Part shown: piece after piece, positions 1 through 64,000 of the stretch
How positions within the stretch are numbered: the first letter of the stretch is position 1
How the letters are laid out: every line of letters starts with the position of its first letter
Assembly: GCA_038851075.1 (NCBI GenBank)
Contig: JAWCLG010000002.1
Coordinates: forward strand, 32,001-96,000
Direction of reading: 5' to 3'
Length of the DNA stretch: 64,000 nt
DNA from: Candidatus Hadarchaeales archaeon
GTDB taxonomy: Archaea; Hadarchaeota; Hadarchaeia; Hadarchaeales; Hadarchaeaceae
The notes under the pieces: generated by a model
Databases searched by the model: none
Told to the model about the DNA's origin: nothing
Seen by the model: the letters and a program-made list of their open reading frames with translations, nothing else
Position numbers and translations under genes: made by a program

Positions 1-49
1 TGGAATGATAACGCTTATTCTGGGATTTTTCGGGACCGGATACACGGCA

Positions 50-1210
50 TCATCTCCTTCCCGACAGGAAGTTCTCATATGATTTTTCCACCTTTCGAGA
101 TATAACATTGAAGTCAAAGTGTTTTTCCACTCTTCTCCTCGATCTTACGGACAGGGTTTTTCTTTTCCTGGGATCTGAGAGAATGAAGTTAACGGCCCTA
201 GCAATCTCATCTGGATTCCCTGGCTTGACCAGTACGCCCGCGTCTCCGACTACCTCGGGTATTCCACCAACTTCAGTTGCAACAACAGGGGTTCCACATG
301 ACATCGCCTCTATGAGCACTATGCCAAAAGGCTCCCATAGGGACGGCAGAACAAATAGGTCGCTGGCTGAGTAGTACTCGACAAGTTTCTTCTCGCTGAT
401 AAACGTTGATATAAAAATTACTTTTCGCTCCACATTCTCCTTTTTTGCAAGTTCGGTGAGCCTACCAAGCTCAGGCCCTTTGCCGACCACTATCGCTCTG
501 AGGTCCCCCTCCACATCCTTCAGAGCCCTCACAAGGTTCTCGACTCCTTTCTGCTTCACCAGACGACAAACGGTTGTGATAATGAACTCGCACCCAAAAC
601 GGTCCTTTAGATCCGTCTTTATCCTCCTGAACTTTTCAGTGTCCACACCGTTGTAAATGACCTCAGTCCGGTCTCTTGGATAATCTTCTGGCACGGTCAC
701 TTCTAGGGTCCACCTGCTGTTTGCGATTATCCTGTCGGAGGCCCTCATTATGCGAACGCCTATCGCATCATCGAAAAGCTGCCCGAATGCGTCCACCTCT
801 GAAGATATTCCGGTCGGCCTGGCATTGTGCAGTGAAAGAAAAAGCGGTTTCCCAAGAGATTTCTTCCAGAAAGCAACCGATGAAAAATTAAGGAAAAATC
901 TGTTGTGGAGGTGTATTATGTCCGGGTCCTCCTCATGACATATTCTCTCAAGCTCGCTCCTGAAGCCCAGCGGAATTGAAAACGGCGGCGGCAGGAACGC
1001 GGGGAGCTTTTTAAGAACTATGCTCTTGATCCTGTGAACCTTTATCCCCTCAATTACCTCATTTTTCTTCGTCCCGGCAAGTCTGGATGTCAGCACGCTT
1101 ACGGAATGTTTCCTGGAGAGACGCCTGCAGAGCTCATAGAGATAGTTTTCCGTGCCTCCGGGGTAGGGGTAAAAAAATGGGTTTATGTGAAGCAACCTCA
1201 TGTACACCAT
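50..1210 (-). CDS. Glycosyltransferase family 4 (GT-B)
   Basis: N-terminal YPYPGGTE, NGVD, RLVKQKG and EPFGIVLIEAMSCGTPVV motifs typical of GT4. Confidence 0.93.
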   Translation of the reverse strand: MVYMRLLHINPFFYPYPGGTENYLYELCRRLSRKHSVSVLTSRLAGTKKNEVIEGIKVHRIKSIVLKKLPAFLPPPFSIPLGFRSELERICHEEDPDIIHLHNRFFLNFSSVAFWKKSLGKPLFLSLHNARPTGISSEVDAFGQLFDDAIGVRIMRASDRIIANSRWTLEVTVPEDYPRDRTEVIYNGVDTEKFRRIKTDLKDRFGCEFIITTVCRLVKQKGVENLVRALKDVEGDLRAIVVGKGPELGRLTELAKKENVERKVIFISTFISEKKLVEYYSASDLFVLPSLWEPFGIVLIEAMSCGTPVVATEVGGIPEVVGDAGVLVKPGNPDEIARAVNFILSDPRKRKTLSVRSRRRVEKHFDFNVISRKVEKSYENFLSGRR

Positions 1211-1238
1211 ATGATTTTTACTTGGGGAATAATAAAAG

Positions 1239-2267
1239 TCAACTTAACCTGTCTCCCCTCCAAGCTTTGAACCCCATCCTCGATATTGCAAGCGCCCCGG
1301 CGCAGGTACCGAACAGTAGGGTAATCGACCTGTCTATCAGTAGCGCGCTGAGCGCCAGCCCCTCCGGAACCTTGAACATCAGAAATACCGAAAGTATGGT
1401 CAGATCGACCGTACCTATCCCGCCAGGTAGAAGGGGAATAAGCCCTGCTATTGCCGGAAGAGTGAGTGCGAGCATCAGCATGGGGAGCTGCGGTGAATAG
1501 CCCAGCGCGGAGAAAACTGTCCAGAGGCGAAAGATACTGACGGCCCAAAGGAAAGAAGAAATGAGAGTCACGGCCGCAACGACCCTCAACCTTCCGAAGA
1601 CCAGATTCGCACCGGAGTAGAAATTATTCACAGAAACCGATATTTTTCTCCTGTCGGCCTTTCTGTGAAAAATCCTGAGGATGCGAACGTAGATCCCGAC
1701 AAATCTTCGGGATCCGATCCTGCGCCTCAAAAAAGCGGATATGCCGAACACGAAAAGAAATATCACCAATACCCATGAAACGGCTAAAAGAAACAGGATT
1801 TCGGCGGAGGTCAGGATGAAAGATGTCAGTATGCCAAACAGCAATAGGAAGGAGAAAAGAGGAATGTCGAGAAGCAGCTCGCTAACTATCGTCGCGGATG
1901 CGTGGGATGCGGGGACCTTTGATGTCCTGCTGAGAAGTATTGTTCTGGCGATCGGGTCTCCGCCAGCGTATGTCATGGGTGTTATGTTGTTCACGAATAT
2001 TCCGCTCAGCACCACCTGAAAAACATGGGACAGGGGGAGCCTGTGTCCCAGAGAAGAGAGCGTGTACCTCCACCTCGCAGACCAGCAAAAAACACCGAAG
2101 AAGTACACGCAAAGCGCCAGAATCACAAGCCGGTAATCTGCCTTCGACAGTGCGTTTATCATCCCAGAGATGTTCTCCCCGCTGAAAATCATGTAGACGA
2201 GCACACCGAACACGAGGATAAGCAGTAAAGGAACAAGAATCCTGCGCACTCGACTCGATTTGCCCAT
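1239..2267 (-). CDS. UPF0104 / lysylphosphatidylglycerol synthase TM-region (flippase-like) membrane protein
   Basis: Multi-TM; RW..L, FVNNITP..GGDP and LPGGIGTVD motifs; next to GT4. Confidence 0.85.
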   Translation of the reverse strand: MGKSSRVRRILVPLLLILVFGVLVYMIFSGENISGMINALSKADYRLVILALCVYFFGVFCWSARWRYTLSSLGHRLPLSHVFQVVLSGIFVNNITPMTYAGGDPIARTILLSRTSKVPASHASATIVSELLLDIPLFSFLLLFGILTSFILTSAEILFLLAVSWVLVIFLFVFGISAFLRRRIGSRRFVGIYVRILRIFHRKADRRKISVSVNNFYSGANLVFGRLRVVAAVTLISSFLWAVSIFRLWTVFSALGYSPQLPMLMLALTLPAIAGLIPLLPGGIGTVDLTILSVFLMFKVPEGLALSALLIDRSITLLFGTCAGALAISRMGFKAWRGDRLS

Positions 2268-2351
2268 GTAACTGCCAAATCATATTAAGTCACGGTAAAA
2301 AATAACTTCCATGAGGTATCTATTAATGAAAAACAGCCTAATCTTTTTCAT

Positions 2352-2543
2352 ATGCTCAGGGTGGACCTCAGAAAATGGGTAAGAAAAAACTGGAGCTACA
2401 TGGTGTCATGGATATCGATGGGGCTGGTTATGGTAATACTTCTGGCCAGAAAGATGGGATTTGAGCTGCTCGTTCTGATAGGTCCGTTTTTGCCCTATCT
2501 GGTCATCTGCCTGATCAGAATGAGAAGGGAGCTGAAAAAATGA
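2352..2543 (+). CDS. Small membrane protein, unknown function
   Basis: 63 aa, two hydrophobic helices, 4-nt ATGA overlap with next gene. Confidence 0.55.
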   Translation: MLRVDLRKWVRKNWSYMVSWISMGLVMVILLARKMGFELLVLIGPFLPYLVICLIRMRRELKK

Positions 2544-2983
2544 TCCTCGCACACATCACGATCCCAGTGATACTCCATGGAGCCTTCCCATACCTGAACC
2601 TGCTCGCCCTTCTGGTAGGGGCAAACTTCTCGAGCCTAGATGCGCTTCCGACCCTCATCAGAAAAAAGGTCCCGAAAAAACCGGTTGATGAAGCACACGC
2701 GGCAACCGTACTGCACACGCTTTTCTTCTTCGTCATGGCGTTCTTTCCAATTTTACCGGTATTTGGGCTACAGATCGCAATTTCATTCACCGTTGGCGGG
2801 TTTACGCATATACTCATCGATGCCTTGGACGAAAAGGGGAGGATGCTTCTCTACCCGATAAGTAAAAAGTTCTACGGCCCCAGGCTGTTCACCTACGATT
2901 TCTGGACCTACGTCACTGATAGAAAGATATTCGCGCTCGAAGCCACGCTCTTTCTGATTTCCTGCGTGGTGTTGCTTATCTAG
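2540..2983 (+). CDS. Membrane-bound metal-dependent hydrolase (YdjM/DUF457-like)
   Basis: N-terminal His, H...LHT and THILIDAL..KG..LLYP motifs. Confidence 0.7.
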   Translation: MILAHITIPVILHGAFPYLNLLALLVGANFSSLDALPTLIRKKVPKKPVDEAHAATVLHTLFFFVMAFFPILPVFGLQIAISFTVGGFTHILIDALDEKGRMLLYPISKKFYGPRLFTYDFWTYVTDRKIFALEATLFLISCVVLLI

Positions 2984-3025
2984 GATAACTGATACCTTAA
3001 AAAAACCAATGCCACAGTATGAAAC

Positions 3026-3187
3026 GTGGGAGAGAGAATAAATCCAAAGCTTCTCAGGATCATAGCGTGTCCGGTATGCAGGGCAGGGCTGAAGATTAAG
3101 AATAAAGAACTACAATGCAAAAAGTGCGGGCGCAGGTATCCGATTAAGGACGGCATACCTCAACTGCTGCCGGATGAACTCAGATGA
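3026..3187 (+). CDS. trm112: Trm112-family methyltransferase activator (not in ORF track)
   Basis: Manual translation VGERINPKLLRIIACPVCRAGLKIKNKELQCKKCGRRYPIKDGIPQLLPDELR* shows LL.I.ACPVC...C..CG..YPI.DGIP.LL signature; start GTG 3026 or ATA 3038. Confidence 0.88.
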   Translation: MGERINPKLLRIIACPVCRAGLKIKNKELQCKKCGRRYPIKDGIPQLLPDELR

Positions 3188-3596
3188 GCTCTACCACAAA
3201 ACTCAGCAAAGTATCCTTGCACCTTAATTTTTCAACAAATGGTCTCGAAAGGTTTCCAGATGACTTATCCGCTTTTATGGCGAGGGTTCTCCCGCAGATA
3301 TAGCTACTCTTTCTCACCACAATATCTGAAGGGTGAACCATTGTCAGGGAAGGATCACCATATGCGTGTACTGTCTCAGTCAAACCCCCAGCGGTCATTT
3401 TAATTCGAACCCCTTTTCCCCCAATTATCCCCCTCCTCAGCTCCTCTGGAAAATCATGAAATGATTTATCGGCACATACTCCAACGATACAATCTCCACG
3501 CGGGCCAACTTCTGGATCCTTGGTTATCATCAACGTTGTTCTGTGCCTCGCAGTTATGTTTGGATGCCCTCTTGCCCGAATAACTATCCTCTTCAT
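3180..3596 (-). CDS. DUF371 family protein
   Basis: ARGHPNITARHRTT..ITKD....RGDCIVGV.ADK, D.VVRKSSY.CGRTLAI.ADK; start trimmed to MKRIVIR. Confidence 0.85.
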   Translation of the reverse strand: MKRIVIRARGHPNITARHRTTLMITKDPEVGPRGDCIVGVCADKSFHDFPEELRRGIIGGKGVRIKMTAGGLTETVHAYGDPSLTMVHPSDIVVRKSSYICGRTLAIKADKSSGNLSRPFVEKLRCKDTLLSFVVELI

Positions 3597-3639
3597 CGGC
3601 TCAATTTTAAGTTTTGAAGTATAATTAAATACTGATGTA

Positions 3640-4293
3640 ATGTTTGATGAGGAAAAAGAAGAGCTGGTAAATAGACTGATAAACTGTGGATACCTGCGAA
3701 GCAAAAAAGTAATAGATGCATTCAGAAAGGTACCGAGGCATGAATTCGTGCATGAATCATTGAGAAACAGCGCCTACACCGACCAGCCCCTCCCGGTCGG
3801 CTACGGACAGACAATATCTGCACCGAGCATGATAGCAATAATGATGGAATCCCTAGATTTTAGAAAAAATCAAAGAGTTCTTGAGATAGGGACCGGATCG
3901 GGATACAATGCCGCCCTCATCGCCGAGGTGGTTGGAAAAAAAGGACTTGTTGTCACCATTGAAAGGATAAAGGAGCTTGCCAAACGCGCGGAACAAACAT
4001 TAGCCGATACCGGCTATGAGAATGTGAGAGTCTTGGTCGGTGACGGAACATGCGGATACGAGGACGGAGCTCCATGGGACAGGATAATCGTCACGGCGTG
4101 CGCTCCGAGAATCCCGCAACCGCTCGTAAAACAGCTGGCAGACCGCGGAAAGATAGGCGTGCCTGTCGGAGAACAATATGCGATGCAGACCTGGACTGTC
4201 GGCGAGAAAAAAAGCGGAGAACTAAAAATTTCGGAACACGGCGGCTGCTCTTTTGTGCCGCTTGTTGGAAAATATGGATGGCCTGAGGAGTGA
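3640..4293 (+). CDS. pcm: Protein-L-isoaspartate O-methyltransferase
   Basis: VPRHEFV, AY.DQPLP.GYGQTISAP, LEIGTGSGYNAA. Confidence 0.96.
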   Translation: MFDEEKEELVNRLINCGYLRSKKVIDAFRKVPRHEFVHESLRNSAYTDQPLPVGYGQTISAPSMIAIMMESLDFRKNQRVLEIGTGSGYNAALIAEVVGKKGLVVTIERIKELAKRAEQTLADTGYENVRVLVGDGTCGYEDGAPWDRIIVTACAPRIPQPLVKQLADRGKIGVPVGEQYAMQTWTVGEKKSGELKISEHGGCSFVPLVGKYGWPEE

Positions 4294-4295
4294 TA

Positions 4296-5303
4296 CTACC
4301 CGAACCATCTGTCAAGGGAAGCCTGAGAGACGTTTGCCCTGCCTTTTATCAGTTTTTCTATCCCGCCCTGAACTCTAGACTCCGAAAAATCGTACTCATC
4401 GCATAAAAACTTTTTAATTCCCTCAGGGTCCGGGTTCGTCCACCTGATTGCATAGTCCTGGGTCACTGCGGGTTTCAGAAATATGTTTCTGACTTCGGCT
4501 GGGTCCACTTCAAACTCCATTTCATCTGTGAACCCTCCTCCCTTGACCAGCTCAAGTGCCTTCTTAGGGCCTATTCCCTTTATCCCGGAATTATAATCCG
4601 TGCCGACAAGTATCCCTATATCGACCAGCTGATCTCGTGTGATACCAAGTCCCCTCAGCATTTCACTGAGATCCACTACCTCAGGCTGAACTTCAATGTA
4701 AACGTCCTTTCCAGGAAGTTTTCTGCGTCCTGTCATCGCGAGATTTCTAACGAGCACGGGTGAACCGAACAGCAACGCGTCAAAGTCCTGGCTTGCAACC
4801 GCCCATGCATCCCCCCTGATAACAAGATATGCTGCCTGTGCCTCGCCCTCCCCCGGGGCCTGCACCCAGGGAATCCCCATGTATTCCAGAAGCTCCTTTG
4901 TCTGCTCAACCATTACTCTGTCAACCCTAGCGGATCTCTGAGCGAATTTTCTCGCATCCTCTATTCTCCCCTCGACCACCGCCCTGGACCACTCCTCCGC
5001 GGCCTTCTCCCTGCCAGCCCTTCGTTCCTCTACTGTCTTCATCTTTAGCTTCGGAGGCTCACCATCGAAAACGTAAACCGGAAGTATTCCTGCCTCGACC
5101 AGATTGGAGGTCCTGTAAAAAACACCTGATAGATGGGAAGTTATCCTGCCCTTTGAATCCCTGAGAAGCTCGCCGTCTCTCTGTCTTATGATGGAAAGGA
5201 ACTGGTACAGGAAGTTCATGGCGTCCACAGCTATTTTCTTACCCCTCAGCTCATCTATGCTGACTCTCTTTTTAGGAACGATGTCTCCAATCTGTACGCC
5301 CAT
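4296..5303 (-). CDS. fen: Flap endonuclease 1
   Basis: MGVQIGD start, YQFLSIIRQRDG, GEGEAQAA, SQDFD, GTDYN, C-terminal PIP box QASLDRWF. Confidence 0.97.
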   Translation of the reverse strand: MGVQIGDIVPKKRVSIDELRGKKIAVDAMNFLYQFLSIIRQRDGELLRDSKGRITSHLSGVFYRTSNLVEAGILPVYVFDGEPPKLKMKTVEERRAGREKAAEEWSRAVVEGRIEDARKFAQRSARVDRVMVEQTKELLEYMGIPWVQAPGEGEAQAAYLVIRGDAWAVASQDFDALLFGSPVLVRNLAMTGRRKLPGKDVYIEVQPEVVDLSEMLRGLGITRDQLVDIGILVGTDYNSGIKGIGPKKALELVKGGGFTDEMEFEVDPAEVRNIFLKPAVTQDYAIRWTNPDPEGIKKFLCDEYDFSESRVQGGIEKLIKGRANVSQASLDRWFG

Positions 5304-5352
5304 CCTTACCAGTAGAATAATCGTGCGGACTATTTTAAAAATCGGGGGCTGA

Positions 5353-5577
5353 TCAGCTCAAAGCCTGCCTCTTTTCCCCAGGTAGCCTTCTCACTACAGT
5401 TATTGGAATGGCATCTTTTTCGAACTCCATCAGCGCGATCTCTATGGGGTCCGTACAGCCTTCAGGGATGTCCACAAGCACCGGGGCCCCCATGGATATC
5501 TGAAGCGCTCTTGCTCCAACTATTCTCGCCTTTTCATAACGGGTGTACTTTTTAGCCGCAAGAGGATTTGGAAAAAT
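5353..5577 (-). CDS. rpoK: DNA-directed RNA polymerase subunit K (Rpo6); no canonical start codon (not in ORF track)
   Basis: Manual translation [58 protein letters not shown]; start uncertain (ATT at 5577 assumed). Confidence 0.9.
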
Positions 5578-5592
5578 AAAAGGACCCCCGGA

Positions 5593-7230
5593 TCACATTC
5601 CAGAAGGCATGCCTCCCTCTGCAGGGGCCTTGCCTCCTTCCTTCTCAAGCTTACTCGCGGCGATTACGTCATCTATGCGAAGGATCATTTCAGATACCTC
5701 GCTTGCGGATTTTATCGCTTGAATCTTCACTCTCATGGGCTCCACGATGCCGCCTTCCAGCGTGTTCATGGTTTTTCCGCTCACCACGTCGAGCCCAATG
5801 TGCTTTCCGTCACGTTTTTCGTGAGCTGCCCTCAAATCCATAATAACATCTATTGGATCCAGCCCGGCATTCTCGGCGAGGGTTCTGGGTATCACCTCCA
5901 TGGCCTCCGCGAAAGCGTTGACAGCCAGCGCCTCCCTTCCCCCGACAGTTTCAGCGTACTCCCTCAGGCCCTTCGCCACCTCAACCTCAACTGCACCTCC
6001 GCCGGGGACTATCTTTCCGTCCTCTATGGCTGCGGACACGACGGAAAGTCCATCATGAACTGCCCTTTCCATCTCATCCACCACGTGCTCGGTGCCTCCT
6101 CTGACAAGGATACTCACGGACTTTGGATCCTTGCATCCCTCAACAAATATCATCTCCTCACCGGAGATCTTCCGCTCCTCCACCAGGTCTGCGGTGCCAA
6201 GATCGGATGACGAGAGGTCTCGGATGTTTGTCACTATTTTTCCACCTGTAGCCCGGGCAAGCTTCTCCATGTCACTGTCCTTCACCCTTCTGGCAGCCAT
6301 TATGCCTGCCTTTGCTAGAAAATGCTGCGCCACGTCATCAATTCCCTTCTGGCAGAACACGACATTTGCCCCAGTACCCTTTATCTTGTCAACCATCTCC
6401 CTCAGCATCTTGCGCTCCTCTTCGAGGAAATTGCGGAGCTGCTCTGGGTCCGTGATGTTTATCTTTGCATCCGTTTCTGTCTCCTTGACCTCTAGAGACA
6501 TGTTCAGCAGAGCTATCCTCGCGTTTTCTACCTTTCTGGGCATTCCAGGATGTACCACGTCTTTATCCAGTATGATCCCCTGTATGAGCTGAGAGTCCCC
6601 TGTGCTTCCTCCAGTTTTTTTCTCTATCTTTATGTTGTCGATGTCGGCCTCAACTTTACCGTCCACTTTCTCGACTATCTGCTTCACGGCCATGACGCAG
6701 AGTTCTGCCAGCTTTTCCCCTCTTATCTCCGATCCCTTGCTGCTGAGCGAAGTTACCGCGATCTGCTTCAGTATTTTATCATCACCGGGCGTTATCGTCT
6801 TTGCTATTCTCTCGACTATCTCGCGGGCTTTTTCCGCGGCAAGCTTGTATCCTGATGTTACCACGGTAGGATGAATGTCCTGATCCAGCAGCTCCTCTGA
6901 TTTTTTGAGCAGCTCTCCTGCCAGCACCACGGCCGTAGTTGTCCCGTCCCCGACCTCGTTCTCCTGTGACTTTGAAACCTCAACCATCATCTTGGCGGCT
7001 GGATGCTCAACATCCATTGATTTCAGTATGGTCACTCCGTCATTAGTAATCGTGACATCACCGAGATTGTCTACAAGCATCTTATCCATTCCACGCGGCC
7101 CCAGGGTCGTTCTGACTGCCTCCGCAATGACACGGGCGGCCATTATGTTCATGCGCTGGGCATCGCGCCCTAGGTACCTCTGCACCTTCTCAGGCAATAT
7201 CAACACTGGCTGTCCACCCAACTGAGTCAA
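5593..7230 (-). CDS. ths: Thermosome (group II chaperonin) subunit
   Basis: [32 protein letters not shown] motifs. Confidence 0.97.
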
Positions 7231-7315
7231 GTTAATCCCCCACAGCTCTTACCAAGTATCACGGCTATCTCTTATATACGCATTTATTTATGAATTTTTT
7301 TGAGGTATAAAAATT

Positions 7316-8908
7316 TTACGCCTCTTTTTTAATTTCCCTTACCTGCTGGATGAACTTCCTGTACTCCTCCCCGTCCTTCAATCTCTCAATGTCCCTTCTA
7401 TAGAGATCTGACTTGAGGCTTTTGCCAGTCTTCTTTTCCCACTCATCAAACGATATCCCCTGGCTCTTCTGATCCCTGTCCCTGTACCAGTCGGGGATGA
7501 CGTTGAAGGCGCAGAAGGGCACCACCCTCTTATCAGTCATCACATAGTGTATACAGCAGCGCTTCACTCTCTCTATGTCATAGTTGTAAAGATCCATGAA
7601 GTGCATCATCCCTATGAAGAGCGTTTTCATGTGGAACTTTCCGAGGGCGTCATAGTTGTGCCTGATTATAACGTCCAGGATAAGTCTGCCAACGTCAAGA
7701 TCTTTTGGCTTGTTTTTCTTATCTATGAACTTCCCGATGCTGGAGAGTATCTTCATGCCAACCAGCGCCCTGCCCTTCCCCCTTCTCAATTCATCCGCTT
7801 TTTCATCAAGATACTCTAGGAAGCCCTCCACATCGATAAACCTGGTGATCGGAATCACCCTTTCACCGTCCTTGAAAAGATAAGTGGCGGCGCCGCAGGC
7901 GAAATGGCTGCTCATATCATACATGGTCTTTCCGGTGAAAGCCTCAAGGAAACCGCTTATCACCATTGCTGCAGGAACCGGGAAGAAGTCCTCAACCGAT
8001 ATCTCCCCACCTGTCTGTTCCTCAAGCTTACCAAGCACATCCGGAATCGTTATCCTGTACTTTTCTCTCTCCTCACGGGGCATCCTTCCGACGAGTGAGA
8101 CGGGCTGAAAGTTGACCCCTCTGACCACATCAATATTTTTCAGACCAAACCTGACTATGTCTCCGATCTCATCGTCGTTAACGGACCTTATCACGGTCGG
8201 AACTAACACCACTCCCATTCCAGCACTTTTGCAGTGCTCTAGAAGATACGGAACCTCCCAGTGGTTTTTTGGATTGCTCTTCTCCGTCAGCCCGTCAAAA
8301 CTCAGGTAAAGCGTGTTCACTCCTGCCTCCCTCACTCTCCTCAGGAGCTCTGGGTCATGCGAAAGCCTTATCCCGTTCGTGTTGAGCTGAATATGATCGA
8401 TTTTGTGCTTTTTTATTAATTTTATGATCTCAACTATATCCTCCCTCAAACACGGCTCACCGCCGGTTATCTGCACGGCGTTGCAAGGGATGGGCCTCTC
8501 ATCCCTGAGTGTCTCCACCATTTCCTCTATCTGGTCTATGGTGGGCTCGTAGATGTAACCAGCGCGACCTGAGTAGAAAAAACAGTACCAGCAGGCAAGG
8601 TCACAGCGGTTGGTCACCACTATATTTGCTAGGGCTGTGTGGCTTTTGTGCATCGTGCAAAGGCCGCAATCCTTTGGGCATACCGGGTCGCTCTTTGTAA
8701 CCTGCGGATTTTCCACCCCCTTTCCATCCCTGGCGTACCTCTTCGCCCTCTCGTACCATTTCATCGAGCCGAAGTACAGCTCCTCGAATTCACCGTGATC
8801 CGAACATGTCTTCTTTATCCAGACCCTGCCATCCCTCCCGAATACCGTTGCAGGGACTATCTTCAAGCACTCTGGGCATACAGACTCCGTTTTTGCGAGT
8901 TCTTCCAT
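7316..8908 (-). CDS. tes: Tetraether lipid synthase (Tes / GDGT-MAS, MJ0619 family) radical SAM
   Basis: N-terminal CPEC..C..HG, CP.DCGLC..H, radical SAM CDLACWYC, C-terminal CCIHY...VPFC; divergent from carS. Confidence 0.85.
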   Translation of the reverse strand: MEELAKTESVCPECLKIVPATVFGRDGRVWIKKTCSDHGEFEELYFGSMKWYERAKRYARDGKGVENPQVTKSDPVCPKDCGLCTMHKSHTALANIVVTNRCDLACWYCFFYSGRAGYIYEPTIDQIEEMVETLRDERPIPCNAVQITGGEPCLREDIVEIIKLIKKHKIDHIQLNTNGIRLSHDPELLRRVREAGVNTLYLSFDGLTEKSNPKNHWEVPYLLEHCKSAGMGVVLVPTVIRSVNDDEIGDIVRFGLKNIDVVRGVNFQPVSLVGRMPREEREKYRITIPDVLGKLEEQTGGEISVEDFFPVPAAMVISGFLEAFTGKTMYDMSSHFACGAATYLFKDGERVIPITRFIDVEGFLEYLDEKADELRRGKGRALVGMKILSSIGKFIDKKNKPKDLDVGRLILDVIIRHNYDALGKFHMKTLFIGMMHFMDLYNYDIERVKRCCIHYVMTDKRVVPFCAFNVIPDWYRDRDQKSQGISFDEWEKKTGKSLKSDLYRRDIERLKDGEEYRKFIQQVREIKKEA

Positions 8909-9016
8909 GCTTCCACTGATTTTATCACTGGGGCGCTGATTTTAATCCTATCGTAGGCCCGATAACCGGCTGGCGGGTATTTTTAGATGTATGCTCCATC
9001 ATTTTTGAGGTAGCGC

Positions 9017-9523
9017 ATGTGCGATGAGCTGGGAGGACTCATCTGCCGGGCAATATGGTTCATACTGCCTGCCTACGTCGCAAATGCTTCACCGGTCATT
9101 CTCGGAGGTGGGAGAGCAGTTGACGGCGGAAAAAAGATGAGGGACGGGCGTCCGATATTCGGCCCCGGCAAGACCATCAGAGGCATTGTCGGAGGCATGG
9201 CGGCCGGAACGGTAACTGGAATTATACAGGCGCTGCTCACGTCTTCTTCGCAATACATCCTGGTGGCGATTCTGCTCTCGGCGGGCGCGCTTATCGGTGA
9301 TCTTTTAGGAAGCTTCATAAAGAGGAGGCTGAACATACCTCGGGGAGGAGCCGCGCCGCTTCTTGATCAGCTTGGGTTCGTTATATTTGCCATTCTCATC
9401 GCAAGTCCATTTATGTTCCCTGGATGGGAAGCGGTGGTGATCATCATGCTCATCACTCCGCCGCTCCATCTCGCCACAAACTTCATCGGGTACAAAATGG
9501 GGGTAAAGAGCAGACCATACTAG
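9017..9523 (+). CDS. carS: CDP-archaeol synthase (DUF46)
   Basis: PAYVANASPV..GG...D.G....DG..IFGPGKT.RG, GDLLGSFIKRRL...RG...P.LDQL. Confidence 0.93.
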   Translation: MCDELGGLICRAIWFILPAYVANASPVILGGGRAVDGGKKMRDGRPIFGPGKTIRGIVGGMAAGTVTGIIQALLTSSSQYILVAILLSAGALIGDLLGSFIKRRLNIPRGGAAPLLDQLGFVIFAILIASPFMFPGWEAVVIIMLITPPLHLATNFIGYKMGVKSRPY

Positions 9524-10498
9524 GTGTGGTGTTTGAGGAGATATGATCTATTTGGCATCGGGACCGCGCTCGTGGACTCCGTTGCAAAGGTCGGGGATGA
9601 CTTCATAAAAAAACTGGGATTAAAAAAAGAGGCCACGAACTATGTGACCCGCGATAGGCTGAACGAAATTCTAGGGGATCTCGGCAGCTCACTATTTTCC
9701 TGGCCCGGCGACAACGCCAGAAATGTCTGCGAGGGAATCGCGTTTATGGGCGGGAAAGCTGCATATGCTGGACGCATTGGCGGGGATCAGGAGGGCGTGT
9801 TTTTTGAAAAGGTGCTCAAACGCCTGGGAATAGAGTCGTTTCTAGAAGTCGGTCCTGGAAAGACTGGAAGAATAATAACTCTCGTTACGCCGGATATGTG
9901 CAGGACTTTCGTGGCTGACCTCGGCAATGGAAACGGCTACTCCTCGGTTCCAGAATACGGGATAAAAAGCTCAAAATATCTGTTTCTCACATCAATAACA
10001 ATGCTGAACGGTAAGATCTCAGAAGTCGCGGAAAAAGCCTTGGATATTGCCAAAAAATCTGGAGTTTCCGTTTCGATCTCGCTGGAGAGCGCACCTATGA
10101 TACTGGAGAACAGAGAACGTCTTGTCTCTGAGGTCGCTAAGTCTGATGTTCTATTCGGGAACGAGATGGAGATATCGGCGCTAACCGGGATGGGCGCTGA
10201 GAATGGCGCAAAAAAACTTGCCAGAAGGATACCCATCATATGTCTGAAAATGGGTGAAAGAGGATCTAAAATATTCTCAGGAGGACGCATAATTTCCGTA
10301 CCACCGCACCCGGCATCTGTCAGAGACCCTACTGGTGCCGGAGATTATTACGCCGCGGGCTTCATATTCGGAATGATTAGGGGGAAAACAGTTGAGGAAT
10401 GCGGAGAGATGGGGGCAAAGCTGGCATCTATGGCTATAGAAAACCTGTGCGCCACTCTGACTGAAAGAGAGGACCACGATATTTATCCAATAAATTGA
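9524..10498 (+). CDS. PfkB-family carbohydrate/nucleoside kinase (adenosine kinase-like)
   Basis: GIGTALVD, FGNEME, DPTGAGDYYAAGF. Confidence 0.88.
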   Translation: MWCLRRYDLFGIGTALVDSVAKVGDDFIKKLGLKKEATNYVTRDRLNEILGDLGSSLFSWPGDNARNVCEGIAFMGGKAAYAGRIGGDQEGVFFEKVLKRLGIESFLEVGPGKTGRIITLVTPDMCRTFVADLGNGNGYSSVPEYGIKSSKYLFLTSITMLNGKISEVAEKALDIAKKSGVSVSISLESAPMILENRERLVSEVAKSDVLFGNEMEISALTGMGAENGAKKLARRIPIICLKMGERGSKIFSGGRIISVPPHPASVRDPTGAGDYYAAGFIFGMIRGKTVEECGEMGAKLASMAIENLCATLTEREDHDIYPIN

Positions 10499-10517
10499 CA
10501 GTATTATATGGTGAAAC

Positions 10518-10688
10518 ATGGGGAGAGTGACCGGAGCCTGCAGCATATGCGGCAAGATAAGCACCGATGTGTACCGATGCAGCATCTGCGGGGGAGTGGT
10601 ATGCTCCGGCTGCTTCATGAAAGACGTGAACGTCTGCAAGAAATGCGTTAGAAAGGGTCTCTGGGTTGAAAGACAGGGCGCCGAGTGA
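10518..10688 (+). CDS. Small zinc-finger protein with four CxxC (not in ORF track)
   Basis: MGRVTGACSICGKISTDVYRCSICGGVVCSGCFMKDVNVCKKCVRKGLWVERQGAE*; GGTGA SD-like motif; TGATG coupling to next gene. Confidence 0.75.
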   Translation: MGRVTGACSICGKISTDVYRCSICGGVVCSGCFMKDVNVCKKCVRKGLWVERQGAE

Positions 10689-11092
10689 TGGATTTGCTTG
10701 AAGAGGGCGCGGCAGAAGAACTGGAAAAGGTAATCTCCGAACTTAAGGAAATGGCTTCCCGCGGAATATCGATAATAGTGGAGGGCGAGGAGGACGTGAA
10801 AGCCTTGGCAGAAATCAACATAACCGGTGATGTCAGGAAGATATCCGGGCATGGATCTCTGCTGAACTTCATTGAATGCTTTTCCGGGCATGAGGAGGTG
10901 ATTATCCTCGCCGACTTTGACCGCGCCGGAGAAGAACTCGCCCGTTTCTGCGAAAAACATCTCAAAAGCATTGGGGTCAGACCAAACACAGAAATAAGGA
11001 AAAAGCTGAAGGGGCTGCTTACCCGGGAAGCGAGAGACATACCCGGAGTCGTGAGGACTGTCAGGTCCTGCGGGATCTCCTGTATGAAATAA
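10688..11092 (+). CDS. Small stand-alone TOPRIM-domain protein (RNase M5-like)
   Basis: IIVEGEED and IILADFDRAGEEL TOPRIM motifs. Confidence 0.85.
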   Translation: MDLLEEGAAEELEKVISELKEMASRGISIIVEGEEDVKALAEINITGDVRKISGHGSLLNFIECFSGHEEVIILADFDRAGEELARFCEKHLKSIGVRPNTEIRKKLKGLLTREARDIPGVVRTVRSCGISCMK

Positions 11093-11669
11093 ACTTAGAA
11101 ACCAGGTCAGGTTTGAAACCTATTTTCTCCAGTTTCTTTTTTATTTCCGTCTCCTTCATGCCCTCTCCCATGAACCTGGCGTATAACTTCTCCATGGTCT
11201 CAAATCTCTCATGAGGGAAACAAACCCACGCATCGGTGTTTCGCACGTTGAAATCTGGCTTTATAATCGACCATGGCTTCTGATAAAGCGTGCAAACCCT
11301 GACCTCGGAAGCTCCCATTTTCACGAGATGCTCCTTCACCATCCTCAGGCTGTTTCCGGAGTCCGCTATGTCATCCACAAGAAGCACCCTTCTGCCTTTA
11401 ACATCAACAGAGAGCGGCTGTGTTATCTCGGGCTTATCTCTAGTACTGTATATGCCGTGATAGTACTCGACTCTTATAGTCGCGAGATTATGATTGCCGA
11501 GGATATCTGAAAGAACTCGGCCTGGTATCCATCCGCCTCTGGAAACCGCTATAATGATCTCGGGATTGTAACCGCTGCGGATCACTTGGTCGGCGACCTC
11601 AATGCAAAGATTGTATATCAGATCCCAGCTCGGAACTTCATACTTGTCAGGCTTTTTATCCTCGCTCAC
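11061..11669 (-). CDS. Type I phosphoribosyltransferase (purine PRT-like)
   Basis: AVSRGG.IPGR.LSD, VLLVDDIADSGNSL PRPP-binding motif. Confidence 0.9.
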   Translation of the reverse strand: MSEDKKPDKYEVPSWDLIYNLCIEVADQVIRSGYNPEIIIAVSRGGWIPGRVLSDILGNHNLATIRVEYYHGIYSTRDKPEITQPLSVDVKGRRVLLVDDIADSGNSLRMVKEHLVKMGASEVRVCTLYQKPWSIIKPDFNVRNTDAWVCFPHERFETMEKLYARFMGEGMKETEIKKKLEKIGFKPDLVSKFISYRRSRRT

Positions 11670-11746
11670 GGTCCATACTCCTCAGGATTGACTAAAAAAC
11701 GTTCCTCCGAACATTTTATTTTAACCGCCGGTAGAGATGGAGCGGG

Positions 11747-12181
11747 ATGAAGTTGGAGTGGCTATCTTTCTTAGTCTCTCTAGTGCCATTCGTGGAACTC
11801 CGAGGCGCATTTTTCATGGCAGCGGTCTTCTATCCGCTGGAGGTGGCGCTCGTAGGATGCGTTGTGCTGAACATCTTAGTTGTACCGATTGCTTTCCTCA
11901 TCATCGACTTCATACTGCCGAGGCTCGCATCCAGATACAAGACCATCGACGGGTTTTTCAGATGGGCCAGGAGAAGAGCCGAAAATCACGGCAATCTCAC
12001 TTTTAGCATGCTGCTGCTTTTTGTCGCGGTTCCGATCCCCGGATCAGGGGCATACACAGGATCGCTGATAGCATGCGTCACCGGCATGAAAAGGTCCAGA
12101 GCATTTATTGCTATTTCGCTGGGAGTGTTATTTGCAGGCCTGATACTGTACTCGATCGTCAAAATGACCTATGCGTCGTGA
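11747..12181 (+). CDS. COG2426 'small multi-drug export' membrane protein
   Basis: P..ELRGA and FVAVPIPGSGAYTG motifs. Confidence 0.85.
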   Translation: MKLEWLSFLVSLVPFVELRGAFFMAAVFYPLEVALVGCVVLNILVVPIAFLIIDFILPRLASRYKTIDGFFRWARRRAENHGNLTFSMLLLFVAVPIPGSGAYTGSLIACVTGMKRSRAFIAISLGVLFAGLILYSIVKMTYAS

Positions 12182-12382
12182 ACGATGGATAACATATTTG
12201 TTTTTAATATAACAAATAAGGAGCACCTTTTTATCTTATGAATTTTCTATTACAGTAATGGTCATCAACTCAAGCCAGAATCACGATCAAACTTATTCTG
12301 GCTGGAAGGGCGTCAGCCCGTGGAAGAAAAAAATCTGAGAGAGCTGGTAGCCGAAAAAATTAACAAAAAGGAGGGTTCGGCT

Positions 12383-13540
12383 GTGCGAGATGATAGCGGT
12401 ACTGTAAAGTACGTGATACACGCGAAGATAGAGGCAAGCGGTGTTGTTGAGAGGCCTGATGTGGTCGGAGCCATATTTGGACAAACTGAGGGGTTGCTCG
12501 GGGAGGATCTGGACCTCAGAGAGCTGCTTAAAACCGGAAGGATAGGCAGGATAAACGTTAACATAAACTCCGTCCAAGGAAAGTCCACCGGAACGATAAG
12601 CATACCATCAAGTCTTGACAGGATAGAAACCGCGATAATAGGTGCGGCGCTGGAAACAATAGAAAGAGTCGGCCCGTGCGAGGCCAAAATAACCGTTGAA
12701 AAAATAGAGGACGTCAGGGGTGTCAAGCGAAAGTTCGTCATAGACCGTGCGAAGAAGCTGTTGGAACAGTTCGGAGAAACCGCAACCGAATCTCAGGAGC
12801 TGACTGAAAGAGTTAAGGACTCGATAAGGGTCGAAGAGATATCTGAATATAAAGGTTTGCCGGCTGGGCCTGGGGTTCAGGATTCCGATGCTATAGTGAT
12901 AGTTGAGGGCAGGGCAGATGTCCTCAACCTGCTCAGGGCAGGGATAAGAAACTCCATAGCGGTGGAGGGGACCAATATACCTGAAGCGGTGGTGGAACTC
13001 TGCAAGGGTAAGACCGTGACGGCATTCTTCGATCACGACAGAGGTGGAGAGCTTATAATGAAAGAGTTGCTTCAGAGGGCTGACATCGATTTCGTGGCAA
13101 AGCCTCCGCCCGGAAGAAGCGTTGAAGACCTCACGCGAAAGGAGATAATAAAGGCGCTGAGGGAAAAGGTACCAGTGGAGCAGGCAATTCTCGAGCAGAG
13201 GATAAAGTTCGAACCGGAATCGAGGAAAGAGCATGGAAACCACATCACCGATATTCTGGAGAGGATCTTAGAGTCCCTGAAAGGAACCCTCAAAGCGGTG
13301 CTGCTTAATGGCCGTCTTGAACCGGTATCCGAGGTTCCCGTGAGCGGGCTCAGGGATGCGATCACCAACGGCGAGGATATCATGGCGGTTGTCCTTGACG
13401 GAGTAATCACGCAGGAACTTTCAGAGCTAGCTGCATCAAAGAACGTGAAGTACATAGTCGGGGTACGGTCAAGAGTTACTGCACCCCCAAAGGACATCAA
13501 GGTTCTTACACTTGATGATATCAGGTTCAGAAGACCGTGA
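12383..13540 (+). CDS. dnaG: Archaeal DnaG (TOPRIM, exosome-associated)
   Basis: [33 protein letters not shown]; likely start GTG 12383 after GGAGGG (ORF open from 12320). Confidence 0.95.
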
Positions 13541-13996
13541 TTATTTTCTAAACCTGATCTCCATGGCAATTGCCGTTTCACCGTCTTCGTAGTAGTACGG
13601 TAGCTCCTCCATTTTCCTGAATCCGAGTCCCTGGTAAAACCTCTGGGCCCGGATATTGCTTTTCCTGACCTCCAGTCTTATCACATTTGACCCCTTTAAC
13701 ACGAGCTTCTCCATGACCTTCTGCATCAGGGCGCTCCCGATACCGCGGCACCGATAATCTGGATCAACTCCTATCGCCAGTATGTGGCCGGTGGCCCCCC
13801 ATCTCAACGCTCCGATAACATAACCAACCACCTTTCCGCATACCTCCGCTACATAAAAGGTATCTGGATGCAGAAGCATGAGCCTGTGCAACAGCGAAAT
13901 GGGGTATGGATCCGGGAAGCATCTATACTCTATCTCCAGCACAACCGGCAGGTCCATCTCTGTTACTTCCCTCAGTGAGAACCTTCCGTCCTCCAT
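13541..13996 (-). CDS. rimI: RimI/Ard1-like N-terminal acetyltransferase (GNAT)
   Basis: GHILAIGV.P.YR.RGIGS.L, LEVRKSN..AQ.FY..LGF, YYEDGE.A. Confidence 0.88.
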   Translation of the reverse strand: MEDGRFSLREVTEMDLPVVLEIEYRCFPDPYPISLLHRLMLLHPDTFYVAEVCGKVVGYVIGALRWGATGHILAIGVDPDYRCRGIGSALMQKVMEKLVLKGSNVIRLEVRKSNIRAQRFYQGLGFRKMEELPYYYEDGETAIAMEIRFRK

Positions 13997-14048
13997 GGAA
14001 TTCCCCAAAATATATTTTACGGACATGATAAAATCAGTGAGTGATGAC

Positions 14049-14435
14049 ATGGTAACACCCAAAAAAAGGGGCACAAGATTCGAATACAGGGTCGCCTACC
14101 TATTTGAAAAATACGGTTATTCTTGGGACAGGTCAAGAAGCTCCATGGGAATAGATCTCAAGATCACAAGAAACGGCAAGCTCCGTTATCTAATCAGCTG
14201 CAAAAAGACTTCAAAAAACGGCCCGATATACATCCCGCTCGAAGAAGTTTCAAGACTTGAAAAATATTCCAGAGAAACACGGGCTGATGGGATGATATGC
14301 TTCGGCTTTAACAGAACAGCCATCTTTTTTCTGAAACTTAAAGACGTCGCGCTGCTCGAGAAAACGCGCCAGTACTACAAAATAAATCGCGGCGATGGAC
14401 ATATTCTCGAAAACATGCTAAAGAAGATCAGATAA
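14049..14435 (+). CDS. Hjc/Hje-like PD-(D/E)XK nuclease (Holliday junction resolvase-like)
   Basis: KKRG.RFE..V...F...GY...RS..S...DL N-terminus as in Hjc; ExK appears as SCK. Confidence 0.65.
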   Translation: MVTPKKRGTRFEYRVAYLFEKYGYSWDRSRSSMGIDLKITRNGKLRYLISCKKTSKNGPIYIPLEEVSRLEKYSRETRADGMICFGFNRTAIFFLKLKDVALLEKTRQYYKINRGDGHILENMLKKIR

Positions 14436-14467
14436 TTTGTATCGTTGTCTGATTATCCCGCTAACTT

Positions 14468-16108
14468 TCAGGTCGATTGTCTTTGGGGAATCCTATTTCT
14501 TGGCAGATTGAGGCCCAGAAAATTCATCACCGGTCTAACGCTTTTGGTTCCATACCTCCACCTCAGGTATGCCCAGTAGAAGAAGAATCCTGCGGCTTTT
14601 ATTATCCGTTCGTTTTCTCTCTTCCATATTTTTATATTCCTATCCCACGCGGTTGCTATGATCTCCCACTGAAGCTCAGTCGTGTTTTCAAACCCGACGC
14701 ATTTTTCCTTTTCCCAGTAAGTGCCCTTTATCGGGATGAAGATGACCGGAACGTAGAACAGCTTCTTGTCCTTTATCCTATCAAAAAGCTCGAGAGTTGC
14801 AATCGTATCCTCCTCCGTCTCATCCGGAGACCCAACCAAAAATGTGCAGAGCGGGTACCAGCAGTTATCGTTCAGTATCCCCAGCCCGGTGTCTACTATT
14901 TCATGCCATCTGTCAACCGTGAACGGAAGGGCTTTCCCACGCATACCTTTCTCCATGAGTCTGACGCTGCCGGTTTCTATTCCTATCTCCGCGGTGGTGT
15001 ATGTCTTTCCGTTAAGGCGGCGTTTTGATTTTTCCAGCAATATCGGGCTGAGCTCCTCGATCATCTTGGGGTCTGCTACTACCGGCGCGATTGCCGCATG
15101 CGACAGATGAATTTCCTCAACGCCTGGGTATCCGGCTATCCTCGAAAAAAGTTCAATGACCTTTTCCCTGTTAGGAACGAAATTTGGGCCGACCTCGTAG
15201 AGAAAGATATCGTCCGAAATAACGAATATTGATTTTGATCCTCCCTTTACGTTTACCTCAACCTCCTTCATTATGAAATCGATTGGGAAAGAGTAACGCT
15301 TCTTCGTTGTAGGGTAGCAGAACTGGCATCCTCTCCCGCACCCCCTCGTTATCTCAATACAGCCATAACTCGCAGGCCTGATTATCGGAGGAATGTTGTC
15401 ACGCTCTGGATCGACTTTTTCCATAGTTATGTCTCTCGGAACATCTTTACCTTCGAGTATGTCACGCACTAAGCTGCCCAAACCGCGTTCCACGTCCCCG
15501 TGGACAAGCACGTCTATGCCAAACGCATCCTGCATTTTGACCTCCTTTATCTGCCATGCGCCCGGGCCTCCCACGACAAGCTTTGTTTTTGTCCTGTCCC
15601 TTTCACGTATCACGGGGTGCTCCATCAGCTGTTTAAAGTAAAAATAGTTAACAGAATCACCGCCGAACCCAAGAAGCTCATTGTAGGTCCTGCTCACATA
15701 TGCGAACCCCATGGGGTCATGGCTCGAAACGCCTATCATTTTCGTATTCTTCCCAACAAATTTGCTTAGGGTATTCGGATGTGCGACAGCAACACTTTCC
15801 TCGCCAAATTCTCTCGCCAGAATCGCCTCAATCCTGCGCAAACCATAAGAAACGAATTTTGGTCTTCCCTGATCATCAAGCTTTGGTTCGAAGTATCTGA
15901 CAAGAAAACGGCGAACGAGCCTGTGCGGGAAAGTAGACATAAATGCCACGAACGGGTCTCCGCCAAAATCGCTCATTGTAGGCAGATCAGATGTTAAAAC
16001 TATCGGATAACCGTTGGTCCCCTCCTCGGATCCGGAACTGCCCTCCCCGGCTCGCGTTCCCCCAGAAAACACTCTCGAAAGCATTTTTACCTCCAGACCT
16101 TTATCCAT
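14468..16108 (-). CDS. Archaeal radical SAM protein with B12-binding-like N-domain (Grs/Gms-like candidate)
   Basis: IVLTSD..MSD, YGLRRIEA, EITRGCGRGCQFC, GIETGS motifs; sub-family assignment from memory only. Confidence 0.7.
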   Translation of the reverse strand: MDKGLEVKMLSRVFSGGTRAGEGSSGSEEGTNGYPIVLTSDLPTMSDFGGDPFVAFMSTFPHRLVRRFLVRYFEPKLDDQGRPKFVSYGLRRIEAILAREFGEESVAVAHPNTLSKFVGKNTKMIGVSSHDPMGFAYVSRTYNELLGFGGDSVNYFYFKQLMEHPVIRERDRTKTKLVVGGPGAWQIKEVKMQDAFGIDVLVHGDVERGLGSLVRDILEGKDVPRDITMEKVDPERDNIPPIIRPASYGCIEITRGCGRGCQFCYPTTKKRYSFPIDFIMKEVEVNVKGGSKSIFVISDDIFLYEVGPNFVPNREKVIELFSRIAGYPGVEEIHLSHAAIAPVVADPKMIEELSPILLEKSKRRLNGKTYTTAEIGIETGSVRLMEKGMRGKALPFTVDRWHEIVDTGLGILNDNCWYPLCTFLVGSPDETEEDTIATLELFDRIKDKKLFYVPVIFIPIKGTYWEKEKCVGFENTTELQWEIIATAWDRNIKIWKRENERIIKAAGFFFYWAYLRWRYGTKSVRPVMNFLGLNLPRNRIPQRQST

Positions 16109-16304
16109 TTCATCTATCTGAAAAAATATATTCGCCCCTCATTTAATTTAAACTCGTGAGTTATTTGAACCAATCCCCCCCAGCAGATTTTTAATGGCGT
16201 CTCGCAAGAAATCTTACGCCTGATGTTTAAATCCAGGCGCTCCAGCGAACTCGAAAAGCTCAGATAAAGACTTAAATCGTCGGTTAAATTAGTTATTGGA
16301 TTAG

Positions 16305-16607
16305 ATGGCTAACATTCCACCCGAAGTCGCATGGTTGATCCCGATAGTCGTGCCGTTCATAATAGGGTTTCTCATCGGGGCGCTTGTAAAAAAAGCATTC
16401 AAAATGATACTCATCCTCGCGGCACTTGTGGTCGTGCTGGTTGTGACAGGTGCTATCGGACTGACGTTCTCAGACATTATTGAAAAGGCGACCCAAGTGC
16501 TGCCAAAAATAGCAGGAGAGGGTGCCGGACTTATCAACATTATCCCGTACACATCTATCACATTCATCGTTGGGCTCATACTGGCTCTCTGGAAGATAAA
16601 GTCGTGA
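16305..16607 (+). CDS. Small membrane protein (FUN14-like)
   Basis: FIIGFLIGALVKKA.K hydrophobic pattern, three TM segments. Confidence 0.6.
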   Translation: MANIPPEVAWLIPIVVPFIIGFLIGALVKKAFKMILILAALVVVLVVTGAIGLTFSDIIEKATQVLPKIAGEGAGLINIIPYTSITFIVGLILALWKIKS

Positions 16608-16641
16608 CCAAGTTTAATTTTTATAAATCCCAGTATAGTCG

Positions 16642-17424
16642 ATGATAACTCCTGTAAAAGGCTCACCGGCCGCGATTCTGAGGGTCGGAAAAGAGAGAAT
16701 TCTCGCGGTTGCTGATTTGCACCTTGGCATTGAAAGCTGGCTCTCGAGAGATGGCATTTCGATTCCAAGCCAATCCCCAAAAATCAGGGCACGGCTTCTT
16801 GAACTCATAGATGAGCGTTCCCCTGATAGACTCATTATAATTGGGGACCTGAAACACGGTATTCCTGTATCGAGCTGGCAGGAATGGAGAGAGCTACCGG
16901 AGCTTTTGGAGGAACTGAAAAAACACGTTAAAGTTGAGGTCGTCAAGGGAAACCACGACGGGGGAATAGAGGAGATGCTTCCAAGCGGCGTGATAATCCA
17001 CGATGCCCATGGAACCATTGTGGGAAAAAGAGTAGGTCTGATGCATGGACACACTTGGCCTTCTCCATCCATGCTGAAAACCTCTGTTATTCTGCTCGGG
17101 CACATCCATCCATCGGTAGAATTCAGAGATAAAATGGGCGGGCGCGCAACCGCTCCAGTTTGGTTAAGATGCACAATGAACCCAGAGAAGATGCCTAAAA
17201 AAATTGAAAAACATGCCGGGAAAAAACTGCCCAAGTTGATAGTTCTCCCGGCTTTCAGCGATCTTGTGGGATATGCCCCGGTGAACAGGGAAATGCCGGG
17301 CGAGCTGATAGGTCCACTTTTCAGGTCGGGAGTGGTCAACCTATCCGATGCTGAGGTCTACATGCTAGACGGCACATTTGTCGGAAAGGTCAACGATATG
17401 AAAAAGCGGAATCAATTCCGCTAG
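16642..17424 (+). CDS. Metallophosphoesterase (COG1407-like)
   Basis: ADLHLG, GDLKH, GNHD, HGH, GHIHP and PAFS motifs. Confidence 0.9.
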   Translation: MITPVKGSPAAILRVGKERILAVADLHLGIESWLSRDGISIPSQSPKIRARLLELIDERSPDRLIIIGDLKHGIPVSSWQEWRELPELLEELKKHVKVEVVKGNHDGGIEEMLPSGVIIHDAHGTIVGKRVGLMHGHTWPSPSMLKTSVILLGHIHPSVEFRDKMGGRATAPVWLRCTMNPEKMPKKIEKHAGKKLPKLIVLPAFSDLVGYAPVNREMPGELIGPLFRSGVVNLSDAEVYMLDGTFVGKVNDMKKRNQFR

Positions 17425-19517
17425 CACAGCACCTTTTCGATTGAAAATATTCTCGCGTGGATCTTTCCGTCCTGTCTTCGGAGCTCTGAAACACCTACGA
17501 ACTTTCTTCCCTTTCGAATAAGCATTCTCGGGCCATAGTAATCCTCGGCCGCGAGTTCGGCCCTGAGCCTGCTATCGACCACCAGAATCGCCCCTCCCGG
17601 GACAACCCTCTCCACCTCGAACTCGTGCACTTCGCCCACGTGAAGAGACCGGGCTGGAAAAATCATGTCTCCTCTTATATCAACCTGACACTCCTCCTTA
17701 AGTTTTGAAATAGCCGCTTCGAATGTGGATATATCATGTCCCTCTGAGGCCAGTTTCTCCCTGAGCGCTTCAGATGATATTCCTTCCCTTCCAGAGGCAA
17801 GAACCAAGTCAAGAACGCTCCTCGACATATTTCTCATTTCGACCTCATCCAAAGTTTCCGATTCTGAATCGAACTCAGAATCCTGGCCCAAATCCTGCAA
17901 ACATTTATCGGCATCCTCGAGAAGCTCTTTCGGCATTATTTTAGTCTCCAGAGCCGCTGTTCTAAGAATCGGTTTCAGGTCGGAGTTCAGGCTCTTTATC
18001 ACCCTCCGCATCTTTTCCGCCATCTTTCTGCTGGCATGAAGGTATGCAACGTCAACAGTGCCATCTGCGGCCAGAATGACGACCTTTCCAAATCTCCTCC
18101 TTCCGGTCCTGCCCTTTCTCTGTATGTACCTTATCTCGCTTGGAACGGGCTCGTAGAAAACCACAAGATCAACGCTCGGTATGTCAAGACCCTCCTCCCC
18201 TATGCTGGTCGCCACTAGGACGCTTATCTCTCCGCTCGAAAACCTCCTCAATATCTCTGCCTGCTCATCCTGAGAAAGCCCTATGTCGCCCTCTCTGGTT
18301 GCCTGACCGACGAATCTCTCTGCTCTTATCCCGGCCGCGGAGAGCCGTGAGACAAGATGGGCCGCTGTATCTCTATACTGAGTGAAAAGAATCACTCTGG
18401 ACATCGGACTTGATCTGAGCTGCTCCGAGATTATGCCACATGCCAGTTCAACCTTTGGATGCTCTCCCACCTCTCCTGACTCGAGAAACCCGTAAATTCC
18501 CTTCGATGCGAGCTCCGAAACGATACCGCTGTGCCCCCTCCTCCCGCTTTCCTTTATCCTTTTCAGGAAAGCGTACAGCGCATTCGCCCCTTGGCTTTCA
18601 AGGAGCTCCAGGGCGTGATATAACGACAGGGCGGACGAAAGAACCGAAATCGCGCCGAAGAGCGGGCCTCTTCTGTTTGGTGGAACCGTATGCAGCATTT
18701 TTCTAAGTTTATCAGACGTTTCTATCAGGTCAGTCCTGAATATGTACTTGGGCGGTTTTTTTATGACTCCCATGGCAGAAAGCTTTCCCAGCCTGGCATC
18801 GAGGCTTTCCCTTACTTTTCTGGAAATCTCCTGGTACTCAGGCGGCAGTGGGACTGTAATCCACTGAACAGAAACCCTGCTGATGTACGGTGCGACATCA
18901 GGATCCTCCTCAGTCCTTGCCTCTATGTGCTCGATGAAGAGGGCGTCGCATATCTCCTTTATTTTGTCCCTATCGGCGCCAGGGCTGGCCGTAAGCCCCA
19001 TTATGATCGGATGAGGAGACTCGTTTACGTACGCCTTAGCAACCTTCGTGTAAGAGTAATTTTTTCTCGCCCGGTGACACTCGTCGAATATCATGAGGCT
19101 GAATATGTCTAGCCTTAACCCTGAATCGTGGTCGTTCTCAATCACCTGCGGCGTCGCTATGAAAACTCTCGCATTTCCCTTCCACGCTTTAAAACGCGTC
19201 TGAGGTGACTGCTTTCCGGTCAACAGCTTTACGTCCTCGGGCCTGATCCTCAGAAGTCTGATGAACGTATTTCTGTGCTGGACTGCTAGAGGCCTAGTCG
19301 GTGCCATTATCAGCACCTTCATGTGGCTGTGGTTGTAGAGAAAGTGGGATGCCACCAAGGCTGCTATGACCGTCTTGCCGAGAGCGGTCGGCAGGACCAC
19401 CAGAGTGTTTTCCTTTACGGCCCTTTTCGCTATGTTTAACTGATACTCTCTCAGCTCGATCTCACTTGCCCTGACAAGTGGATTGATAAACTCAGTGGTT
19501 TTTGATTGATCCTCCAT
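17421..19517 (-). CDS. Hef/FANCM-family SF2 helicase without recognisable ERCC4 nuclease domain
   Basis: REYQ, LPTALGKT, DECHRA, LTASPG, EEGLDIP, QRKGRTGR; no ERKxxxD motif in the C-terminus. Confidence 0.88.
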   Translation of the reverse strand: MEDQSKTTEFINPLVRASEIELREYQLNIAKRAVKENTLVVLPTALGKTVIAALVASHFLYNHSHMKVLIMAPTRPLAVQHRNTFIRLLRIRPEDVKLLTGKQSPQTRFKAWKGNARVFIATPQVIENDHDSGLRLDIFSLMIFDECHRARKNYSYTKVAKAYVNESPHPIIMGLTASPGADRDKIKEICDALFIEHIEARTEEDPDVAPYISRVSVQWITVPLPPEYQEISRKVRESLDARLGKLSAMGVIKKPPKYIFRTDLIETSDKLRKMLHTVPPNRRGPLFGAISVLSSALSLYHALELLESQGANALYAFLKRIKESGRRGHSGIVSELASKGIYGFLESGEVGEHPKVELACGIISEQLRSSPMSRVILFTQYRDTAAHLVSRLSAAGIRAERFVGQATREGDIGLSQDEQAEILRRFSSGEISVLVATSIGEEGLDIPSVDLVVFYEPVPSEIRYIQRKGRTGRRRFGKVVILAADGTVDVAYLHASRKMAEKMRRVIKSLNSDLKPILRTAALETKIMPKELLEDADKCLQDLGQDSEFDSESETLDEVEMRNMSRSVLDLVLASGREGISSEALREKLASEGHDISTFEAAISKLKEECQVDIRGDMIFPARSLHVGEVHEFEVERVVPGGAILVVDSRLRAELAAEDYYGPRMLIRKGRKFVGVSELRRQDGKIHARIFSIEKVLC

Positions 19518-19598
19518 ACGCTCACCTTTAAACTCAAATGACTTAGTTATAACCTCTGGGGCGCTTATATCCTACAGAAAAAATGTGTCTTTGATGCT

Positions 19599-20828
19599 AT
19601 GAAAGCTTTGGCGTTGCTGACTGCGGTGGTTATCATGTGCGGCTTATGCCAGGCGGAGGAGTGGCCGACTTTTAGAAGGGACTCACTGCAGACAGGATAT
19701 TCACAGGACGCTGGACCTGAGAGGCCAGATATCGCGTGGTCCGCTGAAATAGAGCATTGTACGGTACACCTGACCGTTTCTGAATACATCGCATACGTTG
19801 TAAGCGGAGAGTATGTTTATGCCATCAACGTGTTTAACGGCTCTAGGATATGGACAGTAAAGATGGACGGAAACGTGTCACCAGTTACGGTTTACGGCGG
19901 AGATATCTACTTCGGAACGGCTAAAGGTACAATCCACTGCCTCAAAGGAAAAACCGGATCGTTGAACTGGAGCAGCTCTGTTTCCGGAGGCGTCTATGAT
20001 GCCCCGTTGATTGCCAACGGCAGGATATACCTGATCGCGGGCACAAATGTTTACTCAATTTACCCATCAACGGGGCAAAAAATATGGGAAAGATCTCTCG
20101 AAGACACCGTCACTGGGCTCTCTGCAGATTCGAACTCTGCGGTGGTGGTCACGGAATCTGGATGCGTATGGAACTTTGACCCAAACGGGGGAATCTTGTG
20201 GAAAGTTGCGACAGGAGAGGAGATAATTCACGCTCCGTCCATATCAGATGGCCTGATATACGTCAGTGCTGGAAACAGGCTCATAGTCATAGATAACGGT
20301 GCCGTTGCCGAGAATTTGGAGTTTGGATCAAAAGTTGGACCCGTTTCCGTTGGGCCCGATACCGCATACTTCGGGTGCGAGAACGGATCTGTGGTCGCGA
20401 TTACTAAAAACACCTTTGAGGAAAGATGGAACTACGTAACTGGAGGAAAGATACTTTCTCCACCTGCAATAGGCAAAAATAGGATGTATGTTGTTTCTGG
20501 AGACGGTTGCCTTTACTGCATAAGCGCCGAAAACGGAGGGCTTATCTGGAAATCGAGGCTTGGGCTGAAGGAAAACTCCTATCCGGTCATCGCTTATCTC
20601 AAGATATTCGTCTTCTCAGGCAACAGTGTGTACTGCATCGGGAGCTGGGGGTCCGTGCCGAACGGTGCCCTGACCAACGGTCTTATCTACTTAATAATCT
20701 CAATGTGCTTTTTTGCCTCCATTTTTGCTCTGAGAAAATTATCGCCCGAGGAAAAACCGGACAAAAAGCGAAAAGCTGTGAGAAAGCACGTAAGGAAAAA
20801 GAGAAGCGGAAAAAAACACAGTAGATAA
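19599..20828 (+). CDS. Secreted, membrane-anchored PQQ-like beta-propeller repeat protein
   Basis: Signal peptide, WP.FR.D...TG, repeated A....G...W motifs, C-terminal TM plus basic tail. Confidence 0.85.
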   Translation: MKALALLTAVVIMCGLCQAEEWPTFRRDSLQTGYSQDAGPERPDIAWSAEIEHCTVHLTVSEYIAYVVSGEYVYAINVFNGSRIWTVKMDGNVSPVTVYGGDIYFGTAKGTIHCLKGKTGSLNWSSSVSGGVYDAPLIANGRIYLIAGTNVYSIYPSTGQKIWERSLEDTVTGLSADSNSAVVVTESGCVWNFDPNGGILWKVATGEEIIHAPSISDGLIYVSAGNRLIVIDNGAVAENLEFGSKVGPVSVGPDTAYFGCENGSVVAITKNTFEERWNYVTGGKILSPPAIGKNRMYVVSGDGCLYCISAENGGLIWKSRLGLKENSYPVIAYLKIFVFSGNSVYCIGSWGSVPNGALTNGLIYLIISMCFFASIFALRKLSPEEKPDKKRKAVRKHVRKKRSGKKHSR

Positions 20829-20833
20829 TGGAC

Positions 20834-22048
20834 CTAGCCCCGCTCCCTGAAAATTCTAAATGAGTACTTTATAAGCAATGGTGCTACCACCGTGGTCGCG
20901 AGGACTATCAGCACCGTCAATGAGAGAAGAGAATGAGAGACAACGCCCGATTTCACGCCTATGGCGGCTATGACCAACGCCACCTCCCCTCTGGGAACCA
21001 TCCCTACTCCAACTCTCAGAGAATCTCCGGCAGAAAAACCGCCAATCAGAGCACCAACCCCACATCCGAGTATTTTGCTGATGAAAGACATGACGATCAC
21101 AACCGATCCGACCAGAATGCCTATGCTTGCGAGCTCACCAAAATTCATCCTTACGCCCATTTCTGTGAAAAAAATTGGAATGAAAAGAGCGTAGCCAATT
21201 GTTGTGATCTTGGCTCTCAGCGATTTTGCCACGGGAAGTCTGCTCATGACCATGCCTGCCAAAAAAGCCCCAGTAATTGCCGCCAAGCTCACTAACTCCG
21301 AAAGCGCGCTAACGAGGAATATTATCACAATTGTCAGGGAGAGTATAACCTCCTCAATGTTAAATCTCCCGATAAAACGCATTATTCCGGGTAAAATCTT
21401 GAGGCCGAACAGAAGCACTAGCACTATGAAAATAACCATCAGCGCTACGACCCGCGAAACTCCAAAAAGCGAGAGCGATCCCAAGGCGGCGCCAGAAAGC
21501 ACGCTCAGAATCATTATCCCCAGAATATCATCGATCACGGCCGCCTCAAGAATCGCCACACCAACTGGGGTGTGGAGTTTTCCTATGTCGACAAGCGCTC
21601 TAACAGTTAGACCAACGCTTGTGGCGGTGAGGACGGCGCCAAGGAAAGCAGCCTCGATGGTCCCCCACCCCAAAAACCATGCCAACGCGAAGCCAAAAAT
21701 AAAAGAGACCACAACTCCGGAAGAAGCCACCGCAATCGCGACCTTTCCCGATTTTTTAAACTCATCAATATCTATGGACACCCCGGCGAGGAAGAGTAGT
21801 AAAATTATGCCTATATCGCTGAAAACGTTCACCACACTGCCTGAAGGTGAATCCAGATTTATGAATAGATGATGTCCGAGAATCAAGTTCGAAATCTGGC
21901 CAGCAACAAAAGGCCCTATCATAATCCCGGAGATTAGTTCACCAACTACGGGGGGCTGCTTCAATCTCGAAAACAGTTCCCCGCCTAACCGCGCTGAAAG
22001 CAGGATAACCGCCAAGTAGATGAGAACGGAGGATATCTCAACTTCCAT
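20834..22048 (-). CDS. Cation:proton antiporter (CPA2/NapA-like)
   Basis: PPVVGEL..G, ATSV, AAVIDDI, PRGEVAL motifs. Confidence 0.92.
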   Translation of the reverse strand: MEVEISSVLIYLAVILLSARLGGELFSRLKQPPVVGELISGIMIGPFVAGQISNLILGHHLFINLDSPSGSVVNVFSDIGIILLLFLAGVSIDIDEFKKSGKVAIAVASSGVVVSFIFGFALAWFLGWGTIEAAFLGAVLTATSVGLTVRALVDIGKLHTPVGVAILEAAVIDDILGIMILSVLSGAALGSLSLFGVSRVVALMVIFIVLVLLFGLKILPGIMRFIGRFNIEEVILSLTIVIIFLVSALSELVSLAAITGAFLAGMVMSRLPVAKSLRAKITTIGYALFIPIFFTEMGVRMNFGELASIGILVGSVVIVMSFISKILGCGVGALIGGFSAGDSLRVGVGMVPRGEVALVIAAIGVKSGVVSHSLLSLTVLIVLATTVVAPLLIKYSFRIFRERG

Positions 22049-22127
22049 ATTTCTCCCCAGTTTTCCACATATGAAACCAACGGTGTACCTCAAAAAAAGA
22101 ATGCCCGGCAACCTCCAGATCTAAACT

Positions 22128-22532
22128 TCACCTTAGAAGCCTGTAGAACTCAATTATCTTCCTGAGATTGATGAGCCCCACAAGTTTTCCTCTCTCCGTG
22201 ACAGGAAGACTTCTCAACTTATGAATTGACATTATGTTAAGCACCTCCTCCATGTTCATATCTGGTGAAACCGTGACAGGATCTCTCGTCATTATATCTC
22301 CCACCTTAGTTGCCATCCTCTTCTTCAATTCCTGCACCATATCGGGGCCTACAACCGCCCTCTTTAAAGGTACCTGAAGAATCTGGAGCACATCGCTCTC
22401 GGTGACAATGCCTACGACTCTCTCCTTTTTGTCAACAACCGGAAAACTTCCCTCGATCTGGGAGAGAAGGCGTTCGATTAGCTCATCTATGGGGGTTTCT
22501 GGATTTACCTTTCTCGGCTTTGTGTTCATCAC
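22128..22532 (-). CDS. CBS-domain pair protein (true start possibly slightly upstream)
   Basis: FPVVD...VVGIVTESD, KVGDIMT, LPV...GKLVG; in-frame KVKDVM precedes the called GTG. Confidence 0.88.
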   Translation of the reverse strand: MMNTKPRKVNPETPIDELIERLLSQIEGSFPVVDKKERVVGIVTESDVLQILQVPLKRAVVGPDMVQELKKRMATKVGDIMTRDPVTVSPDMNMEEVLNIMSIHKLRSLPVTERGKLVGLINLRKIIEFYRLLR

Positions 22533-22650
22533 GTCCTTAACCTTTATGAGCCTAAGTTGCTCCGGATTTATCGGTCCTCTTATCGCTGTGATTCGAATCC
22601 CAATTGCTACTCTTTTTCTGCCTTATTAGCATTGTACATCCGGATTGAAG

Positions 22651-22728
22651 TGGTGGGGTCGCCGAGATTTGAACTCGGGTCACCGGCTCCCGAAGCCGGC
22701 AGGATGGACCAGTCTACCCCACGACCCC
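22651..22728 (-). tRNA. tRNA-Pro(CGG)
   Basis: GGGGTCG acceptor stem, anticodon arm CCGGC-TT-CGG-GA-GCCGG, GTTCAAATC T-loop, encoded CCA. Confidence 0.96.
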
Positions 22729-22779
22729 CTGTAAAAAATATCGTCTGCAAGTAAAAGCTTACGAGTTCATTGTCCTGAT

Positions 22780-23967
22780 TCAGGTCTTTCTTCCCTCAAG
22801 CAGATTCTCAAGCTCTTTCTCCAGCCACGCCACTGGCGCTTCCTGTATACCGATCTTTTTCTTCCCTTTAGAGCGCGCCTCCTTCACCTCAACAAGTCCG
22901 AGTCCCTCCATTCTTTTTAAATACTCCCAGAACTGGCTCTTCTCTCGTGGCTGCTCTCCGTATTCTTCGCATGCCGCACGATATGTTTTGTCTAGGTCTT
23001 CCCTTAACGTGTACGCCTTACCGGAAGATCTGAGTCTCCTGCACAGAGAGAGCAGAAGTATCTTTTCGTGGGGTAACAGCTCGCGCAAAACCTCGCGCTT
23101 GATAACCGGATAAACCTCGGCCTTTGCCTCCCTGACGTGCTCCGGATTGACCGAACTCTCTAACTTTCCATCTGCGATGAGCCCTGCCCTCCACAACAGC
23201 TCGAGCGCAAATCTAGCATCTCCAGTTGAAGATGCGATGTCGGCTATAAGATCCACAGACTCCTCCTCTACGGCCCCGGGTTTGAATGCCTCGTGGATTC
23301 TCTGCTGAAGTATGTCTTTAAGCTGCTCGGCAGTGTACCTGTTAAGCTCAAGCACGTTATGCATAAACGTGCTCTGTGTCGGGAGGTCAAGCGATTTGAG
23401 AAACTCCCTGTCCTTAGCAACAGCTATGATACTTATTCTGTTAGGCTGGCCTTCATCCTCATACATCCTAGTCAGCGAGTACATCAGGTCGGGACCCTCC
23501 ATGCGGACGTAATAGTCTATTTCATCAAGGCAAAGGGTGAGGTATGCATCGTGCGTCCTCATGTAGGTTGAGATCAGATCTATCAGTTTTTCCGGTGACA
23601 GCCCATGATGAGGCCATTTTGGATTGTAATGATGATGTATTTTGGATATGATCGAAAAGTAGCTCTTGTCCTTTCTGCAGTTTATGTGGAGATAGCTCAG
23701 ATTCATTCCTCTCCCCTTCGCCGTAGCCTCCAGATCGGCGCCAAACCTTCCCGCTATGGCAGTCTTTCCTACCCCAACGCTTCCTGTGATTAAAACCCGC
23801 TGGCTCATCCTGTTCTCCAGGAGAGGTCTAAAAACTCTGATTAACCATCTAAACTCCTCATCTCTGTGCACCAAAACCTGAGGGACGTAGTCTGGAGAGA
23901 GTTTGCTCGCGTCCCTGAAAACTGACGGCCTTTCCAGTTCCTCCTCGAAGAGATTCCTCATTTGCAC
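22780..23967 (-). CDS. cdc6: Orc1/Cdc6 replication initiator paralog
   Basis: L.PDYVP..L.HR, Walker A GSVGVGKT, INC, LDEID, GDAR.AL.LL, C-terminal winged helix. Confidence 0.92.
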   Translation of the reverse strand: MQMRNLFEEELERPSVFRDASKLSPDYVPQVLVHRDEEFRWLIRVFRPLLENRMSQRVLITGSVGVGKTAIAGRFGADLEATAKGRGMNLSYLHINCRKDKSYFSIISKIHHHYNPKWPHHGLSPEKLIDLISTYMRTHDAYLTLCLDEIDYYVRMEGPDLMYSLTRMYEDEGQPNRISIIAVAKDREFLKSLDLPTQSTFMHNVLELNRYTAEQLKDILQQRIHEAFKPGAVEEESVDLIADIASSTGDARFALELLWRAGLIADGKLESSVNPEHVREAKAEVYPVIKREVLRELLPHEKILLLSLCRRLRSSGKAYTLREDLDKTYRAACEEYGEQPREKSQFWEYLKRMEGLGLVEVKEARSKGKKKIGIQEAPVAWLEKELENLLEGRKT

Positions 23968-24008
23968 CCCCAGTATGAGATTTGCTGAGGCTCATAAAAA
24001 CGGTGCAA

Positions 24009-25115
24009 TCATGCTATCCTTACCATGTGTGTCTGGAAATACCCACTAATCACAGGTATGTATCCCCTCAGCTCTGAATCTAGCCCCGGATCTCCCGTAT
24101 CCACCTTAAGTACTGGTGTGAGGCTCAGTTTTTGAGGAGTGGCCAGAACTATGATGTTCTTCTTTCCAACCTTTTTGATAACCCTAGGGCTGATCTGCTG
24201 GTTCCCTCTTCCGAAGATGAATCCCTGTCTGCCAAGAGGACTCACAACAATTGCGGCAGGATTCTTCTCAATCTTCTCCATTATCTGATTTTCATTAACA
24301 TCCTTTCCAACAAGTTTATAGTCAAGTATCAAATCCACACCAAGCAGGGTAGAGTCATATATCCCAAGCTCTTCGGCGACTGCCCTTGTGGTTGTTCCCG
24401 GGCCAAGTATGTAAACCCTCCCTTTTTCCATTAACTCGACCATCCATCTTGCTATGGCCTTCTGGTCAGCTGTTTCGAACCCGGAGCTACTCTCCTTTCC
24501 AGTCTGCATCATGACCGGCTCATAGGGCACAACGGCGTATCCCTTCAGACTAACCGCCAGCTCGTCCCTCCTGTATGTATCCTCGTCTATATCCATCACC
24601 TCGGCCTCTCTGACCGGTAACCCTCGTGAAAGAAAAAGCGAGGCCACATCTCCCGCGGCGCTCGGTGTGTTCGCAAAAACCGCTGAATATATCTTCACTC
24701 CTGATGGCACTCCTAAAATTGGGACCTTGCTTCCGGCGACCTCATAAACGTCTCTCGCTGTTCCATCCCCACCTACAAACATCACAAGATCCACTCCCAT
24801 CTCGATCATCTTTTTTACCGCAAGCTTTGTGTCCTCCGCTGTGGTCTGCCCCGGCTTTATGCTGCCTATGACTGTCGGCTCACACCCGCTCTCTCTCACC
24901 ACGGTCTCACCCATTTCTCCGGGATATGTTATTACCTGAACCTGATCTCGCATCCTCGTCAGCCTCTTCATGGCTTCTAGTCCTCTTTTGTGAGAAACCG
25001 GTTCCGCACCGAGCTCAACTGCCCGTCTCAGAGCCTCTGGTCCATCAGTTCCCTTCAATCCCACGCGTCCGCCCATTCCGGCGATCGGGTTCACGACAAA
25101 CCCTATTTTCCTCAT
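24009..25115 (-). CDS. ATP-NAD kinase-like protein (COG3199/AcoX-like)
   Basis: VNPIAGMGGRVGLKGTDG, GGDGTARD, GVK.YS.VFA, GRGNQQISP. Confidence 0.88.
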   Translation of the reverse strand: MRKIGFVVNPIAGMGGRVGLKGTDGPEALRRAVELGAEPVSHKRGLEAMKRLTRMRDQVQVITYPGEMGETVVRESGCEPTVIGSIKPGQTTAEDTKLAVKKMIEMGVDLVMFVGGDGTARDVYEVAGSKVPILGVPSGVKIYSAVFANTPSAAGDVASLFLSRGLPVREAEVMDIDEDTYRRDELAVSLKGYAVVPYEPVMMQTGKESSSGFETADQKAIARWMVELMEKGRVYILGPGTTTRAVAEELGIYDSTLLGVDLILDYKLVGKDVNENQIMEKIEKNPAAIVVSPLGRQGFIFGRGNQQISPRVIKKVGKKNIIVLATPQKLSLTPVLKVDTGDPGLDSELRGYIPVISGYFQTHMVRIA

Positions 25116-25122
25116 CTGTCTA

Positions 25123-26637
25123 TCAACTTCCGTTTTCATCTTGCTGATGCCCTGAGAGATACATTCTCCAGCTAAGTATTGGTTCCTTCGCTGCCTTCAC
25201 CTCATCCAGCCTGCCGATTGCCGTGCACAGAGGAGCTGAACGCAGAAGCTCAGGATTTTCTCTCGCATCTTTAGCGATCTCCCGCATCACGCCGATGAAC
25301 CTGTCAAGCTCCTCCTTTGTTTCCGTTTCAGTTGGCTCCACCATAAGAGCCTCGGAAACTATTGGTGGAAAGTAATAAGTCGGCGCGTGCATGCCATAGT
25401 CAAGAATTCTCTTTGCGACGTCTCTTGCTGTTACTCCAGTCTCCCTCTTGAGCGGCTCCGCTGTAAATACCACCTCATGCTTGCATACTCCATCAAACGC
25501 CGGCTTGAATCCGTCTATCTCTGATATTTTTTTTCTGATGTAGTTTGCATTCGCAACCGCTGTTTCAGTGACCTCCTGAAGTCCCTCTCCTCCCATCATC
25601 AGAAGGTAAGTATAAGCCCTGACAAGCACGCCGAAGTTTCCATAAAATGACCTGATCTTGCCTATCGAGTCCGGCCTGTCATAGTTCAAATAATATCTAT
25701 TTTTTTCTTGATCGTACTCTATGAGAGGGACCGGCAAGAACCTCTCCAGCTTTTCGTTCACGCCCACCGGACCGGAACCGGGCCCTCCTCCGCCGTGTGG
25801 TGTGGAGAACGTCTTGTGAAGATTTAGATGGACCACATCAAAACCCATATCTCCTGGTCTGGTCCTGCCGAGAATGCCGTTCATATTTGCTCCGTCGTAG
25901 TATAGAAGACCTCCAGCCTCATGCACTATTTTTGCTATCTCATGGATCCCGTCCTCAAAGAGACCCAGCGTGTTTGGGTTTGTGAGCATGATCGCCGCGG
26001 TCTGATCGGAAACTGCAGCTCTCAGAGCATCGATATTCACCCTTCCGCGTGAGTCAGACGGAATGACTCTCACCCTGAACCCAGCCATCGCGGCGCTGGC
26101 AAAGTTTGTGCCGTGGGCCGAGTCCGGGATTATAACCTCAGTTCTGTGATCCTCCCTGTAATTGTGATATGCTCTTATTAAAAGAAGACCAAGAAGCTCC
26201 CCATGGGCCCCTGCTGCCGGATGGAGACAGACCCTCTTTACTCCGGCAATCTCCGCAAGCATTCTCTCGAGTCTGTACATGAGCTCTAAGCATCCCTGAA
26301 CTGTGCTTTCATCCTGATACGGATGAACGTTTGTGCTATCCATCCATGCCATCTCATCGCATATTTTCGGATTGTACTTCATGGTGCAGGACCCTATCGG
26401 ATAAAAAACCAGATCTATGCAATAGTTCATCTGCGAAAGTCTTGTGTAGTGCCGCACAACTTCTGGCTCTGAAAGCTCTGGAAGATTGAGCGAGGTCCTC
26501 CTCAGTTTTTCCGGTATTTCAAAATCAGATGGCCTTTTCTGCGGCAGATGGACCCCTGTTTTTTCTGCCTTGCCAAGTTCAAAGATGATCGGCTCAAGTC
26601 CTGAACCGGTTGCCCACCTTGCCTGTCTGAAGTTCAT
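25123..26637 (-). CDS. gcvPB: Glycine dehydrogenase P-protein subunit 2
   Basis: YP.GSCTMKYNP, AAGAHGE, SAHGTN.AS, HLNLHKTFSTPHGGGGPG. Confidence 0.96.
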   Translation of the reverse strand: MNFRQARWATGSGLEPIIFELGKAEKTGVHLPQKRPSDFEIPEKLRRTSLNLPELSEPEVVRHYTRLSQMNYCIDLVFYPIGSCTMKYNPKICDEMAWMDSTNVHPYQDESTVQGCLELMYRLERMLAEIAGVKRVCLHPAAGAHGELLGLLLIRAYHNYREDHRTEVIIPDSAHGTNFASAAMAGFRVRVIPSDSRGRVNIDALRAAVSDQTAAIMLTNPNTLGLFEDGIHEIAKIVHEAGGLLYYDGANMNGILGRTRPGDMGFDVVHLNLHKTFSTPHGGGGPGSGPVGVNEKLERFLPVPLIEYDQEKNRYYLNYDRPDSIGKIRSFYGNFGVLVRAYTYLLMMGGEGLQEVTETAVANANYIRKKISEIDGFKPAFDGVCKHEVVFTAEPLKRETGVTARDVAKRILDYGMHAPTYYFPPIVSEALMVEPTETETKEELDRFIGVMREIAKDARENPELLRSAPLCTAIGRLDEVKAAKEPILSWRMYLSGHQQDENGS

Positions 26638-28031
26638 AATCTCTCCTCCAGAATGGCCGAAACCGAATCGATAAACTTGTTCATATCATCCTCTGTATGA
26701 AGTTCTGTTGCGCAGACAAGTGATGTCTCTCCAAGCTCAGGGAACTCTCTCTTAAGCGGTTTACCTCCATGAACTCCCCTCATCAGAAGCTCCGAATTCA
26801 TCTTTTCAATGCCGATCTCCTTTGAAACAATTTTCATTGTGAACTCATTGAAGTGCGGCGATTCGAATACGGGAGCAACAACGCCGCTTATTCTTCCAAG
26901 TCTCTTCATCAAGAATTTTGCATTGGAGGCGCAGATTTCTGCCACATCCCTGAGACCTCTAGGACCCATTGATGCGAGGTATATCGCGGCGGCTATTGCA
27001 CAAAGCGTTTCATTCGAGCATATGTTGGATGTCGCTCTCTCTCGCCTTATGTGCTGTTCCCTTGTCTGAAGCGCCATTACAAATCCTCTGGTCTTTCCAT
27101 CAACCGTGGTCGTCATTCCAGAAATTCTTCCGGGCAATGACCTTATCATCTTCTCCTCTCCCCTGCACGCGAAAAGGCCAAGCGCGGGGCCTCCAAAGCT
27201 CACCGGATTGCCAAGCGGCTGTCCCTCTCCAACAACTATGTCCGCGCCGTACTCGCCCGGTGGTTTCAGGAGTCCAAGCGAGATTGGATTGACCCCAACC
27301 ACGAACATCGCCCCAGCCTCATGCGCCATTCGCTCTATTTCGTCCACCTGAACTTCAAGGAATCCGAGATAAGCGGGGTTCTCTATGTATACTCCCGCGG
27401 TGTTTTTGTCCAGTTTTCTCTTAAGGTCTTCCAAATCCACATTCCCGGTTTTTTTATTGTGACCAACTCTGACTATCTCAAGGCCTGCCCCTGAGGAGTA
27501 ATTTTTGAGCACAGAAAGACGATCACGTGACATTATATCGGGTACCAGGAATCTTTCCCTTTCGGTAACGCGGGCGCACATCAGGGCTGCTTCTCCAAGG
27601 GCCGTTGCCCAATCATACATAGACGCATTTGCCACATCCAATCCCACAAGCTCACATATCATGCTCTGGTACTCGAAGAGAGCCTGCAGGACACCTTGGC
27701 TGACCTCCGCCTGGTAAGGTGTGTAGGAAGTTAGGAACTCTGCCCTTGAAACAAGAGCTTTAACGTGCGCGGGAACGTAGTGGGGCCAGACACCGCCGCC
27801 GAGAAAAACTGGAAATTTGGTGAAGGGGACGTTTTTTGAGAGAATCTCCGTAACATGCCTCCTAACCTCCTGCTCCGACATTCTGGGCGGAAGACTGAGC
27901 GGACGCTTTAGTCTGACCTCTTCTGGGATATCTGAAAAAAGATCTTCTACGCTGTTCACTCCTATATCGACAAGCATCTCTTCTCTAATCCTCTTGAAGC
28001 TGGGGATATAGTGGTGGCTCATCTTCTGCAC
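26634..28031 (-). CDS. gcvPA: Glycine dehydrogenase P-protein subunit 1
   Basis: EFLTSYTPYQAE.SQG.LQALFEYQ, NASMYD, QTREQHIRRE.ATSNICSN. Confidence 0.96.
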   Translation of the reverse strand: MQKMSHHYIPSFKRIREEMLVDIGVNSVEDLFSDIPEEVRLKRPLSLPPRMSEQEVRRHVTEILSKNVPFTKFPVFLGGGVWPHYVPAHVKALVSRAEFLTSYTPYQAEVSQGVLQALFEYQSMICELVGLDVANASMYDWATALGEAALMCARVTERERFLVPDIMSRDRLSVLKNYSSGAGLEIVRVGHNKKTGNVDLEDLKRKLDKNTAGVYIENPAYLGFLEVQVDEIERMAHEAGAMFVVGVNPISLGLLKPPGEYGADIVVGEGQPLGNPVSFGGPALGLFACRGEEKMIRSLPGRISGMTTTVDGKTRGFVMALQTREQHIRRERATSNICSNETLCAIAAAIYLASMGPRGLRDVAEICASNAKFLMKRLGRISGVVAPVFESPHFNEFTMKIVSKEIGIEKMNSELLMRGVHGGKPLKREFPELGETSLVCATELHTEDDMNKFIDSVSAILEERL

Positions 28032-28475
28032 TTAGCCAGATGTTTTCAAATACTCTTTGTATTGGCTGGCGTTCATCAGATTTTTAAGCTCAACGTCAAG
28101 ATTCTTTGCGCTTATCGCGCATATCCATCCTTCATTATAAGGATCTGTGTTTATCAATTCGGGGCGTTCTTTGAGAACTCTGTTAACTTCAAGTATCGTT
28201 CCACTTACCGGGGCATATACCGCCGAAACTGCTTTAATTGACTCTAGAACCGCAATCTCCATATCCCTCCCCTTTTTTTCCTCAAGCTGTCTGACTGCCT
28301 GGCCCTCTGCCGGAAGCTCAACGTAAACTATGTCCCCCAGCTTTGACTGTGCGTAATCTGTGACCCCCACTCTCACCATGGTGCCCTCTATCTTCGCCCA
28401 CTCATGATCTCTCGTGTAATAGAGACCCTCAGGAATTTTTGTTTCAACTCTGCTCATATCTTGCACCTTTTCCAC
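28032..28475 (-). CDS. gcvH: Glycine cleavage H protein
   Basis: Y...HEW, GVTDYAQ..LGDIVYVELP, ESIKA lipoyl-Lys, PELIN.DPY..GW. Confidence 0.95.
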   Translation of the reverse strand: MEKVQDMSRVETKIPEGLYYTRDHEWAKIEGTMVRVGVTDYAQSKLGDIVYVELPAEGQAVRQLEEKKGRDMEIAVLESIKAVSAVYAPVSGTILEVNRVLKERPELINTDPYNEGWICAISAKNLDVELKNLMNASQYKEYLKTSG

Positions 28476-28478
28476 TAT

Positions 28479-29450
28479 TCAACCTGCAGTAAAAACCCTA
28501 TCCCCCATCTCTTTCTTTATTCTTTCTATCTCAACCAAGGATGGTGGTCGGGGGTAGTTGTAAATCGGCCCTCGAGGAGATTCATTGAAAAACGGCCTGT
28601 TACAATGCGGACAACCGGATGTCATGAAAGGCTTCCCCGTGCTCACTATTCCGTCTAACCTTTTCTCCTTGATCCCAAAGCTAATTATCCTTCCGCCTCT
28701 GAATTCAAAGTCCTCCACCCTCGCAAGTTCACATGAAACAAGATACCGGATCACCTGAACCCTCCGATACGTTCTTATCTCCGGCTGGGGTCTGTTTTCC
28801 AATGGTGTTCCCCTCACCGGAAAAAACGCGAAGAGCCCCGTATCTACTCCAAGGTCATGCATCTGCTGAATTGTTCTCGCAATTTCCACCTCGCTCTCTC
28901 CTAATCCGACGATAAGGTGTGTGGTCGCCTTGCCGAAAACCCTTCGTGCTTCGACTAGGGCCTCAATATGCTTCGTCCAAGTATAGTACGGCCCCTTCAT
29001 CCTTGCGAAGATGGCAGGAGCTGAACAGTCAAGTGGGATACACATCCTCTCAGCTCCAGCCTCTCTGAGGGCTTCTATCCCTTCAAGGCTCAAAGGCGGA
29101 CAGCATACTGATATCGGGGCGCCGCAAACTTCGCTCAATTCCCTGACCGTCTGGAGGAGATCAGGGAAAGAATTTTTGTAGTTAACCTGCTGAACACATA
29201 TTCTCCCGAAGTCCGATCTCGCCAGCCTTTCCACCACTTCCTCGGCCCTCCACTCCGGCCAGATCACTCTCGAGACGGTAGAGGGGTCCCCCACTGCCTC
29301 CTTCGCCTTAGGACAGAACCTGCAGTTCGACAAACATTTTCCATTTCTATCGATCATGATATGGGCGGTGGAGGGAGCCACCTCCTGCTTTCCGCCCCAG
29401 AGACCTAGGACTATTCCCGTCCCGAATGCCACTCTCAACCTTTCAACCAT
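28479..29450 (-). CDS. lipS2: Archaeal-type lipoyl synthase subunit LipS2 (radical SAM)
   Basis: CLSNCRFC plus C-terminal TSGCPHCNRP matching the TxGCPxC(N/D)RP motif of Thermococcus LipS2; located between lplA and gcvH. Confidence 0.82.
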   Translation of the reverse strand: MVERLRVAFGTGIVLGLWGGKQEVAPSTAHIMIDRNGKCLSNCRFCPKAKEAVGDPSTVSRVIWPEWRAEEVVERLARSDFGRICVQQVNYKNSFPDLLQTVRELSEVCGAPISVCCPPLSLEGIEALREAGAERMCIPLDCSAPAIFARMKGPYYTWTKHIEALVEARRVFGKATTHLIVGLGESEVEIARTIQQMHDLGVDTGLFAFFPVRGTPLENRPQPEIRTYRRVQVIRYLVSCELARVEDFEFRGGRIISFGIKEKRLDGIVSTGKPFMTSGCPHCNRPFFNESPRGPIYNYPRPPSLVEIERIKKEMGDRVFTAG

Positions 29451-30346
29451 CTGACCCACTCTCTTGCCCCGAGAGGCACCGAACAGCACACGTTCATCAC
29501 GCCGATCCTTATCCCCATCCCAGATGCCTGCTCAACAGTCTGTCTGCTTGGAATCTCCATCCTGTCCACCCCTGCCATTAGGGCTTCCCGCTCGTATTCC
29601 TCTCTATAAATTCCTTTGGGCCTCATGCAACCTAGAGAGATCTCTCCAGATATTAGCCCCCTTGCCCTGGCAATCACCTCTCCGACTGATTTTGGATCTG
29701 GGGGACATACATCGTGCAGAGCTGTATCCTGAGCGGGCACGAAAATCAGAAAAACGATGACCTCAGGATCTGCCTCCGCTGCTATATCTACCGCTCTTTC
29801 CCCAAGCAGCTCCCCTCCATGCGCGCCTATACATACGTGGGGGACCACATGAGGGATGTGTCTGCGAAGATCGTTCATGACCCTCATGTAGTCTTTTGGA
29901 GTCCTGTCAAGCCCTGTCATGAGTTTTATTGTCCTGCAATCTCCAAAGAGTTCAAAGTCCACCAGATCTATACCCGCCCTGCCAAGCTCCCTCGCCAGCC
30001 AGCTTGGAACAAGTCCGGTGTGCGCCGCCAAGAAAAGGTTTGTTTCCTCCTTTATCCTCTGGATGATATCAAGGTATGAATTCAGCGGCACATATCCATC
30101 TTCATTGCACCCTCCGCTTAACAGAACTCCAAATGCCCCACTGGCCTCCAGATCCAAGCACCTGTCGTATAGATTCTCAGGGGTCAAGCACGGAATCATT
30201 CCCTTCAGGTACCTGCCCCTGCATCGCGCGCACATCAGCTCACAGCTCACGCCTGTTATGGATATCGCTGGAAACCTGTCTCCTGGAAAACTGGCAATGA
30301 AATGTCGCTGCGCAGCCTGCGTTGTTCTCACCTCATCGCGTTCCAC
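29435..30346 (-). CDS. lipS1: Archaeal-type lipoyl synthase subunit LipS1 (radical SAM); start uncertain
   Basis: CELMCARC plus GCMR and C-terminal CC motifs of Thermococcus LipS1. Confidence 0.82.
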   Translation of the reverse strand: MERDEVRTTQAAQRHFIASFPGDRFPAISITGVSCELMCARCRGRYLKGMIPCLTPENLYDRCLDLEASGAFGVLLSGGCNEDGYVPLNSYLDIIQRIKEETNLFLAAHTGLVPSWLARELGRAGIDLVDFELFGDCRTIKLMTGLDRTPKDYMRVMNDLRRHIPHVVPHVCIGAHGGELLGERAVDIAAEADPEVIVFLIFVPAQDTALHDVCPPDPKSVGEVIARARGLISGEISLGCMRPKGIYREEYEREALMAGVDRMEIPSRQTVEQASGMGIRIGVMNVCCSVPLGAREWVRWLKG

Positions 30347-31083
30347 TCAACGGATGCGTATTTCCTCCTCAGCTCCAGCGCAAGCCTTAACTCATCCTCC
30401 ATAATATCCCCGCGGAAAATCTCTGCCTCCATGACCTCCATGAACCCCTGAATCATGTGCTCCCTCACCTCCTTAATGTCAGGCCTTCTTTTGATCTCCC
30501 TTTCCACAGTGGTTACTCTATCGTAAACGCTCTCTATCCCCTTATCCGATATTTTTGCTCCACCGACCCTTAGTACCTCAAACATCCTCCTCACATCTGG
30601 AGAAATGAGTATAGTTCCGTGCTGCAGGACGCTCCCCCACCTCCGCGTCTGCGCGCTCCCAGAGATCTTCCTTCCTTTCACCTGGATGTCGTTTACTGGT
30701 CTGAAATCCGCCTCTACTCCCATCCTCCTGAGGCCGGACACCAGCCCCCCGCAGATGATCTCATAGGACTCTATTATGTCCCTCGGCACGTTCTCCTCAC
30801 TGCACACAAAGCTGTACGTGAGTTCACCTTCGGAATCGTGAAAGACTGCTCCACCGCCTGTGATTCTCCTAACTACCTGCATGTGGTATCTGCCAGCTGC
30901 TTCAAGGTCGACCTCTCTGGCCAAACTCTGGAAAAAACCTATGGAAACAGCGGAGGGGGTCCATGTCCAGAATCTCAGGGTGCTCGGTGACCTTCCATTG
31001 GAGTTGAGCCTGAGCAGTGCTTCATCTATGGCCATGCTCGTGAAGGCATCGTCCCTGCGCATCGGCAAAACCCTAATCCTCAT
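30328..31083 (-). CDS. lplA: Lipoate/octanoate-protein ligase catalytic (N) domain
   Basis: MAIDEALL, RRITGGGAVFHD, ND....RKISGSAQ, LQHGTIL. Confidence 0.93.
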   Translation of the reverse strand: MRIRVLPMRRDDAFTSMAIDEALLRLNSNGRSPSTLRFWTWTPSAVSIGFFQSLAREVDLEAAGRYHMQVVRRITGGGAVFHDSEGELTYSFVCSEENVPRDIIESYEIICGGLVSGLRRMGVEADFRPVNDIQVKGRKISGSAQTRRWGSVLQHGTILISPDVRRMFEVLRVGGAKISDKGIESVYDRVTTVEREIKRRPDIKEVREHMIQGFMEVMEAEIFRGDIMEDELRLALELRRKYASVEWNAMR

Positions 31084-31357
31084 GGCTCCCAGCCGCCCTC
31101 ATCACTGCCTCAACCCAGTGTTCAACGTCAACCATAGGCGTCTTGGCTCCGGTCCTCCCGTAAAATCTCCTCACGGCCTCCCTCACGGCCTCCCTCTCCA
31201 CGGCCACGCCGATAAGTTCTCTCTCCAGCTCGAAAAGCGCCTCCTCAGGGTACATGAAGAAATCCCCGGTGATGGATACACGTGATATTCTGTTTTCCTC
31301 GATGCCCACTTCCACCCTTATCAGTCCCTTCGGGGCCTTGAAATCCGCCCGTCCCAC
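31073..31357 (-). CDS. Lipoate-protein ligase C-terminal accessory domain (split LplA-C / LplB)
   Basis: K...GLIRV......I..V.ITGDFF.YPEEA...LE..L.G; GTG start overlaps permease stop (TAGTG). Confidence 0.88.
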   Translation of the reverse strand: MGRADFKAPKGLIRVEVGIEENRISRVSITGDFFMYPEEALFELERELIGVAVEREAVREAVRRFYGRTGAKTPMVDVEHWVEAVMRAAGSHED

Positions 31358-32139
31358 TACTTCCACCTCGTGAGTATTTCCTCCCTTCTGAAGGTCACCT
31401 TGCTCAGGAAAAAGAGCCCAGCATCCGCTAGCCCCAGCGCCGCCGCAAAGAGTCCGAGCGAGAGCGGGTTGAGGGAAATCGAACCAATCATGTACATCAT
31501 GTAGAATGCGATGAACGGCAAAATCGGGATGGAGCCGATCTGCATTGCCGCCCTGACATCGCTCACCTTGGACGAAACGAAAACGCAGAACGAAACTGAA
31601 AGGAGGGCCATCAGCGGGCAGTAGACGCAAAGCACAGCTATGGAGAGGAGATTGGGCAGAAGCAGGTGCCCCAACGCCTGAAACGTGAGCACATCCACCA
31701 CGACTGTGAGGCAGACGAAGGAGAAAACCGTGGCGAGCATTGCCGGAATGAAGGCACCCAGCATCTTCCCGGCGAGAATTTCCAAATCCGTGGCTGGGGT
31801 CGCCAGGAGCGGCTCCAGCTGCCTGTTGACCTTCTCCCCCACGAAGGTGTAGGATGCTATAACTGAAGGCACCATGACCGGGATGACCATGAAAAGCAGG
31901 AGAGTCATGTTGACCATTGCCATTACCATTGCCTCTCTGTACGGAACACCTGCTGGGGCAAACGGCGGGAGCTCTTCACTGAGTGGCAACTCCATGTTCA
32001 AAACGGGATAGATGTACACGATCGGCAGGACAACGGAAAGCACAAGCGGCAGCACGACCATGCCGTAAATCACATATCTGTGTTTCCTCGCGCTCGCCAT
32101 GTCCTTCTTCGCTATTTCCCAGACCCTATCTCTCCTCAT
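31357..32139 (-). CDS. ABC-2 type transporter permease
   Basis: SYTFVGEK..RQLEPLLATP.TD.EIL.GK motif; six TM segments. Confidence 0.88.
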   Translation of the reverse strand: MRRDRVWEIAKKDMASARKHRYVIYGMVVLPLVLSVVLPIVYIYPVLNMELPLSEELPPFAPAGVPYREAMVMAMVNMTLLLFMVIPVMVPSVIASYTFVGEKVNRQLEPLLATPATDLEILAGKMLGAFIPAMLATVFSFVCLTVVVDVLTFQALGHLLLPNLLSIAVLCVYCPLMALLSVSFCVFVSSKVSDVRAAMQIGSIPILPFIAFYMMYMIGSISLNPLSLGLFAAALGLADAGLFFLSKVTFRREEILTRWK

Positions 32140-33049
32140 TCCTTCCCACCAGCCTGAGGTAGACCTCCTCCAGGACGTTCGGCGGCCTCGTGACATACCT
32201 TATCCTCCCGCCCGCCCCCACCACAGCGCTGACTATGGAAGGATTCACCCTGTCCGGATCCTCCACCTCCACAAGCAGCCTGTTTCCCTCTGCGCTCACC
32301 CTCCCCACGCCCCTGACCCTCTTCAGCGCCCCCACGAACCTCCTGGCCGGACCTTCCAGATGTATCTCCGTTTTGGACCTCCCAAACTGACGCTCCAGCT
32401 CCCTCGTGGAACCAACCGCCACCAGCCTCGTGTTCAGTATTGCCACGCGATCGCATAGTCTCTCGGCCTCGTATAGGTTGTGAGTACACATCATTATCGT
32501 TCTCCTCTCCCGCTTCAGCTCCTGCACGAAATCCCTGACTATCTTCGCAGCATCAGGCGAGAGCGAGGCTGTGGGCTCGTCTAGGAACAGCACCTCGGGC
32601 TCGTGAACCATTGCCCTTATGATCGCTATCTTCTGCTGCATGCCCTTAGAAAACCTCCCCACCGGCTCATCCCTCCTTCCCCACAGCCCGACCATCCTGA
32701 GCAGCTCCTCTATGCGCCTCCTTCTTTTGGCCTCCGGCACGCCGTACATCCTGGCGTAGAAATCTAGGTTTCTGTACGCGCTAAGCTCCGGGTACAGCCC
32801 GGGGTTCTCTGGAAGGAGCCCGATGATCTCCCTTATCCTCATCGACTCCATCCCTATTTCATGTCCGCCGACAAACGCCGTCCCGGATGTGGGCCTCAGC
32901 AGGCAGCAGAGCATCCTTACAGTGGTTGTCTTCCCGGCGCCGTTAGGGCCCAGAAGCCCGAATATCTCCCCCCTCCTCACCTGCAGCGTGAGATCCTCAA
33001 CTGCGGTCGTGCCGTCATATCTCTTGGTGAGACCCGCAAGTTCGACCAT
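32126..33049 (-). CDS. ABC transporter ATP-binding protein
   Basis: GPNGAGKTT, FSKGMQQK, LDEPT, THNL. Confidence 0.94.
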   Translation of the reverse strand: MVELAGLTKRYDGTTAVEDLTLQVRRGEIFGLLGPNGAGKTTTVRMLCCLLRPTSGTAFVGGHEIGMESMRIREIIGLLPENPGLYPELSAYRNLDFYARMYGVPEAKRRRRIEELLRMVGLWGRRDEPVGRFSKGMQQKIAIIRAMVHEPEVLFLDEPTASLSPDAAKIVRDFVQELKRERRTIMMCTHNLYEAERLCDRVAILNTRLVAVGSTRELERQFGRSKTEIHLEGPARRFVGALKRVRGVGRVSAEGNRLLVEVEDPDRVNPSIVSAVVGAGGRIRYVTRPPNVLEEVYLRLVGRNEER

Positions 33050-33576
33050 CACTTCAGCTTTTCCAGCCAAGCGCTCACCATCCCCTCGTTCCTGTCGCAC
33101 AGTATGATTTTCTTCAGGGCCTTTGGCCTGAACCCCCTAACCGCGGAGATCATTGCCTCAGCGGCAGAGGCAAACGAAAGCCCACCGACCCCTGTGCCCA
33201 TTCCAGGGAACACAATGCTTTCCGCCCCGACCTCATCCGCACACCTCAGCGCGGCCAGGACAGCCATTCTCACCTTCTCCTGGGTTGTGGGCATCGCTGG
33301 CCTCTCCATGGTTGGAGCGTGTATCACCCATCTTGCGGTGAGCCTGCCCGCGGTTGTCGCAATCGCCCTGCCGACCGGAACCGGAGCATGCCTGAGCGCC
33401 TCCTTTTCTATAACCTCCCCACCCGCCCTCTTCAGTGCCCCGGCGGCACCGCCCCCCATGTACATCAGGCTATTCGCGGGGTTACATATCGCGTCCGCCT
33501 TCATTCCCGTAATATCTCCGGTGGTCGTTTCCACCGCAAATACGCCAATCCTGCACTTTTTCACGCCACTCATCAT
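33049..33576 (-). CDS. Macro domain (ADP-ribose binding/hydrolase) protein
   Basis: GDIT....DAI.NPANS...MGGG.AGAL, VIHAPTM, FPGMGTGVGG. Confidence 0.93.
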   Translation of the reverse strand: MMSGVKKCRIGVFAVETTTGDITGMKADAICNPANSLMYMGGGAAGALKRAGGEVIEKEALRHAPVPVGRAIATTAGRLTARWVIHAPTMERPAMPTTQEKVRMAVLAALRCADEVGAESIVFPGMGTGVGGLSFASAAEAMISAVRGFRPKALKKIILCDRNEGMVSAWLEKLK

Positions 33577-33635
33577 TCTTTACCTAAAGCGTTCATAATT
33601 TTATTCTCACGCCCGATAGTACTCTTGGTGAAAAA

Positions 33636-33977
33636 ATGAAAACGAGACTGAAAACGGTGCTTTTTGACTTTATCTTCGGCGGTCTCCTGGTTGCCGGCGC
33701 TCTGCTAGTGGCCGCGTTTCTCGGACCATCTGCCGGAGGCATCCTAGCCGGAGCTCCGATAAGAACAAGCGGAGTGATTCTATTGCAGTATCTCCACAAA
33801 GGACTGGAGTCAGCCGCGGAACTCACGAGGGGAGTGCTTCTAGCTATGATTGCAAACGTTGCATTCGCCCTCGTACTTTATCTAACGATGCCGAGATACG
33901 GGATAGTTGCCGGGTTTGCTGCTTCAGGGATTACATTTGCGGTTGCCGTGTCCGCGCTCAACATGCTGGTTCCGTGA
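33636..33977 (+). CDS. Small four-TM membrane protein (DUF3147/GlpM-like)
   Basis: F..GG.LVA, GGILAG.P pattern; hydrophobic throughout. Confidence 0.6.
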   Translation: MKTRLKTVLFDFIFGGLLVAGALLVAAFLGPSAGGILAGAPIRTSGVILLQYLHKGLESAAELTRGVLLAMIANVAFALVLYLTMPRYGIVAGFAASGITFAVAVSALNMLVP

Positions 33978-33986
33978 CCAAGCTCA

Positions 33987-34808
33987 CTAGCGCCCCCCCA
34001 TAATGGCGCGGAGAAGCTTTGCAGAGATGCCCTCAAGCGGGCTACCTTCATAAGAGCGTGATTTTAGATCCACCTCTCCAACAACCAGCTTCGCCAAATC
34101 GTTCACCACCCGTGACGCTTCGCAATCAGGGTCGTACACGATGAATGGCACACCTTCATGTTCAGCTTCTTGCACTCTTTGGTCCTCAGGAATCTCGGCG
34201 ATTACCGGTACATCTCCGACCGCTCTCAACATGAATCCTTCTATTTCCTGCCGCGTGAGTTCGGATCTTCCAGTGGTTCGATTTATGACTATGCCTCTGG
34301 TCCAGGTCCCGAGCAGGTTTGCCATTCTGATTATTTTATGTCCGTCCACCATACTCGTATATGTTGGATTCAGCACGGGAATCATTTCCTTGGCTGCGGC
34401 CATTGATATTATCGTGTCCTCACCTATCCCACCGGGTGCGTCTATGAGAAGAAACTCTGTCTGCTCGAGGAGATCTGTGACTGCCTCTTCAACCTTTTCC
34501 CTTCTGACATTGGAAATGACCTCATTGATGTCGCCGAACCTGAAGCCCATAGGCACGACTTTTATACCATAGTTTTTATAAAGGACATCGCTTACTCTTG
34601 CCCTCCCCATCAACACATCCTGAAAAGATCGGCCTATTTTTGGCATCCCCAGAACTATCGCCAGGTTCGCCATTGTTAAGTCTGCATCGAGAATCGTGAC
34701 ATCTTTTCCCATGGCACCAAGTGCTATGCCCAGATTGGCCGTAATTGTTGTCTTGCCTGTCCCTCCCTTGCCAGAGGTTATTGATATTGAACGTGGTTTG
34801 TGCCTCAC
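33987..34808 (-). CDS. minD: MinD-like ATPase
   Basis: SGKGGTGKTT..ANLG.AL, DADL.MANL, LIDAP.G, IPED..V. Confidence 0.9.
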   Translation of the reverse strand: MRHKPRSISITSGKGGTGKTTITANLGIALGAMGKDVTILDADLTMANLAIVLGMPKIGRSFQDVLMGRARVSDVLYKNYGIKVVPMGFRFGDINEVISNVRREKVEEAVTDLLEQTEFLLIDAPGGIGEDTIISMAAAKEMIPVLNPTYTSMVDGHKIIRMANLLGTWTRGIVINRTTGRSELTRQEIEGFMLRAVGDVPVIAEIPEDQRVQEAEHEGVPFIVYDPDCEASRVVNDLAKLVVGEVDLKSRSYEGSPLEGISAKLLRAIMGGR

Positions 34809-34999
34809 CGTCCTCCCTCTTTTTAATTTGGATAGGGGCTATAAAAAGAGAAAAAAACGAGAATTTTATTGATCGAGCATACCACCGAATGCGACCAAAC
34901 TTGTTGTTATTTCTCACCAATCACCACGACAGAGAATGCTCCCCAGTTAAAACGATCGGATAAAATCGCAAAATTTATTTGCTTTGAAGAACAAACATA

Positions 35000-36130
35000 A
35001 TGATAATGGCTGGAGCGAGGGGTTCTAGAGCGATTTCATCTAGGAAAGGGAGTAAACCCGATCCTGCACGAAGAGTGGCCAGAAGCATAATTGCTTTTAC
35101 ATTTATAATCGTGTGTATTTTCCTTACCCTCCTCATCCTGAATATACGAGGAATCATTGCTCTCAGGGGTTCGGACGTTTCTTTCTCTTTTTATCCATAC
35201 GGTGTGTCTGTCTATGATGTCGTGCAGTTCACCGAAAACCCAAACAATTCTAACAAGGCAATTGTGACACGGATATGGGACTTTGGAGACGGGACAACGT
35301 CAACGGAAAACGCCCCCGTACACCAGTATACCTCTCCTGGAGAGTACACTGTCTCCCTAACACTGATTGATAGTGAAGGCAAACGTGAGACATCTTCAAG
35401 AAAGATATATGTCAGTGGATCGGATTCTTCAAACTGGGTTCTAGTCTGGAGCGACGAGTTTAACGGAAATTCCGTCGATCGGAGCAAGTGGCAATTTGAA
35501 TTGGGCGGGTGGGGATGGGGCAACAACGAATTGCAGTACTACACGAATGGAGGGAATGCTAAAGTCGAAAACGGTTTGTTGATTATCACGGCAAAAAAGG
35601 AGAGAATGGGAAGCTGTAATTATACATCAGCTAGATTAAAAACACAGGGTTTGTTCGATATTCAATATGGCAGGATAGAAGCCAGACTTTCTGTGCCGAT
35701 GGGAGATGGACTGTGGCCTGCCTTCTGGATGCTCGGCAGGAACATTGGATCAGTCGGATGGCCAAAATGTGGAGAGATAGACATCATGGAACACATTAAC
35801 AACGAAACCACAATATATGGCACGATGCACTGGCATTACAACGGTCACGTTTCTTCAGGGGGGCAAGTGCTAAATCTAACTCCAAATTCCTTCCACGTAT
35901 ACGCCGTTGAGTGGGACTCGTCCTCAATAAAGTGGTTCCAAGACGGTGTACAATACTATGAGGTACCGATTCAGAACAGCATGGATAGCACTGAAGAGTT
36001 CCACCAGCCCTTCTTTATTATTTTGAACTTGGCGGTCGGTGGGAACTGGCCTGGCCCCCCCAGCTCAAACACGCCTTTCCCGGCGGAATATAAAATCGAC
36101 TACGTCCGCGTGTTCAAACCTACAAGCTGA
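35000..36130 (+). CDS. Membrane-anchored PKD + GH16 glycoside hydrolase (laminarinase-like)
   Basis: TM anchor, PKD WDFGDG...P.H.Y..PG.YTVSL, GH16 LVWSDEF.G, WPAFWMLG, catalytic EIDIME, ILNLAVGG.W. Confidence 0.92.
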   Translation: MIMAGARGSRAISSRKGSKPDPARRVARSIIAFTFIIVCIFLTLLILNIRGIIALRGSDVSFSFYPYGVSVYDVVQFTENPNNSNKAIVTRIWDFGDGTTSTENAPVHQYTSPGEYTVSLTLIDSEGKRETSSRKIYVSGSDSSNWVLVWSDEFNGNSVDRSKWQFELGGWGWGNNELQYYTNGGNAKVENGLLIITAKKERMGSCNYTSARLKTQGLFDIQYGRIEARLSVPMGDGLWPAFWMLGRNIGSVGWPKCGEIDIMEHINNETTIYGTMHWHYNGHVSSGGQVLNLTPNSFHVYAVEWDSSSIKWFQDGVQYYEVPIQNSMDSTEEFHQPFFIILNLAVGGNWPGPPSSNTPFPAEYKIDYVRVFKPTS

Positions 36131-36133
36131 GCA

Positions 36134-37102
36134 TCAGGCGGTGTGTAGCTTTTCGAAATACTTGCGCACCGGAGCAAACAACTCCGCCAAACCATGTGAA
36201 ACTGCTTCTTTGAGGTCCGCCGGGTGTAGATTGCCCTCTGAGTAAAGTTTTCTCAGCTCTGAAGTCGTTTCTACTTCTATTGTACCACCATACTTCTGCG
36301 GCCTCTCTATCCTAAGCTTCCCCATGCGCTGTAATAATAGGTGTTCTGCGTATTCGATAACCGGGTTTCCATCTATTTTCTTTGGTGGGCAGAAGGCCTT
36401 TCCTATTTTTTCCTTTATCTCGCTAGGAGAATCGTCAACAGCCACAAAATTACCCTTACTGGACGACATCTTATCTGAGCCGTCTATTCCGCGAAGGAGG
36501 GGCATGTGAATGCATACTGGTTTTTTGTGTCCCAATGCCGGTAACTTCTCTCTGGCAATCATGTGAACTTTTCTCTGGTCTTCACCTCCAACCGCTATGT
36601 CGACGTTCAGATGGGCAATGTCCACCGCCTGCATGAGCGGATAAATCACTTGCGCCACGTCGGGATCCTCCATCCTTCTGGCTATTTCTGCCATCGATCT
36701 TCTAGCCCTCAGCAGCGTTGTCTGTGTTGCCATCTTGAATACGTCCATCACGTATTGTCTATCAGTCTGAAATTCAGAGCCCAACTTAAATTCGGTGGTA
36801 CGTGGATCCAACCCCAAACCAATAAAACAACGCTTATTATATTCTGCTATCTTTCTTATTTCATCCAATTCTCCCTTGCCGTTTAAATACGCGTGAAGAT
36901 CTGCCAGAAGAACCGTGACCTTGGCCCCCGCTTTTTGCAAATCCAGTAACTTGAACGCGGTTAAAACGTGCCCGAAATGTATTTTGCCTGATGGCTCATA
37001 ACCGCAGTAAGCTGTGAATCTCCCGGCTGTCAGGTCGGCTAGCTCTTCGGCCGTGATCACCTCAGACGCGCCTTTAATAACTAGCGAGAGCCTTTCGTTC
37101 AA
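36134..37102 (-). CDS. tyrS: Tyrosine--tRNA ligase
   Basis: YCGYEPSGKIHFGH, YPLMQAVDI, GGEDQRK.H, KMSSS, LHPADLK. Confidence 0.96.
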   Translation of the reverse strand: MNERLSLVIKGASEVITAEELADLTAGRFTAYCGYEPSGKIHFGHVLTAFKLLDLQKAGAKVTVLLADLHAYLNGKGELDEIRKIAEYNKRCFIGLGLDPRTTEFKLGSEFQTDRQYVMDVFKMATQTTLLRARRSMAEIARRMEDPDVAQVIYPLMQAVDIAHLNVDIAVGGEDQRKVHMIAREKLPALGHKKPVCIHMPLLRGIDGSDKMSSSKGNFVAVDDSPSEIKEKIGKAFCPPKKIDGNPVIEYAEHLLLQRMGKLRIERPQKYGGTIEVETTSELRKLYSEGNLHPADLKEAVSHGLAELFAPVRKYFEKLHTA

Positions 37103-37151
37103 CCTACCACCATGAAAAAGTCGTTACTATAACTAAAAGTCTACCGCATCG

Positions 37152-37553
37152 CTACTGAACCGACATTTTTCTGCGTCCCCTAGCTTTCCACTGGAGGACC
37201 CTGTCCTTCCACTTTTCAAATTTCTCTGTTTCAAACGAGGGCCCACCCCATTTTAAAATAAAATCTAAAAGACGAAAAAGATCTTCTTTTCTCCTTAACT
37301 CCAATCTATAAAGCCCGCCGCGCGTTACCACTTTACCCGCACCCAAAATTTTTCTAGCGGTTTCCACTGGATAGATCTTCTTAGAGTCTGCGTAAAAGAC
37401 CGGATTGATGTAGCCGTATTTTATTTCTCCTTTTTTAGTTTTTTTTGTTATATTTATTTTATTTACTGTATAAACCCCTTTAAACTCAAGAAATGCTATA
37501 AGCCATCCTATATCATACTCTTTTCCTTTCATTTTATCTAATATATTTATCAT
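37152..37553 (-). CDS. Degenerate single-motif LAGLIDADG homing-endonuclease-like protein
   Basis: WLIAFLEFKGVY resembles W(L/I)AGFxDGEGSF; YINPVF, ILGAGKV, YRLELRRKEDL..LLDF and K.EKW follow the I-CreI-type layout. Confidence 0.6.
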   Translation of the reverse strand: MINILDKMKGKEYDIGWLIAFLEFKGVYTVNKINITKKTKKGEIKYGYINPVFYADSKKIYPVETARKILGAGKVVTRGGLYRLELRRKEDLFRLLDFILKWGGPSFETEKFEKWKDRVLQWKARGRRKMSVQ

Positions 37554-37778
37554 AACTATTTATTAATAATAGATAATTATTCCAGTGGAAACTAAGGGGT
37601 GGCCGTCAAGTGCGGGGAAAAAATTGTTATGTTTTTTTCTTAAAATAAAAAATAAATAGTTTAGAAAACCGAAAAATGGTAATTAAATGTTTGATAACGT
37701 CCAAATTGGTAAAATAAAAAACATGAAAATCAAGGCCAGTCCGGCGACCCCCCTCCCCAAAGTTGGCTTAAGGCAAAC
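37177..37778. promoter_or_regulatory. oriC: Candidate replication origin (ORB elements plus AT-rich unwinding region)
   Basis: TCCAGTGGAAACTAAGGGG (+, 37581-37599), TCCAGTGGAAAGCTAGGGG (-, 37177-37195), mini-ORB TCCAGTGGAAAC (-, 37360-37371); very AT-rich 37617-37733. Confidence 0.7.
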
Positions 37779-37792
37779 TAAACAAACAAAGT

Positions 37793-38629
37793 TTGGGTAG
37801 GGAAGTGTACTACCAAAGAATTGACGTAAAAAACGCCGTTTGTGGATATTCGACGTCTAGTAAGAGCTATGGGGTACGAGAGGGGGCTTTTTTTAATGCT
37901 AGAAAAAAGACATTTCAGAGGTACACTGAAACGATAGATGGGAAAAAACCAGTGGAGCTTACCCCATCAGAGGTTTCCAAGGCAGCCGAGGCAGGGGCAA
38001 TAGCATTTTACTGTTCGTACTGGCTATACGACTGTAACGACTTTAGAGAACCGACCGGTAGAGATCTCGTTTGGGTTATCCGAATAGAGAAAGGGGACTT
38101 GGAGTTCGCGAAAAAGTTGACGAGAGCAGCCGCAGAGGCATTGTGGGAAGCAGGGGCGGAGCCTTTTGTAAAGTATTCTGGAGACCTAGGATTCGACATT
38201 ATATTGCCTCTAGAAAGCATACCGTTCGAAGTCTGGCATGGAAATATAGACGCACTGGATGACCTTCAGGGTGAGCTTTCCGATGTCATAGTCAGCAGTA
38301 TCCGCTCACGGCTAGGGCTGGTTGTAGAGGGAGACAGACACTCGTTTAAAATAAAAGAGGATGAAAAAACCTCCCTCCTCTCCGAACTCCGGGTGAAGCG
38401 AGGCCTTTTGCTTGCGCCGATGAGCATAAACCCGGAGACAGGGCTGGTTTCTGTCCCGGTGGATCCTAGGGAGCTAGATAATTTTACAATCTTTGACGCG
38501 AGCCCGTCTAAAGTCATAGGCAAAATATGGAGATTCGGTTCTGGCCCGAGTTATGGTCTAATCAAATACGCGAAGCTTGGTCAAGTTCGATCTTTGGAGG
38601 ATAATCAGTCAGAGGAGCAGGCGTTTTAG
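37793..38629 (+). CDS. Archaeo-eukaryotic primase (AEP / LigD-Pol-like) fold protein with degenerate active site
   Basis: GRDLVWVIRI (motif I position), KYSGDLGFDI.LP (motif II), LLAPMS.NPETGLVSVP (motif III). Confidence 0.65.
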   Translation: MGREVYYQRIDVKNAVCGYSTSSKSYGVREGAFFNARKKTFQRYTETIDGKKPVELTPSEVSKAAEAGAIAFYCSYWLYDCNDFREPTGRDLVWVIRIEKGDLEFAKKLTRAAAEALWEAGAEPFVKYSGDLGFDIILPLESIPFEVWHGNIDALDDLQGELSDVIVSSIRSRLGLVVEGDRHSFKIKEDEKTSLLSELRVKRGLLLAPMSINPETGLVSVPVDPRELDNFTIFDASPSKVIGKIWRFGSGPSYGLIKYAKLGQVRSLEDNQSEEQAF

Positions 38630-38651
38630 GCACCCATGAGTAAAATATTTC

Positions 38652-39275
38652 GTGGAGGCCCTTATCTCAAGAATAAACGAGATCCGGTGTCAACATAAGG
38701 AAGCGAGAAAAAGGATACGGGAATTTATAAACATGCAGAAATGTGGGAACGAGGATTGGTTTTCCGAACTGTGTTTTTGTATTTTGACCGCAAATTCCAC
38801 GGCGGAGTCTGGGATTCGATCGCAGAGGCGGATAGGGACAAAAGGATTTCTTACTCTTTCAGAGAAGCAGCTGGCAAAAGAACTTAGGAAATCTAAGCAT
38901 AGGTTCCCAAACGTTAGGGCAAAATTCATAGTGGAGGCGAGAAAGCACATGAAAATCAAGGACGCCGTAATGAATGCCGGCAGCCCACAAAAAGCGCGCG
39001 CTTGGCTTGTGAAAAATGTAAAGGGTATCGGCTGGAAGGAAGCGAGTCATTTTTTGAGAAATGTGGGATATCTAGACCTTGCCATTCTGGACAGACATGT
39101 GTTGAGAATTCTTCGTGAATATGGCATAATAAAGGAGATTCCGCGCCATCTTTCAGAGAAAAGTTATCTCGAAATAGAGGAAAAAATGAAGGAACTGGCA
39201 AATAGAATGAAAATGAGTCTAGGGGAGCTGGATCTGTATTTGTGGTGTATTAAAACCGGAAGGATTCTCAAGTAG
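38652..39275 (+). CDS. ogg: 8-oxoguanine N-glycosylase/DNA lyase
   Basis: FSELCFCILTAN, RFPN.RA.FI, KGIG.KEASHFLRNVG..D.AILDRH, LDLYLW. Confidence 0.94.
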   Translation: MEALISRINEIRCQHKEARKRIREFINMQKCGNEDWFSELCFCILTANSTAESGIRSQRRIGTKGFLTLSEKQLAKELRKSKHRFPNVRAKFIVEARKHMKIKDAVMNAGSPQKARAWLVKNVKGIGWKEASHFLRNVGYLDLAILDRHVLRILREYGIIKEIPRHLSEKSYLEIEEKMKELANRMKMSLGELDLYLWCIKTGRILK

Positions 39276-40128
39276 TCTTTATGAGATGCGTGCCGTCGCA
39301 GGTACCCCCGGTGTTGAGGTGTGGCAGGCCCTCCCTGCACGATGAGAACGTGACACCAGTTTCAAGGCAGGCGGCCCTGACAGAACGCATGAGATCCTCT
39401 CTAATTTTCTTAGGCAGGTACCATCCGCGTCTTTTCTCTCCTTTGTTGAAGTACAGGTCCCGTAGCTTTAGCGCCTCATCAGGAAAAGCGGATGAGAATC
39501 TACGCCATCCATCGAGCCTTGGTTTGAATGTGGATGCAGTTACATGAGAAACACCGGCTTCGGAGGCAACCTCAACTATCTCCCTTACCTCGTCATCATT
39601 GACGAATGGAATTATCGGATCGAGCCGTAGAGAAGTTGGCACACGTTTAGAGAGAGTTTTGATAGTGGCCAGCCTTAATGATGGCTTAGGTGCACCTGGT
39701 TCTAGCCTGCGGGCCAGTGAGTCATCAATAGTTGTGACGGTGAAACTTACAACGCATGGAATTTTTTTAAGCACGTCGAAATCACGAGCCACAATGTTTG
39801 ATTTCGTAATTATCTGTACCCTGCATCCCTTTTTAGAGATGATCTCGAGACATTTTCTTGTGAGCCCGAGTTTTGCTTCAACTGGGGGATACGGGTCCGA
39901 ACTGTTTGACATGCTTATTATGGTATTTGAATCCATTTTTTCGATATCACGTTCTACCTTAGAAATCAGGTCCTTTTTTTCTCTTGCCTCGAATGCATTC
40001 GGTATATATGAGGAGATATAGCAGTAAACGCACGAGTGGGAGCACCCGGTATATGGATTCAGACCGTATTTTTTGGGACAGGTACAGAGGGGGTCTTTCC
40101 AAGGATCAAACTCTCTAACTACTGCCAT
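39268..40128 (-). CDS. Radical SAM protein, SPL/COG1533-like
   Basis: FDPW...LCTCP.KY.LNPYTGCSHSCVYCY, SSDPYP, LEPGAP....RL, CREG.......CDG; start trimmed to ATG 40128. Confidence 0.85.
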   Translation of the reverse strand: MAVVREFDPWKDPLCTCPKKYGLNPYTGCSHSCVYCYISSYIPNAFEAREKKDLISKVERDIEKMDSNTIISMSNSSDPYPPVEAKLGLTRKCLEIISKKGCRVQIITKSNIVARDFDVLKKIPCVVSFTVTTIDDSLARRLEPGAPKPSLRLATIKTLSKRVPTSLRLDPIIPFVNDDEVREIVEVASEAGVSHVTASTFKPRLDGWRRFSSAFPDEALKLRDLYFNKGEKRRGWYLPKKIREDLMRSVRAACLETGVTFSSCREGLPHLNTGGTCDGTHLIKTT

Positions 40129-40148
40129 TTTCTCAGAAAAACGATAAC

Positions 40149-40424
40149 ACGCGCCGAGATAAAGGCCCCCACATCCCTCCAGACCCCGGGCGATGTAGCC
40201 CAGCCGAACCGCCAAGGGCAGCCCGCCGAACCACATCGTTCCGACCTTTTCAGATCGTGTGGTTACCCTTTCGAGTTACCACGCCGCGGCCCTGAGGAGA
40301 CTCCGAACAAGTCTTGTCAGCCTGCTGTTCAGAACACCGCAGATCGGCCAATCTGCAGTGCCCCTACCAGTGGGATCCACCAAGACCCATTCTAGAGACC
40401 TTCCGGATCGCCCTCTCGGCGCGT
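40149..40424 (-). ncRNA. Unassigned structured RNA-like element (~276 nt)
   Basis: Perfect 11-bp terminal helix ACGCGCCGAGA/TCTCGGCGCGT, at least five G-U-rich hairpins (two with GAAA loops) on the minus strand, BRE/TATA-like motif upstream and T-run downstream. Confidence 0.65.
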
Positions 40425-40526
40425 TTTTTACTCTATCTTCTTGGTTAAAAATTTTCCGTTGTGTATCCCTGTTCACAAAGGGTTAAATATGGGTCTCCAC
40501 TAATCTCAAAAAACGGGAGGAGCCTC

Positions 40527-40664
40527 ATGCCAAGGTGCTGCCCCTCTTGCTATTTGTATGATGAATGCGAAAAAAGGGGAGAGTGCTGCGAGGAATGCGA
40601 TTTTTACAGCAGGGGCAAGTGCATGTTAATGGACAAGGAATCTTATGGAATACTCGACAAATAA
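40527..40664 (+). CDS. Cys-rich microprotein (45 aa, 8 Cys)
   Basis: MPRCCPSCYLYDECEKRGECCEECDFYSRGKC...; strong GGAGGAG SD upstream. Confidence 0.65.
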   Translation: MPRCCPSCYLYDECEKRGECCEECDFYSRGKCMLMDKESYGILDK

Positions 40665-40713
40665 CCAGAGGGCTAGGTTAATTAGATAGGTTAAATATGT
40701 GAGGTGGGGGAGC

Positions 40714-41262
40714 ATGTCTTTGGATCCATTCGATGAGGACTTTTTCAAATATTTCTTCAAACGTTTCCGAGAGATAGAGAGAGAATTTCAGGAATTCGAA
40801 AAGAGATTTCAGATCGATCTTAGAGAATTTGAAAGAACGCCTGGGGTAAAGGGGTTCAAAATAGAGATAAGGGACACTGGGAAAGGAAGGCCCGAGGTAA
40901 AGGTTTCTAGATTCGGAGAGCCGCAGAAGATCAAGGTGGAAAAACCAGCTGCGGTTCTTGAAAATAAAAGAAAAATCGTTGAAGAAAAAAGAATCAGGCC
41001 GGTCAAAAAGATGCTTGATACAAATGTGTGCAAAATTGACAGACCGAACGAAGTTGTCATAACTATGCAAGCTCCTGAGGTGAAAAAGGAGGACGTTGAC
41101 GTGAGAATAGTCGGGAGCACTGCCGAGATTATAGCAAGAAAACGGACCGGGGAAGCTTACTTCTGTACGGTCGAAATACCTAGCGACGTTGTGACGGACG
41201 AAATAAAAAAATCCTTTAAAGGGGACATATTGATTGTCACAATTCCACGACGCAAGCTCTAA
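40714..41262 (+). CDS. Small heat-shock protein (Hsp20/alpha-crystallin)
   Basis: DPFDEDFF N-terminus, GF.I......G.PEV...FG, PEVKKEDV.V, FKGDIL.VTIP. Confidence 0.8.
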   Translation: MSLDPFDEDFFKYFFKRFREIEREFQEFEKRFQIDLREFERTPGVKGFKIEIRDTGKGRPEVKVSRFGEPQKIKVEKPAAVLENKRKIVEEKRIRPVKKMLDTNVCKIDRPNEVVITMQAPEVKKEDVDVRIVGSTAEIIARKRTGEAYFCTVEIPSDVVTDEIKKSFKGDILIVTIPRRKL

Positions 41263-41322
41263 ATGCTCCCTGATTCTTCGGAAAGATATAACAATGGAAA
41301 CCGACGTGTAGGAGGGGTGCTC

Positions 41323-42519
41323 TTGAAATATGTTATAGTGGTCGGGGACGGAATGTCTGATTATCCAGTACAGAAAATCGGGGGGAAGACACCGCTTCAA
41401 GTTGCGCATAAGCCGAATATGGACTGGATCGCCTACAACGGAAAAAGCGGACTTCTAAGGACAATACCCAAGGGAACAGATCCCGGCTCTGACATAGCAA
41501 TAATGTCTATTTTGGGGTACGACCCGAAAAGGTTTCATACCGGAAGGGGGCCAATAGAGGCCGCAGCGCTTGGGATAAAGCTAGATGGGGGAGCCGTTGC
41601 CTTCAGGTGTAATCTGATAACAGCTGAGAACGGAATTATAAAAGATTACAGTGGCGGCCACATAACCACGAAGGAGGCAAAAAAACTTTTGGATGCTATC
41701 TCCAAAAAGTACGGAAATATCGGGGAGTTCCACGTGGGGCTCAGTTACAGAAACATCTTTGTCCTAAAAAATGCACTTTTCGAAGCTGTAAAAATAAAGA
41801 CCACCCCGCCACACCATGCAGTTGGGGACAAAGTCCTTGATAAACTGGCTTCGCCTAAGAAAAACAAAATTGCGCAGTTGATAAACGAGATGATGCTTGA
41901 TTCAAAAAATATACTTTCAAATCATCCTGTGAACATACTTAGAGTCAAAAAAGGTCAGAACCCCGCCAACATGATATGGTTGTGGGGACAGGGAGGAAGG
42001 CCGGACATGCCAAGTATGAAGGAGAAATATGGCCTTGACGGTTCAGTTATATCCGCAGTTATGGTCGTGAAAGGTGTCGGCGCCCTTGCCGGGCTGGATG
42101 CTCCAGAGGTACCTGGTGCAACAGGGTACTATGACACAAACTATAGCAACAAGGCAAGATATGCTTTGAAGGTCCTAAAGAAAAGGAACTTTGTGGTAGT
42201 CCATGTGGAAGCTCCTGACGAGGCAGGACACGAGGGCGATTTGGACGAAAAAATAAGGGCGATAGAAAACATAGATTCCAAAATTGTAGGAAAAATACTT
42301 GACGGCATCGGGGACGAGGATTTTAAAATAGCTGTGATGGCTGATCATCCGACCCCTGTGGAGGTGAGAAGGCATACGTCAGATCCAGTACCGTTTTCGG
42401 TGGCATCGTCTACCAGCAGGGGAGACGGACTCAAATGTTATGATGAGGAATCCGCTAAAAAAGGATCTTTAGGGCTAATGATGGGTCCAATGTTTATCAA
42501 AAAAATGATTGAAATTTGA
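41323..42519 (+). CDS. apgM: Cofactor-independent phosphoglycerate mutase family (ApgM / proposed homoserine kinase)
   Basis: GDGMSD.P....GGKTPL.VA.KP.MD, PGSD.A..S.LGYDP, HVEAPDEAGH.GD, ADHPTP. Confidence 0.9.
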   Translation: MKYVIVVGDGMSDYPVQKIGGKTPLQVAHKPNMDWIAYNGKSGLLRTIPKGTDPGSDIAIMSILGYDPKRFHTGRGPIEAAALGIKLDGGAVAFRCNLITAENGIIKDYSGGHITTKEAKKLLDAISKKYGNIGEFHVGLSYRNIFVLKNALFEAVKIKTTPPHHAVGDKVLDKLASPKKNKIAQLINEMMLDSKNILSNHPVNILRVKKGQNPANMIWLWGQGGRPDMPSMKEKYGLDGSVISAVMVVKGVGALAGLDAPEVPGATGYYDTNYSNKARYALKVLKKRNFVVVHVEAPDEAGHEGDLDEKIRAIENIDSKIVGKILDGIGDEDFKIAVMADHPTPVEVRRHTSDPVPFSVASSTSRGDGLKCYDEESAKKGSLGLMMGPMFIKKMIEI

Positions 42520-42566
42520 GGATGAGGATTATAAGGTGCCCGGTTGAATTTAAAGAGGAGGAAAGA

Positions 42567-43061
42567 ATGCTGATCAAACTTGTTCTTGAGCTTGAGGATA
42601 CTCCTGGTCAGCTTCTGAAGGCGCTGGAGCCGATATCCAGGCACGGAGGAAATGTTAGGAGCATCATGCATGATCGAGAACAAAAAACACCAACAGGGAG
42701 GCTCCCCGTAACCCTGGCTTTTGATATAGCCAACAGGGCCCTTTTGGGTAAAATACTCTGCGATCTTGAGAAAACTGGAATAAGGGTGATTCAGATCGGT
42801 GAAAAGCCTGCCGTCAGAAAAACTGTGCTACTCATAGGCCATATAATTCACACGGACGTTAGAGACACAATAGACCGCCTTAACAGGGTGAAAGGAGTGA
42901 TGGTTTCCGATCTGGATCTTGAGATGGGGGGCCCAAGCAGGGAGTCTGCAGCCGCCATAACAATTTCAGCGTCCGATGAGACGACGGCGGAAAAAGCTAT
43001 CTCTATTCTCGGAAACATATCAGAAAAGAAAGGCCTGCTTATGTTGACTTCATTGGAGTGA
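42567..43061 (+). CDS. Tandem ACT-domain protein (homoserine dehydrogenase regulator, COG2061-like)
   Basis: ELED.PGQLL.ALEPIS..GGN..SI.H, LIGHIIHTD.RDTIDR. Confidence 0.85.
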   Translation: MLIKLVLELEDTPGQLLKALEPISRHGGNVRSIMHDREQKTPTGRLPVTLAFDIANRALLGKILCDLEKTGIRVIQIGEKPAVRKTVLLIGHIIHTDVRDTIDRLNRVKGVMVSDLDLEMGGPSRESAAAITISASDETTAEKAISILGNISEKKGLLMLTSLE

Positions 43062-43067
43062 TGTGCT

Positions 43068-44075
43068 GTGAGGATAATTCTAATTGGCTTCGGCAACTTG
43101 GGCAGGGGGCTGGCGAGAATTTTTATTAAAAAAGCAGCTGCCCTCAGAAAAATTGGAATTATCGCAAAGGTGGTTGCAGCTGTTGATGAAAAAGGGGCGG
43201 CGGTGGACAGTAACGGTCTGGAACTCAGACGACTTCTCTCAGTGGCGGAGCAGAGGGGCACTGTGGCGGCTTACAGTCACGGGCAGAAAGGGATGCTGGC
43301 AAATCAAGTACTCGATGAGGTCGAGGCAGATGTTGTTTTCGAGCTTACTCCGACCAATATAAAAACAGGAGAGCCCGGAATAACACACATAAAGCGGGCG
43401 ATGATGGCGGGAAGGCACGTTATAACCTCAAACAAGGGCCCTTTGGTCGTGGCGTTCAGGGAGCTTGAATCTCTATCCAGAAAGTGTGGGGTGGAGTTCA
43501 GGTACTCCGCATCAGTCGGTGGAGCGGTGCCTGTAATAGGTCTGGCAAAAAAACTGCTTTCATCAAACGAGATAACTGAGATAAGGGGAGTTTTGAACGG
43601 AACCACGAATTACATATTAAGCAGAATGACAAGCGAGGAAGTTCCTTTTGAGATGGTGTTGAGAGAAGCCCAAGAGATGGGCGCGGCCGAAAAGGATCCG
43701 TCTCTTGATATAAAGGGAATCGACACTGCATGTAAGCTGACGATACTGGCGAATTCTATTCTTGGTCTGAGCGCAACTCTCAAGGATGTGAATATTACAG
43801 GCATAGAGAGGATTTCACTGGAGGCAATAAGGCTCGCCAAGGAGTCAGGCAGAACTATAAAGCTGATAGGAATTGCAAGAAAAGACAGACTAGAAGTCGC
43901 CCCAAAACTCATTCAGTTCGGTCATCCTCTGGCAGTTGGCGGGACCCTTAATTCCGTGACCTACAAACTTGACCTTGCCAGAGAGATCACAATATCCGGT
44001 TACGGCGCGGGCCCGCAGGAGACCTCAAGCTCTCTGCTCAGCGACCTTATAGATATTCACCGGAGTCTGGAGTAA
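43068..44075 (+). CDS. hom: Homoserine dehydrogenase
   Basis: GFGNLG, TSNKGPL, SVGGAVP, LNGTTNYIL, G.D.ACKL.ILAN. Confidence 0.95.
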   Translation: MRIILIGFGNLGRGLARIFIKKAAALRKIGIIAKVVAAVDEKGAAVDSNGLELRRLLSVAEQRGTVAAYSHGQKGMLANQVLDEVEADVVFELTPTNIKTGEPGITHIKRAMMAGRHVITSNKGPLVVAFRELESLSRKCGVEFRYSASVGGAVPVIGLAKKLLSSNEITEIRGVLNGTTNYILSRMTSEEVPFEMVLREAQEMGAAEKDPSLDIKGIDTACKLTILANSILGLSATLKDVNITGIERISLEAIRLAKESGRTIKLIGIARKDRLEVAPKLIQFGHPLAVGGTLNSVTYKLDLAREITISGYGAGPQETSSSLLSDLIDIHRSLE

Positions 44076-45293
44076 ATGTGGCTAGAGTGCATAGAATGCG
44101 GCAATAAACTGGATTTAGACGAGAGAAAATTCGAGTGCCCCAAATGCGGCGGATTGCTAGAGGTTGAGTTTGATCTGGGCAAGCTTAAGAAGAGCTTAAA
44201 TGTTGAAAAAATTAAAAAAGAGCCCCCACGTGTATGGAAATACAGGGAATTTCTTCCGATAAAGGACGATTCCAAAATAGTTACGCTTGAGGAGGGAGGC
44301 ACGCCTCTCTATCGTTGCGACCGCCTTGCAAGGGAGTTGGGGGTTAGAGAGCTTTACGTGAAGTACGAAGGTGCCAACCCTACAGGGTCATTCAAGGACA
44401 GGGGAATGACGGTGGGGATTACGAAGGCTAGGGAGTTCGGGGTAAAAATAGTCGCGTGCGCGTCGACAGGAAATACATCTGCGTCTCTCGCTGCGTATGC
44501 TGCCAAAGCAGGGATAAGGTGCCTTGTGCTTCTTCCGAGCGGAAAGGTGGCGCTTGGGAAGCTTGCCCAGGCGGCCATGTATGGGGCTGAGATTATCTCA
44601 GTAAAGGGAAACTTTGATGAAGCGCTGGACATAGTAAAGCGATTATGTGAAGAAAAGGAGGATATCTATCTCATGAACTCTATCAACCCTTTCAGACCAC
44701 AGGGGCAGAAGACGATAGGGTTTGAAATCGCTGACCAGCTCGGGCTAAATCCTCCCGATAGGGTCATAGTTCCAATGGGCAACTGTGCGAACATATGGGC
44801 GATATATAAGGGATTTTTTGAGTACGAGCGCGTTGGCATAATAAAGAAAGTTCCAATGATGACAGGAATACAGGCGGAGGGATCTATGCCCATAGTCGAT
44901 GCGATAAAAAAGGGACTGAAGCATTTCACTCCAGTAAAAAGGCCGGAGACCATAGCAACAGCTATAAGGATAGGCAATCCAGTGAACGGACCAAAGGCAA
45001 TCAGGGCCATAAGGAACACCGGTGGAACGGCTGAAAGCGTGAGTGATGCGGAGATTATTTGGGCACAGAAGATCATGGCGAGGATGGAAGGAATAGGTGT
45101 GGAGCCATCCAGCGCTTCGACAATATCCGGGTTAAAAAAGCTGCTTGACCAGGGTATTGTTGGCAGGAACGAAAGAGTTGTTTGCGTGGCAACAGGAAAT
45201 GTACTCAAGGATCCGGAGGAAGCGGTATCAATATGCAAAAAGCCAATCGAAATCGATGCTAAATACGAGAAGATCGTAAAATACCTGGAGTGA
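44076..45293 (+). CDS. thrC: Threonine synthase
   Basis: Zn-ribbon N-terminus, EG.NPTGSFKDRG, CASTGNTSASLAAY. Confidence 0.95.
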   Translation: MWLECIECGNKLDLDERKFECPKCGGLLEVEFDLGKLKKSLNVEKIKKEPPRVWKYREFLPIKDDSKIVTLEEGGTPLYRCDRLARELGVRELYVKYEGANPTGSFKDRGMTVGITKAREFGVKIVACASTGNTSASLAAYAAKAGIRCLVLLPSGKVALGKLAQAAMYGAEIISVKGNFDEALDIVKRLCEEKEDIYLMNSINPFRPQGQKTIGFEIADQLGLNPPDRVIVPMGNCANIWAIYKGFFEYERVGIIKKVPMMTGIQAEGSMPIVDAIKKGLKHFTPVKRPETIATAIRIGNPVNGPKAIRAIRNTGGTAESVSDAEIIWAQKIMARMEGIGVEPSSASTISGLKKLLDQGIVGRNERVVCVATGNVLKDPEEAVSICKKPIEIDAKYEKIVKYLE

Positions 45294-45297
45294 TCGG

Positions 45298-46605
45298 ATG
45301 AACCCTAGGGAAATGATGGAGAAAACATTCGCTCTTCTGAAGGAGCATCACGAATGGTTCAAAAGGTCTATACCCCTGATCGCGAGCGAGAATGTTACTA
45401 GCCCAGCTGTCAGGGAGGCCATGATATGCGACTTTCAGCACAGATATGCGGAGGGATGGCCAACCGAGAGAGTCTATGCAGGCTGCAGGTACATTGATCA
45501 GGTTGAGATTCTCACAATGGATCTAGCAAAAAACCTTTTTGGTGCTGAGCACGCAAACGTCCAGCCGATATCGGGAGTCGTTGCAAATCTGGCCATGTAC
45601 ACGGCTTTGACCAAGCCCGGTGATATTTTATTGTGTCTGTCAATACCATGCGGCGGACACATCAGCATGGGGAAGGAGCAGATGGGTGGCACAGCCGGGG
45701 CGGTTCACGGTTTGAGGATAGAATACTGGCCTTTCGATGAAAAACGCATGAACATAGATGTTGACGCGGCAGCGAAAAAACTGCGGGAAGTAAAACCGAA
45801 GCTGGCACTTTTTGGTGGAAGCGTGTTCCTGTTTCCCCACCCCCTCAGGGAGCTCATTGATGTGGCAAAGGAAGTGGGAGCGTATGTGGGGTACGATGCG
45901 GCACACGTTTCCGGGCTCATAGCCGGCGGGCAGTTTCAGCATCCGATTCGTGAGGGTGTTGACATAATGACATGCAGCACACACAAGACCCTTCCAGGGC
46001 CACAGCGTGGAATGATATTGTGCAAAAGGGAACTGGCCGATGCCGTTAACCGTGCGGTTTTCCCAGGAGTTGTCAGTAATCATCACCTCCATTCGATGGC
46101 CGCCCTGGCGGTGGCACTGGCCGAAATGATGGAATTTGGCAGGGATTATGCGGCACAGATAGTTAAAAATTCCAGAGCCTTAGGAAAGGAAATGTTCGAT
46201 CTAGGATTTGATGTTCTCTGCCCGGACTTCGGGTTCACGAGCTCTCACACAATCGTTGTGAACGTTTTGAAGTACGGTGACGGAGGGGAAATAGAAAGGA
46301 GACTGGAGGAGGCGAATATCATACTAAACAGAAACCTTCTTCCGTGGGACATAAGAGAGGGTAGAAACTTCAGAAAACCAGGGGGGATAAGGCTGGGCGT
46401 CTCCGAGGTAACAAGATTAGGGATGAAAGAGGCTGAGATGAGAGAAATAGCAGAGTTCATAAAGAGAGTAGTTATAGATGGAGAGAGTCCAAGCCGGATA
46501 TCTCAAGAAATTTCAGAGTTCAGAAAGGATTACCAGAAGATTCATTATTGTTTTGATTCAGCTGCGGATGCTTACGAATATATCGAACTCAGAAAAAAAT
46601 TTTAA
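45298..46605 (+). CDS. glyA: Serine hydroxymethyltransferase
   Basis: LIASEN, RYAEG, STHKTLPGPQ.G, GIRLG..E.TR.GM. Confidence 0.96.
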   Translation: MNPREMMEKTFALLKEHHEWFKRSIPLIASENVTSPAVREAMICDFQHRYAEGWPTERVYAGCRYIDQVEILTMDLAKNLFGAEHANVQPISGVVANLAMYTALTKPGDILLCLSIPCGGHISMGKEQMGGTAGAVHGLRIEYWPFDEKRMNIDVDAAAKKLREVKPKLALFGGSVFLFPHPLRELIDVAKEVGAYVGYDAAHVSGLIAGGQFQHPIREGVDIMTCSTHKTLPGPQRGMILCKRELADAVNRAVFPGVVSNHHLHSMAALAVALAEMMEFGRDYAAQIVKNSRALGKEMFDLGFDVLCPDFGFTSSHTIVVNVLKYGDGGEIERRLEEANIILNRNLLPWDIREGRNFRKPGGIRLGVSEVTRLGMKEAEMREIAEFIKRVVIDGESPSRISQEISEFRKDYQKIHYCFDSAADAYEYIELRKKF

Positions 46606-46632
46606 ATTTTAAATACACTCGCGGGGGGCAAA

Positions 46633-46779
46633 GTTTCCAGACTTAGTTTTCCACTGATTTCCACTGATTCCACTGGAAAAAGAAAGAAAAAGGTAAGTTT
46701 TAAGAAAAAGAGCGTTTTTCTAGCCGATAAAAAAAGAACTAAAAATAAGCTAGATTCGTCAGATGCTGGAGTTTTCCAG
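46633..46779. repeat. Cluster of mini-ORB-like repeats upstream of mcm
   Basis: TTTCCACTGA twice (46648-46667) followed by TTCCACTGGAAA (46668-46679), palindrome CTGGA-N4-TCCAG (46766-46779), A-rich spacer. Confidence 0.6.
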
Positions 46780-47028
46780 TTACCACTCCCTAAAAATGAC
46801 AAAAAAACGGTGTTTTATAGTTTTATACGGTCTGGCAGCCGGAGGTTTTTGGAATGAAGCCCGAGATATCAAGAGTTACCTGCTATACCGATGTTGAAAA
46901 CGGTGTATATTTTTATTTGTTCAATAAAGTTAAAGAAGAAAATATTTCACTTGTCATGGCTAATGAAGTAAAAAGTTTTTACAGAACTCCTTTTAAGCAC
47001 ATCTGGAATATCCTTTCTGGCAGTTGGT

Positions 47029-49050
47029 TTGGAGGCTGGGCGATTGGTTGGCAGTACAGTTAAAGAGAGGCTAGAGGAATTCATCCGCCGTAAGGATTTC
47101 CTGAAAGAAACCAAAAAGAGGACCGCGTCCGGACATAAGTCGGTAGTGGTTTCTTTCTCGGAAATTTTGGATTTCGATAAAGATCTGGCAAACGGGCTTT
47201 TGGATTCTCCTTCAGATATACTGGACTGGGCTGATAAAAAACTTGAGGAGATCACCGGCATTCCGAACATGCACCTCCGGGTGTATGGTCTGCCAGAAAC
47301 AGTGGAGATAAGAAATATACGCGCAGACCACGTTGGGAAGTTCATTCAGGTTGACGGTATACTTACAAAGGCAGGAGAAGTAAAACCGGAGGCAAGGGAG
47401 GCCGTTTTCAAGTGCAGGTTCTGCGGTGAGGAAAATAGGGTGATACAGGCAGGCGAGTTCTTCAGGGAGCCGCTTTCATGTGAGAATCCGAACTGCAGGA
47501 GAAAGGGTGCTTTTGAACTCGTTATAGAGAGCACAGTATTCAGAGACTGGCAGAGCATTTCTGTGCAGGAACCACCAGAGAAGCTTAGGGGAGGAAGAAT
47601 CCCGCAGAAGTTGGACGGTATACTCAGAGACGACTTCGTTGATAGAGCAGTCCCAGGAAACCATGTCACCGTAACAGGTGTTCTAAAGGTTTTCCATGAG
47701 AGGCAGAAGAGAGAGCGCAGAACCACATTTAGGAAAATACTGTTTGTCAATCACATAGATGTGCGGCAGAAAGGAGTGGAGGAAACTGAGCTGACCCCTG
47801 AGGATGAGAAGAAGATAAGCGAACTTGCTAAGGATCCATGGCTCAGGAACAAAATAATTCAGTCAATAGCGCCTGCGATTCACGGCCATGAGGTCATAAA
47901 AGAAGCAGTTGCATTGCAGTTATTCGGCTGTAATCCAGTAGAACTCCAGGATGGAACTAGAATAAGGGGTGATGTTCACATTTTGTTATGCGGCGATCCG
48001 GGAACTGCAAAGAGCCAGATTCTTAAGTGGGTTTCAAACGTTGCCCCCCGTGGACTTTATACATCTGGAATGAAAACCACGGCCGCTGGAATCACTGCAG
48101 CGGCTGTTCGAGATGAGATAGGAGGCGGGTGGGCGCTTGAGGCGGGAGCCCTCGTGATAGCGGATGGGGGTATTGCGTGCGTAGATGAGTTTGAGAAAAT
48201 GGATGCGCAGGAGTCCTCGGCGATCTTGGAGTCTATGGAGCAGCAGACAGTTAGCATAGCCAAGGCTGGTATAGTGGCCACGCTGAACACCCGCACTGCG
48301 GTCCTCGCCGCGACAAATCCCAAGTATGGGAGATTCGAGAGAAACATACCACCTCCCAAACAGCTTGCGATAGAGCCAGTTCTTCTCTCTAGGTTCGACC
48401 TGATACTTTTGCTTAAAGACGAGCCAAGACCTGACCTCGATCACTCAATAGCACAGCACGTTCTTCAGCTTCACTCTTCACCAAAAAAGGTCACCAAGGC
48501 ACCGTTTGATGTGGATTTTCTGAGAAAAATAGTGATATATTCAAGAAAGTATCTTGACCCTAAGATACAGGACAAAGAGGTGATGAAGGCAATAGAGGAC
48601 TTTTTCGTGGAGTGGAGAAAAGTAGTTTCTCAGGGAGCCCCGCTTCCGATAACCGTCAGGCAACTGGAATCAATAATCCGGCTCGCAAAGTGCAATGCTA
48701 GGATGAGGTTGAGCGACAGAGTAACAGTTGAGGACGCAAACAAGGCAGTGGCGCTAATAAAAACCAGTCTAAGTGAGGCAGGAATAGATACGGAGGCAAA
48801 CGTCGTTGACATAGATTTAATAATGACGGGAATTCCAAAGTCACAGAGGGATAAGCGCCAGAGGATAATGGACATCATAGGACAGCTCGAGGAACAGTAT
48901 GGAGGTGCGGCCCCGATATCCAAGGTAAAGGACCTTGCCTCATCGGAGGGAATATCAGAAAATTTTGTGGAGCGGATGATTGAGGAAGAAAAGAAACGTG
49001 GATATCTGTACTCTCCGACTCCGGAGACCGTAAGCAGGGCGGTGAAGTGA
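47029..49050 (+). CDS. mcm: Replicative helicase MCM
   Basis: Zn finger C..C...C....C, GDPGTAKSQ, DEFEKM, MEQQTVSIAKAG, SRFDL, TVRQLES; no intein. Confidence 0.97.
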   Translation: MEAGRLVGSTVKERLEEFIRRKDFLKETKKRTASGHKSVVVSFSEILDFDKDLANGLLDSPSDILDWADKKLEEITGIPNMHLRVYGLPETVEIRNIRADHVGKFIQVDGILTKAGEVKPEAREAVFKCRFCGEENRVIQAGEFFREPLSCENPNCRRKGAFELVIESTVFRDWQSISVQEPPEKLRGGRIPQKLDGILRDDFVDRAVPGNHVTVTGVLKVFHERQKRERRTTFRKILFVNHIDVRQKGVEETELTPEDEKKISELAKDPWLRNKIIQSIAPAIHGHEVIKEAVALQLFGCNPVELQDGTRIRGDVHILLCGDPGTAKSQILKWVSNVAPRGLYTSGMKTTAAGITAAAVRDEIGGGWALEAGALVIADGGIACVDEFEKMDAQESSAILESMEQQTVSIAKAGIVATLNTRTAVLAATNPKYGRFERNIPPPKQLAIEPVLLSRFDLILLLKDEPRPDLDHSIAQHVLQLHSSPKKVTKAPFDVDFLRKIVIYSRKYLDPKIQDKEVMKAIEDFFVEWRKVVSQGAPLPITVRQLESIIRLAKCNARMRLSDRVTVEDANKAVALIKTSLSEAGIDTEANVVDIDLIMTGIPKSQRDKRQRIMDIIGQLEEQYGGAAPISKVKDLASSEGISENFVERMIEEEKKRGYLYSPTPETVSRAVK

Positions 49051-49592
49051 TGCGGAAGAGCGTCATGTTTGGAGAAGAGATGGAAGAAGTTAAGCTCGTT
49101 GATAGGACGTTAGGACCGTTTTCTGCCGGAGATGAGGTTGAGCTCTGGAAATGGGATGCAGAAGTGCTCGAAAAGCATTCTCTGGTGGTTCCTTCAAAGT
49201 TATTTTCAGTTCAGGATATGCGCAAGTTAGCACTGCTTCAGGAGAGAAGTCAGAGCCCGATTACTCTCCCAGCAGACTTTTACAGCATCGCATTAGACAG
49301 CTTTAGGGACATTCTATCTTCTGAGGGCAGGAAGGCGGCCGATGAGATGAAATCCGCATTGATGTCTCTTGTTGAGATAAGGATACCAAAACTGGTTTTA
49401 CTTTCCGTGTCTTCCGGTTCGGGTTTTAATCTTCCACCGGAGGAGATGGTGCTTATCAACAGGATTTCGGAGGAAGTTGATGAATGGAGCAGAAAATTTT
49501 TGAATGAGCTGAAAAAAATCGGGGAGGAGGTAGAAAAAGGTGGTTCAGGAGGGACTGTTCCACGAAATTCTACGGACGAGGCAGATATTTAA
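49047..49592 (+). CDS. GINS subunit (Gins23-type, B-A domain order)
   Basis: GPF..GD.VEL..W.A..L N-terminal B-domain, LP.DFY, R..K, L..EE helical A-domain; coupled to mcm. Confidence 0.75.
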   Translation: MMRKSVMFGEEMEEVKLVDRTLGPFSAGDEVELWKWDAEVLEKHSLVVPSKLFSVQDMRKLALLQERSQSPITLPADFYSIALDSFRDILSSEGRKAADEMKSALMSLVEIRIPKLVLLSVSSGSGFNLPPEEMVLINRISEEVDEWSRKFLNELKKIGEEVEKGGSGGTVPRNSTDEADI

Positions 49593-50814
49593 AAATAGGG
49601 AGTATCTCAGACCGAGCTACACGCCGGATGAACTCCCACATAGAGAAGATCAGATCAAACAGCTCGCCAGAATACTCGCCGCACCACTGCGTGGAGAAAC
49701 TCCATCCAACATATTCATATATGGAAAACCCGGCACCGGAAAGACGGCATGTGTCAACTATGTCGGAAAGGAACTCGAAAAAGTCAGCGATAATGCACCT
49801 TTTGGGGTGGAGGTTGTTTACCTTAACTGCGAGATCATCAACACACCGTATCGCATTCTCGCTAGGCTGTCAGACCACTTCATAGATAAGTTAAAAAGAT
49901 CCGAGGAAGGCGGAGATCAGGCGGTTATTCCGGAGAAGGCGCCTAAAACGGGATGGCCGATGGATGAAGTTTACAGGATTTTTTTCAACGCTTTGGACTC
50001 CAGAAAACAGCTTGGGGTGGTAATTCTCGACGAGGTAGATAAACTGGTTAAGAAGAGCGGAGACGATATACTTTACATCCTCACGAGGATGAATTCAGAC
50101 CTTAAGTCATCCAAAGTCGCTGTGGTTGGAATTTCAAATGACACCAACTTTATGGAGTACCTTGATCCAAGGGTTAGAAGTAGCCTTGGACAAGAGGAAA
50201 TAGTTTTTCCGGCCTACAACGCGCTGCAGCTGGCAGATATACTGCGAAAAAGAGCGGAGATGAGCTTTGTTGAAGGGGCTGTTGGGATTGGTGTGATAGA
50301 CCTCTGTGCTGCTCACGCGGCCAGAGAACACGGCGATGCTAGGAGAGCGCTTGATCTGCTGAGGGTTTCAGGCGAGATAGCAGAGTCAAAAAACGCAGAG
50401 GCAGTCACTACTGAGCATGTGATGCTGGCGCACTTGCAGATAGAGCGGGACAAAATGGTCGAGGTGATAAAAACCCTTCCAGCACAATCAAAGCTCGTCC
50501 TTTACAGTATAGTTTACCTCATGGAAAGGACACCACGTAGGATAGTGAGCGGCGATGTTTACAGCGTATATCGAGAAAAGTGTATCAGCACTGGAAATTC
50601 GGTGCTCACCCCGAGAAGAGTGAGCGACCTTATATCTGAGTTGGATACACTTGGCATAATCAGCGCAACAATAATCAACAAAGGCAGATACGGCAGAACA
50701 AAGGAGATAAAGCTGAATGTTCATCCCACCCAGGTGATGGCGGCGATCATCGAAGACCTACATGGAGTGAGCGCTAGCACAACAAGCGTTGCGGGGACCA
50801 GTTTTGGTTTTTAG
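49540..50814 (+). CDS. cdc6: Orc1/Cdc6 replication initiator (main type)
   Basis: IFKNRE.L...YTP..LPHR, GKPGTGKT, LDEVD, LDPRV.SSL, GDARRALDLLR, GRYGRTK wing. Confidence 0.96.
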   Translation: MVQEGLFHEILRTRQIFKNREYLRPSYTPDELPHREDQIKQLARILAAPLRGETPSNIFIYGKPGTGKTACVNYVGKELEKVSDNAPFGVEVVYLNCEIINTPYRILARLSDHFIDKLKRSEEGGDQAVIPEKAPKTGWPMDEVYRIFFNALDSRKQLGVVILDEVDKLVKKSGDDILYILTRMNSDLKSSKVAVVGISNDTNFMEYLDPRVRSSLGQEEIVFPAYNALQLADILRKRAEMSFVEGAVGIGVIDLCAAHAAREHGDARRALDLLRVSGEIAESKNAEAVTTEHVMLAHLQIERDKMVEVIKTLPAQSKLVLYSIVYLMERTPRRIVSGDVYSVYREKCISTGNSVLTPRRVSDLISELDTLGIISATIINKGRYGRTKEIKLNVHPTQVMAAIIEDLHGVSASTTSVAGTSFGF

Positions 50815-52356
50815 GTGGGACATGTGGAGGAAAACATTCTTATTCACAGGTTTATGGACCTAGGAGTACAGCTGAGCGAGGGGGCCCTCAAGTATATAAT
50901 GAGCCAGAGCGACCCTGAGGCGACGGCATATCTTGTGATATCAAAGTTATCAAAGATGGAAAAAAGACCATTTTTAATAACAACTGATGCGATATCCGCA
51001 ATTTTAATGGAATCAATGGAGGAAACCCAAGTATTACATGAGGATCAGACTAGACCATCTGAGATAATTAAAAAATCCGTTCACACAAAGTTCAGGCCCG
51101 TTGCAGCGGAGTACGAGTCTAAAGTCAGTGTGAGGAGAGATATAACTGGAAAAAGCTACAGTGAAGGTGACATAAGGGACTTTTGGAGCCTTTTTTCAGA
51201 TAGGTACGATAGGGTGAGCAGGCTCCTCCGTAACAGGGTGGAGCTCAGGGAAGCTGTTCCAATGGAAACCCTATCAAGTATGGGTGAAAGGGAAAAAGTA
51301 AGTGTAATAGGGATGGTCGCGGATAGACGCGAATCTTCTGCTGGAAATATAATAATAGACCTGGAGGATCCAACCGGCAGGGCCTTGGCTCTGGTTTTCA
51401 AGGGGAAGAAGGACCTTGTTTCTAAGGCTATGGATGTGGTAACTGACGAGGTCATAGGTGTTGTAGGATCACTTAGACCAGGTGATAGAATCCCGCGCAT
51501 TTTCGTTACCGACATAGTTTGGCCGGATCTCCCCGTCAAACACGAGCTTGGCAGATCAGAGGACCCAGTCTGCGCGGCACTTATATCCGACCTACATGTC
51601 GGAAGCGAAATGTTTCTTGAGGATGTGTTCATGAAGTTCATGAAATGGCTTAATGAAGGGGCGGATGGGAAAGCTGAGGCGGAGCTGGCCGGAAAGGTGA
51701 AGTACCTGGTTGTTGCGGGCGACATTGTGGACGGAATAGGAGTTTATCCCGGCCAGGAGGGTGAGCTTCTTGTCGATGATATATTCAAACAGTATGAGAT
51801 AGCGGCAAAACTTTTGGCTGAAGTACCGGACTACATAACTGTTATTGTCACACCGGGTAATCACGATGCAGTGCGTCCGTCCGAACCGCAGCCGGCGATA
51901 CCGAAGGATATTGCGGGTGATTTTTATGAGAGAGGGTTCTTGATGGCAGGAAATCCGGTTTTGGCCAACATCCATGGCGTGAATTTCATAGTATATCATG
52001 GAAGGAGCGTTGATGATATGGTAGGCGCCGTTCCGGGTCTTGACAGAAAGGATTCGGTAAAGCCGTTTGTAAAGCTTCTTCAGAAGAGGCACCTCGCACC
52101 GATTTATGGCGGAAGAACTGCGATCTCCCCTGAGAGAGCGGACTATATGGTTATCGATGAAGTGCCGGACGTCTTGCACTGCGGCCATGTCCACGTTAAT
52201 GGGTACTCTAAGTACAGGGAAGTTTCGATCGTAAACTCTGGAACTTTTCAGTCAAAAACTCTATACATGCAAAAACTTGGGGTTGAGCCGACCCCTGGGA
52301 TGGTACCGATATTTGATCTGCAGACCCACCAGGTGAGGGTGGTTCGATTTGCTTAG
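50815..52356 (+). CDS. polB: DNA polymerase D small (exonuclease) subunit DP1
   Basis: OB-fold LEDPTG, ISDLHVGS, AGD.VDG.GVYPGQ, PGNHDA, YHG.S.DD, RHLAP.YG, GHVH. Confidence 0.96.
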   Translation: MGHVEENILIHRFMDLGVQLSEGALKYIMSQSDPEATAYLVISKLSKMEKRPFLITTDAISAILMESMEETQVLHEDQTRPSEIIKKSVHTKFRPVAAEYESKVSVRRDITGKSYSEGDIRDFWSLFSDRYDRVSRLLRNRVELREAVPMETLSSMGEREKVSVIGMVADRRESSAGNIIIDLEDPTGRALALVFKGKKDLVSKAMDVVTDEVIGVVGSLRPGDRIPRIFVTDIVWPDLPVKHELGRSEDPVCAALISDLHVGSEMFLEDVFMKFMKWLNEGADGKAEAELAGKVKYLVVAGDIVDGIGVYPGQEGELLVDDIFKQYEIAAKLLAEVPDYITVIVTPGNHDAVRPSEPQPAIPKDIAGDFYERGFLMAGNPVLANIHGVNFIVYHGRSVDDMVGAVPGLDRKDSVKPFVKLLQKRHLAPIYGGRTAISPERADYMVIDEVPDVLHCGHVHVNGYSKYREVSIVNSGTFQSKTLYMQKLGVEPTPGMVPIFDLQTHQVRVVRFA

Positions 52357-53152
52357 ATGCAGAGCGCTCGACGGAATTTCAGGCGTTATAATTGACCTTG
52401 ATGGAGTCGTGTGGGTGGGTAGAACAACAGTGGCTGGGGTCCAAGAGGCCATTCAGGCCATAAGAAGGATGGGAAAGCGAATAGTTTTCACGACAAATAA
52501 CTCCTCAAAAAGCAGGAAGGAGTACGTAAAGATGCTCAGGAGGTCAGGGGGGGATGCAGAGGAGCATGAGGTCTTAACTTCAGGATATGCTGCTGCGGAG
52601 TACCTTAGGCGAAAAAAAGACGCAGTCCGGGCCCATGTAGTTGGCGAGAGGGGACTTAGAGAGGAACTCGTGCGCGCCGGAATAAAGATTCTCCCAGAAG
52701 AAAAATCGGAGGATGCCACCCATCTGGTTGTTGGCTTAGACAGAACGATCAACTACAGAAAAATATGGTTCGCCATGAAGTCTCTCATGTCAGGAGCGGA
52801 GTTCGTGGCAACAAACACAGATCCAACTTACCCAACTGAACTCGGGCTTACACCAGGGGCTGGGGCGATTGTCGGTGCAATCTCAGGATGCTCGGGCAGA
52901 AATCCAGATGTAGTGCTCGGAAAACCATATCCTTACATCATGAAAATGGCTCTTGAATTGCTGGGCACAGGCGCAGGTCAGACCGCGATAATTGGCGACA
53001 GGCTGGAGGTTGATGTAAAGGCAGGAAAATTGTGTGGCATAAGGACAATACTAGTTTTGAGTGGGGTTACAAAAAGAGAAGATCTGAGAAAAGTGGAGAG
53101 GGATATGAGGCCAGATTTTGTTTTTAACAGTCTTTCAGAGGTGGTGTCATGA
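52349..53152 (+). CDS. HAD-superfamily hydrolase subfamily IIA (NagD-like)
   Basis: DLDGV, TNNS, GKP, IGDRL..D. Confidence 0.92.
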   Translation: MLRCRALDGISGVIIDLDGVVWVGRTTVAGVQEAIQAIRRMGKRIVFTTNNSSKSRKEYVKMLRRSGGDAEEHEVLTSGYAAAEYLRRKKDAVRAHVVGERGLREELVRAGIKILPEEKSEDATHLVVGLDRTINYRKIWFAMKSLMSGAEFVATNTDPTYPTELGLTPGAGAIVGAISGCSGRNPDVVLGKPYPYIMKMALELLGTGAGQTAIIGDRLEVDVKAGKLCGIRTILVLSGVTKREDLRKVERDMRPDFVFNSLSEVVS

Positions 53153-56100
53153 GCGGAGGTAACATGTTGGAGTACTTTAGGTCTATGAACGAGCAGATAG
53201 ACGGCATATATGAAATTGCCATAAAGGCGAGAGCTAAGGGGATAGATCCAGAACTTGAACCAGAAATACCGCGCGCCGGGGATCTCGCCTCTAGAGTTGA
53301 GCAACTTGTTGGTCCCAAAGGAGTTGCCGAGGTTATTCGAGACATGGAGAAGATCATGGGCAGAGAAGAGATGGCGCTGAAGATTGCGGAAATGATAATA
53401 GACGGCAGATTTGGAAGGTTAGATGAGGAAAAGGCGGCAGAGCAGGCGTTGAGGACGGTACTCGCGATTCTTACAGAGGGCGTGGTTATAGCCCCTCTTG
53501 AGGGCATAACTGGAGTTAGGATAAGAAAGAACTATGACAACACCAGATATCTCTCAATCTCTTTTGCAAGCCCAATTAGAGCGGCCGGAGGCACAGCCGC
53601 TGCGCTTTCCGTGCTGGCCGGAGATTTTGTCAGAAGGAAGCTGTTTCTGAGCCACTACAAACCAACCGTGGAAGAGGTGGAGAGGTTCGTTGAGGAGGTT
53701 GAGATATACGGCTTAGTGGCCCATGAGCAGTACAAGCCTCACGCTGACCACATACGTCTTGCAATACAGAACATCCCGGTTGAGATCACAGGGGAACCAA
53801 CCGAGAGAGATGTCACGGTAACTGCGTTCAGGAACATCGAGCGCATCGGGCATAATATGGTAAGGGGAGGTGCGGTACTTGCACTGACCGAGGGAGTTCT
53901 CCAGAAGGCTTCAAAGATAATGAAGTATGTGGAGAAACTTGGCATAGATGGATGGGCATGGCTTTCGAACGTTGTTCCTAAGACCACACCTGAGGAATCT
54001 GAAACTATTTTCCCGAAGGGAGATAGATATCTGGGAGAGGTAATAGCGGGAAGACCCATACTATCCCATCCAGGAACCGAGGGGCAGATGGGTAGAAGGG
54101 GAGGTTTTAGGCTCAGGTACGGACATTCGAGAAATACGGGAATCGCGGCGATCGGCATTCATCCTGCCACAATGATAATTTGCGATGACTTCATCGCGGT
54201 TGGTACGCAGTTGAAGGTCGAGCGTCCCGGAAAGGGCGGGGCCGTGACCCCAGTGGATTCCATAGAGGGACCGGTGGTAAAGCTTAAAGACGGCTCGGTT
54301 TTGCAGGTTTATTCAGAAGAGGAAGCGCTAAAAGTAAGGGATAGTGTTGCGGAAATACTCTGCCTAGGAGATATTCTTGTTGGATACGGGGAGTTCTTGG
54401 AGAACAATCATCCGTTGATGCCGGCAGGTTATTGTGAGGAATGGTGGAGTCAGGAGGTTAAAAAGGCGCTATCGGGGAAGGAGAGAAGGGACCTAGAAAA
54501 ATATATTGAAAAACCGTATCCGAGACCTAGCTCTGATCTTGCCGTCAGAATTTCGGAAGAACTTGGAGTACCGCTTCACCCGGCTTACACTTATCCATAC
54601 CACGACTTGGAGATAGAGGATCTCGTGAGTCTGGCAAGGTGGTTGGTCAAGGGGAGGCCGGAGTTTGACGGAGGGGTGCTGAGAAAACTGAGAATTCAGA
54701 TCGAGGAGGTTCCTAAACGAATTCTGGAAGAGCTATGCGTTCCCCACGGTGTTGATGGGAAAGATGTGGTTATTGAAGAGCATGCATATGCCCTGTGCAG
54801 GTCTCTCGGGTTGGTCTTCGGTGACTCACTTGTCATTGAGAGATTTGAGGGGGTCATGCGGTCCAGTTCAACCAAGGACATAATGGAGATAGTACAGGAA
54901 CTCGCAGGTTTTCCGATCAGAAAGAAGGCCCCGACAAGAATAGGTGCAAGGATGGGCAGACCGGAGAAGGCCAAGGAGAGGGAGATGAGCCCACCAGTCC
55001 ATGCTCTTTTTCCAGTAGGTTTTAAGGGGGGATCCACCCGCAGCATAGCGAGAGCAGCGGAGTCTGATGACCTAGAGGTGGAGCTTGCGAACATGGTTTG
55101 CCCGAGCTGTGGCTGGAGCGGTTTTACGAGAAAATGTCAGAAGTGCGGTTCTAAGGCTGAGCCTGTAAGAGTATGCCAGAAATGCATGGCCCCTGTTGAT
55201 GAAGATCGATGCCCAATCTGCAACTCACGCGCGGAGTTCTTCATTAAAAGAAGAATTAAACTAAAAGCAATGCTTGAGTCAGCGCTGAAGAGACTTGATG
55301 AATATCCGGAGCTCGTTAAAGGAGTGCAGGGCATGACAAGCGACTGGAAAATTCCGGAGCCGCTTGAAAAGGGAATCCTGCGGGCAAAACACGGAGTTCA
55401 GGTATTCAAGGATGGAACAGTTAGATTTGACGAGACAAATGTTCCGCTCACCCATTTCAAGCCAAAGGAGATTGGCGTCTCGGTGGAAAAGCTAAGAGAT
55501 CTTGGATACACAGTCGACTTTAACGGAAATCCGCTTGAGGCGGAAGATCAGGTGGTTGAGCTTAAGGTTCAGGATATTGTTATCTCGAGGGCATGTGCAG
55601 AATATCTGTTCAAAGCATCTAGGTTCATTGACGAGCTTCTGGAAAAGGTATATGGTCTTGCCCCTTATTACAATGCTAAAAGACCGGAGGACCTTTTGGG
55701 GCACATAGTCCTCGGTCTGGCTCCCCACACATCGGTTGGAATAGCGGGGCGCATCATAGGTTTCGTCGATGCCAGCGTTGGATATGCGCATCCATTTTTC
55801 CACGCTGCGAAAAGGAGGGACGCGGACGGTGATGAAGATTGTGTAATGTTGCTTCTCGATGCTTTATTGAACTTTAGCAGACGCTTTCTGCCTTCAAAAC
55901 GCGGTGGTCTAATGGACGCGCCGCTTATCCTCAGCACTCGGATAAATCCGGCAGAAATAGATAAGCAGGCTCATAACATGGACATAATGAATTTTTACCC
56001 GCTTGAGTTCTATGAGGCAACTTTGCGCTATGCGAGACCTCAGGAGGTTTTTGCTCAGATGAAAACAGCAGGTAAAAAAATAGGTACAGAGGATGAGTAC

Positions 56101-56574
56101 ACCGGATTTGGCTACACCCATGAGACTAACGATATTTCGGCAGGTCCGAAGTCAACTAGGTACATAAAGTTGACGACTATGGAGGAAAAGATTTCTGCCC
56201 AGCTGAGCCTGGCAAGGAAAATAAGGGCTGTTGATGAGAGAGATGTCGCAGAGCGGCTTATAAAGCACCACTTCATCCCAGACCTCAAAGGAAATTTGAG
56301 GACGTTTGCGACTCAAAAGTTCAGGTGTACATCATGCAATAATAGCCATCGCAGGATACCGCTCTCAGGAAAATGCACGAGGTGCGGAGGAAAACTCGTT
56401 CTTACTGTAACGAGAGGTGGGGTTGAAAAATACCTGCGTGTTGCCATGGACGTTGCCGATGACTACCATGTGAGTGAATACACAAAACAGAGGCTGAAGA
56501 TGACAAAAAAGGACATAGAGTCGATGTTCGAAAGTGATGCCTCCAGACAGCTGAGTCTGGCAGATTTCCTGTAA
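53149..56574 (+). CDS. polC: DNA polymerase D large subunit DP2
   Basis: PIRAAGGTA, GGFRLRYG..R, RIGARMGRPEKAK.R, AAKRRDADGDED, C-terminal PIP QLSLADF; no intein. Confidence 0.97.
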   Translation: MSGGNMLEYFRSMNEQIDGIYEIAIKARAKGIDPELEPEIPRAGDLASRVEQLVGPKGVAEVIRDMEKIMGREEMALKIAEMIIDGRFGRLDEEKAAEQALRTVLAILTEGVVIAPLEGITGVRIRKNYDNTRYLSISFASPIRAAGGTAAALSVLAGDFVRRKLFLSHYKPTVEEVERFVEEVEIYGLVAHEQYKPHADHIRLAIQNIPVEITGEPTERDVTVTAFRNIERIGHNMVRGGAVLALTEGVLQKASKIMKYVEKLGIDGWAWLSNVVPKTTPEESETIFPKGDRYLGEVIAGRPILSHPGTEGQMGRRGGFRLRYGHSRNTGIAAIGIHPATMIICDDFIAVGTQLKVERPGKGGAVTPVDSIEGPVVKLKDGSVLQVYSEEEALKVRDSVAEILCLGDILVGYGEFLENNHPLMPAGYCEEWWSQEVKKALSGKERRDLEKYIEKPYPRPSSDLAVRISEELGVPLHPAYTYPYHDLEIEDLVSLARWLVKGRPEFDGGVLRKLRIQIEEVPKRILEELCVPHGVDGKDVVIEEHAYALCRSLGLVFGDSLVIERFEGVMRSSSTKDIMEIVQELAGFPIRKKAPTRIGARMGRPEKAKEREMSPPVHALFPVGFKGGSTRSIARAAESDDLEVELANMVCPSCGWSGFTRKCQKCGSKAEPVRVCQKCMAPVDEDRCPICNSRAEFFIKRRIKLKAMLESALKRLDEYPELVKGVQGMTSDWKIPEPLEKGILRAKHGVQVFKDGTVRFDETNVPLTHFKPKEIGVSVEKLRDLGYTVDFNGNPLEAEDQVVELKVQDIVISRACAEYLFKASRFIDELLEKVYGLAPYYNAKRPEDLLGHIVLGLAPHTSVGIAGRIIGFVDASVGYAHPFFHAAKRRDADGDEDCVMLLLDALLNFSRRFLPSKRGGLMDAPLILSTRINPAEIDKQAHNMDIMNFYPLEFYEATLRYARPQEVFAQMKTAGKKIGTEDEYTGFGYTHETNDISAGPKSTRYIKLTTMEEKISAQLSLARKIRAVDERDVAERLIKHHFIPDLKGNLRTFATQKFRCTSCNNSHRRIPLSGKCTRCGGKLVLTVTRGGVEKYLRVAMDVADDYHVSEYTKQRLKMTKKDIESMFESDASRQLSLADFL

Positions 56575-56606
56575 TTTATTATCCATGGGAATAAGTTTTA
56601 TTGGGT

Positions 56607-56695
56607 GCCGGGGTAGCGAAGCCAGGTAACGCGCCAGACTCGAGATCTGGTTCTCCTCTCGGAGAGCGGGGGTTCAAATCCCCTCCCCGGCGCCA
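56607..56695 (+). tRNA. tRNA-Ser(CGA)
   Basis: GCCGGGG/CCCCGGC acceptor stem, CCAGA-CT-CGA-GA-TCTGG anticodon arm, long variable arm, GTTCAAATC, GCCA end. Confidence 0.96.
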
Positions 56696-56707
56696 TAATT
56701 TTCCGGA

Positions 56708-57310
56708 TTAAAGCTTCTTTTCAAAAACTTCTCCGTTCGGCTCCTTTTCAGAAAATATCTGGGCGGTGAACCTGCTTATCTTTATTCCCTTTTCGAACCA
56801 AGCATCGGGGGGCAGGCCGGCTTTCATGCAGGCCTGTGAGAGAAATTCTTCCGCATCCCATCCAAGCTCAACTGCAACCTGCGGCAGGAGCAAACCAGCG
56901 TAAGCCCCCAGCTCAACGATGAGACCATCCCTTCCTATCACAATGGACTTTGGGTATTCGGATGGGTGTTTCACTTTTATGGGGGACGGATCGGTCAGAA
57001 CGCTGACCTCGATTTCTATTTCATCTATCTCATCCTTGGTTACTGGAGGAAACCTCGGATCTCTTGTCGCCGAGCTTATCGCTGCATCAATGATGGCCTC
57101 TATGAGAGGCAGGTGCGGGATGGGATATCCTATACAGCCCCTTAGTTCACCTCCACTTGTGAGGGTAACAAACACTCCTCTGCGCTCCTTCAGTTTGCCA
57201 GAAACTTTCGGCGGGCGCGTTACGGTTCCTCTTTCCAAATACGTTTTTATGGCATTTCTAGCGACTTTTACAAGAGTGGTGCCCTCCTCAAGGGTCAGCA
57301 AAGGCATCAC
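56708..57310 (-). CDS. AMMECR1 domain protein
   Basis: GVFVTL...LRGCIG, DPRFPP, IEVSVL, GLLLPQV, C.KAGL. Confidence 0.94.
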   Translation of the reverse strand: MMPLLTLEEGTTLVKVARNAIKTYLERGTVTRPPKVSGKLKERRGVFVTLTSGGELRGCIGYPIPHLPLIEAIIDAAISSATRDPRFPPVTKDEIDEIEIEVSVLTDPSPIKVKHPSEYPKSIVIGRDGLIVELGAYAGLLLPQVAVELGWDAEEFLSQACMKAGLPPDAWFEKGIKISRFTAQIFSEKEPNGEVFEKKL

Positions 57311-57798
57311 TTCATTATCTGATTATATCTCTGCACGGTTTTAAGCATGCTTTTCCAGTGTTTTCCTTTCCAGTATACTTTTCCGCAGGATGAACATTTC
57401 CAAAATTCTTCCATGTCGAGTACCTTTTTGGGCACTAGTCCTTTGACCGAACTTGAATCAGCTCTGTCCAGCGCACCGTTACACATGGGACATCTCGATT
57501 TTTCAGGGTCTATTTTTAACCTCTGTTTGGTTTTTCTGCAGAGTTCAACCATCTGAGACACGACATCTCCGGAACCTATCAGCGTACTTTTCGCTCCTGA
57601 CCTCATAGCATTCCTGTGCAGCTTTATGTCGGACGTAAGTAGCCTCCTGTTTTGGAGCAGTGCGATATCGATGAGGGACGGGTCCTGTTTTTCAGGCGGT
57701 ATTCCGAGGTCACCAACGTATACAACATCGTATCCAGCGAGCCTCAGCCATCTTGTGAGCTTTCCGAGCATGGCGTCGGAGACAAATTTTTCCATCAA
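57307..57798 (-). CDS. Mut7-C (PIN-like) RNase domain protein
   Basis: F..D.MLGKL.RWLRL.GYD, SRCP.CNG, FW.C..CGKVYW.G.H. Confidence 0.92.
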   Translation of the reverse strand: MMEKFVSDAMLGKLTRWLRLAGYDVVYVGDLGIPPEKQDPSLIDIALLQNRRLLTSDIKLHRNAMRSGAKSTLIGSGDVVSQMVELCRKTKQRLKIDPEKSRCPMCNGALDRADSSSVKGLVPKKVLDMEEFWKCSSCGKVYWKGKHWKSMLKTVQRYNQIMK

Positions 57799-57876
57799 AT
57801 CTGATTTGTTTTATTGGGAAAAATGCATTTGGAAAATGTTTTTTCAGAGAAGATACAGAATTAAACCGGTGAGTGG

Positions 57877-58239
57877 TTGAGACAAAGGCTTCAGGTCAAA
57901 TGTCCTCTATGCGGCAAGACCTTTGATCTAGAGGTAGACGTTACGACGTATCTAACAGCCGAGCCCGCAATAACACAGCCAAAGAGCCGCGCGGCCTTTA
58001 TTCTCAGGGGACATGAGGCAAAGGTCGACTTCGTGCTCAGAGCCATGAGGGCGCTTGCCAGCAAGGACCCAAGCGGAATGGTTGAGGTTGATGAGATAGT
58101 GGAAATTGCTGAGAAGGTTGGACTCAACCGCGAAGAGGTAAATGAGGTTATCTCAGCAGAGAAGGAAGCTGGTAGAATGTATGAGCCAAGGCCTGGGTTA
58201 GTGGCGTTTACAGCACCGCTTGAGCGCGCCAAGGATTAA
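57877..58239 (+). CDS. CxxC + MCM-type winged-helix small protein
   Basis: VKCPLCG N-terminus; C-terminal EI...A...GL....V..VI..EK..G.MYEPRPG.V. Confidence 0.7.
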   Translation: MRQRLQVKCPLCGKTFDLEVDVTTYLTAEPAITQPKSRAAFILRGHEAKVDFVLRAMRALASKDPSGMVEVDEIVEIAEKVGLNREEVNEVISAEKEAGRMYEPRPGLVAFTAPLERAKD

Positions 58240-58445
58240 TCCTCTACAACAATTTCCTCGTTCAGTTTGTTAACAAGTTCACTTATCTCTCGCTCTTCCA
58301 TTTTCCTCGTTTTTTTGCTCCCCTTCCTCTCTTTCTCGCGTCGCCTGAAACGGCGCAAGGGAACACCAATAGTATATTTATCTTGCCGGAAAAAAGCTCT
58401 TTTTCTTCTTATAAATTACCGGTGCGGAAGGATATGTGGGGAGAT

Positions 58446-59633
58446 ATGCCTAAAAAATACGATATAGTTGTGGCTGGCGGTGGACCATCTGGACTTTCGG
58501 CGGCCATAAAGGCTGCTTCAATGGGTTGCAACGTTCTTGTTCTCGAAATGCAGTCCCAGATAGGTGGGCTGGGGCAGCCTGCATGGGTTGATGATAGGAT
58601 TGGCAGTACAGTTCCAAGTTCGGTTCTCGCGAGCGTGAGAAAGGTCGGCTTCAGAACTCCAAGCGTCAGTCTCGATGTTCGCGGAAATTTTGGTGTCGTG
58701 CTGGACAGAAGAGATTTTGACAGGGGACTGGCTATTAAGGCGGCTGATGCCGGCGTGGAAATATGGCTCAGCGCTCCAGTTAGAGATTTTGTAATGGAAG
58801 GTGGCAGGGTCGCGGGAGTTAAAATAGGGGTTGGAGGGTGGTCAGAAGAGGTACGTGCCGATGTTGTAATAGATGCCACTGGAGCGAGAGGAGAATGGTC
58901 CGGTCTTTTTTTGAAAAAAATCTCGGGAAAGGAGTGGGCCAGAGAGGAGCTGGCTTTCAGCAGCGAATATCTGCTGGCAAATTTTGAACAGAAAAAGGTG
59001 AGCCTGCTTTTCAACTCTTATTTGACTCCTAGCGGCCATGCATGGGTTTACCCCTGCGGGTCCGGGGTGTCTTCTGCGGGTGTTCAGGGAATCAGAATCA
59101 ACCCGGAACTTGCTCTGGACGAGCTGATAGGGAGAAACGCGATTGATGGCATAAAAAAATCTGTGACGGTGGCCTCTTTCAGATCGCAGTGCCCCATTGT
59201 AGGTCCATTGGATTCCGCCTGCAGTGACGGCGTCGTGGCTGTCGGTTCAGCCGCAGGTCATGTTTATCAGTTTTCCATGAGGGGCCTGCGTCACGCGATA
59301 GGAGCGGGAGAAATTGCGGGCGAGGTTGCCGCGGAGTCAATAAATTCTGGAGATTTTTCAAAAGATAGGCTCTCCGAGTTTGATACTTTGCTTAAGGACA
59401 GGTTTTCCCATGATTTCTTCCTGGGAAGCGTTTTGAGGGAGGCATTGGGGTCTTTTTCAGATAGGAAGATGAGTTTAATCCTCTCTGAGGTCGAGGGAGA
59501 TAGAAGGCTGGGTCGTGCCGTTGTGGATCTATTCCTGTGCAGAAACCTGAAAAAATCTGTTGAGATCATAATGGAAAATAAAGCCCTTTCAGAGATTTTT
59601 GGTAGAAGATTACTGGAGGGGCAGCACAGTTGA
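58446..59633 (+). CDS. Geranylgeranyl reductase-like flavoprotein (divergent)
   Basis: YDIVVAGGGPSG, LDRR.FD..LA..A...G, VIDATG, HAWVYP; second FAD motif altered (GSAAG). Confidence 0.8.
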   Translation: MPKKYDIVVAGGGPSGLSAAIKAASMGCNVLVLEMQSQIGGLGQPAWVDDRIGSTVPSSVLASVRKVGFRTPSVSLDVRGNFGVVLDRRDFDRGLAIKAADAGVEIWLSAPVRDFVMEGGRVAGVKIGVGGWSEEVRADVVIDATGARGEWSGLFLKKISGKEWAREELAFSSEYLLANFEQKKVSLLFNSYLTPSGHAWVYPCGSGVSSAGVQGIRINPELALDELIGRNAIDGIKKSVTVASFRSQCPIVGPLDSACSDGVVAVGSAAGHVYQFSMRGLRHAIGAGEIAGEVAAESINSGDFSKDRLSEFDTLLKDRFSHDFFLGSVLREALGSFSDRKMSLILSEVEGDRRLGRAVVDLFLCRNLKKSVEIIMENKALSEIFGRRLLEGQHS

Positions 59634-59651
59634 GCGGAGCGTGGTTTTTGA

Positions 59652-60527
59652 ATGAGGTGCCCCACATGCGGGAGCGGTTCAGTGCTGCACGATCGAACAC
59701 GGGGAGAGATAATATGCACGAGATGTGGTCTCGTCATTTTGGAGCGCCTGCTGGATCCTGGTCCTGAGTGGAGAGTAAAGGAACATGAAGAGAGGGGTCG
59801 AGCCGAGCTTTCAGGTTCGGATCTAACTCAGCATGATTTGGGCCTTGGAACGACGTTCAGCGTTTCAATTGATGCACCCCCAAGCGTCCGCGCTTCCCTG
59901 CGGAGGATGGAAAAACTGCAGAGCAGATCACGGGTATCAGGTTGGAAGGACAGGAATCTCAGGGATGTGCTTGTTGATCTTGAGAAGCTCTGCGGGATAC
60001 TCGGCCTTCCTAAGGGCATAAGGGCCGAAATAAGCTTGGCCTACAGGAAGATCAATAAAAAAGGAATGACGGTCGGGAGGAACCACGTGGTTGTGCTCGC
60101 GGCCTTGGCTTTCTTGATCTGCAGGTCACGCGGACTGCCACGGACTTTTGAGGAGATAATTGAGGCATTGAATGAGAAGTTTGGCCTATCGCCCGCGGTC
60201 AAGCCCAGAACCGTGAGAAAGCTCGCCTCAACCATTTCAAGAGAACTTGGGCTGAAGCCTAGACCAATTTCTCCGGAAGATTATCTGGAAAGATTTGCAT
60301 CTCAGCTTAACATGGAGCCAGGGTCCATATCGGCAGCGAGGGATTTCATGTCAAAAATTCCCGAGAAGTTCAAAAAAACTAGGTCGCCCGTTCTGCTCGC
60401 TGCAATTTCTATTTATATGGCATCCTCTTCGGCCGGCCTCGGCCTTACTCTCAGCAGAATCTCAAATGTCACCGGTGCAGGCGTTTCGACGATCTCGAAG
60501 AACCTATCTCTCCTGAAGGGGCGCTGA
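59652..60527 (+). CDS. tfb: Transcription initiation factor IIB paralog (divergent TFB)
   Basis: CP.CG......D..RGE.IC..CGLV Zn ribbon, D.GPEWR, HD.GL.T, two cyclin repeats. Confidence 0.88.
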   Translation: MRCPTCGSGSVLHDRTRGEIICTRCGLVILERLLDPGPEWRVKEHEERGRAELSGSDLTQHDLGLGTTFSVSIDAPPSVRASLRRMEKLQSRSRVSGWKDRNLRDVLVDLEKLCGILGLPKGIRAEISLAYRKINKKGMTVGRNHVVVLAALAFLICRSRGLPRTFEEIIEALNEKFGLSPAVKPRTVRKLASTISRELGLKPRPISPEDYLERFASQLNMEPGSISAARDFMSKIPEKFKKTRSPVLLAAISIYMASSSAGLGLTLSRISNVTGAGVSTISKNLSLLKGR

Positions 60528-61061
60528 TGGTATAACCATCTCTCCTTCCTCGTGGCATCCGACAGTTTTAGTCCTTCCGCGGAGATGAAGATATCCAGTA
60601 ATCGCGGCCAAACAGGCGTCAATCTCATGCTCTGTTTTGGCTGGTTTCGGATAGAAACCCATTTTTCTCATCCCTCTGATCCAGTCCTCACGTTTACAGC
60701 TTCTGAATAGCAGTATGCCGGAGCTTCTTGGATGAACTTCAATAACTTTGATCCCTGCTGAGCCAAGTGAGGATGATATGCTGATTCCTCTCCGGGTTAG
60801 TGAAATCATGCCCGAAAAAGTTGGAGGAAAGACTCGCAGCCCTCTTCTGATCATCTCTCTATCTGAGCTTCTGAGGCATCCCGACTTTGGCATGCTGAGC
60901 GGTGCATCGATTGCCACAATCTCCGGATTTCTTTTGAGGCACAGCCCGATTATTTCATCATCCGTTTTAAGAGTCCCTAATTCAATATTTCTGCCGCTTA
61001 TGATTGCAAATCCAGTTTTTCGTATCGGAGACCCGGAGAGATCCAGCCCGATTACTGTCAT
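60504..61061 (-). CDS. DUF429 family (RNase H-fold) protein
   Basis: IGLDLSG....TG, AIDAPLS.P, IEVHP, HE.DA..AA. Confidence 0.85.
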   Translation of the reverse strand: MTVIGLDLSGSPIRKTGFAIISGRNIELGTLKTDDEIIGLCLKRNPEIVAIDAPLSMPKSGCLRSSDREMIRRGLRVFPPTFSGMISLTRRGISISSSLGSAGIKVIEVHPRSSGILLFRSCKREDWIRGMRKMGFYPKPAKTEHEIDACLAAITGYLHLRGRTKTVGCHEEGEMVIPSAPLQER

Positions 61062-61119
61062 GGAATATCAAATACATCTTTGAACTTATAAATCCGTAAA
61101 GCTGTATCTAATCATCGGT

Positions 61120-61248
61120 GGGGCTGTGGTGTAGCTTGGTATCACGGCAGGCTCCAGTGGATGATGTGGGTCTTCTGACTGATGGATGATGACCCACTGG
61201 AGCCGAAGAGACCTGCAAACCCGGGTTCAAATCCTGGCAGCCCCACCA
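61120..61248 (+). tRNA. tRNA-Trp(CCA) with 53-nt intron at 37/38
   Basis: GGGGCTG/CAGCCCC acceptor stem, GCAGG-CT-CCA-G|intron 61158-61210|A-CCTGC, GTTCAAATC, ACCA end. Confidence 0.93.
61158..61210 (+). ncRNA. Box C/D guide RNA embedded in the tRNA-Trp intron
   Basis: ATGATG (C), CTGA (D'), ATGATGA (C'), CCGA (D); guides GGGTCTT and CCACTGGAG are complementary to the host pre-tRNA. Confidence 0.8.
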
Positions 61249-61374
61249 CTTTTTATCAGAGAATAAGACAGCCGACTAAATTCGGTGTTAATGAATTTGC
61301 ATGATTTCTAGCAAAAAGTTTATTATGAATGGCTCTCAAGAGAATCTGTTGCTGAAAGTTTAGGAGGAGATAAG

Positions 61375-62040
61375 ATGGAAGTTAGCGAGTACGAGCCGAT
61401 TTTGAGGGTGGACTGGGATATCCCTAGAAAACAGTATCCTCCGAAGGTTGTGACATTGCCAACGGGAGAAAAGATGGTCATAAGGGAGATAGAGAGAGAG
61501 GAGGCCCCGATTCTTTTGGATGCTCTTAGACCCCTGATAACGGTGCCGCGGGATTACTACGATATAGTCGCGGCGAGGATTTACGCTGAGGTGCTCGGCT
61601 GGTGTAGGTATAGAGTTAGAAATGAATACGTTCTGATTGGTGTTGTCAATGGAGATCTCGCCGGAGTTGCAAACAACCGTCTGGTCAACAGCAAAACCTG
61701 CATGAGCTTACACACAATGGCTTTCAAAAGAGGGGGCAGAGTGGGAGCGCACATGTTTGCGGCGAAACATGAACACGCGATTGAAAATTATGGTGTGGAG
61801 GAAATACTCGTAACGGCGGAAAGCCCCATAGGTTTTCAGAGGTGGATGGTAGAATGGAGCTTAGAGCCGCGTCCAGGAGTTCAGCACGAGCTTGGAGGTG
61901 CGAATACATGGGCGTTGACAAAGGAAAATTATTACAAGATAAAGTCCAAGATGGTGTTTGGTCAGAGACCGGTTCCAGATGAGCTCTACAGACAGTCTCT
62001 CAATCCTAGATTGATTGTGCCCGATGTTGTGAAAGGATGA
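61375..62040 (+). CDS. Putative GNAT-fold N-acyltransferase of unknown function
   Basis: M.IRE..REE, SLHT.A.KRG.RVGA acyl-CoA-like motif, ESPIGF..W; strong SD; ATGA overlap with thiolase. Confidence 0.6.
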   Translation: MEVSEYEPILRVDWDIPRKQYPPKVVTLPTGEKMVIREIEREEAPILLDALRPLITVPRDYYDIVAARIYAEVLGWCRYRVRNEYVLIGVVNGDLAGVANNRLVNSKTCMSLHTMAFKRGGRVGAHMFAAKHEHAIENYGVEEILVTAESPIGFQRWMVEWSLEPRPGVQHELGGANTWALTKENYYKIKSKMVFGQRPVPDELYRQSLNPRLIVPDVVKG

Positions 62041-63230
62041 ACATGTTTCGGAAAGCGTCGGTTGTCGGCTGTGGCATGACAAAATTCGGCCGCCACGACG
62101 ATAAGACCCTGCTGGAGATGTTGACTGAAGCTTCGCTCAAAGCGCTTGATGATGCAGGACTCGGGGAGAAGGATGTCGATGCGATATATGTTTCAAACAT
62201 GCTCGGCGGTGAGCTTACACGGCAGACGGCTCTGGCCACAGCCCTCTCAGACCAGCTTGGGATGTTTCCGGTAGCGGCTGACAGGGTTGAGAACGGTCCA
62301 GCTTCTGGCGGATCGGCTGTAAAAAACGCATCTTTGGCCATCGCTTCAGGGGTCTTTGATAGGGTGCTTGTCGTTGGCGGAGAGAAGATGAGGCATGTTT
62401 CAGGTGAGACAATAACAGATTACATCGCCACAATGACACATCCTCTTGCAGAATATCCGCAGGGTGCAACCCTTCCATCTCTGGCAGGAATGCTGGCCAG
62501 GCTTTACATGCACCGTTACGGTGTTAAGCGCGACCATCTTGCCATGATAGCCGTGAAAAATCACGAGAATGCGCTGAAAAATCCATATGCCCACATACGG
62601 ACAAAAATAACGATGGAAGGCATTCTCTACTCTCCCGAGGCAGAACAGAACAATCCGCTTGTTGCAGATCCGCTCAGGCTCTATGACTGTTGTCCGATAA
62701 CAGACGGAGCGGCAGCGCTTGTTTTATCATCGAGCGAACGGGCAAGAGAGTTTACGGATTCTCCGGTTGTTGTTGAGGGCATCGGACAGGCAAACGATAC
62801 TCTCGCCCTACATGAGAGAAAGGACCCCACAGTCCTCTATTCTGTGAGGAGCTCGGCAAAGAGAGCTTTTGATATGGCCAAGATAGGTCCTGAGGATGTA
62901 GACGTGGCCGAACTTCATGACGCGTTTACAATACTGGAGCTTGCCGAGAGTGAGGATGCGGGATTTTTTGAAAAGGGAACCGGGCACAAAGCTGTTGAGG
63001 AGGGCGCAACGCAAATCGGAGGAAAGCTTCCAATAAACCCATCAGGCGGTCTCAAAGCTAGAGGGCATCCCGTTGGTGCCACCGGTGTTGCCCAGGTGGT
63101 CGAGATAACTTGGCAGCTCAGAGGTGAAGCTGACGAAAGACAGGTTAAAGGGGCGGAAATAGGATTCACATGTAACTTCGGAGGATTTGGGAATAATGTT
63201 GTCTCTTTTGTCTTCAGGAGGGGCGACTGA
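62037..63230 (+). CDS. SCP-x-type thiolase-superfamily protein lacking the nucleophilic Cys
   Basis: GMTKFG, VENGPASG, KNH.NA..NP.A, DCCPITDGAAA, ELHDAF, NPSGGLKARGHPVGATG. Confidence 0.9.
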   Translation: MNMFRKASVVGCGMTKFGRHDDKTLLEMLTEASLKALDDAGLGEKDVDAIYVSNMLGGELTRQTALATALSDQLGMFPVAADRVENGPASGGSAVKNASLAIASGVFDRVLVVGGEKMRHVSGETITDYIATMTHPLAEYPQGATLPSLAGMLARLYMHRYGVKRDHLAMIAVKNHENALKNPYAHIRTKITMEGILYSPEAEQNNPLVADPLRLYDCCPITDGAAALVLSSSERAREFTDSPVVVEGIGQANDTLALHERKDPTVLYSVRSSAKRAFDMAKIGPEDVDVAELHDAFTILELAESEDAGFFEKGTGHKAVEEGATQIGGKLPINPSGGLKARGHPVGATGVAQVVEITWQLRGEADERQVKGAEIGFTCNFGGFGNNVVSFVFRRGD

Positions 63231-63577
63231 TGGTTCAGACCAGAAAGATGTTTGCATACAGGTGTAAAAGATGCGGTGCAATTTACTACCCCAAAAGGGC
63301 AAGATGCGCCAAGTGCAAGTTCAGGGATTTTGATGAGATTGAGCTCGGGGGTTCATGCACCGTGGTCACCTACACGAAACTGTATGCGATACCGAGAGGC
63401 ATTGATAGGGTCCCTCTTGTACTTGGGATTGTGGAATTCGAAAACGGTGTTAGAGCTTTTGGTCAGATAAGGGCAGAAAATGTTGAGATAGGAATGAGAC
63501 TGAGACCGGTGTGGGGAAAACTTAGAACATCTGAAGGCAGAGAGATGCATGGGTTCATGTTTGAACCGGACTCGTGA
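63230..63577 (+). CDS. DUF35 Zn-ribbon/OB-fold protein
   Basis: C..CG..YYP.R..C..C followed by OB fold; coupled to thiolase. Confidence 0.92.
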   Translation: MVQTRKMFAYRCKRCGAIYYPKRARCAKCKFRDFDEIELGGSCTVVTYTKLYAIPRGIDRVPLVLGIVEFENGVRAFGQIRAENVEIGMRLRPVWGKLRTSEGREMHGFMFEPDS

Positions 63578-63630
63578 GCAAATTTTAGTTTTGGCTAAAT
63601 CTTTTACCAAGTTAGTTGCAATGTAATATT

Positions 63631-63909
63631 GTGAAGGTTAAGGTAAGATTTATCGGGCCTTTTCGGGATGCAGCCGGAGTTGGCGAGACAGAGGTATGTG
63701 GTATCAGCGATTTGCGTGGGCTTTTTGAGTACCTGGTCAAAAGTTTTGGAAAGCTGAAAAACGAGATGTTCGACCCGAAAACTAATAGGCTTCTTGATTG
63801 GGTTTTCGTTTCACTTAACGGGACAACCGTAAGATTGCCTGAGGACTTCGACAGAAAATTGAAGGATGGGGACGTGATCGTTATCTACCCTCCGCTCGCC
63901 GGAGGATAA
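63631..63909 (+). CDS. MoaD/ThiS/SAMP ubiquitin-like protein
   Basis: VKVRF...RD.AG, LKDGD.I.I.PP.AGG C-terminal diglycine. Confidence 0.92.
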   Translation: MKVKVRFIGPFRDAAGVGETEVCGISDLRGLFEYLVKSFGKLKNEMFDPKTNRLLDWVFVSLNGTTVRLPEDFDRKLKDGDVIVIYPPLAGG

Positions 63910-63950
63910 CTTCAGAAAATTTTATTAGATAATGGGGTGAAATTTTTCAC

Positions 63951-64000
63951 ATGAATTCAGAAAAATTAAAAGAGAAAAGAAGCACGCTTTTCACGGATGA
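63951..64000 (+). CDS. 5' end of a gene truncated by the window edge
   Basis: GGGGTGA SD-like motif followed by ATG, frame open to the window end. Confidence 0.4.
   Translation, partial: MNSEKLKEKRSTLFTD

Follow-up and report, generated by a model that had tools for sequence, protein, structure and literature searches.

Archaeal replication origins are pictured as non-coding ORB-DUE-ORB modules that are read by Orc1/Cdc6, and an orc1/cdc6 gene beside the origin is common in archaea, though not universal. LAGLIDADG proteins without catalysis are represented by WhiA, a bacterial protein made of two LAGLIDADG domains and a helix-turn-helix (HTH) domain, in which the scaffold was kept for DNA binding after cleavage was lost. 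The origins of Pyrococcus and Sulfolobus both show inverted ORBs around AT-rich DNA (PMC1904270, PMC12141716). In Sulfolobus oriC1 the order is ORB2-DUE-ORB3, with Orc1-1 as the initiator, and the ucm motif is occupied by UBP, an accessory factor (PMC12141716). Accessory origin factors such as UBP are emerging only now. In the Thermococcales, a cluster of ORBs and mini-ORBs inside the dp1 coding sequence is bound by Cdc6/Orc1 (PMC1904270).

The window, the whole stretch of 64,000 nucleotides analysed here, comes from an uncultured Hadarchaeales archaeon. All organisms compared are MAGs, and the assembly of the window is 1.0 Mb in size and 88% complete. Judged by its sequence, the stretch in Table 1 is a chromosomal replication origin, with an inverted, outward-pointing pair of ORBs with G-strings, an AT-rich core and a GC-skew minimum. 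The inverted pair, each member a dyad core followed by a G-string, encloses AT-rich DNA as is expected of an archaeal origin. The GC content drops to 0.25 at this place, and the mean over 18 loci was 0.25 at positions −50 to 0, 0.37–0.39 at +1 to 150 and 0.48–0.51 farther on. The GC skew changed sign at about 37.5 kb, with a cumulative minimum at 34–38 kb in the 64 kb examined. The ORB sequence is similar to the Pyrococcus ORB oligonucleotides printed in PMC1904270, and motifs akin to those of the spacer before the PriS-like gene are present in the origins of relatives. In these relatives tyrS was adjacent to the origin or no more than 1.7 kb away, and the PriS-like gene was syntenic in clades A and B. 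The two orc1/cdc6 genes, both above the TIGR02928 cut-off, are not adjacent but lie 12.0 and 13.6 kb off. A search of positions 36,900–38,000 against Rfam (E ≤ 1) gave no match.

Table 1. Features of the Hadarchaeales origin region (positions in the window).
Feature	Position	Strand	Basis or remark
tyrS, class I Tyr/Trp tRNA synthetase	36134–37102	−	Conserved flank; PF00579, E 8e-52
LAGLIDADG_1-fold gene	37152–37553	−	133 aa from the first ATG; homologues, profile, AF2 model, dN/dS
tyrS-proximal full ORB, core + G-string	37176–37197	−	Exact core 37185–37195; dual-coded, codons 119–126, V-L-Q-W-K-A-R-G
Mini-ORB without G-string	37361–37371	−	Exact core over its whole length, in codons 61–65, Y-P-V-E-T; oriented as the tyrS-proximal ORB
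AT-rich zone, candidate unwinding region	37400–37578		GC about 0.22–0.30; promoter spacer and first ~150 nt of coding sequence
LAGLIDADG motif helix	37476–37508	−	GWLIAFLEFKG, residues 16–26; sequence, aligned to solved enzymes
Position of the catalytic acid (Lys25)	37479–37481	−	Profile alignment
Start chosen by gene callers (Met8)	37532	−	126 aa, P0012
Upstream full ORB, core + G-string	37579–37600	+	Exact core 37581–37591; inverted relative to the tyrS-proximal ORB; abuts the AT-rich promoter region of the gene
AT-rich spacer to the PriS-like gene	37601–37792		GTTATGTT motif; C/G-rich conserved element near 37733–37760
PriS/PrimPol-like gene	37793–38629	+	Conserved flank on the other side; weak PF21686 match, E 0.009
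orc1/cdc6	22861–23922	−	TIGR02928
orc1/cdc6	49585–50715	+	TIGR02928

The core TCCAGTGGAAA is exact in all three boxes, which account for three of the four exact copies in the 1.0-Mb assembly; the reversed control pattern had 0 copies. When one mismatch was allowed, there were six matches, where shuffled sequences gave an expectation of 1.68. The full ORBs form the two arms of an inverted repeat of 32 nt, with 72% complementarity and a distance of 385 nt, and the 381 bp between the ORBs make an atypically long spacer because of the gene inside. The core of the upstream ORB ends 27 bp before the first ATG and 48 bp before Met8, and an ORB with at most one core mismatch was present 26–80 bp upstream of the gene at 17 of the 18 loci. 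The first-pass annotation had placed a full ORB with G-string and a mini-ORB inside the coding sequence, in LQWKARG and PVET codons, and a third ORB just upstream of the start, and all three were recovered at these places.

As the last codons of the gene are also the tyrS-proximal ORB, this segment carries two codes. Its DNA motif, CT[C/G] [C/G]AG TGG AA[A/G] nnn AGG G, was found in all 18 homologues. The codon of Arg125 was AGG in 18/18 homologues, compared to 5/18 at the invariant Arg87, and the codon of Lys123 was AAA in 15/18, compared to 7/18 at Lys89. Conservation of the ORBs at synonymous sites, which had been put forward as a check, was therefore observed for this ORB, and it may be that the invariance of W122, K123 and R125 comes wholly from the DNA constraint. 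The mini-ORB was retained at the aligned position, with up to two mismatches, in 10 of the 12 clade-A homologues and in none of the six from family f2. The ORB dyad was considered as a cleavage target and rejected, since the gene is flanked by an intact ORB on either side. As with dp1 (PMC1904270), initiator-binding boxes lie in a coding sequence and are conserved across relatives. There, the host gene encodes a polymerase subunit beside oriC, whereas here it is a putative homing-endonuclease relic between the ORBs, and the dual-coded box is one of the two inverted ORBs that define the origin, unlike the dp1 cluster. The likeness to Sulfolobus oriC1 (PMC12141716) lies in the inverted ORBs around an AT-rich element and in a second, non-initiator DNA-binding protein in the origin, putative in our case. 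Unlike in Sulfolobus, the 381-bp space between the ORBs itself encodes the candidate factor and orc1 is not adjacent; no homology to UBP is claimed.

Where the gene lies between the ORBs, neither strand has any other ORF of 40 aa or more. Met8, the start chosen by the gene callers, agrees with the place where the homologues begin and is probably the true start. Homologues with open frames were found in 17 related genomes, with 34–59% identity and E-values from 1e-15 to 1e-42, and the family alignment contains 13 invariant columns. The origin-type gene exists in a single copy per genome, and every complete copy is an open frame. The dN/dS ratio was 0.095–0.291 along the whole protein in the 10 of 12 pairs for which it could be computed, and third-codon positions are free to vary except in the ORB codons. 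This is a real gene under purifying selection, part of which could stem from the DNA-level constraints of the origin. The description of the ORF as free-standing and 133 aa long stood, and its position between tyrS and the PriS-like gene confirmed that it lies outside any intron or intein.

The product is a single-domain LAGLIDADG_1 protein, in agreement with the fold first proposed. Of the 18 family members, 16 matched PF00961, with a best E of 6.3e-9. Taken by itself, the window protein had no Pfam match at E ≤ 10 and no NCBIfam match. The family profile retrieved 4yit (E 1.6e-10), 3e54, which is I-Vdi141I (E 2e-10), and 5gkk (E 8.2e-9) from the PDB. The AF2 model of the window protein (pLDDT 84.7) has the order H-E-E-H-E-E-H, with helices at residues 4–25, 60–70 and 89–102 and strands at 26–39, 42–57, 74–78 and 81–86. 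Foldseek placed 3e54_A first (E 9.7e-7, TMq 0.67) among 118 matches at E ≤ 0.001; the top matches listed were all LAGLIDADG endonucleases with a probability of 1.00. The window protein shares one motif and an alpha-beta-beta-alpha-beta-beta-alpha core of about 110 residues with the homodimeric single-motif enzymes I-Vdi141I (3e54), I-TnaI (5gkk), I-CreI (1t9i) and I-CeuI (2ex5), and such endonucleases were its best matches by profile and by Foldseek. A dimer through the motif helix was likewise predicted: the homodimer reached an ipSAE of 0.69, compared to 0.02 for the best of three controls, with an interface at residues 9–25, contacts agreeing by at least 83% between runs and a partner pLDDT of at least 82. 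Among proteins of solved structure, the mark was attained by 20 of the 30 that are pairs of one chain and by one of the 23 that are single chains; as similar homodimers are already solved, the score is to be read as likeness and not as binding.

The window protein differs from these endonucleases in several respects. It has an extra C-terminal helix (residues 110–130), partly encoded by the ORB, and its gene sits between the ORBs of a chromosomal origin and not in an rRNA intron or intein. Also in contrast to the single-motif enzymes, this gene is inherited vertically. The motif of an active enzyme (GxxD/E-x-D/E-G) ends with an acidic, metal-binding residue, which is replaced here: in an alignment of the motif helix with three motifs from solved enzymes, GFIEAEG, GFVDGEG and GFIDGEG, Lys25 fell on the catalytic Glu of I-Vdi141I (GFIEAEG), so that the loss of the catalytic acid noted for AFLEFKG is real in this copy. 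At this position the members from 24 genomes have K (14), E (5), A (2), C (1), R (1) or G (1), and the database clusters have K (9), E (5), G (3), S (2) or D (1), counted in the 20 of 25 clusters that match the motif pattern. Since Glu or Asp is retained in 5/24 genome members and 6/20 clusters, some copies could still cut, and perhaps not every member of the family is "dead". The fold-defining residues are invariant, in contrast to a catalytic position that is free to change, and a catalytic acid so unconserved (K, E, D, G, S, A, C or R) implies that cleavage is not what selection keeps. The comparison with WhiA made in the first-pass annotation was useful for the idea of a domesticated LAGLIDADG protein and failed for the architecture, which was rejected: the window protein is a single domain of 126–133 aa, with no HTH, no Pfam match to WhiA and no further Pfam or NCBIfam match.

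In every locus examined, the orthologue sat at an ORB-flanked origin. The same tyrS-linked origin, lacking the LAGLIDADG gene (LAG), exists in sister clades, and seven of ten tyrS loci from genomes without it showed inverted ORB pairs with spacers of 68–166 bp, compared to 381 bp in the window. On these grounds the gene appears to occupy a pre-existing origin, and the suggestion that a homing element had spread the origin and left the gene as its relic was rejected. The direction of change, insertion as opposed to precise deletion, was deduced from parsimony with an arbitrary root. Both origin types retain, upstream of the start codon, an AT-rich stretch that contains a GTTATG(T/A)TA-type motif. 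This suggests that the body of the ORF has the unwinding element on one side and the tyrS-proximal ORB on the other; the divergence of the sequences is too great for an exact junction.

The sister clades carry beside the origin an unrelated gene of 187 aa, FSFD. Among 65 genomes, LAG was at the origin in 25, FSFD in 31, both in 0 and neither in nine, each of these nine being less than 96% complete. In the DP2 tree, the genomes with LAG belonged to family f2 (5) and to clade A (15, beside 4 with no match), and those with FSFD to clade B (20) and family f5 (2). The LAG tree recovered f2, g1 and the g2+g10+g1 group, and a single LAG clade had a p of 0.10 in the AU test. The TyrRS tree was set aside, being internally unresolved for f1/f2, with a TyrRS that looks transferred or of two types. 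By these trees, LAG is inherited vertically through two clades. The pattern is clade-wide, needs one or two switches only and has no sign of recent mobility; resting on so few switches, the complementarity lends no statistical weight to functional equivalence and could reflect one replacement of the origin region. In one metagenomic lineage the whole cassette is inverted relative to its flanks, and even with rearranged flanks or an inverted cassette LAG was never found outside an ORB pair. Literature searches found no description of a LAGLIDADG gene inside an archaeal origin. What is new here is a LAG gene in a pre-existing origin, the complementary distribution of LAG and FSFD and the cassette inverted in one lineage.

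As the gene is kept by selection, its product is probably now a host DNA-binding factor, with an origin-related role suggested by its location. We lean, with moderate confidence, towards a domesticated homing-endonuclease relic that has become an origin-linked, homodimeric DNA binder. In this scenario a free-standing homing endonuclease gene, of a kind still present in the provirus of one relative, would have settled in the gap that separates one ORB from the unwinding element, with its frame running on through this ORB, and would later have been domesticated. The protein would form an I-CreI-like homodimer through the motif helix and bind a pseudo-palindromic DNA site without cutting, most plausibly within or near the origin. 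Since the promoter abuts the upstream ORB and the transcript must cross the mini-ORB and the tyrS-proximal ORB, Orc1 occupancy would be coupled to expression of the gene: Orc1 binding may repress or block transcription, and transcription may clear Orc1. We infer in the same way the binding of the origin or regulation of replication by the protein and the control of its gene by Orc1/Cdc6, both first proposed from the sequence. It is possible that the LAGLIDADG protein replaces the FSFD of other clades.

A rather unlikely alternative is that we see a homing endonuclease gene that is selfish and nothing more, still active in part of the lineages and in decay elsewhere. It would have no host function and would be trapped in the origin, deletions being lethal because its 3' end is an essential ORB and its AT-rich 5' part is unwinding DNA. 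LAGLIDADG_1 membership, the existence of empty and filled origin alleles, the minority of copies with an acidic catalytic residue, a provirus-borne paralogue and the occurrence of the cassette in either orientation, expected of a symmetric target or of recombination between inverted ORBs, are all in keeping with it. Trapping, however, protects the DNA and not the frame, yet complete copies are open with a dN/dS of 0.10–0.29 over the whole protein. The clade-wide spread, with one or two switches and a LAG tree that tracks the DP2 tree, differs from the patchiness expected of a homing cycle, and a catalytic position that is free to vary beside invariant fold-defining residues also argues against this explanation. 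The provirus paralogue has a canonical GFVEGEG motif and lies beside a terminase-like ORF, with no ORBs. It matched no locus in viral contigs, a family member had no tblastn match in 50,697 phage records, and P0010 had no relative in the genome contigs.

We consider it quite improbable that the protein is a domesticated, WhiA-like regulator with targets elsewhere, for which the site in the origin would be an accident providing Orc1-linked, cell-cycle-timed expression. Purifying selection without a conserved catalytic residue, a promoter abutting the upstream ORB and the precedent of domesticated LAGLIDADG regulators fit this possibility as well, but the gene stays in the ORB pair despite rearranged flanks or an inverted cassette, and its distribution is complementary to that of FSFD, another origin-adjacent gene. 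A chance ORF whose conservation is only that of the origin DNA (ORBs and AT-rich DNA) is hardly credible in spite of the AT-richness and the constrained DNA elements of the region, being refuted by third-codon positions free outside the ORB codons, a dN/dS far below 1, profile matches to solved LAGLIDADG enzymes, the confident alpha-beta-beta-alpha-beta-beta-alpha model and open frames at 33–59% identity in two families.

The domesticated origin-linked binder may be only part of a broader picture, which we regard as doubtful: a self-contained cassette of origin plus cofactor, born from a selfish element, in which the origins of Hadarchaeales depend on a clade-specific accessory protein whose gene lies at the origin. 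The ancestral FSFD, transcribed outward across an ORB, would have given way in one branch to a domesticated homing endonuclease lodged between the ORBs. As a nuclease-dead dimer, the LAGLIDADG protein would recognise a pseudo-palindromic motif of the unwinding region and would help or gate Orc1-dependent MCM loading, its synthesis being switched by Orc1 occupancy of the bracketing and overlapping ORBs.

Throughout the history of two clades, a protein gene has been lodged between the defining ORBs, one of which is doubly coded. This clearly exemplifies the capture of a homing-endonuclease gene at the non-coding site that is most conserved in a chromosome, and it provides a natural test of the spacing and transcription that an archaeal origin tolerates. 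The related genomes constitute a natural "with and without" comparison that includes a second, unrelated origin-adjacent gene, FSFD, and the proteins are small and open to direct in vitro work on defined origin DNA. FSFD had no Pfam, NCBIfam or PDB profile match; its single-sequence AF2 model was uninformative (pLDDT 48), and hhalign gave a probability of 0.3% against the LAGLIDADG family. In the protein atlas, FSFD corresponded to one archaeal cluster only (0.88).

The LAGLIDADG (LAG) gene encodes 133 aa, and over its stretch no other ORF on either strand reaches 40 aa. Public gene calls place its start at Met8 (126 aa, protein P0012), and the N-termini of the homologues fall at approximately the same point. 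A six-frame search of 40 relatives recovered homologues as open frames in 17 genomes (E-values from 1e-15 to 1e-42, 34–59% identity), and 13 columns were invariant in A1, the alignment of 18 sequences of the family. The dN/dS ratio was 0.095–0.291 in 10 pairs (Nei-Gojobori), dS being saturated in two further pairs. The first-pass annotation had described a degenerate LAGLIDADG frame carrying ORBs; its ORF, motif and ORB positions were borne out in every detail on re-examination, and the dN/dS values point to purifying selection. This is a real, conserved and selected gene lying between the ORBs of the origin.

The locus bears an origin signature. The exact ORB core TCCAGTGGAAA was present three times within 410 bp and only four times in the whole 1,009,249-bp assembly, where the reversed control pattern gave 0 copies. 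The two full ORBs form an inverted repeat of 32 nt, whose arms are 72% complementary and 385 nt apart. The GC content fell to 0.25–0.26 at 37400–37700, the sign of the GC skew switched near 37.5 kb, and over the whole window the cumulative skew was lowest at 34–38 kb. Inverted ORBs and AT-rich DNA are also found in the Pyrococcus oriC (available part of PMC1904270) and in the Sulfolobus oriC1 (available part of PMC12141716); unlike the usual case, no initiator gene adjoins the origin. Some 9 kb from the origin, overlapping mini-ORB-like repeats were also visible upstream of the mcm-orc1-PolD cluster (Table).

Table. Coordinates of the origin features in the window and of related features in relatives (L, loci; G, genomes)
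Feature	Location	Strand	Remark
LAG gene	window 37152-37553	-	
ORB core, exact	window 37185-37195	-	
ORB core, exact	window 37361-37371	-	
ORB core, exact	window 37581-37591	+	
Full ORB	window 37176-37197	-	G-string three bases past core, pointing outward
Full ORB	window 37579-37600	+	G-string three bases past core, pointing outward
Orc1/Cdc6 gene	window 49585-50715	+	above TIGR02928 cut-off
Orc1/Cdc6 gene	window 22861-23922	-	above TIGR02928 cut-off
Mini-ORB-like repeats	window 46658-46679		
DP2 gene	window 53149-56574		uninterrupted
Split-DP2 relatives	G001:C6, G042:C60, G044:C13, G026:C37, G038:C5, G039:C186, G031:C12		
FSFD gene	L034:2637-3197	+	homologues in L032, L035-L038, L067, L069, L072-L082
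LAGLIDADG paralogue of G040	L061:1471-1860	-	129 aa
ORF beside paralogue	L061:1876-3057	-	
ORF beside paralogue	L061:262-966	-	
GAGAGGGGTCGCCGAAAGTATTC-type element	window 37733-37760; L032 ~575-605; L069 ~565-595; L034 ~3225-3250		
GTTACA..TGTAAC-type motifs	L069 1256-1271, 598-612; L067 2793-2810; window 37625-37632		

The 3' end of the gene read CT[C/G] [C/G]AG TGG AA[A/G] nnn AGG G in 18/18 homologues. The 3' ORB differed from the 11-nt core by at most one mismatch in 12 of them, and the remaining six, which encode VLEWK, had two mismatches and kept AGTGGAA and the G-run. Within the ORB, Arg125 was encoded by AGG in 18/18 copies and Lys123 by AAA in 15/18, whereas the invariant control Arg87 used five codons (AGG in 5/18) and the control Lys89 was AAA in 7/18; the copies are kin, so that these counts represent no probability. 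This clear contrast between residues of the same genes indicates that the segment is under constraint as an ORB at the DNA level, and the conservation at synonymous sites that the first-pass annotation had named as a check is indeed seen. The 3' ORB is thus dual-coded, as protein and as ORB. It resembles in this respect the ORBs bound by Cdc6 inside the coding sequence of the Thermococcales dp1 gene (available part of PMC1904270). At its aligned position the mid-gene mini-ORB had at most two mismatches in 10/12 sequences from the clade of the window and in 0/6 from family f2. In 17/18 loci an upstream ORB with no more than one mismatch in its core was located 26–80 bp 5' of the start.

The window protein alone had no match in Pfam; LAGLIDADG_1 was matched by 16/18 family members (best E-value 6.3e-9). 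The family profile retrieved solved structures: I-AabMI (1.6e-10), the archaeal rRNA-intron enzyme I-Vdi141I (3e54, 2e-10) and I-TnaI (5gkk, 8e-9). The AlphaFold2 model built from A1 (pLDDT 84.7, pTM 0.72) was organized as helix, two strands, helix, two strands, helix, with an extra C-terminal helix at 110–130. In Foldseek its top match was 3e54_A (9.7e-7), with 118 matches at E<=0.001, and among the matches listed all were LAGLIDADG endonucleases, so that the proposed fold was recovered by profile and by structure. In the predicted two-copy complex the motif helices (residues 9–25) were packed on each other, with a score of 0.69 as compared to 0.02 for the highest-scoring of three controls, agreement of contacts between runs of at least 83% and pLDDT of at least 82. 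The mark for this score was reached by 20/30 solved same-chain pairs and by 1/23 solved single chains; the modelled score shows a likeness to solved LAGLIDADG homodimers rather than binding.

The motif, residues 16–26, is GWLIAFLEFKG. In profile alignments with solved enzymes the family's Lys faced the final Glu in the motifs GFIEAEG, GFVDGEG and GFIDGEG, the metal-binding residue of the LAGLIDADG family. This position was K in 14, E in 5, A in 2 and C, R and G in one each of 24 genome copies, and K in 9, E in 5, G in 3, S in 2 and D in 1 of the database clusters (20/25 clusters, those fitting the motif pattern); E and K switched inside genera. Since the position drifts while the fold-defining residues are invariant, cleavage is not maintained by selection. 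The family has lost the constraint on its catalytic residue, and a minority of copies could still cut.

Empty origins, i.e., ORB pairs lacking the gene, exist in sister clades. At the tyrS locus of ten genomes without a detected homologue, seven (L032-L038) had two ORBs in inverted orientation, their G-strings facing outward, around AT-rich spacers of 75, 74, 68, 166, 141, 68 and 74 bp, respectively, against 381 bp in the window. In the other three, the contig ended at tyrS in one and no ORB was seen in two. Two further loci, L067 and L069, had one clear ORB each, and none of all these loci showed LAGLIDADG similarity. The compact pairs imply that the gene was either inserted into a compact origin that already existed or lost from such an origin by clean removal. 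A GTTATG(T/A)TA-type motif in the AT-rich segment just 5' of the start codon was shared with the empty spacers, and the first 150 nt of coding sequence were AT-enriched (mean GC 0.37–0.39 versus 0.48–0.51 downstream). In our reading, the unwinding element was retained as the promoter region of the gene, whose body lies between this element and the tyrS-proximal ORB and reads through that ORB.

In empty-origin genomes an unrelated gene of about 187 aa, FSFD, named for its conserved N-terminal motif, started 8–40 bp outside one ORB and was transcribed away from the origin. It is unannotated, conserved (24 invariant columns in 12 sequences) and absent from the window's genome; no match was found against Pfam, NCBIfam and PDB profiles, and profile comparison with the LAGLIDADG family likewise showed no similarity. 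The LAG gene was found at the origin in 25/65 Hadarchaeales genomes (26 matches at E<=1e-8, that of G040, a paralogue, being set apart), FSFD in 31/65, exclusively among those devoid of an origin LAG gene, both at an origin in 0/65, and neither in 9/65. These nine genomes were 65–95% complete, and contigs broke at tyrS in two. Extending the search to the phylum brought in one more genome, without a match.

A tree of DP2, the PolD large subunit (46 genomes, LG+G4, quick search, arbitrary root on family f5, genomes with DP2 split by an intein or contig end omitted), distributed the two genes by clade: two FSFD in f5, five LAG in f2, 15 LAG and four without hit in the window's clade (SH-aLRT 99), and 20 FSFD in its sister clade (SH-aLRT 97). 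Two state changes were needed, so few that the complementarity is without statistical force, and a single LAG clade was not rejected by the AU test (p 0.10). The LAG tree (28 rows, 128 columns, weakly resolved) recovered f2, g1 and the g2+g10+g1 group, as did the DP2 tree. Inheritance of the gene is clade-wide and vertical, the state having switched once or twice in the distant past; this pattern does not fit a homing cycle. In seven relatives (Table) the DP2 match was split near residue 890 within one long open frame of 1471–1695 aa, a pattern that suggests an intein there.

One lineage, represented by ten metagenome loci (L130-L139), carries the whole ORB-gene-ORB cassette in the opposite orientation with respect to tyrS and the PriS-like gene. 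In the LAG tree the proteins of these loci, 83–100% identical to protein P0001, were placed as sister to genus g11. Such an inversion would be expected if the inverted ORBs recombined with each other, or if the cassette was inserted into a symmetric site. In another locus, L140, a full ORB was located at the stop codon, with the in-frame peptide REWR. The G040 paralogue, a weak match, has a canonical GFVEGEG motif and no ORB nearby. Its neighbours, named by eye, are presumably a terminase-large-subunit-like protein and a Cas4-like nuclease, which give the locus the look of a provirus, as it probably is. It is possible that a paralogue of this kind was the source of the origin-resident family.

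We propose that the LAG protein would be a non-cutting homodimeric DNA binder with its site in the origin. Orc1 on the upstream ORB would occlude the promoter, and transcription would have to cross the mini-ORB and the 3' ORB, which could couple expression to origin licensing. The gene may have functionally replaced FSFD. In the full-text literature outside subscription journals and supplements, we found no relevant description of a LAGLIDADG gene tied to an archaeal origin, Orc1/Cdc6 or ORB, and a search on the Hadarchaeota replication origin found nothing on topic. The synonymous-site control, the empty origins, the complementary FSFD gene, the tree, the inverted cassette and the provirus paralogue are, to our knowledge, new here.

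Both origin types have a conserved G/C-rich element of the GAGAGGGGTCGCCGAAAGTATTC type immediately 5' of the PriS-like gene; it gave no Rfam match in the window region and might serve as a promoter, as a leader or as some other element of the origin. Palindromic GTTACA..TGTAAC-type motifs recurred both within the AT-rich spacers of the origins and 5' of the PriS-like gene, and are candidate sites for a dimeric DNA-binding protein. The TyrRS of genera g15, g16 and g6 (L035-L038, L071) was 35–46% identical to that of the window, versus 61–77% in all other Hadarchaeales loci, and the TyrRS of G040 (family f4) grouped with family f1; the existence of two TyrRS types, or transfer, is the probable explanation.

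Follow-up and report, generated by a model that had tools for sequence, protein, structure and literature searches.

The window, a 64,000-nt stretch of DNA, belongs to a Hadarchaeota genome (G000; 1.01 Mb, 29 contigs, 88% complete) and carries on its minus strand a structured RNA encoded between a small cysteine-rich open reading frame (ORF) and a radical SAM gene. The G+C content of the RNA locus is 57–59%, as against 40–50% in its surroundings, and the modelled precursor is flanked by promoter-like and terminator-like signals:

40446..40458, minus strand: BRE/TATA-like box, CGGAA AAUUUUUA, its 3' end 22 nt upstream of where the terminal helix begins
40150..40423, minus strand: modelled precursor transcript, C40423 to G40150, 274 nt, made up of leader, circle and trailer
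40137..40141, minus strand: oligo-T run, a likely archaeal terminator, 9 nt past the helix

Both signals had been pointed out in an earlier note on this DNA, and their position is conserved across 31 loci: an A/T-rich box following GAAAG-like purines ends about 20–24 nt before the helix in 31/31, and a run of 3–7 T lies within ~15 nt after the helix in most (both judged by eye). That note's description of the sequence is borne out overall by direct inspection of the minus strand from 40150 to 40423, including the perfect 11-bp pairing of the two ends (A40424–A40414 with U40159–U40149), if the outermost A-U pair is counted.

The gene order around the RNA is conserved and comprises homoserine dehydrogenase, an ACT protein, phosphoglycerate mutase (at some loci), a CS/Hsp20-like protein and a small ORF with eight cysteines, followed, divergently from the latter, by the RNA, the radical SAM gene (at some loci), Ogg and a primase-like gene. 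The eight-cysteine ORF (40527–40664, plus strand; 45 aa, MPRCCPSC...ECCEECDFY...GKC) lies behind a GGAGG sequence, is 47–71% identical across the family loci examined, RNA-less genomes included, and falls into no Pfam family. The adjacent 187-aa protein (40699–41262, plus strand), the 'Hsp20' of the earlier note, has a weak PIH1_CS-like match of 17.6 bits, below the cut-off, and 37 of 46 family genomes have the CS/Hsp20-like gene; a 243-aa minus-strand ORF overlapping it (40678–41409) is probably spurious. The CS/Hsp20-like neighbour and the eight-cysteine ORF were considered as protein partners of the RNA and rejected, since both also occur in RNA-less genomes and neither tracks the RNA.

A fold supported by covariation

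The minus strand folds with a minimum free energy of -153.9 kcal/mol (z -8.14), which none of 100 shuffles matched; the plus strand folds more weakly (-97.4, z -3.48). BLASTN returned a single match for the element in the host genome and one full-length match in each of 22 of the 36 other genomes of the same family (69–91% identity), and a first covariance model was built from 23 sequences. The host precursor (40150..40423, minus strand) matches the covariance model at 231.4 bits, spanning model positions 1–284.

Covariation among these homologues strongly supports the structured RNA. RNAalifold on the MAFFT alignment of the 23 sequences yields 87 pairs, 43 of them with compensatory changes. 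Among 33 model-aligned homologues, 97.2% of the cells are paired and 54/87 pairs are compensatory, a result repeated in 41 metagenome copies with 97.7% and 30/87, respectively; none of 500 shuffles reached any measure in either set, and slid controls were 36–48% paired for the 33 homologues and 35–48% for the metagenome copies. The 33- and 41-sequence alignments were fitted to the covariance model and are thus biased in its favour, a bias of which the MAFFT-based counts are free. The structured RNA is real.

The circle is modelled as three arms, namely a junction-bearing hairpin (S0, described below), an irregular arm with a nearly invariant core (D1) and an arm with a three-way junction (D2):

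40305..40392, minus strand: arm D1, a long irregular hairpin, helices 4–7 of the consensus
40175..40298, minus strand: arm D2, a stem into a three-way junction with hairpins A, B and C, helices 8–14 of the consensus
40259–40282, minus strand: hairpin A, GUGGUAACUC-GAAA-GGGUAACCAC, its loop mostly GNRA among homologues
40242–40257, minus strand: hairpin B, GAUCU-GAAA-AGGUC
40192–40237, minus strand: hairpin C, the long CGAUGUGG.../...CUACAUCG stem with an A-rich loop

The covariation-supported consensus keeps four of the hairpins drawn in the earlier note, namely A, B, C and the CACUGCAGAUU/GAUCUGCGGUG hairpin, which forms the tip of D1. It drops the proposed UCUGAACAG/UUGUUCGGA pairing and instead places CUGAACAG opposite GGAUCCCACUGG and UUGUUC opposite GAAUGGG. 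In D1, helices 4–7 have compensatory changes in 11/12, 2/7, 6/7 and 3/3 pairs, and the nearly invariant core consists of GUGGAUCCCACUGGUA at 40365–40380 opposite CUGAACAGCAGGCUGA at 40317–40332. The apical loop of D1 (40344–40351) contains GGCC, which is there in 31 of 33 homologues. In hairpin C, a run of G-U pairs is invariant in 31–32 of 32 distinct sequences. A search for pseudoknots by all-against-all column covariation gave nothing usable, the clade signal being dominant.

Several smaller features were observed in the arms. In one member (L050, genome G036) the apical loop of D1 carries AGCU in place of GGCC, two substitutions that preserve its self-complementarity, and the sister genome G026 still has GGCC. 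By eye, D1 also contains a loop-E-like GUA/GAA internal loop, and inspection of the internal loops by eye showed no K-turn geometry in any of them. The hairpin C strands GUGGUUCGGCGGGCU and GGCGGUUCGGCUGGGCU are near-direct repeats of one another.

The bulge-helix-bulge motif and the circular form

[quoted passage not shown] The closing stem is a canonical BHB, with a 10-bp outer helix, a 4-bp helix and two 3-nt bulges, following the definition of a 4-bp helix between two 3-nt bulges on opposite strands given in sections of PMC4090602 and PMC7714728. The elements of the motif and the product are as follows:

40414..40423, minus strand: outer helix, 5' strand, CGCGCCGAGA, pairs with 40150–40159
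40150..40159, minus strand: outer helix, 3' strand, UCUCGGCGCG, pairs with 40414–40423
40410..40413, minus strand: central 4-bp helix H, 5' strand GGGC, pairs with GCCU at 40163–40166
40163..40166, minus strand: helix H, 3' strand GCCU, which would become part of S0 once the circle has formed
40407..40409, minus strand: 5' bulge, G40409 A40408 U40407, predicted cut after the second base, U40407 being the first base of the circle
40160..40162, minus strand: 3' bulge, U40162 U40161 A40160, predicted cut after the second base, U40161 being the last base of the circle
40161..40407, minus strand: mature circular RNA, 247 nt, with 40407 joined to 40161 in RNA-library contigs

The motif is maintained throughout the family. 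The outer helix is paired in 99.5% of the cells of the MAFFT alignment (22 distinct sequences), with compensatory changes in 3 of 9 pairs, and helix H in 97.7%, with compensatory changes in all 4 pairs (variants GGGC/GCCC, GAGC/GCUC, GGUC/GGCC and AGGU/ACCU). The 5' bulge measures 3 nt in 30/33 homologues and the 3' bulge in 33/33, and co-folding of the termini gives, by our reading, the outer helix, H and the 3-nt 3' bulge together in 27/33. Of the two flanking helices of a full hBHBh' motif, the inner one is weak (2–4 bp, often with one bulged base), and its CCGG is invariant and so shows no covariation. The predicted cutting positions follow from tRNA precursors: in the tRNA BHB, the 4-bp helix takes in the first two bases of the anticodon, according to the relevant passage of PMC4090602, and with bases 34–35 so placed, the 37/38 cut of tRNA falls, by our derivation, after the second base of the bulge.

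Metatranscriptome data show the circular joint. In two runs of one study, RNA-library contigs at the locus are confined to 40161–40407, with 40407 joined to 40161; the flanks have no RNA-contig cover, which is no proof that the neighbouring genes are silent. The first run yielded a 277-nt contig (2 mismatches) that reads from 40345 to 40161 and then from 40407 to 40316, its ends overlapping by 30 nt, and crosses the joint, a step that 'goes back 247', at a depth of 17.5. The second run yielded a variant sequence with the identical joint at a depth of 99.6, and the 22 letters between the two pieces of its contig are the variant's version of 40161–40182. The position of the joint leaves no ambiguity and agrees, to the nucleotide, with the predicted cuts behind the second nucleotide of either bulge. 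In the DNA run X1, contigs extend without a break over both borders (39700–40180 and 40266–40900). The consensus-type junction sequence has no match in 241 million metagenome records, where 41 colinear copies occur; as a control on DNA, this search covers the consensus type and not the host genome's own variant. The evidence for the circle thus consists of assembled contigs from two runs of a single study, and contigs cannot show ends or levels. On this evidence, the mature form is very probably a circle made through the BHB.

Were the RNA instead, as pictured in the earlier note, a stand-alone linear molecule held closed by its terminal stem, the joint would be an artefact of the library or the assembly. 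The great stability and conservation of the closing stem agree with this explanation, as does the origin of all circle evidence in the contigs of one study. We nevertheless consider it improbable, since the RNA contigs end at 40161 and 40407, inside the stem, and exclude the outer helix, since two sequence variants have the identical joint, and since that joint matches both bulges of a conserved BHB to the base. Assembly with 31-letter words turns a circle of this size into a contig of 247 + 30 = 277 nt, which is the length found.

Another explanation retains the circle and takes it to be an intron. The start codon of the radical SAM gene (40128) lies on the same strand 21 nt past the helix, and an ortholog is adjacent to the RNA in 18 of the 32 RNA-bearing genomes, so that the element could be a BHB intron in the 5' untranslated region (5'UTR) of this gene, with the spliced leader as the product and the circle as a by-product or cis-regulator. 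There is a precedent in the BHB intron in the 5'UTR of HVO_1309 of Haloferax, as the pertinent section of PMC7714728 describes. However, the RNA and the gene are found apart from each other. The ortholog lies on another contig in one RNA-bearing genome and was not found in 13, at least 10 loci have a convergent Ogg or the next gene directly after the RNA, and six of the 14 RNA-less genomes have the ortholog with nothing above 6.8 bits upstream when the covariance-model filters were switched off. Where gene and RNA adjoin, their spacer varies between 20 and 184 nt, and the T-run comes directly after the helix. Moreover, conservation and covariation lie within the circle and not in the flanks, which are without any RNA contig. 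Within one genus, the eight-cysteine ORF and the radical SAM gene are separated by 89 nt without the RNA in G010 and by ~547 nt in G023, where the spacer holds a divergent copy of 67.8 bits. We consider the intron reading improbable. The distribution of the ortholog also speaks against a riboswitch-like leader of the radical SAM gene, the one of the earlier note's two interpretations that did not stand; its other interpretation, a novel stand-alone ncRNA, holds, in agreement with the promoter-like box and T-run of the RNA, its covariation and the family searches and copy number given below.

Relation to known RNA families and distribution

A search of the whole window against Rfam 15 at gathering thresholds found only 3 tRNAs. 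At E values up to 10, the locus itself gave five noise matches among 4227 families, the best being DUF3800-VI (23.5 bits, cut-off 35), and two other members of the family gave one noise match each; across the three, the noise also included miRNA and lncRNA models. The signal recognition particle (SRP) RNA model (RF01857, gathering score 96.5 bits) did not match the locus even at E up to 10, nor did the RNase P RNA models (RF00373 and RF02357). The earlier note's reading of the RNA as neither of these is upheld by the canonical RNAs on other contigs of the host genome, the SRP RNA at G000:C10:12374-12702 (127.6 bits) and the RNase P RNA at G000:C12:21352-21639 (208 bits); a search of this genome for type T RNase P was negative. 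A long-range pairing suspected to be P4-like, as in RNase P, was abandoned in view of the canonical copy elsewhere, and corresponds to H/S0. A box C/D sRNA, the commonest circular sRNA of archaea, characterised by C (RUGAUGA) and D (CUGA) boxes in a K-turn, was likewise rejected, the loop of hairpin B being UGAAAA in the host and UGAUG-like only in some other members.

Full-length canonical SRP and RNase P RNAs in the same genome also argue against the locus encoding a circularly permuted or very divergent paralogue of an RNA of SRP or RNase P type. Such a paralogue would share the gene design of the permuted Thermoproteus SRP RNA (as described in part of PMC4731332), and covariance models may fail to recognise an RNA whose order is permuted. 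Here the ends of the gene break only one hairpin loop, so that most of the RNA is contiguous for an Rfam search, yet three members had no local match to the 4227 families at E up to 10, and the element has no sequence similarity to the host's own SRP or RNase P RNA. A permuted or divergent paralogue is accordingly very improbable.

Within one Hadarchaeota family, the covariance model detects the RNA in 32 of 46 genomes, 8 of the 15 high-quality ones among them, and in 11 of 12 genera; it is sparse in genus g11 (1/8) and genus g10 (1/4). The RNA is not essential to these archaea, because 14/46 family genomes are without it and two genera lack it. Each RNA-bearing genome has it at a single locus (32/32). 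A mobile or repeated, MITE-like element with a structured transcript, to which the presence or absence of the RNA at one site in G023 and G010 might point, is a negligible prospect given one copy per genome, a neighbourhood that is always the same, no flanking repeats seen and compensatory changes typical of functional RNA.

Searches beyond these genomes support a narrow range. There was no covariance-model match in 20 genomes of the phylum's other families, and a second model (R2) with lax filters gave one 16-bit noise match in five genomes of other Hadarchaeota families and nothing in 38 genomes of another archaeal phylum, an empty answer that proves little. With lax filters, model R1 gave noise (19.3 and 11 bits) in five RNA-less family genomes, and the divergent copy of G023 had no match in its own genus. 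Scanning one genome per GTDB species for a motif of the RNA gave 64 loci; the model confirmed 28, and the other 36, all bacterial, are chance. The confirmed loci are labelled Hadarchaeota or Hadesarchaea with two exceptions, a 'Hodarchaeaceae' label on a contig that is that of G004 and a 277.7-bit copy (L101) whose 3.7-kb contig comes from a genome with a 'Bathyarchaeota' label. The only copy in g11 (L131, G069:C155:2010-2283) is without hairpin A, and its contig, 2.4 kb long, belongs to a genome with 4% contamination. Both L131 and L101 may be binning errors. The same motif in 241 million metagenome records gave 71 loci, 41 of them confirmed and all of these colinear.

Maturation, known circles and possible function

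Based on these results, we propose with good confidence that the locus is an independent, single-copy gene for a new structured ncRNA that matures into a covalently closed circle of 247 nt. Transcription would start ~22–26 nt downstream of the BRE/TATA box and stop at the oligo-T run, and the 16-nt leader would pair with the trailer to form the canonical BHB. We infer that the archaeal tRNA-splicing endonuclease EndA would cut after the second base of each bulge and that the ligase RtcB would join U40161 to U40407. After ligation, the 3' strand of H would re-pair with AAGGUC inside the circle to give hairpin S0, with the junction in its loop:

40397..40402, minus strand: predicted 5' strand of S0, AAGGUC, pairing with 40162–40167 in the circle only, with the junction in the loop U/UCCGG (stroke at the joint)

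Folded as circles, 27 of 33 homologues give at least 4 junction-spanning pairs. S0 is paired in 84% of cells with compensatory changes in 4 of 7 pairs, 5–7 of 500 shuffles reach two of the measures, and it is weaker than H. The two alternative helices suggest a division of roles in which H would serve processing and S0 the mature form.

RtcB is encoded in the host genome (601.9 bits, on C8). EndA was not found in the host's own 88%-complete assembly; the sister genome encodes it, as do 40 of 46 family genomes, among them all 15 of high quality. In this family it is a single frame of about 180–200 aa, a size that we take to be of the homotetrameric type. According to PMC5829648, non-canonical motifs are cut only by heterotetrameric (alpha-beta)2 and epsilon2 endonucleases. 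A presumed homotetrameric EndA would fit the strict 3-4-3 geometry of the motif. Besides the RtcB gene on C8, a pair of short stretches resembling RtcB (45.8 and 40.6 bits; positions 1–56 and 49–105 of the model) lie ~1.4 kb apart at G000:C3:103233-104972, the first containing TAG and TAA; they may be an interrupted or decayed second copy.

To our knowledge, the circles described so far from the archaeal tRNA-splicing machinery are introns, intermediates of rRNA and, in a single case, a rearranged SRP RNA. The last of these, the permuted circular SRP RNA of Thermoproteus tenax, is the closest known case, with the same gene design and pathway as far as the consulted portion of Plagens et al. 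2015 (PMC4731332) describes them. There, a TATA box lies ~26 nt before the start, a leader of 23 nt (~16 nt in the Hadarchaeota RNA) and the trailer form a BHB between them, as in the Hadarchaeota RNA, and cutting by the tRNA-splicing endonuclease followed by ligation yields a circle that is stable and functional and has its junction in the loop of a hairpin; the permuted gene had escaped standard searches. The T. tenax circle is a rearranged SRP RNA in a genome with no canonical copy, whereas the Hadarchaeota circle matches no family and coexists with canonical SRP and RNase P RNAs. The endonucleases differ as well, that of T. tenax being a relaxed heterotetramer (same portion of PMC4731332), in contrast to the single EndA frame and strict 3-4-3 motif of the Hadarchaeota family.

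Other archaeal circles resemble this RNA in part. Precursor 16S and 23S rRNAs are likewise excised and circularised through a closing helix of leader and trailer with a BHB, in the account given in sections of PMC7714728; those circles are ribosomal, whereas this one measures 247 nt and has its own promoter. Excised tRNA introns and the HVO_1309 5'UTR intron of Haloferax also circularise in a BHB-dependent manner (Schwarz et al. 2020, PMC7714728, same sections). What those transcripts yield as their product is the exons; the Hadarchaeota circle is flanked only by a 16-nt leader and a short trailer, and the downstream gene is often absent. As the alignments read, selection acts on the circle, unlike in these introns. 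A circRNA-seq survey of Sulfolobus reported circular archaeal ncRNAs, some of unknown function (Danan et al. 2012, PMC3326292); in the parts of that survey available to us, the tabulated circles are 26–163 nt long and often represent a segment of a linear RNA or its minor form, with BHB unmentioned, whereas the Hadarchaeota circle is the whole product of a dedicated gene with a defined BHB. A literature search found no description of this RNA, and the one paper containing both 'Hadarchaeota' and 'circular RNA' (PMC12918454) concerns, in its available text, 23S rRNA. This is a real, new RNA family: it is made in a manner already known, and what is new is the RNA itself and its purpose.

With regard to function, D1 with its irregular but invariant core, the loops of GNRA or A-rich type, the circularity and the RNA cover of the circle only lead us to infer a stable, nuclease-resistant scaffold or regulator that would act in trans by binding a protein or itself. 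Complex conserved folds with multi-way junctions, GNRA or A-rich loops and a narrow range are also features of the large structured ncRNAs OLE, ROOL, GOLLD, raiA and Hgc; these are linear, mostly bacterial and all in Rfam, and none matched the Hadarchaeota RNA. A search of the host's own genome for antisense targets gave a longest complement of 15 nt, of which we estimate ~0.5 to be expected by chance, at sites scattered inside ORFs. The self-complementary GGCC (31/33) or AGCU (one member) in the loop of D1 would fit a kissing-loop dimer. More tentatively, and with slightly less than even confidence, we suggest a new class of dedicated archaeal circRNA that would be abundant, promoter-driven, equipped with a built-in helix switch and either self-associating or the core of a ribonucleoprotein (RNP). 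In the switch as modelled for such a class, GCYC would pair with GRGC first, forming the BHB, and then with AGRGCC, closing the circle.

Hadarchaeota would thus possess a gene apparently dedicated to a mid-sized, elaborately folded circle outside the known RNA families, a gene that a family of uncultivated archaea from the subsurface and hot springs has retained throughout its history. It offers a natural case for asking what circularity buys an ncRNA, how one strand may serve both the processing and the mature helix, and what role a new archaeal RNP might play. An Rfam family could be seeded with the covariance model (33 + 41 sequences), and the strict BHB cassette is a natural template for designed circular RNAs.

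Elsewhere in the window, a tRNA-Trp(CCA) gene missed by ARAGORN (61120–61245, plus strand) contains a 53-nt intron with the C/D-box-like motifs GAUGAUG, CUGA and UGAUGA. A 9-bp stretch complementary to the anticodon loop gives it a guide-like duplex in place of a BHB, which made this tRNA unsuitable as a control for BHB motifs within the genome, and it resembles the guide-bearing tRNA-Trp introns of other archaea.
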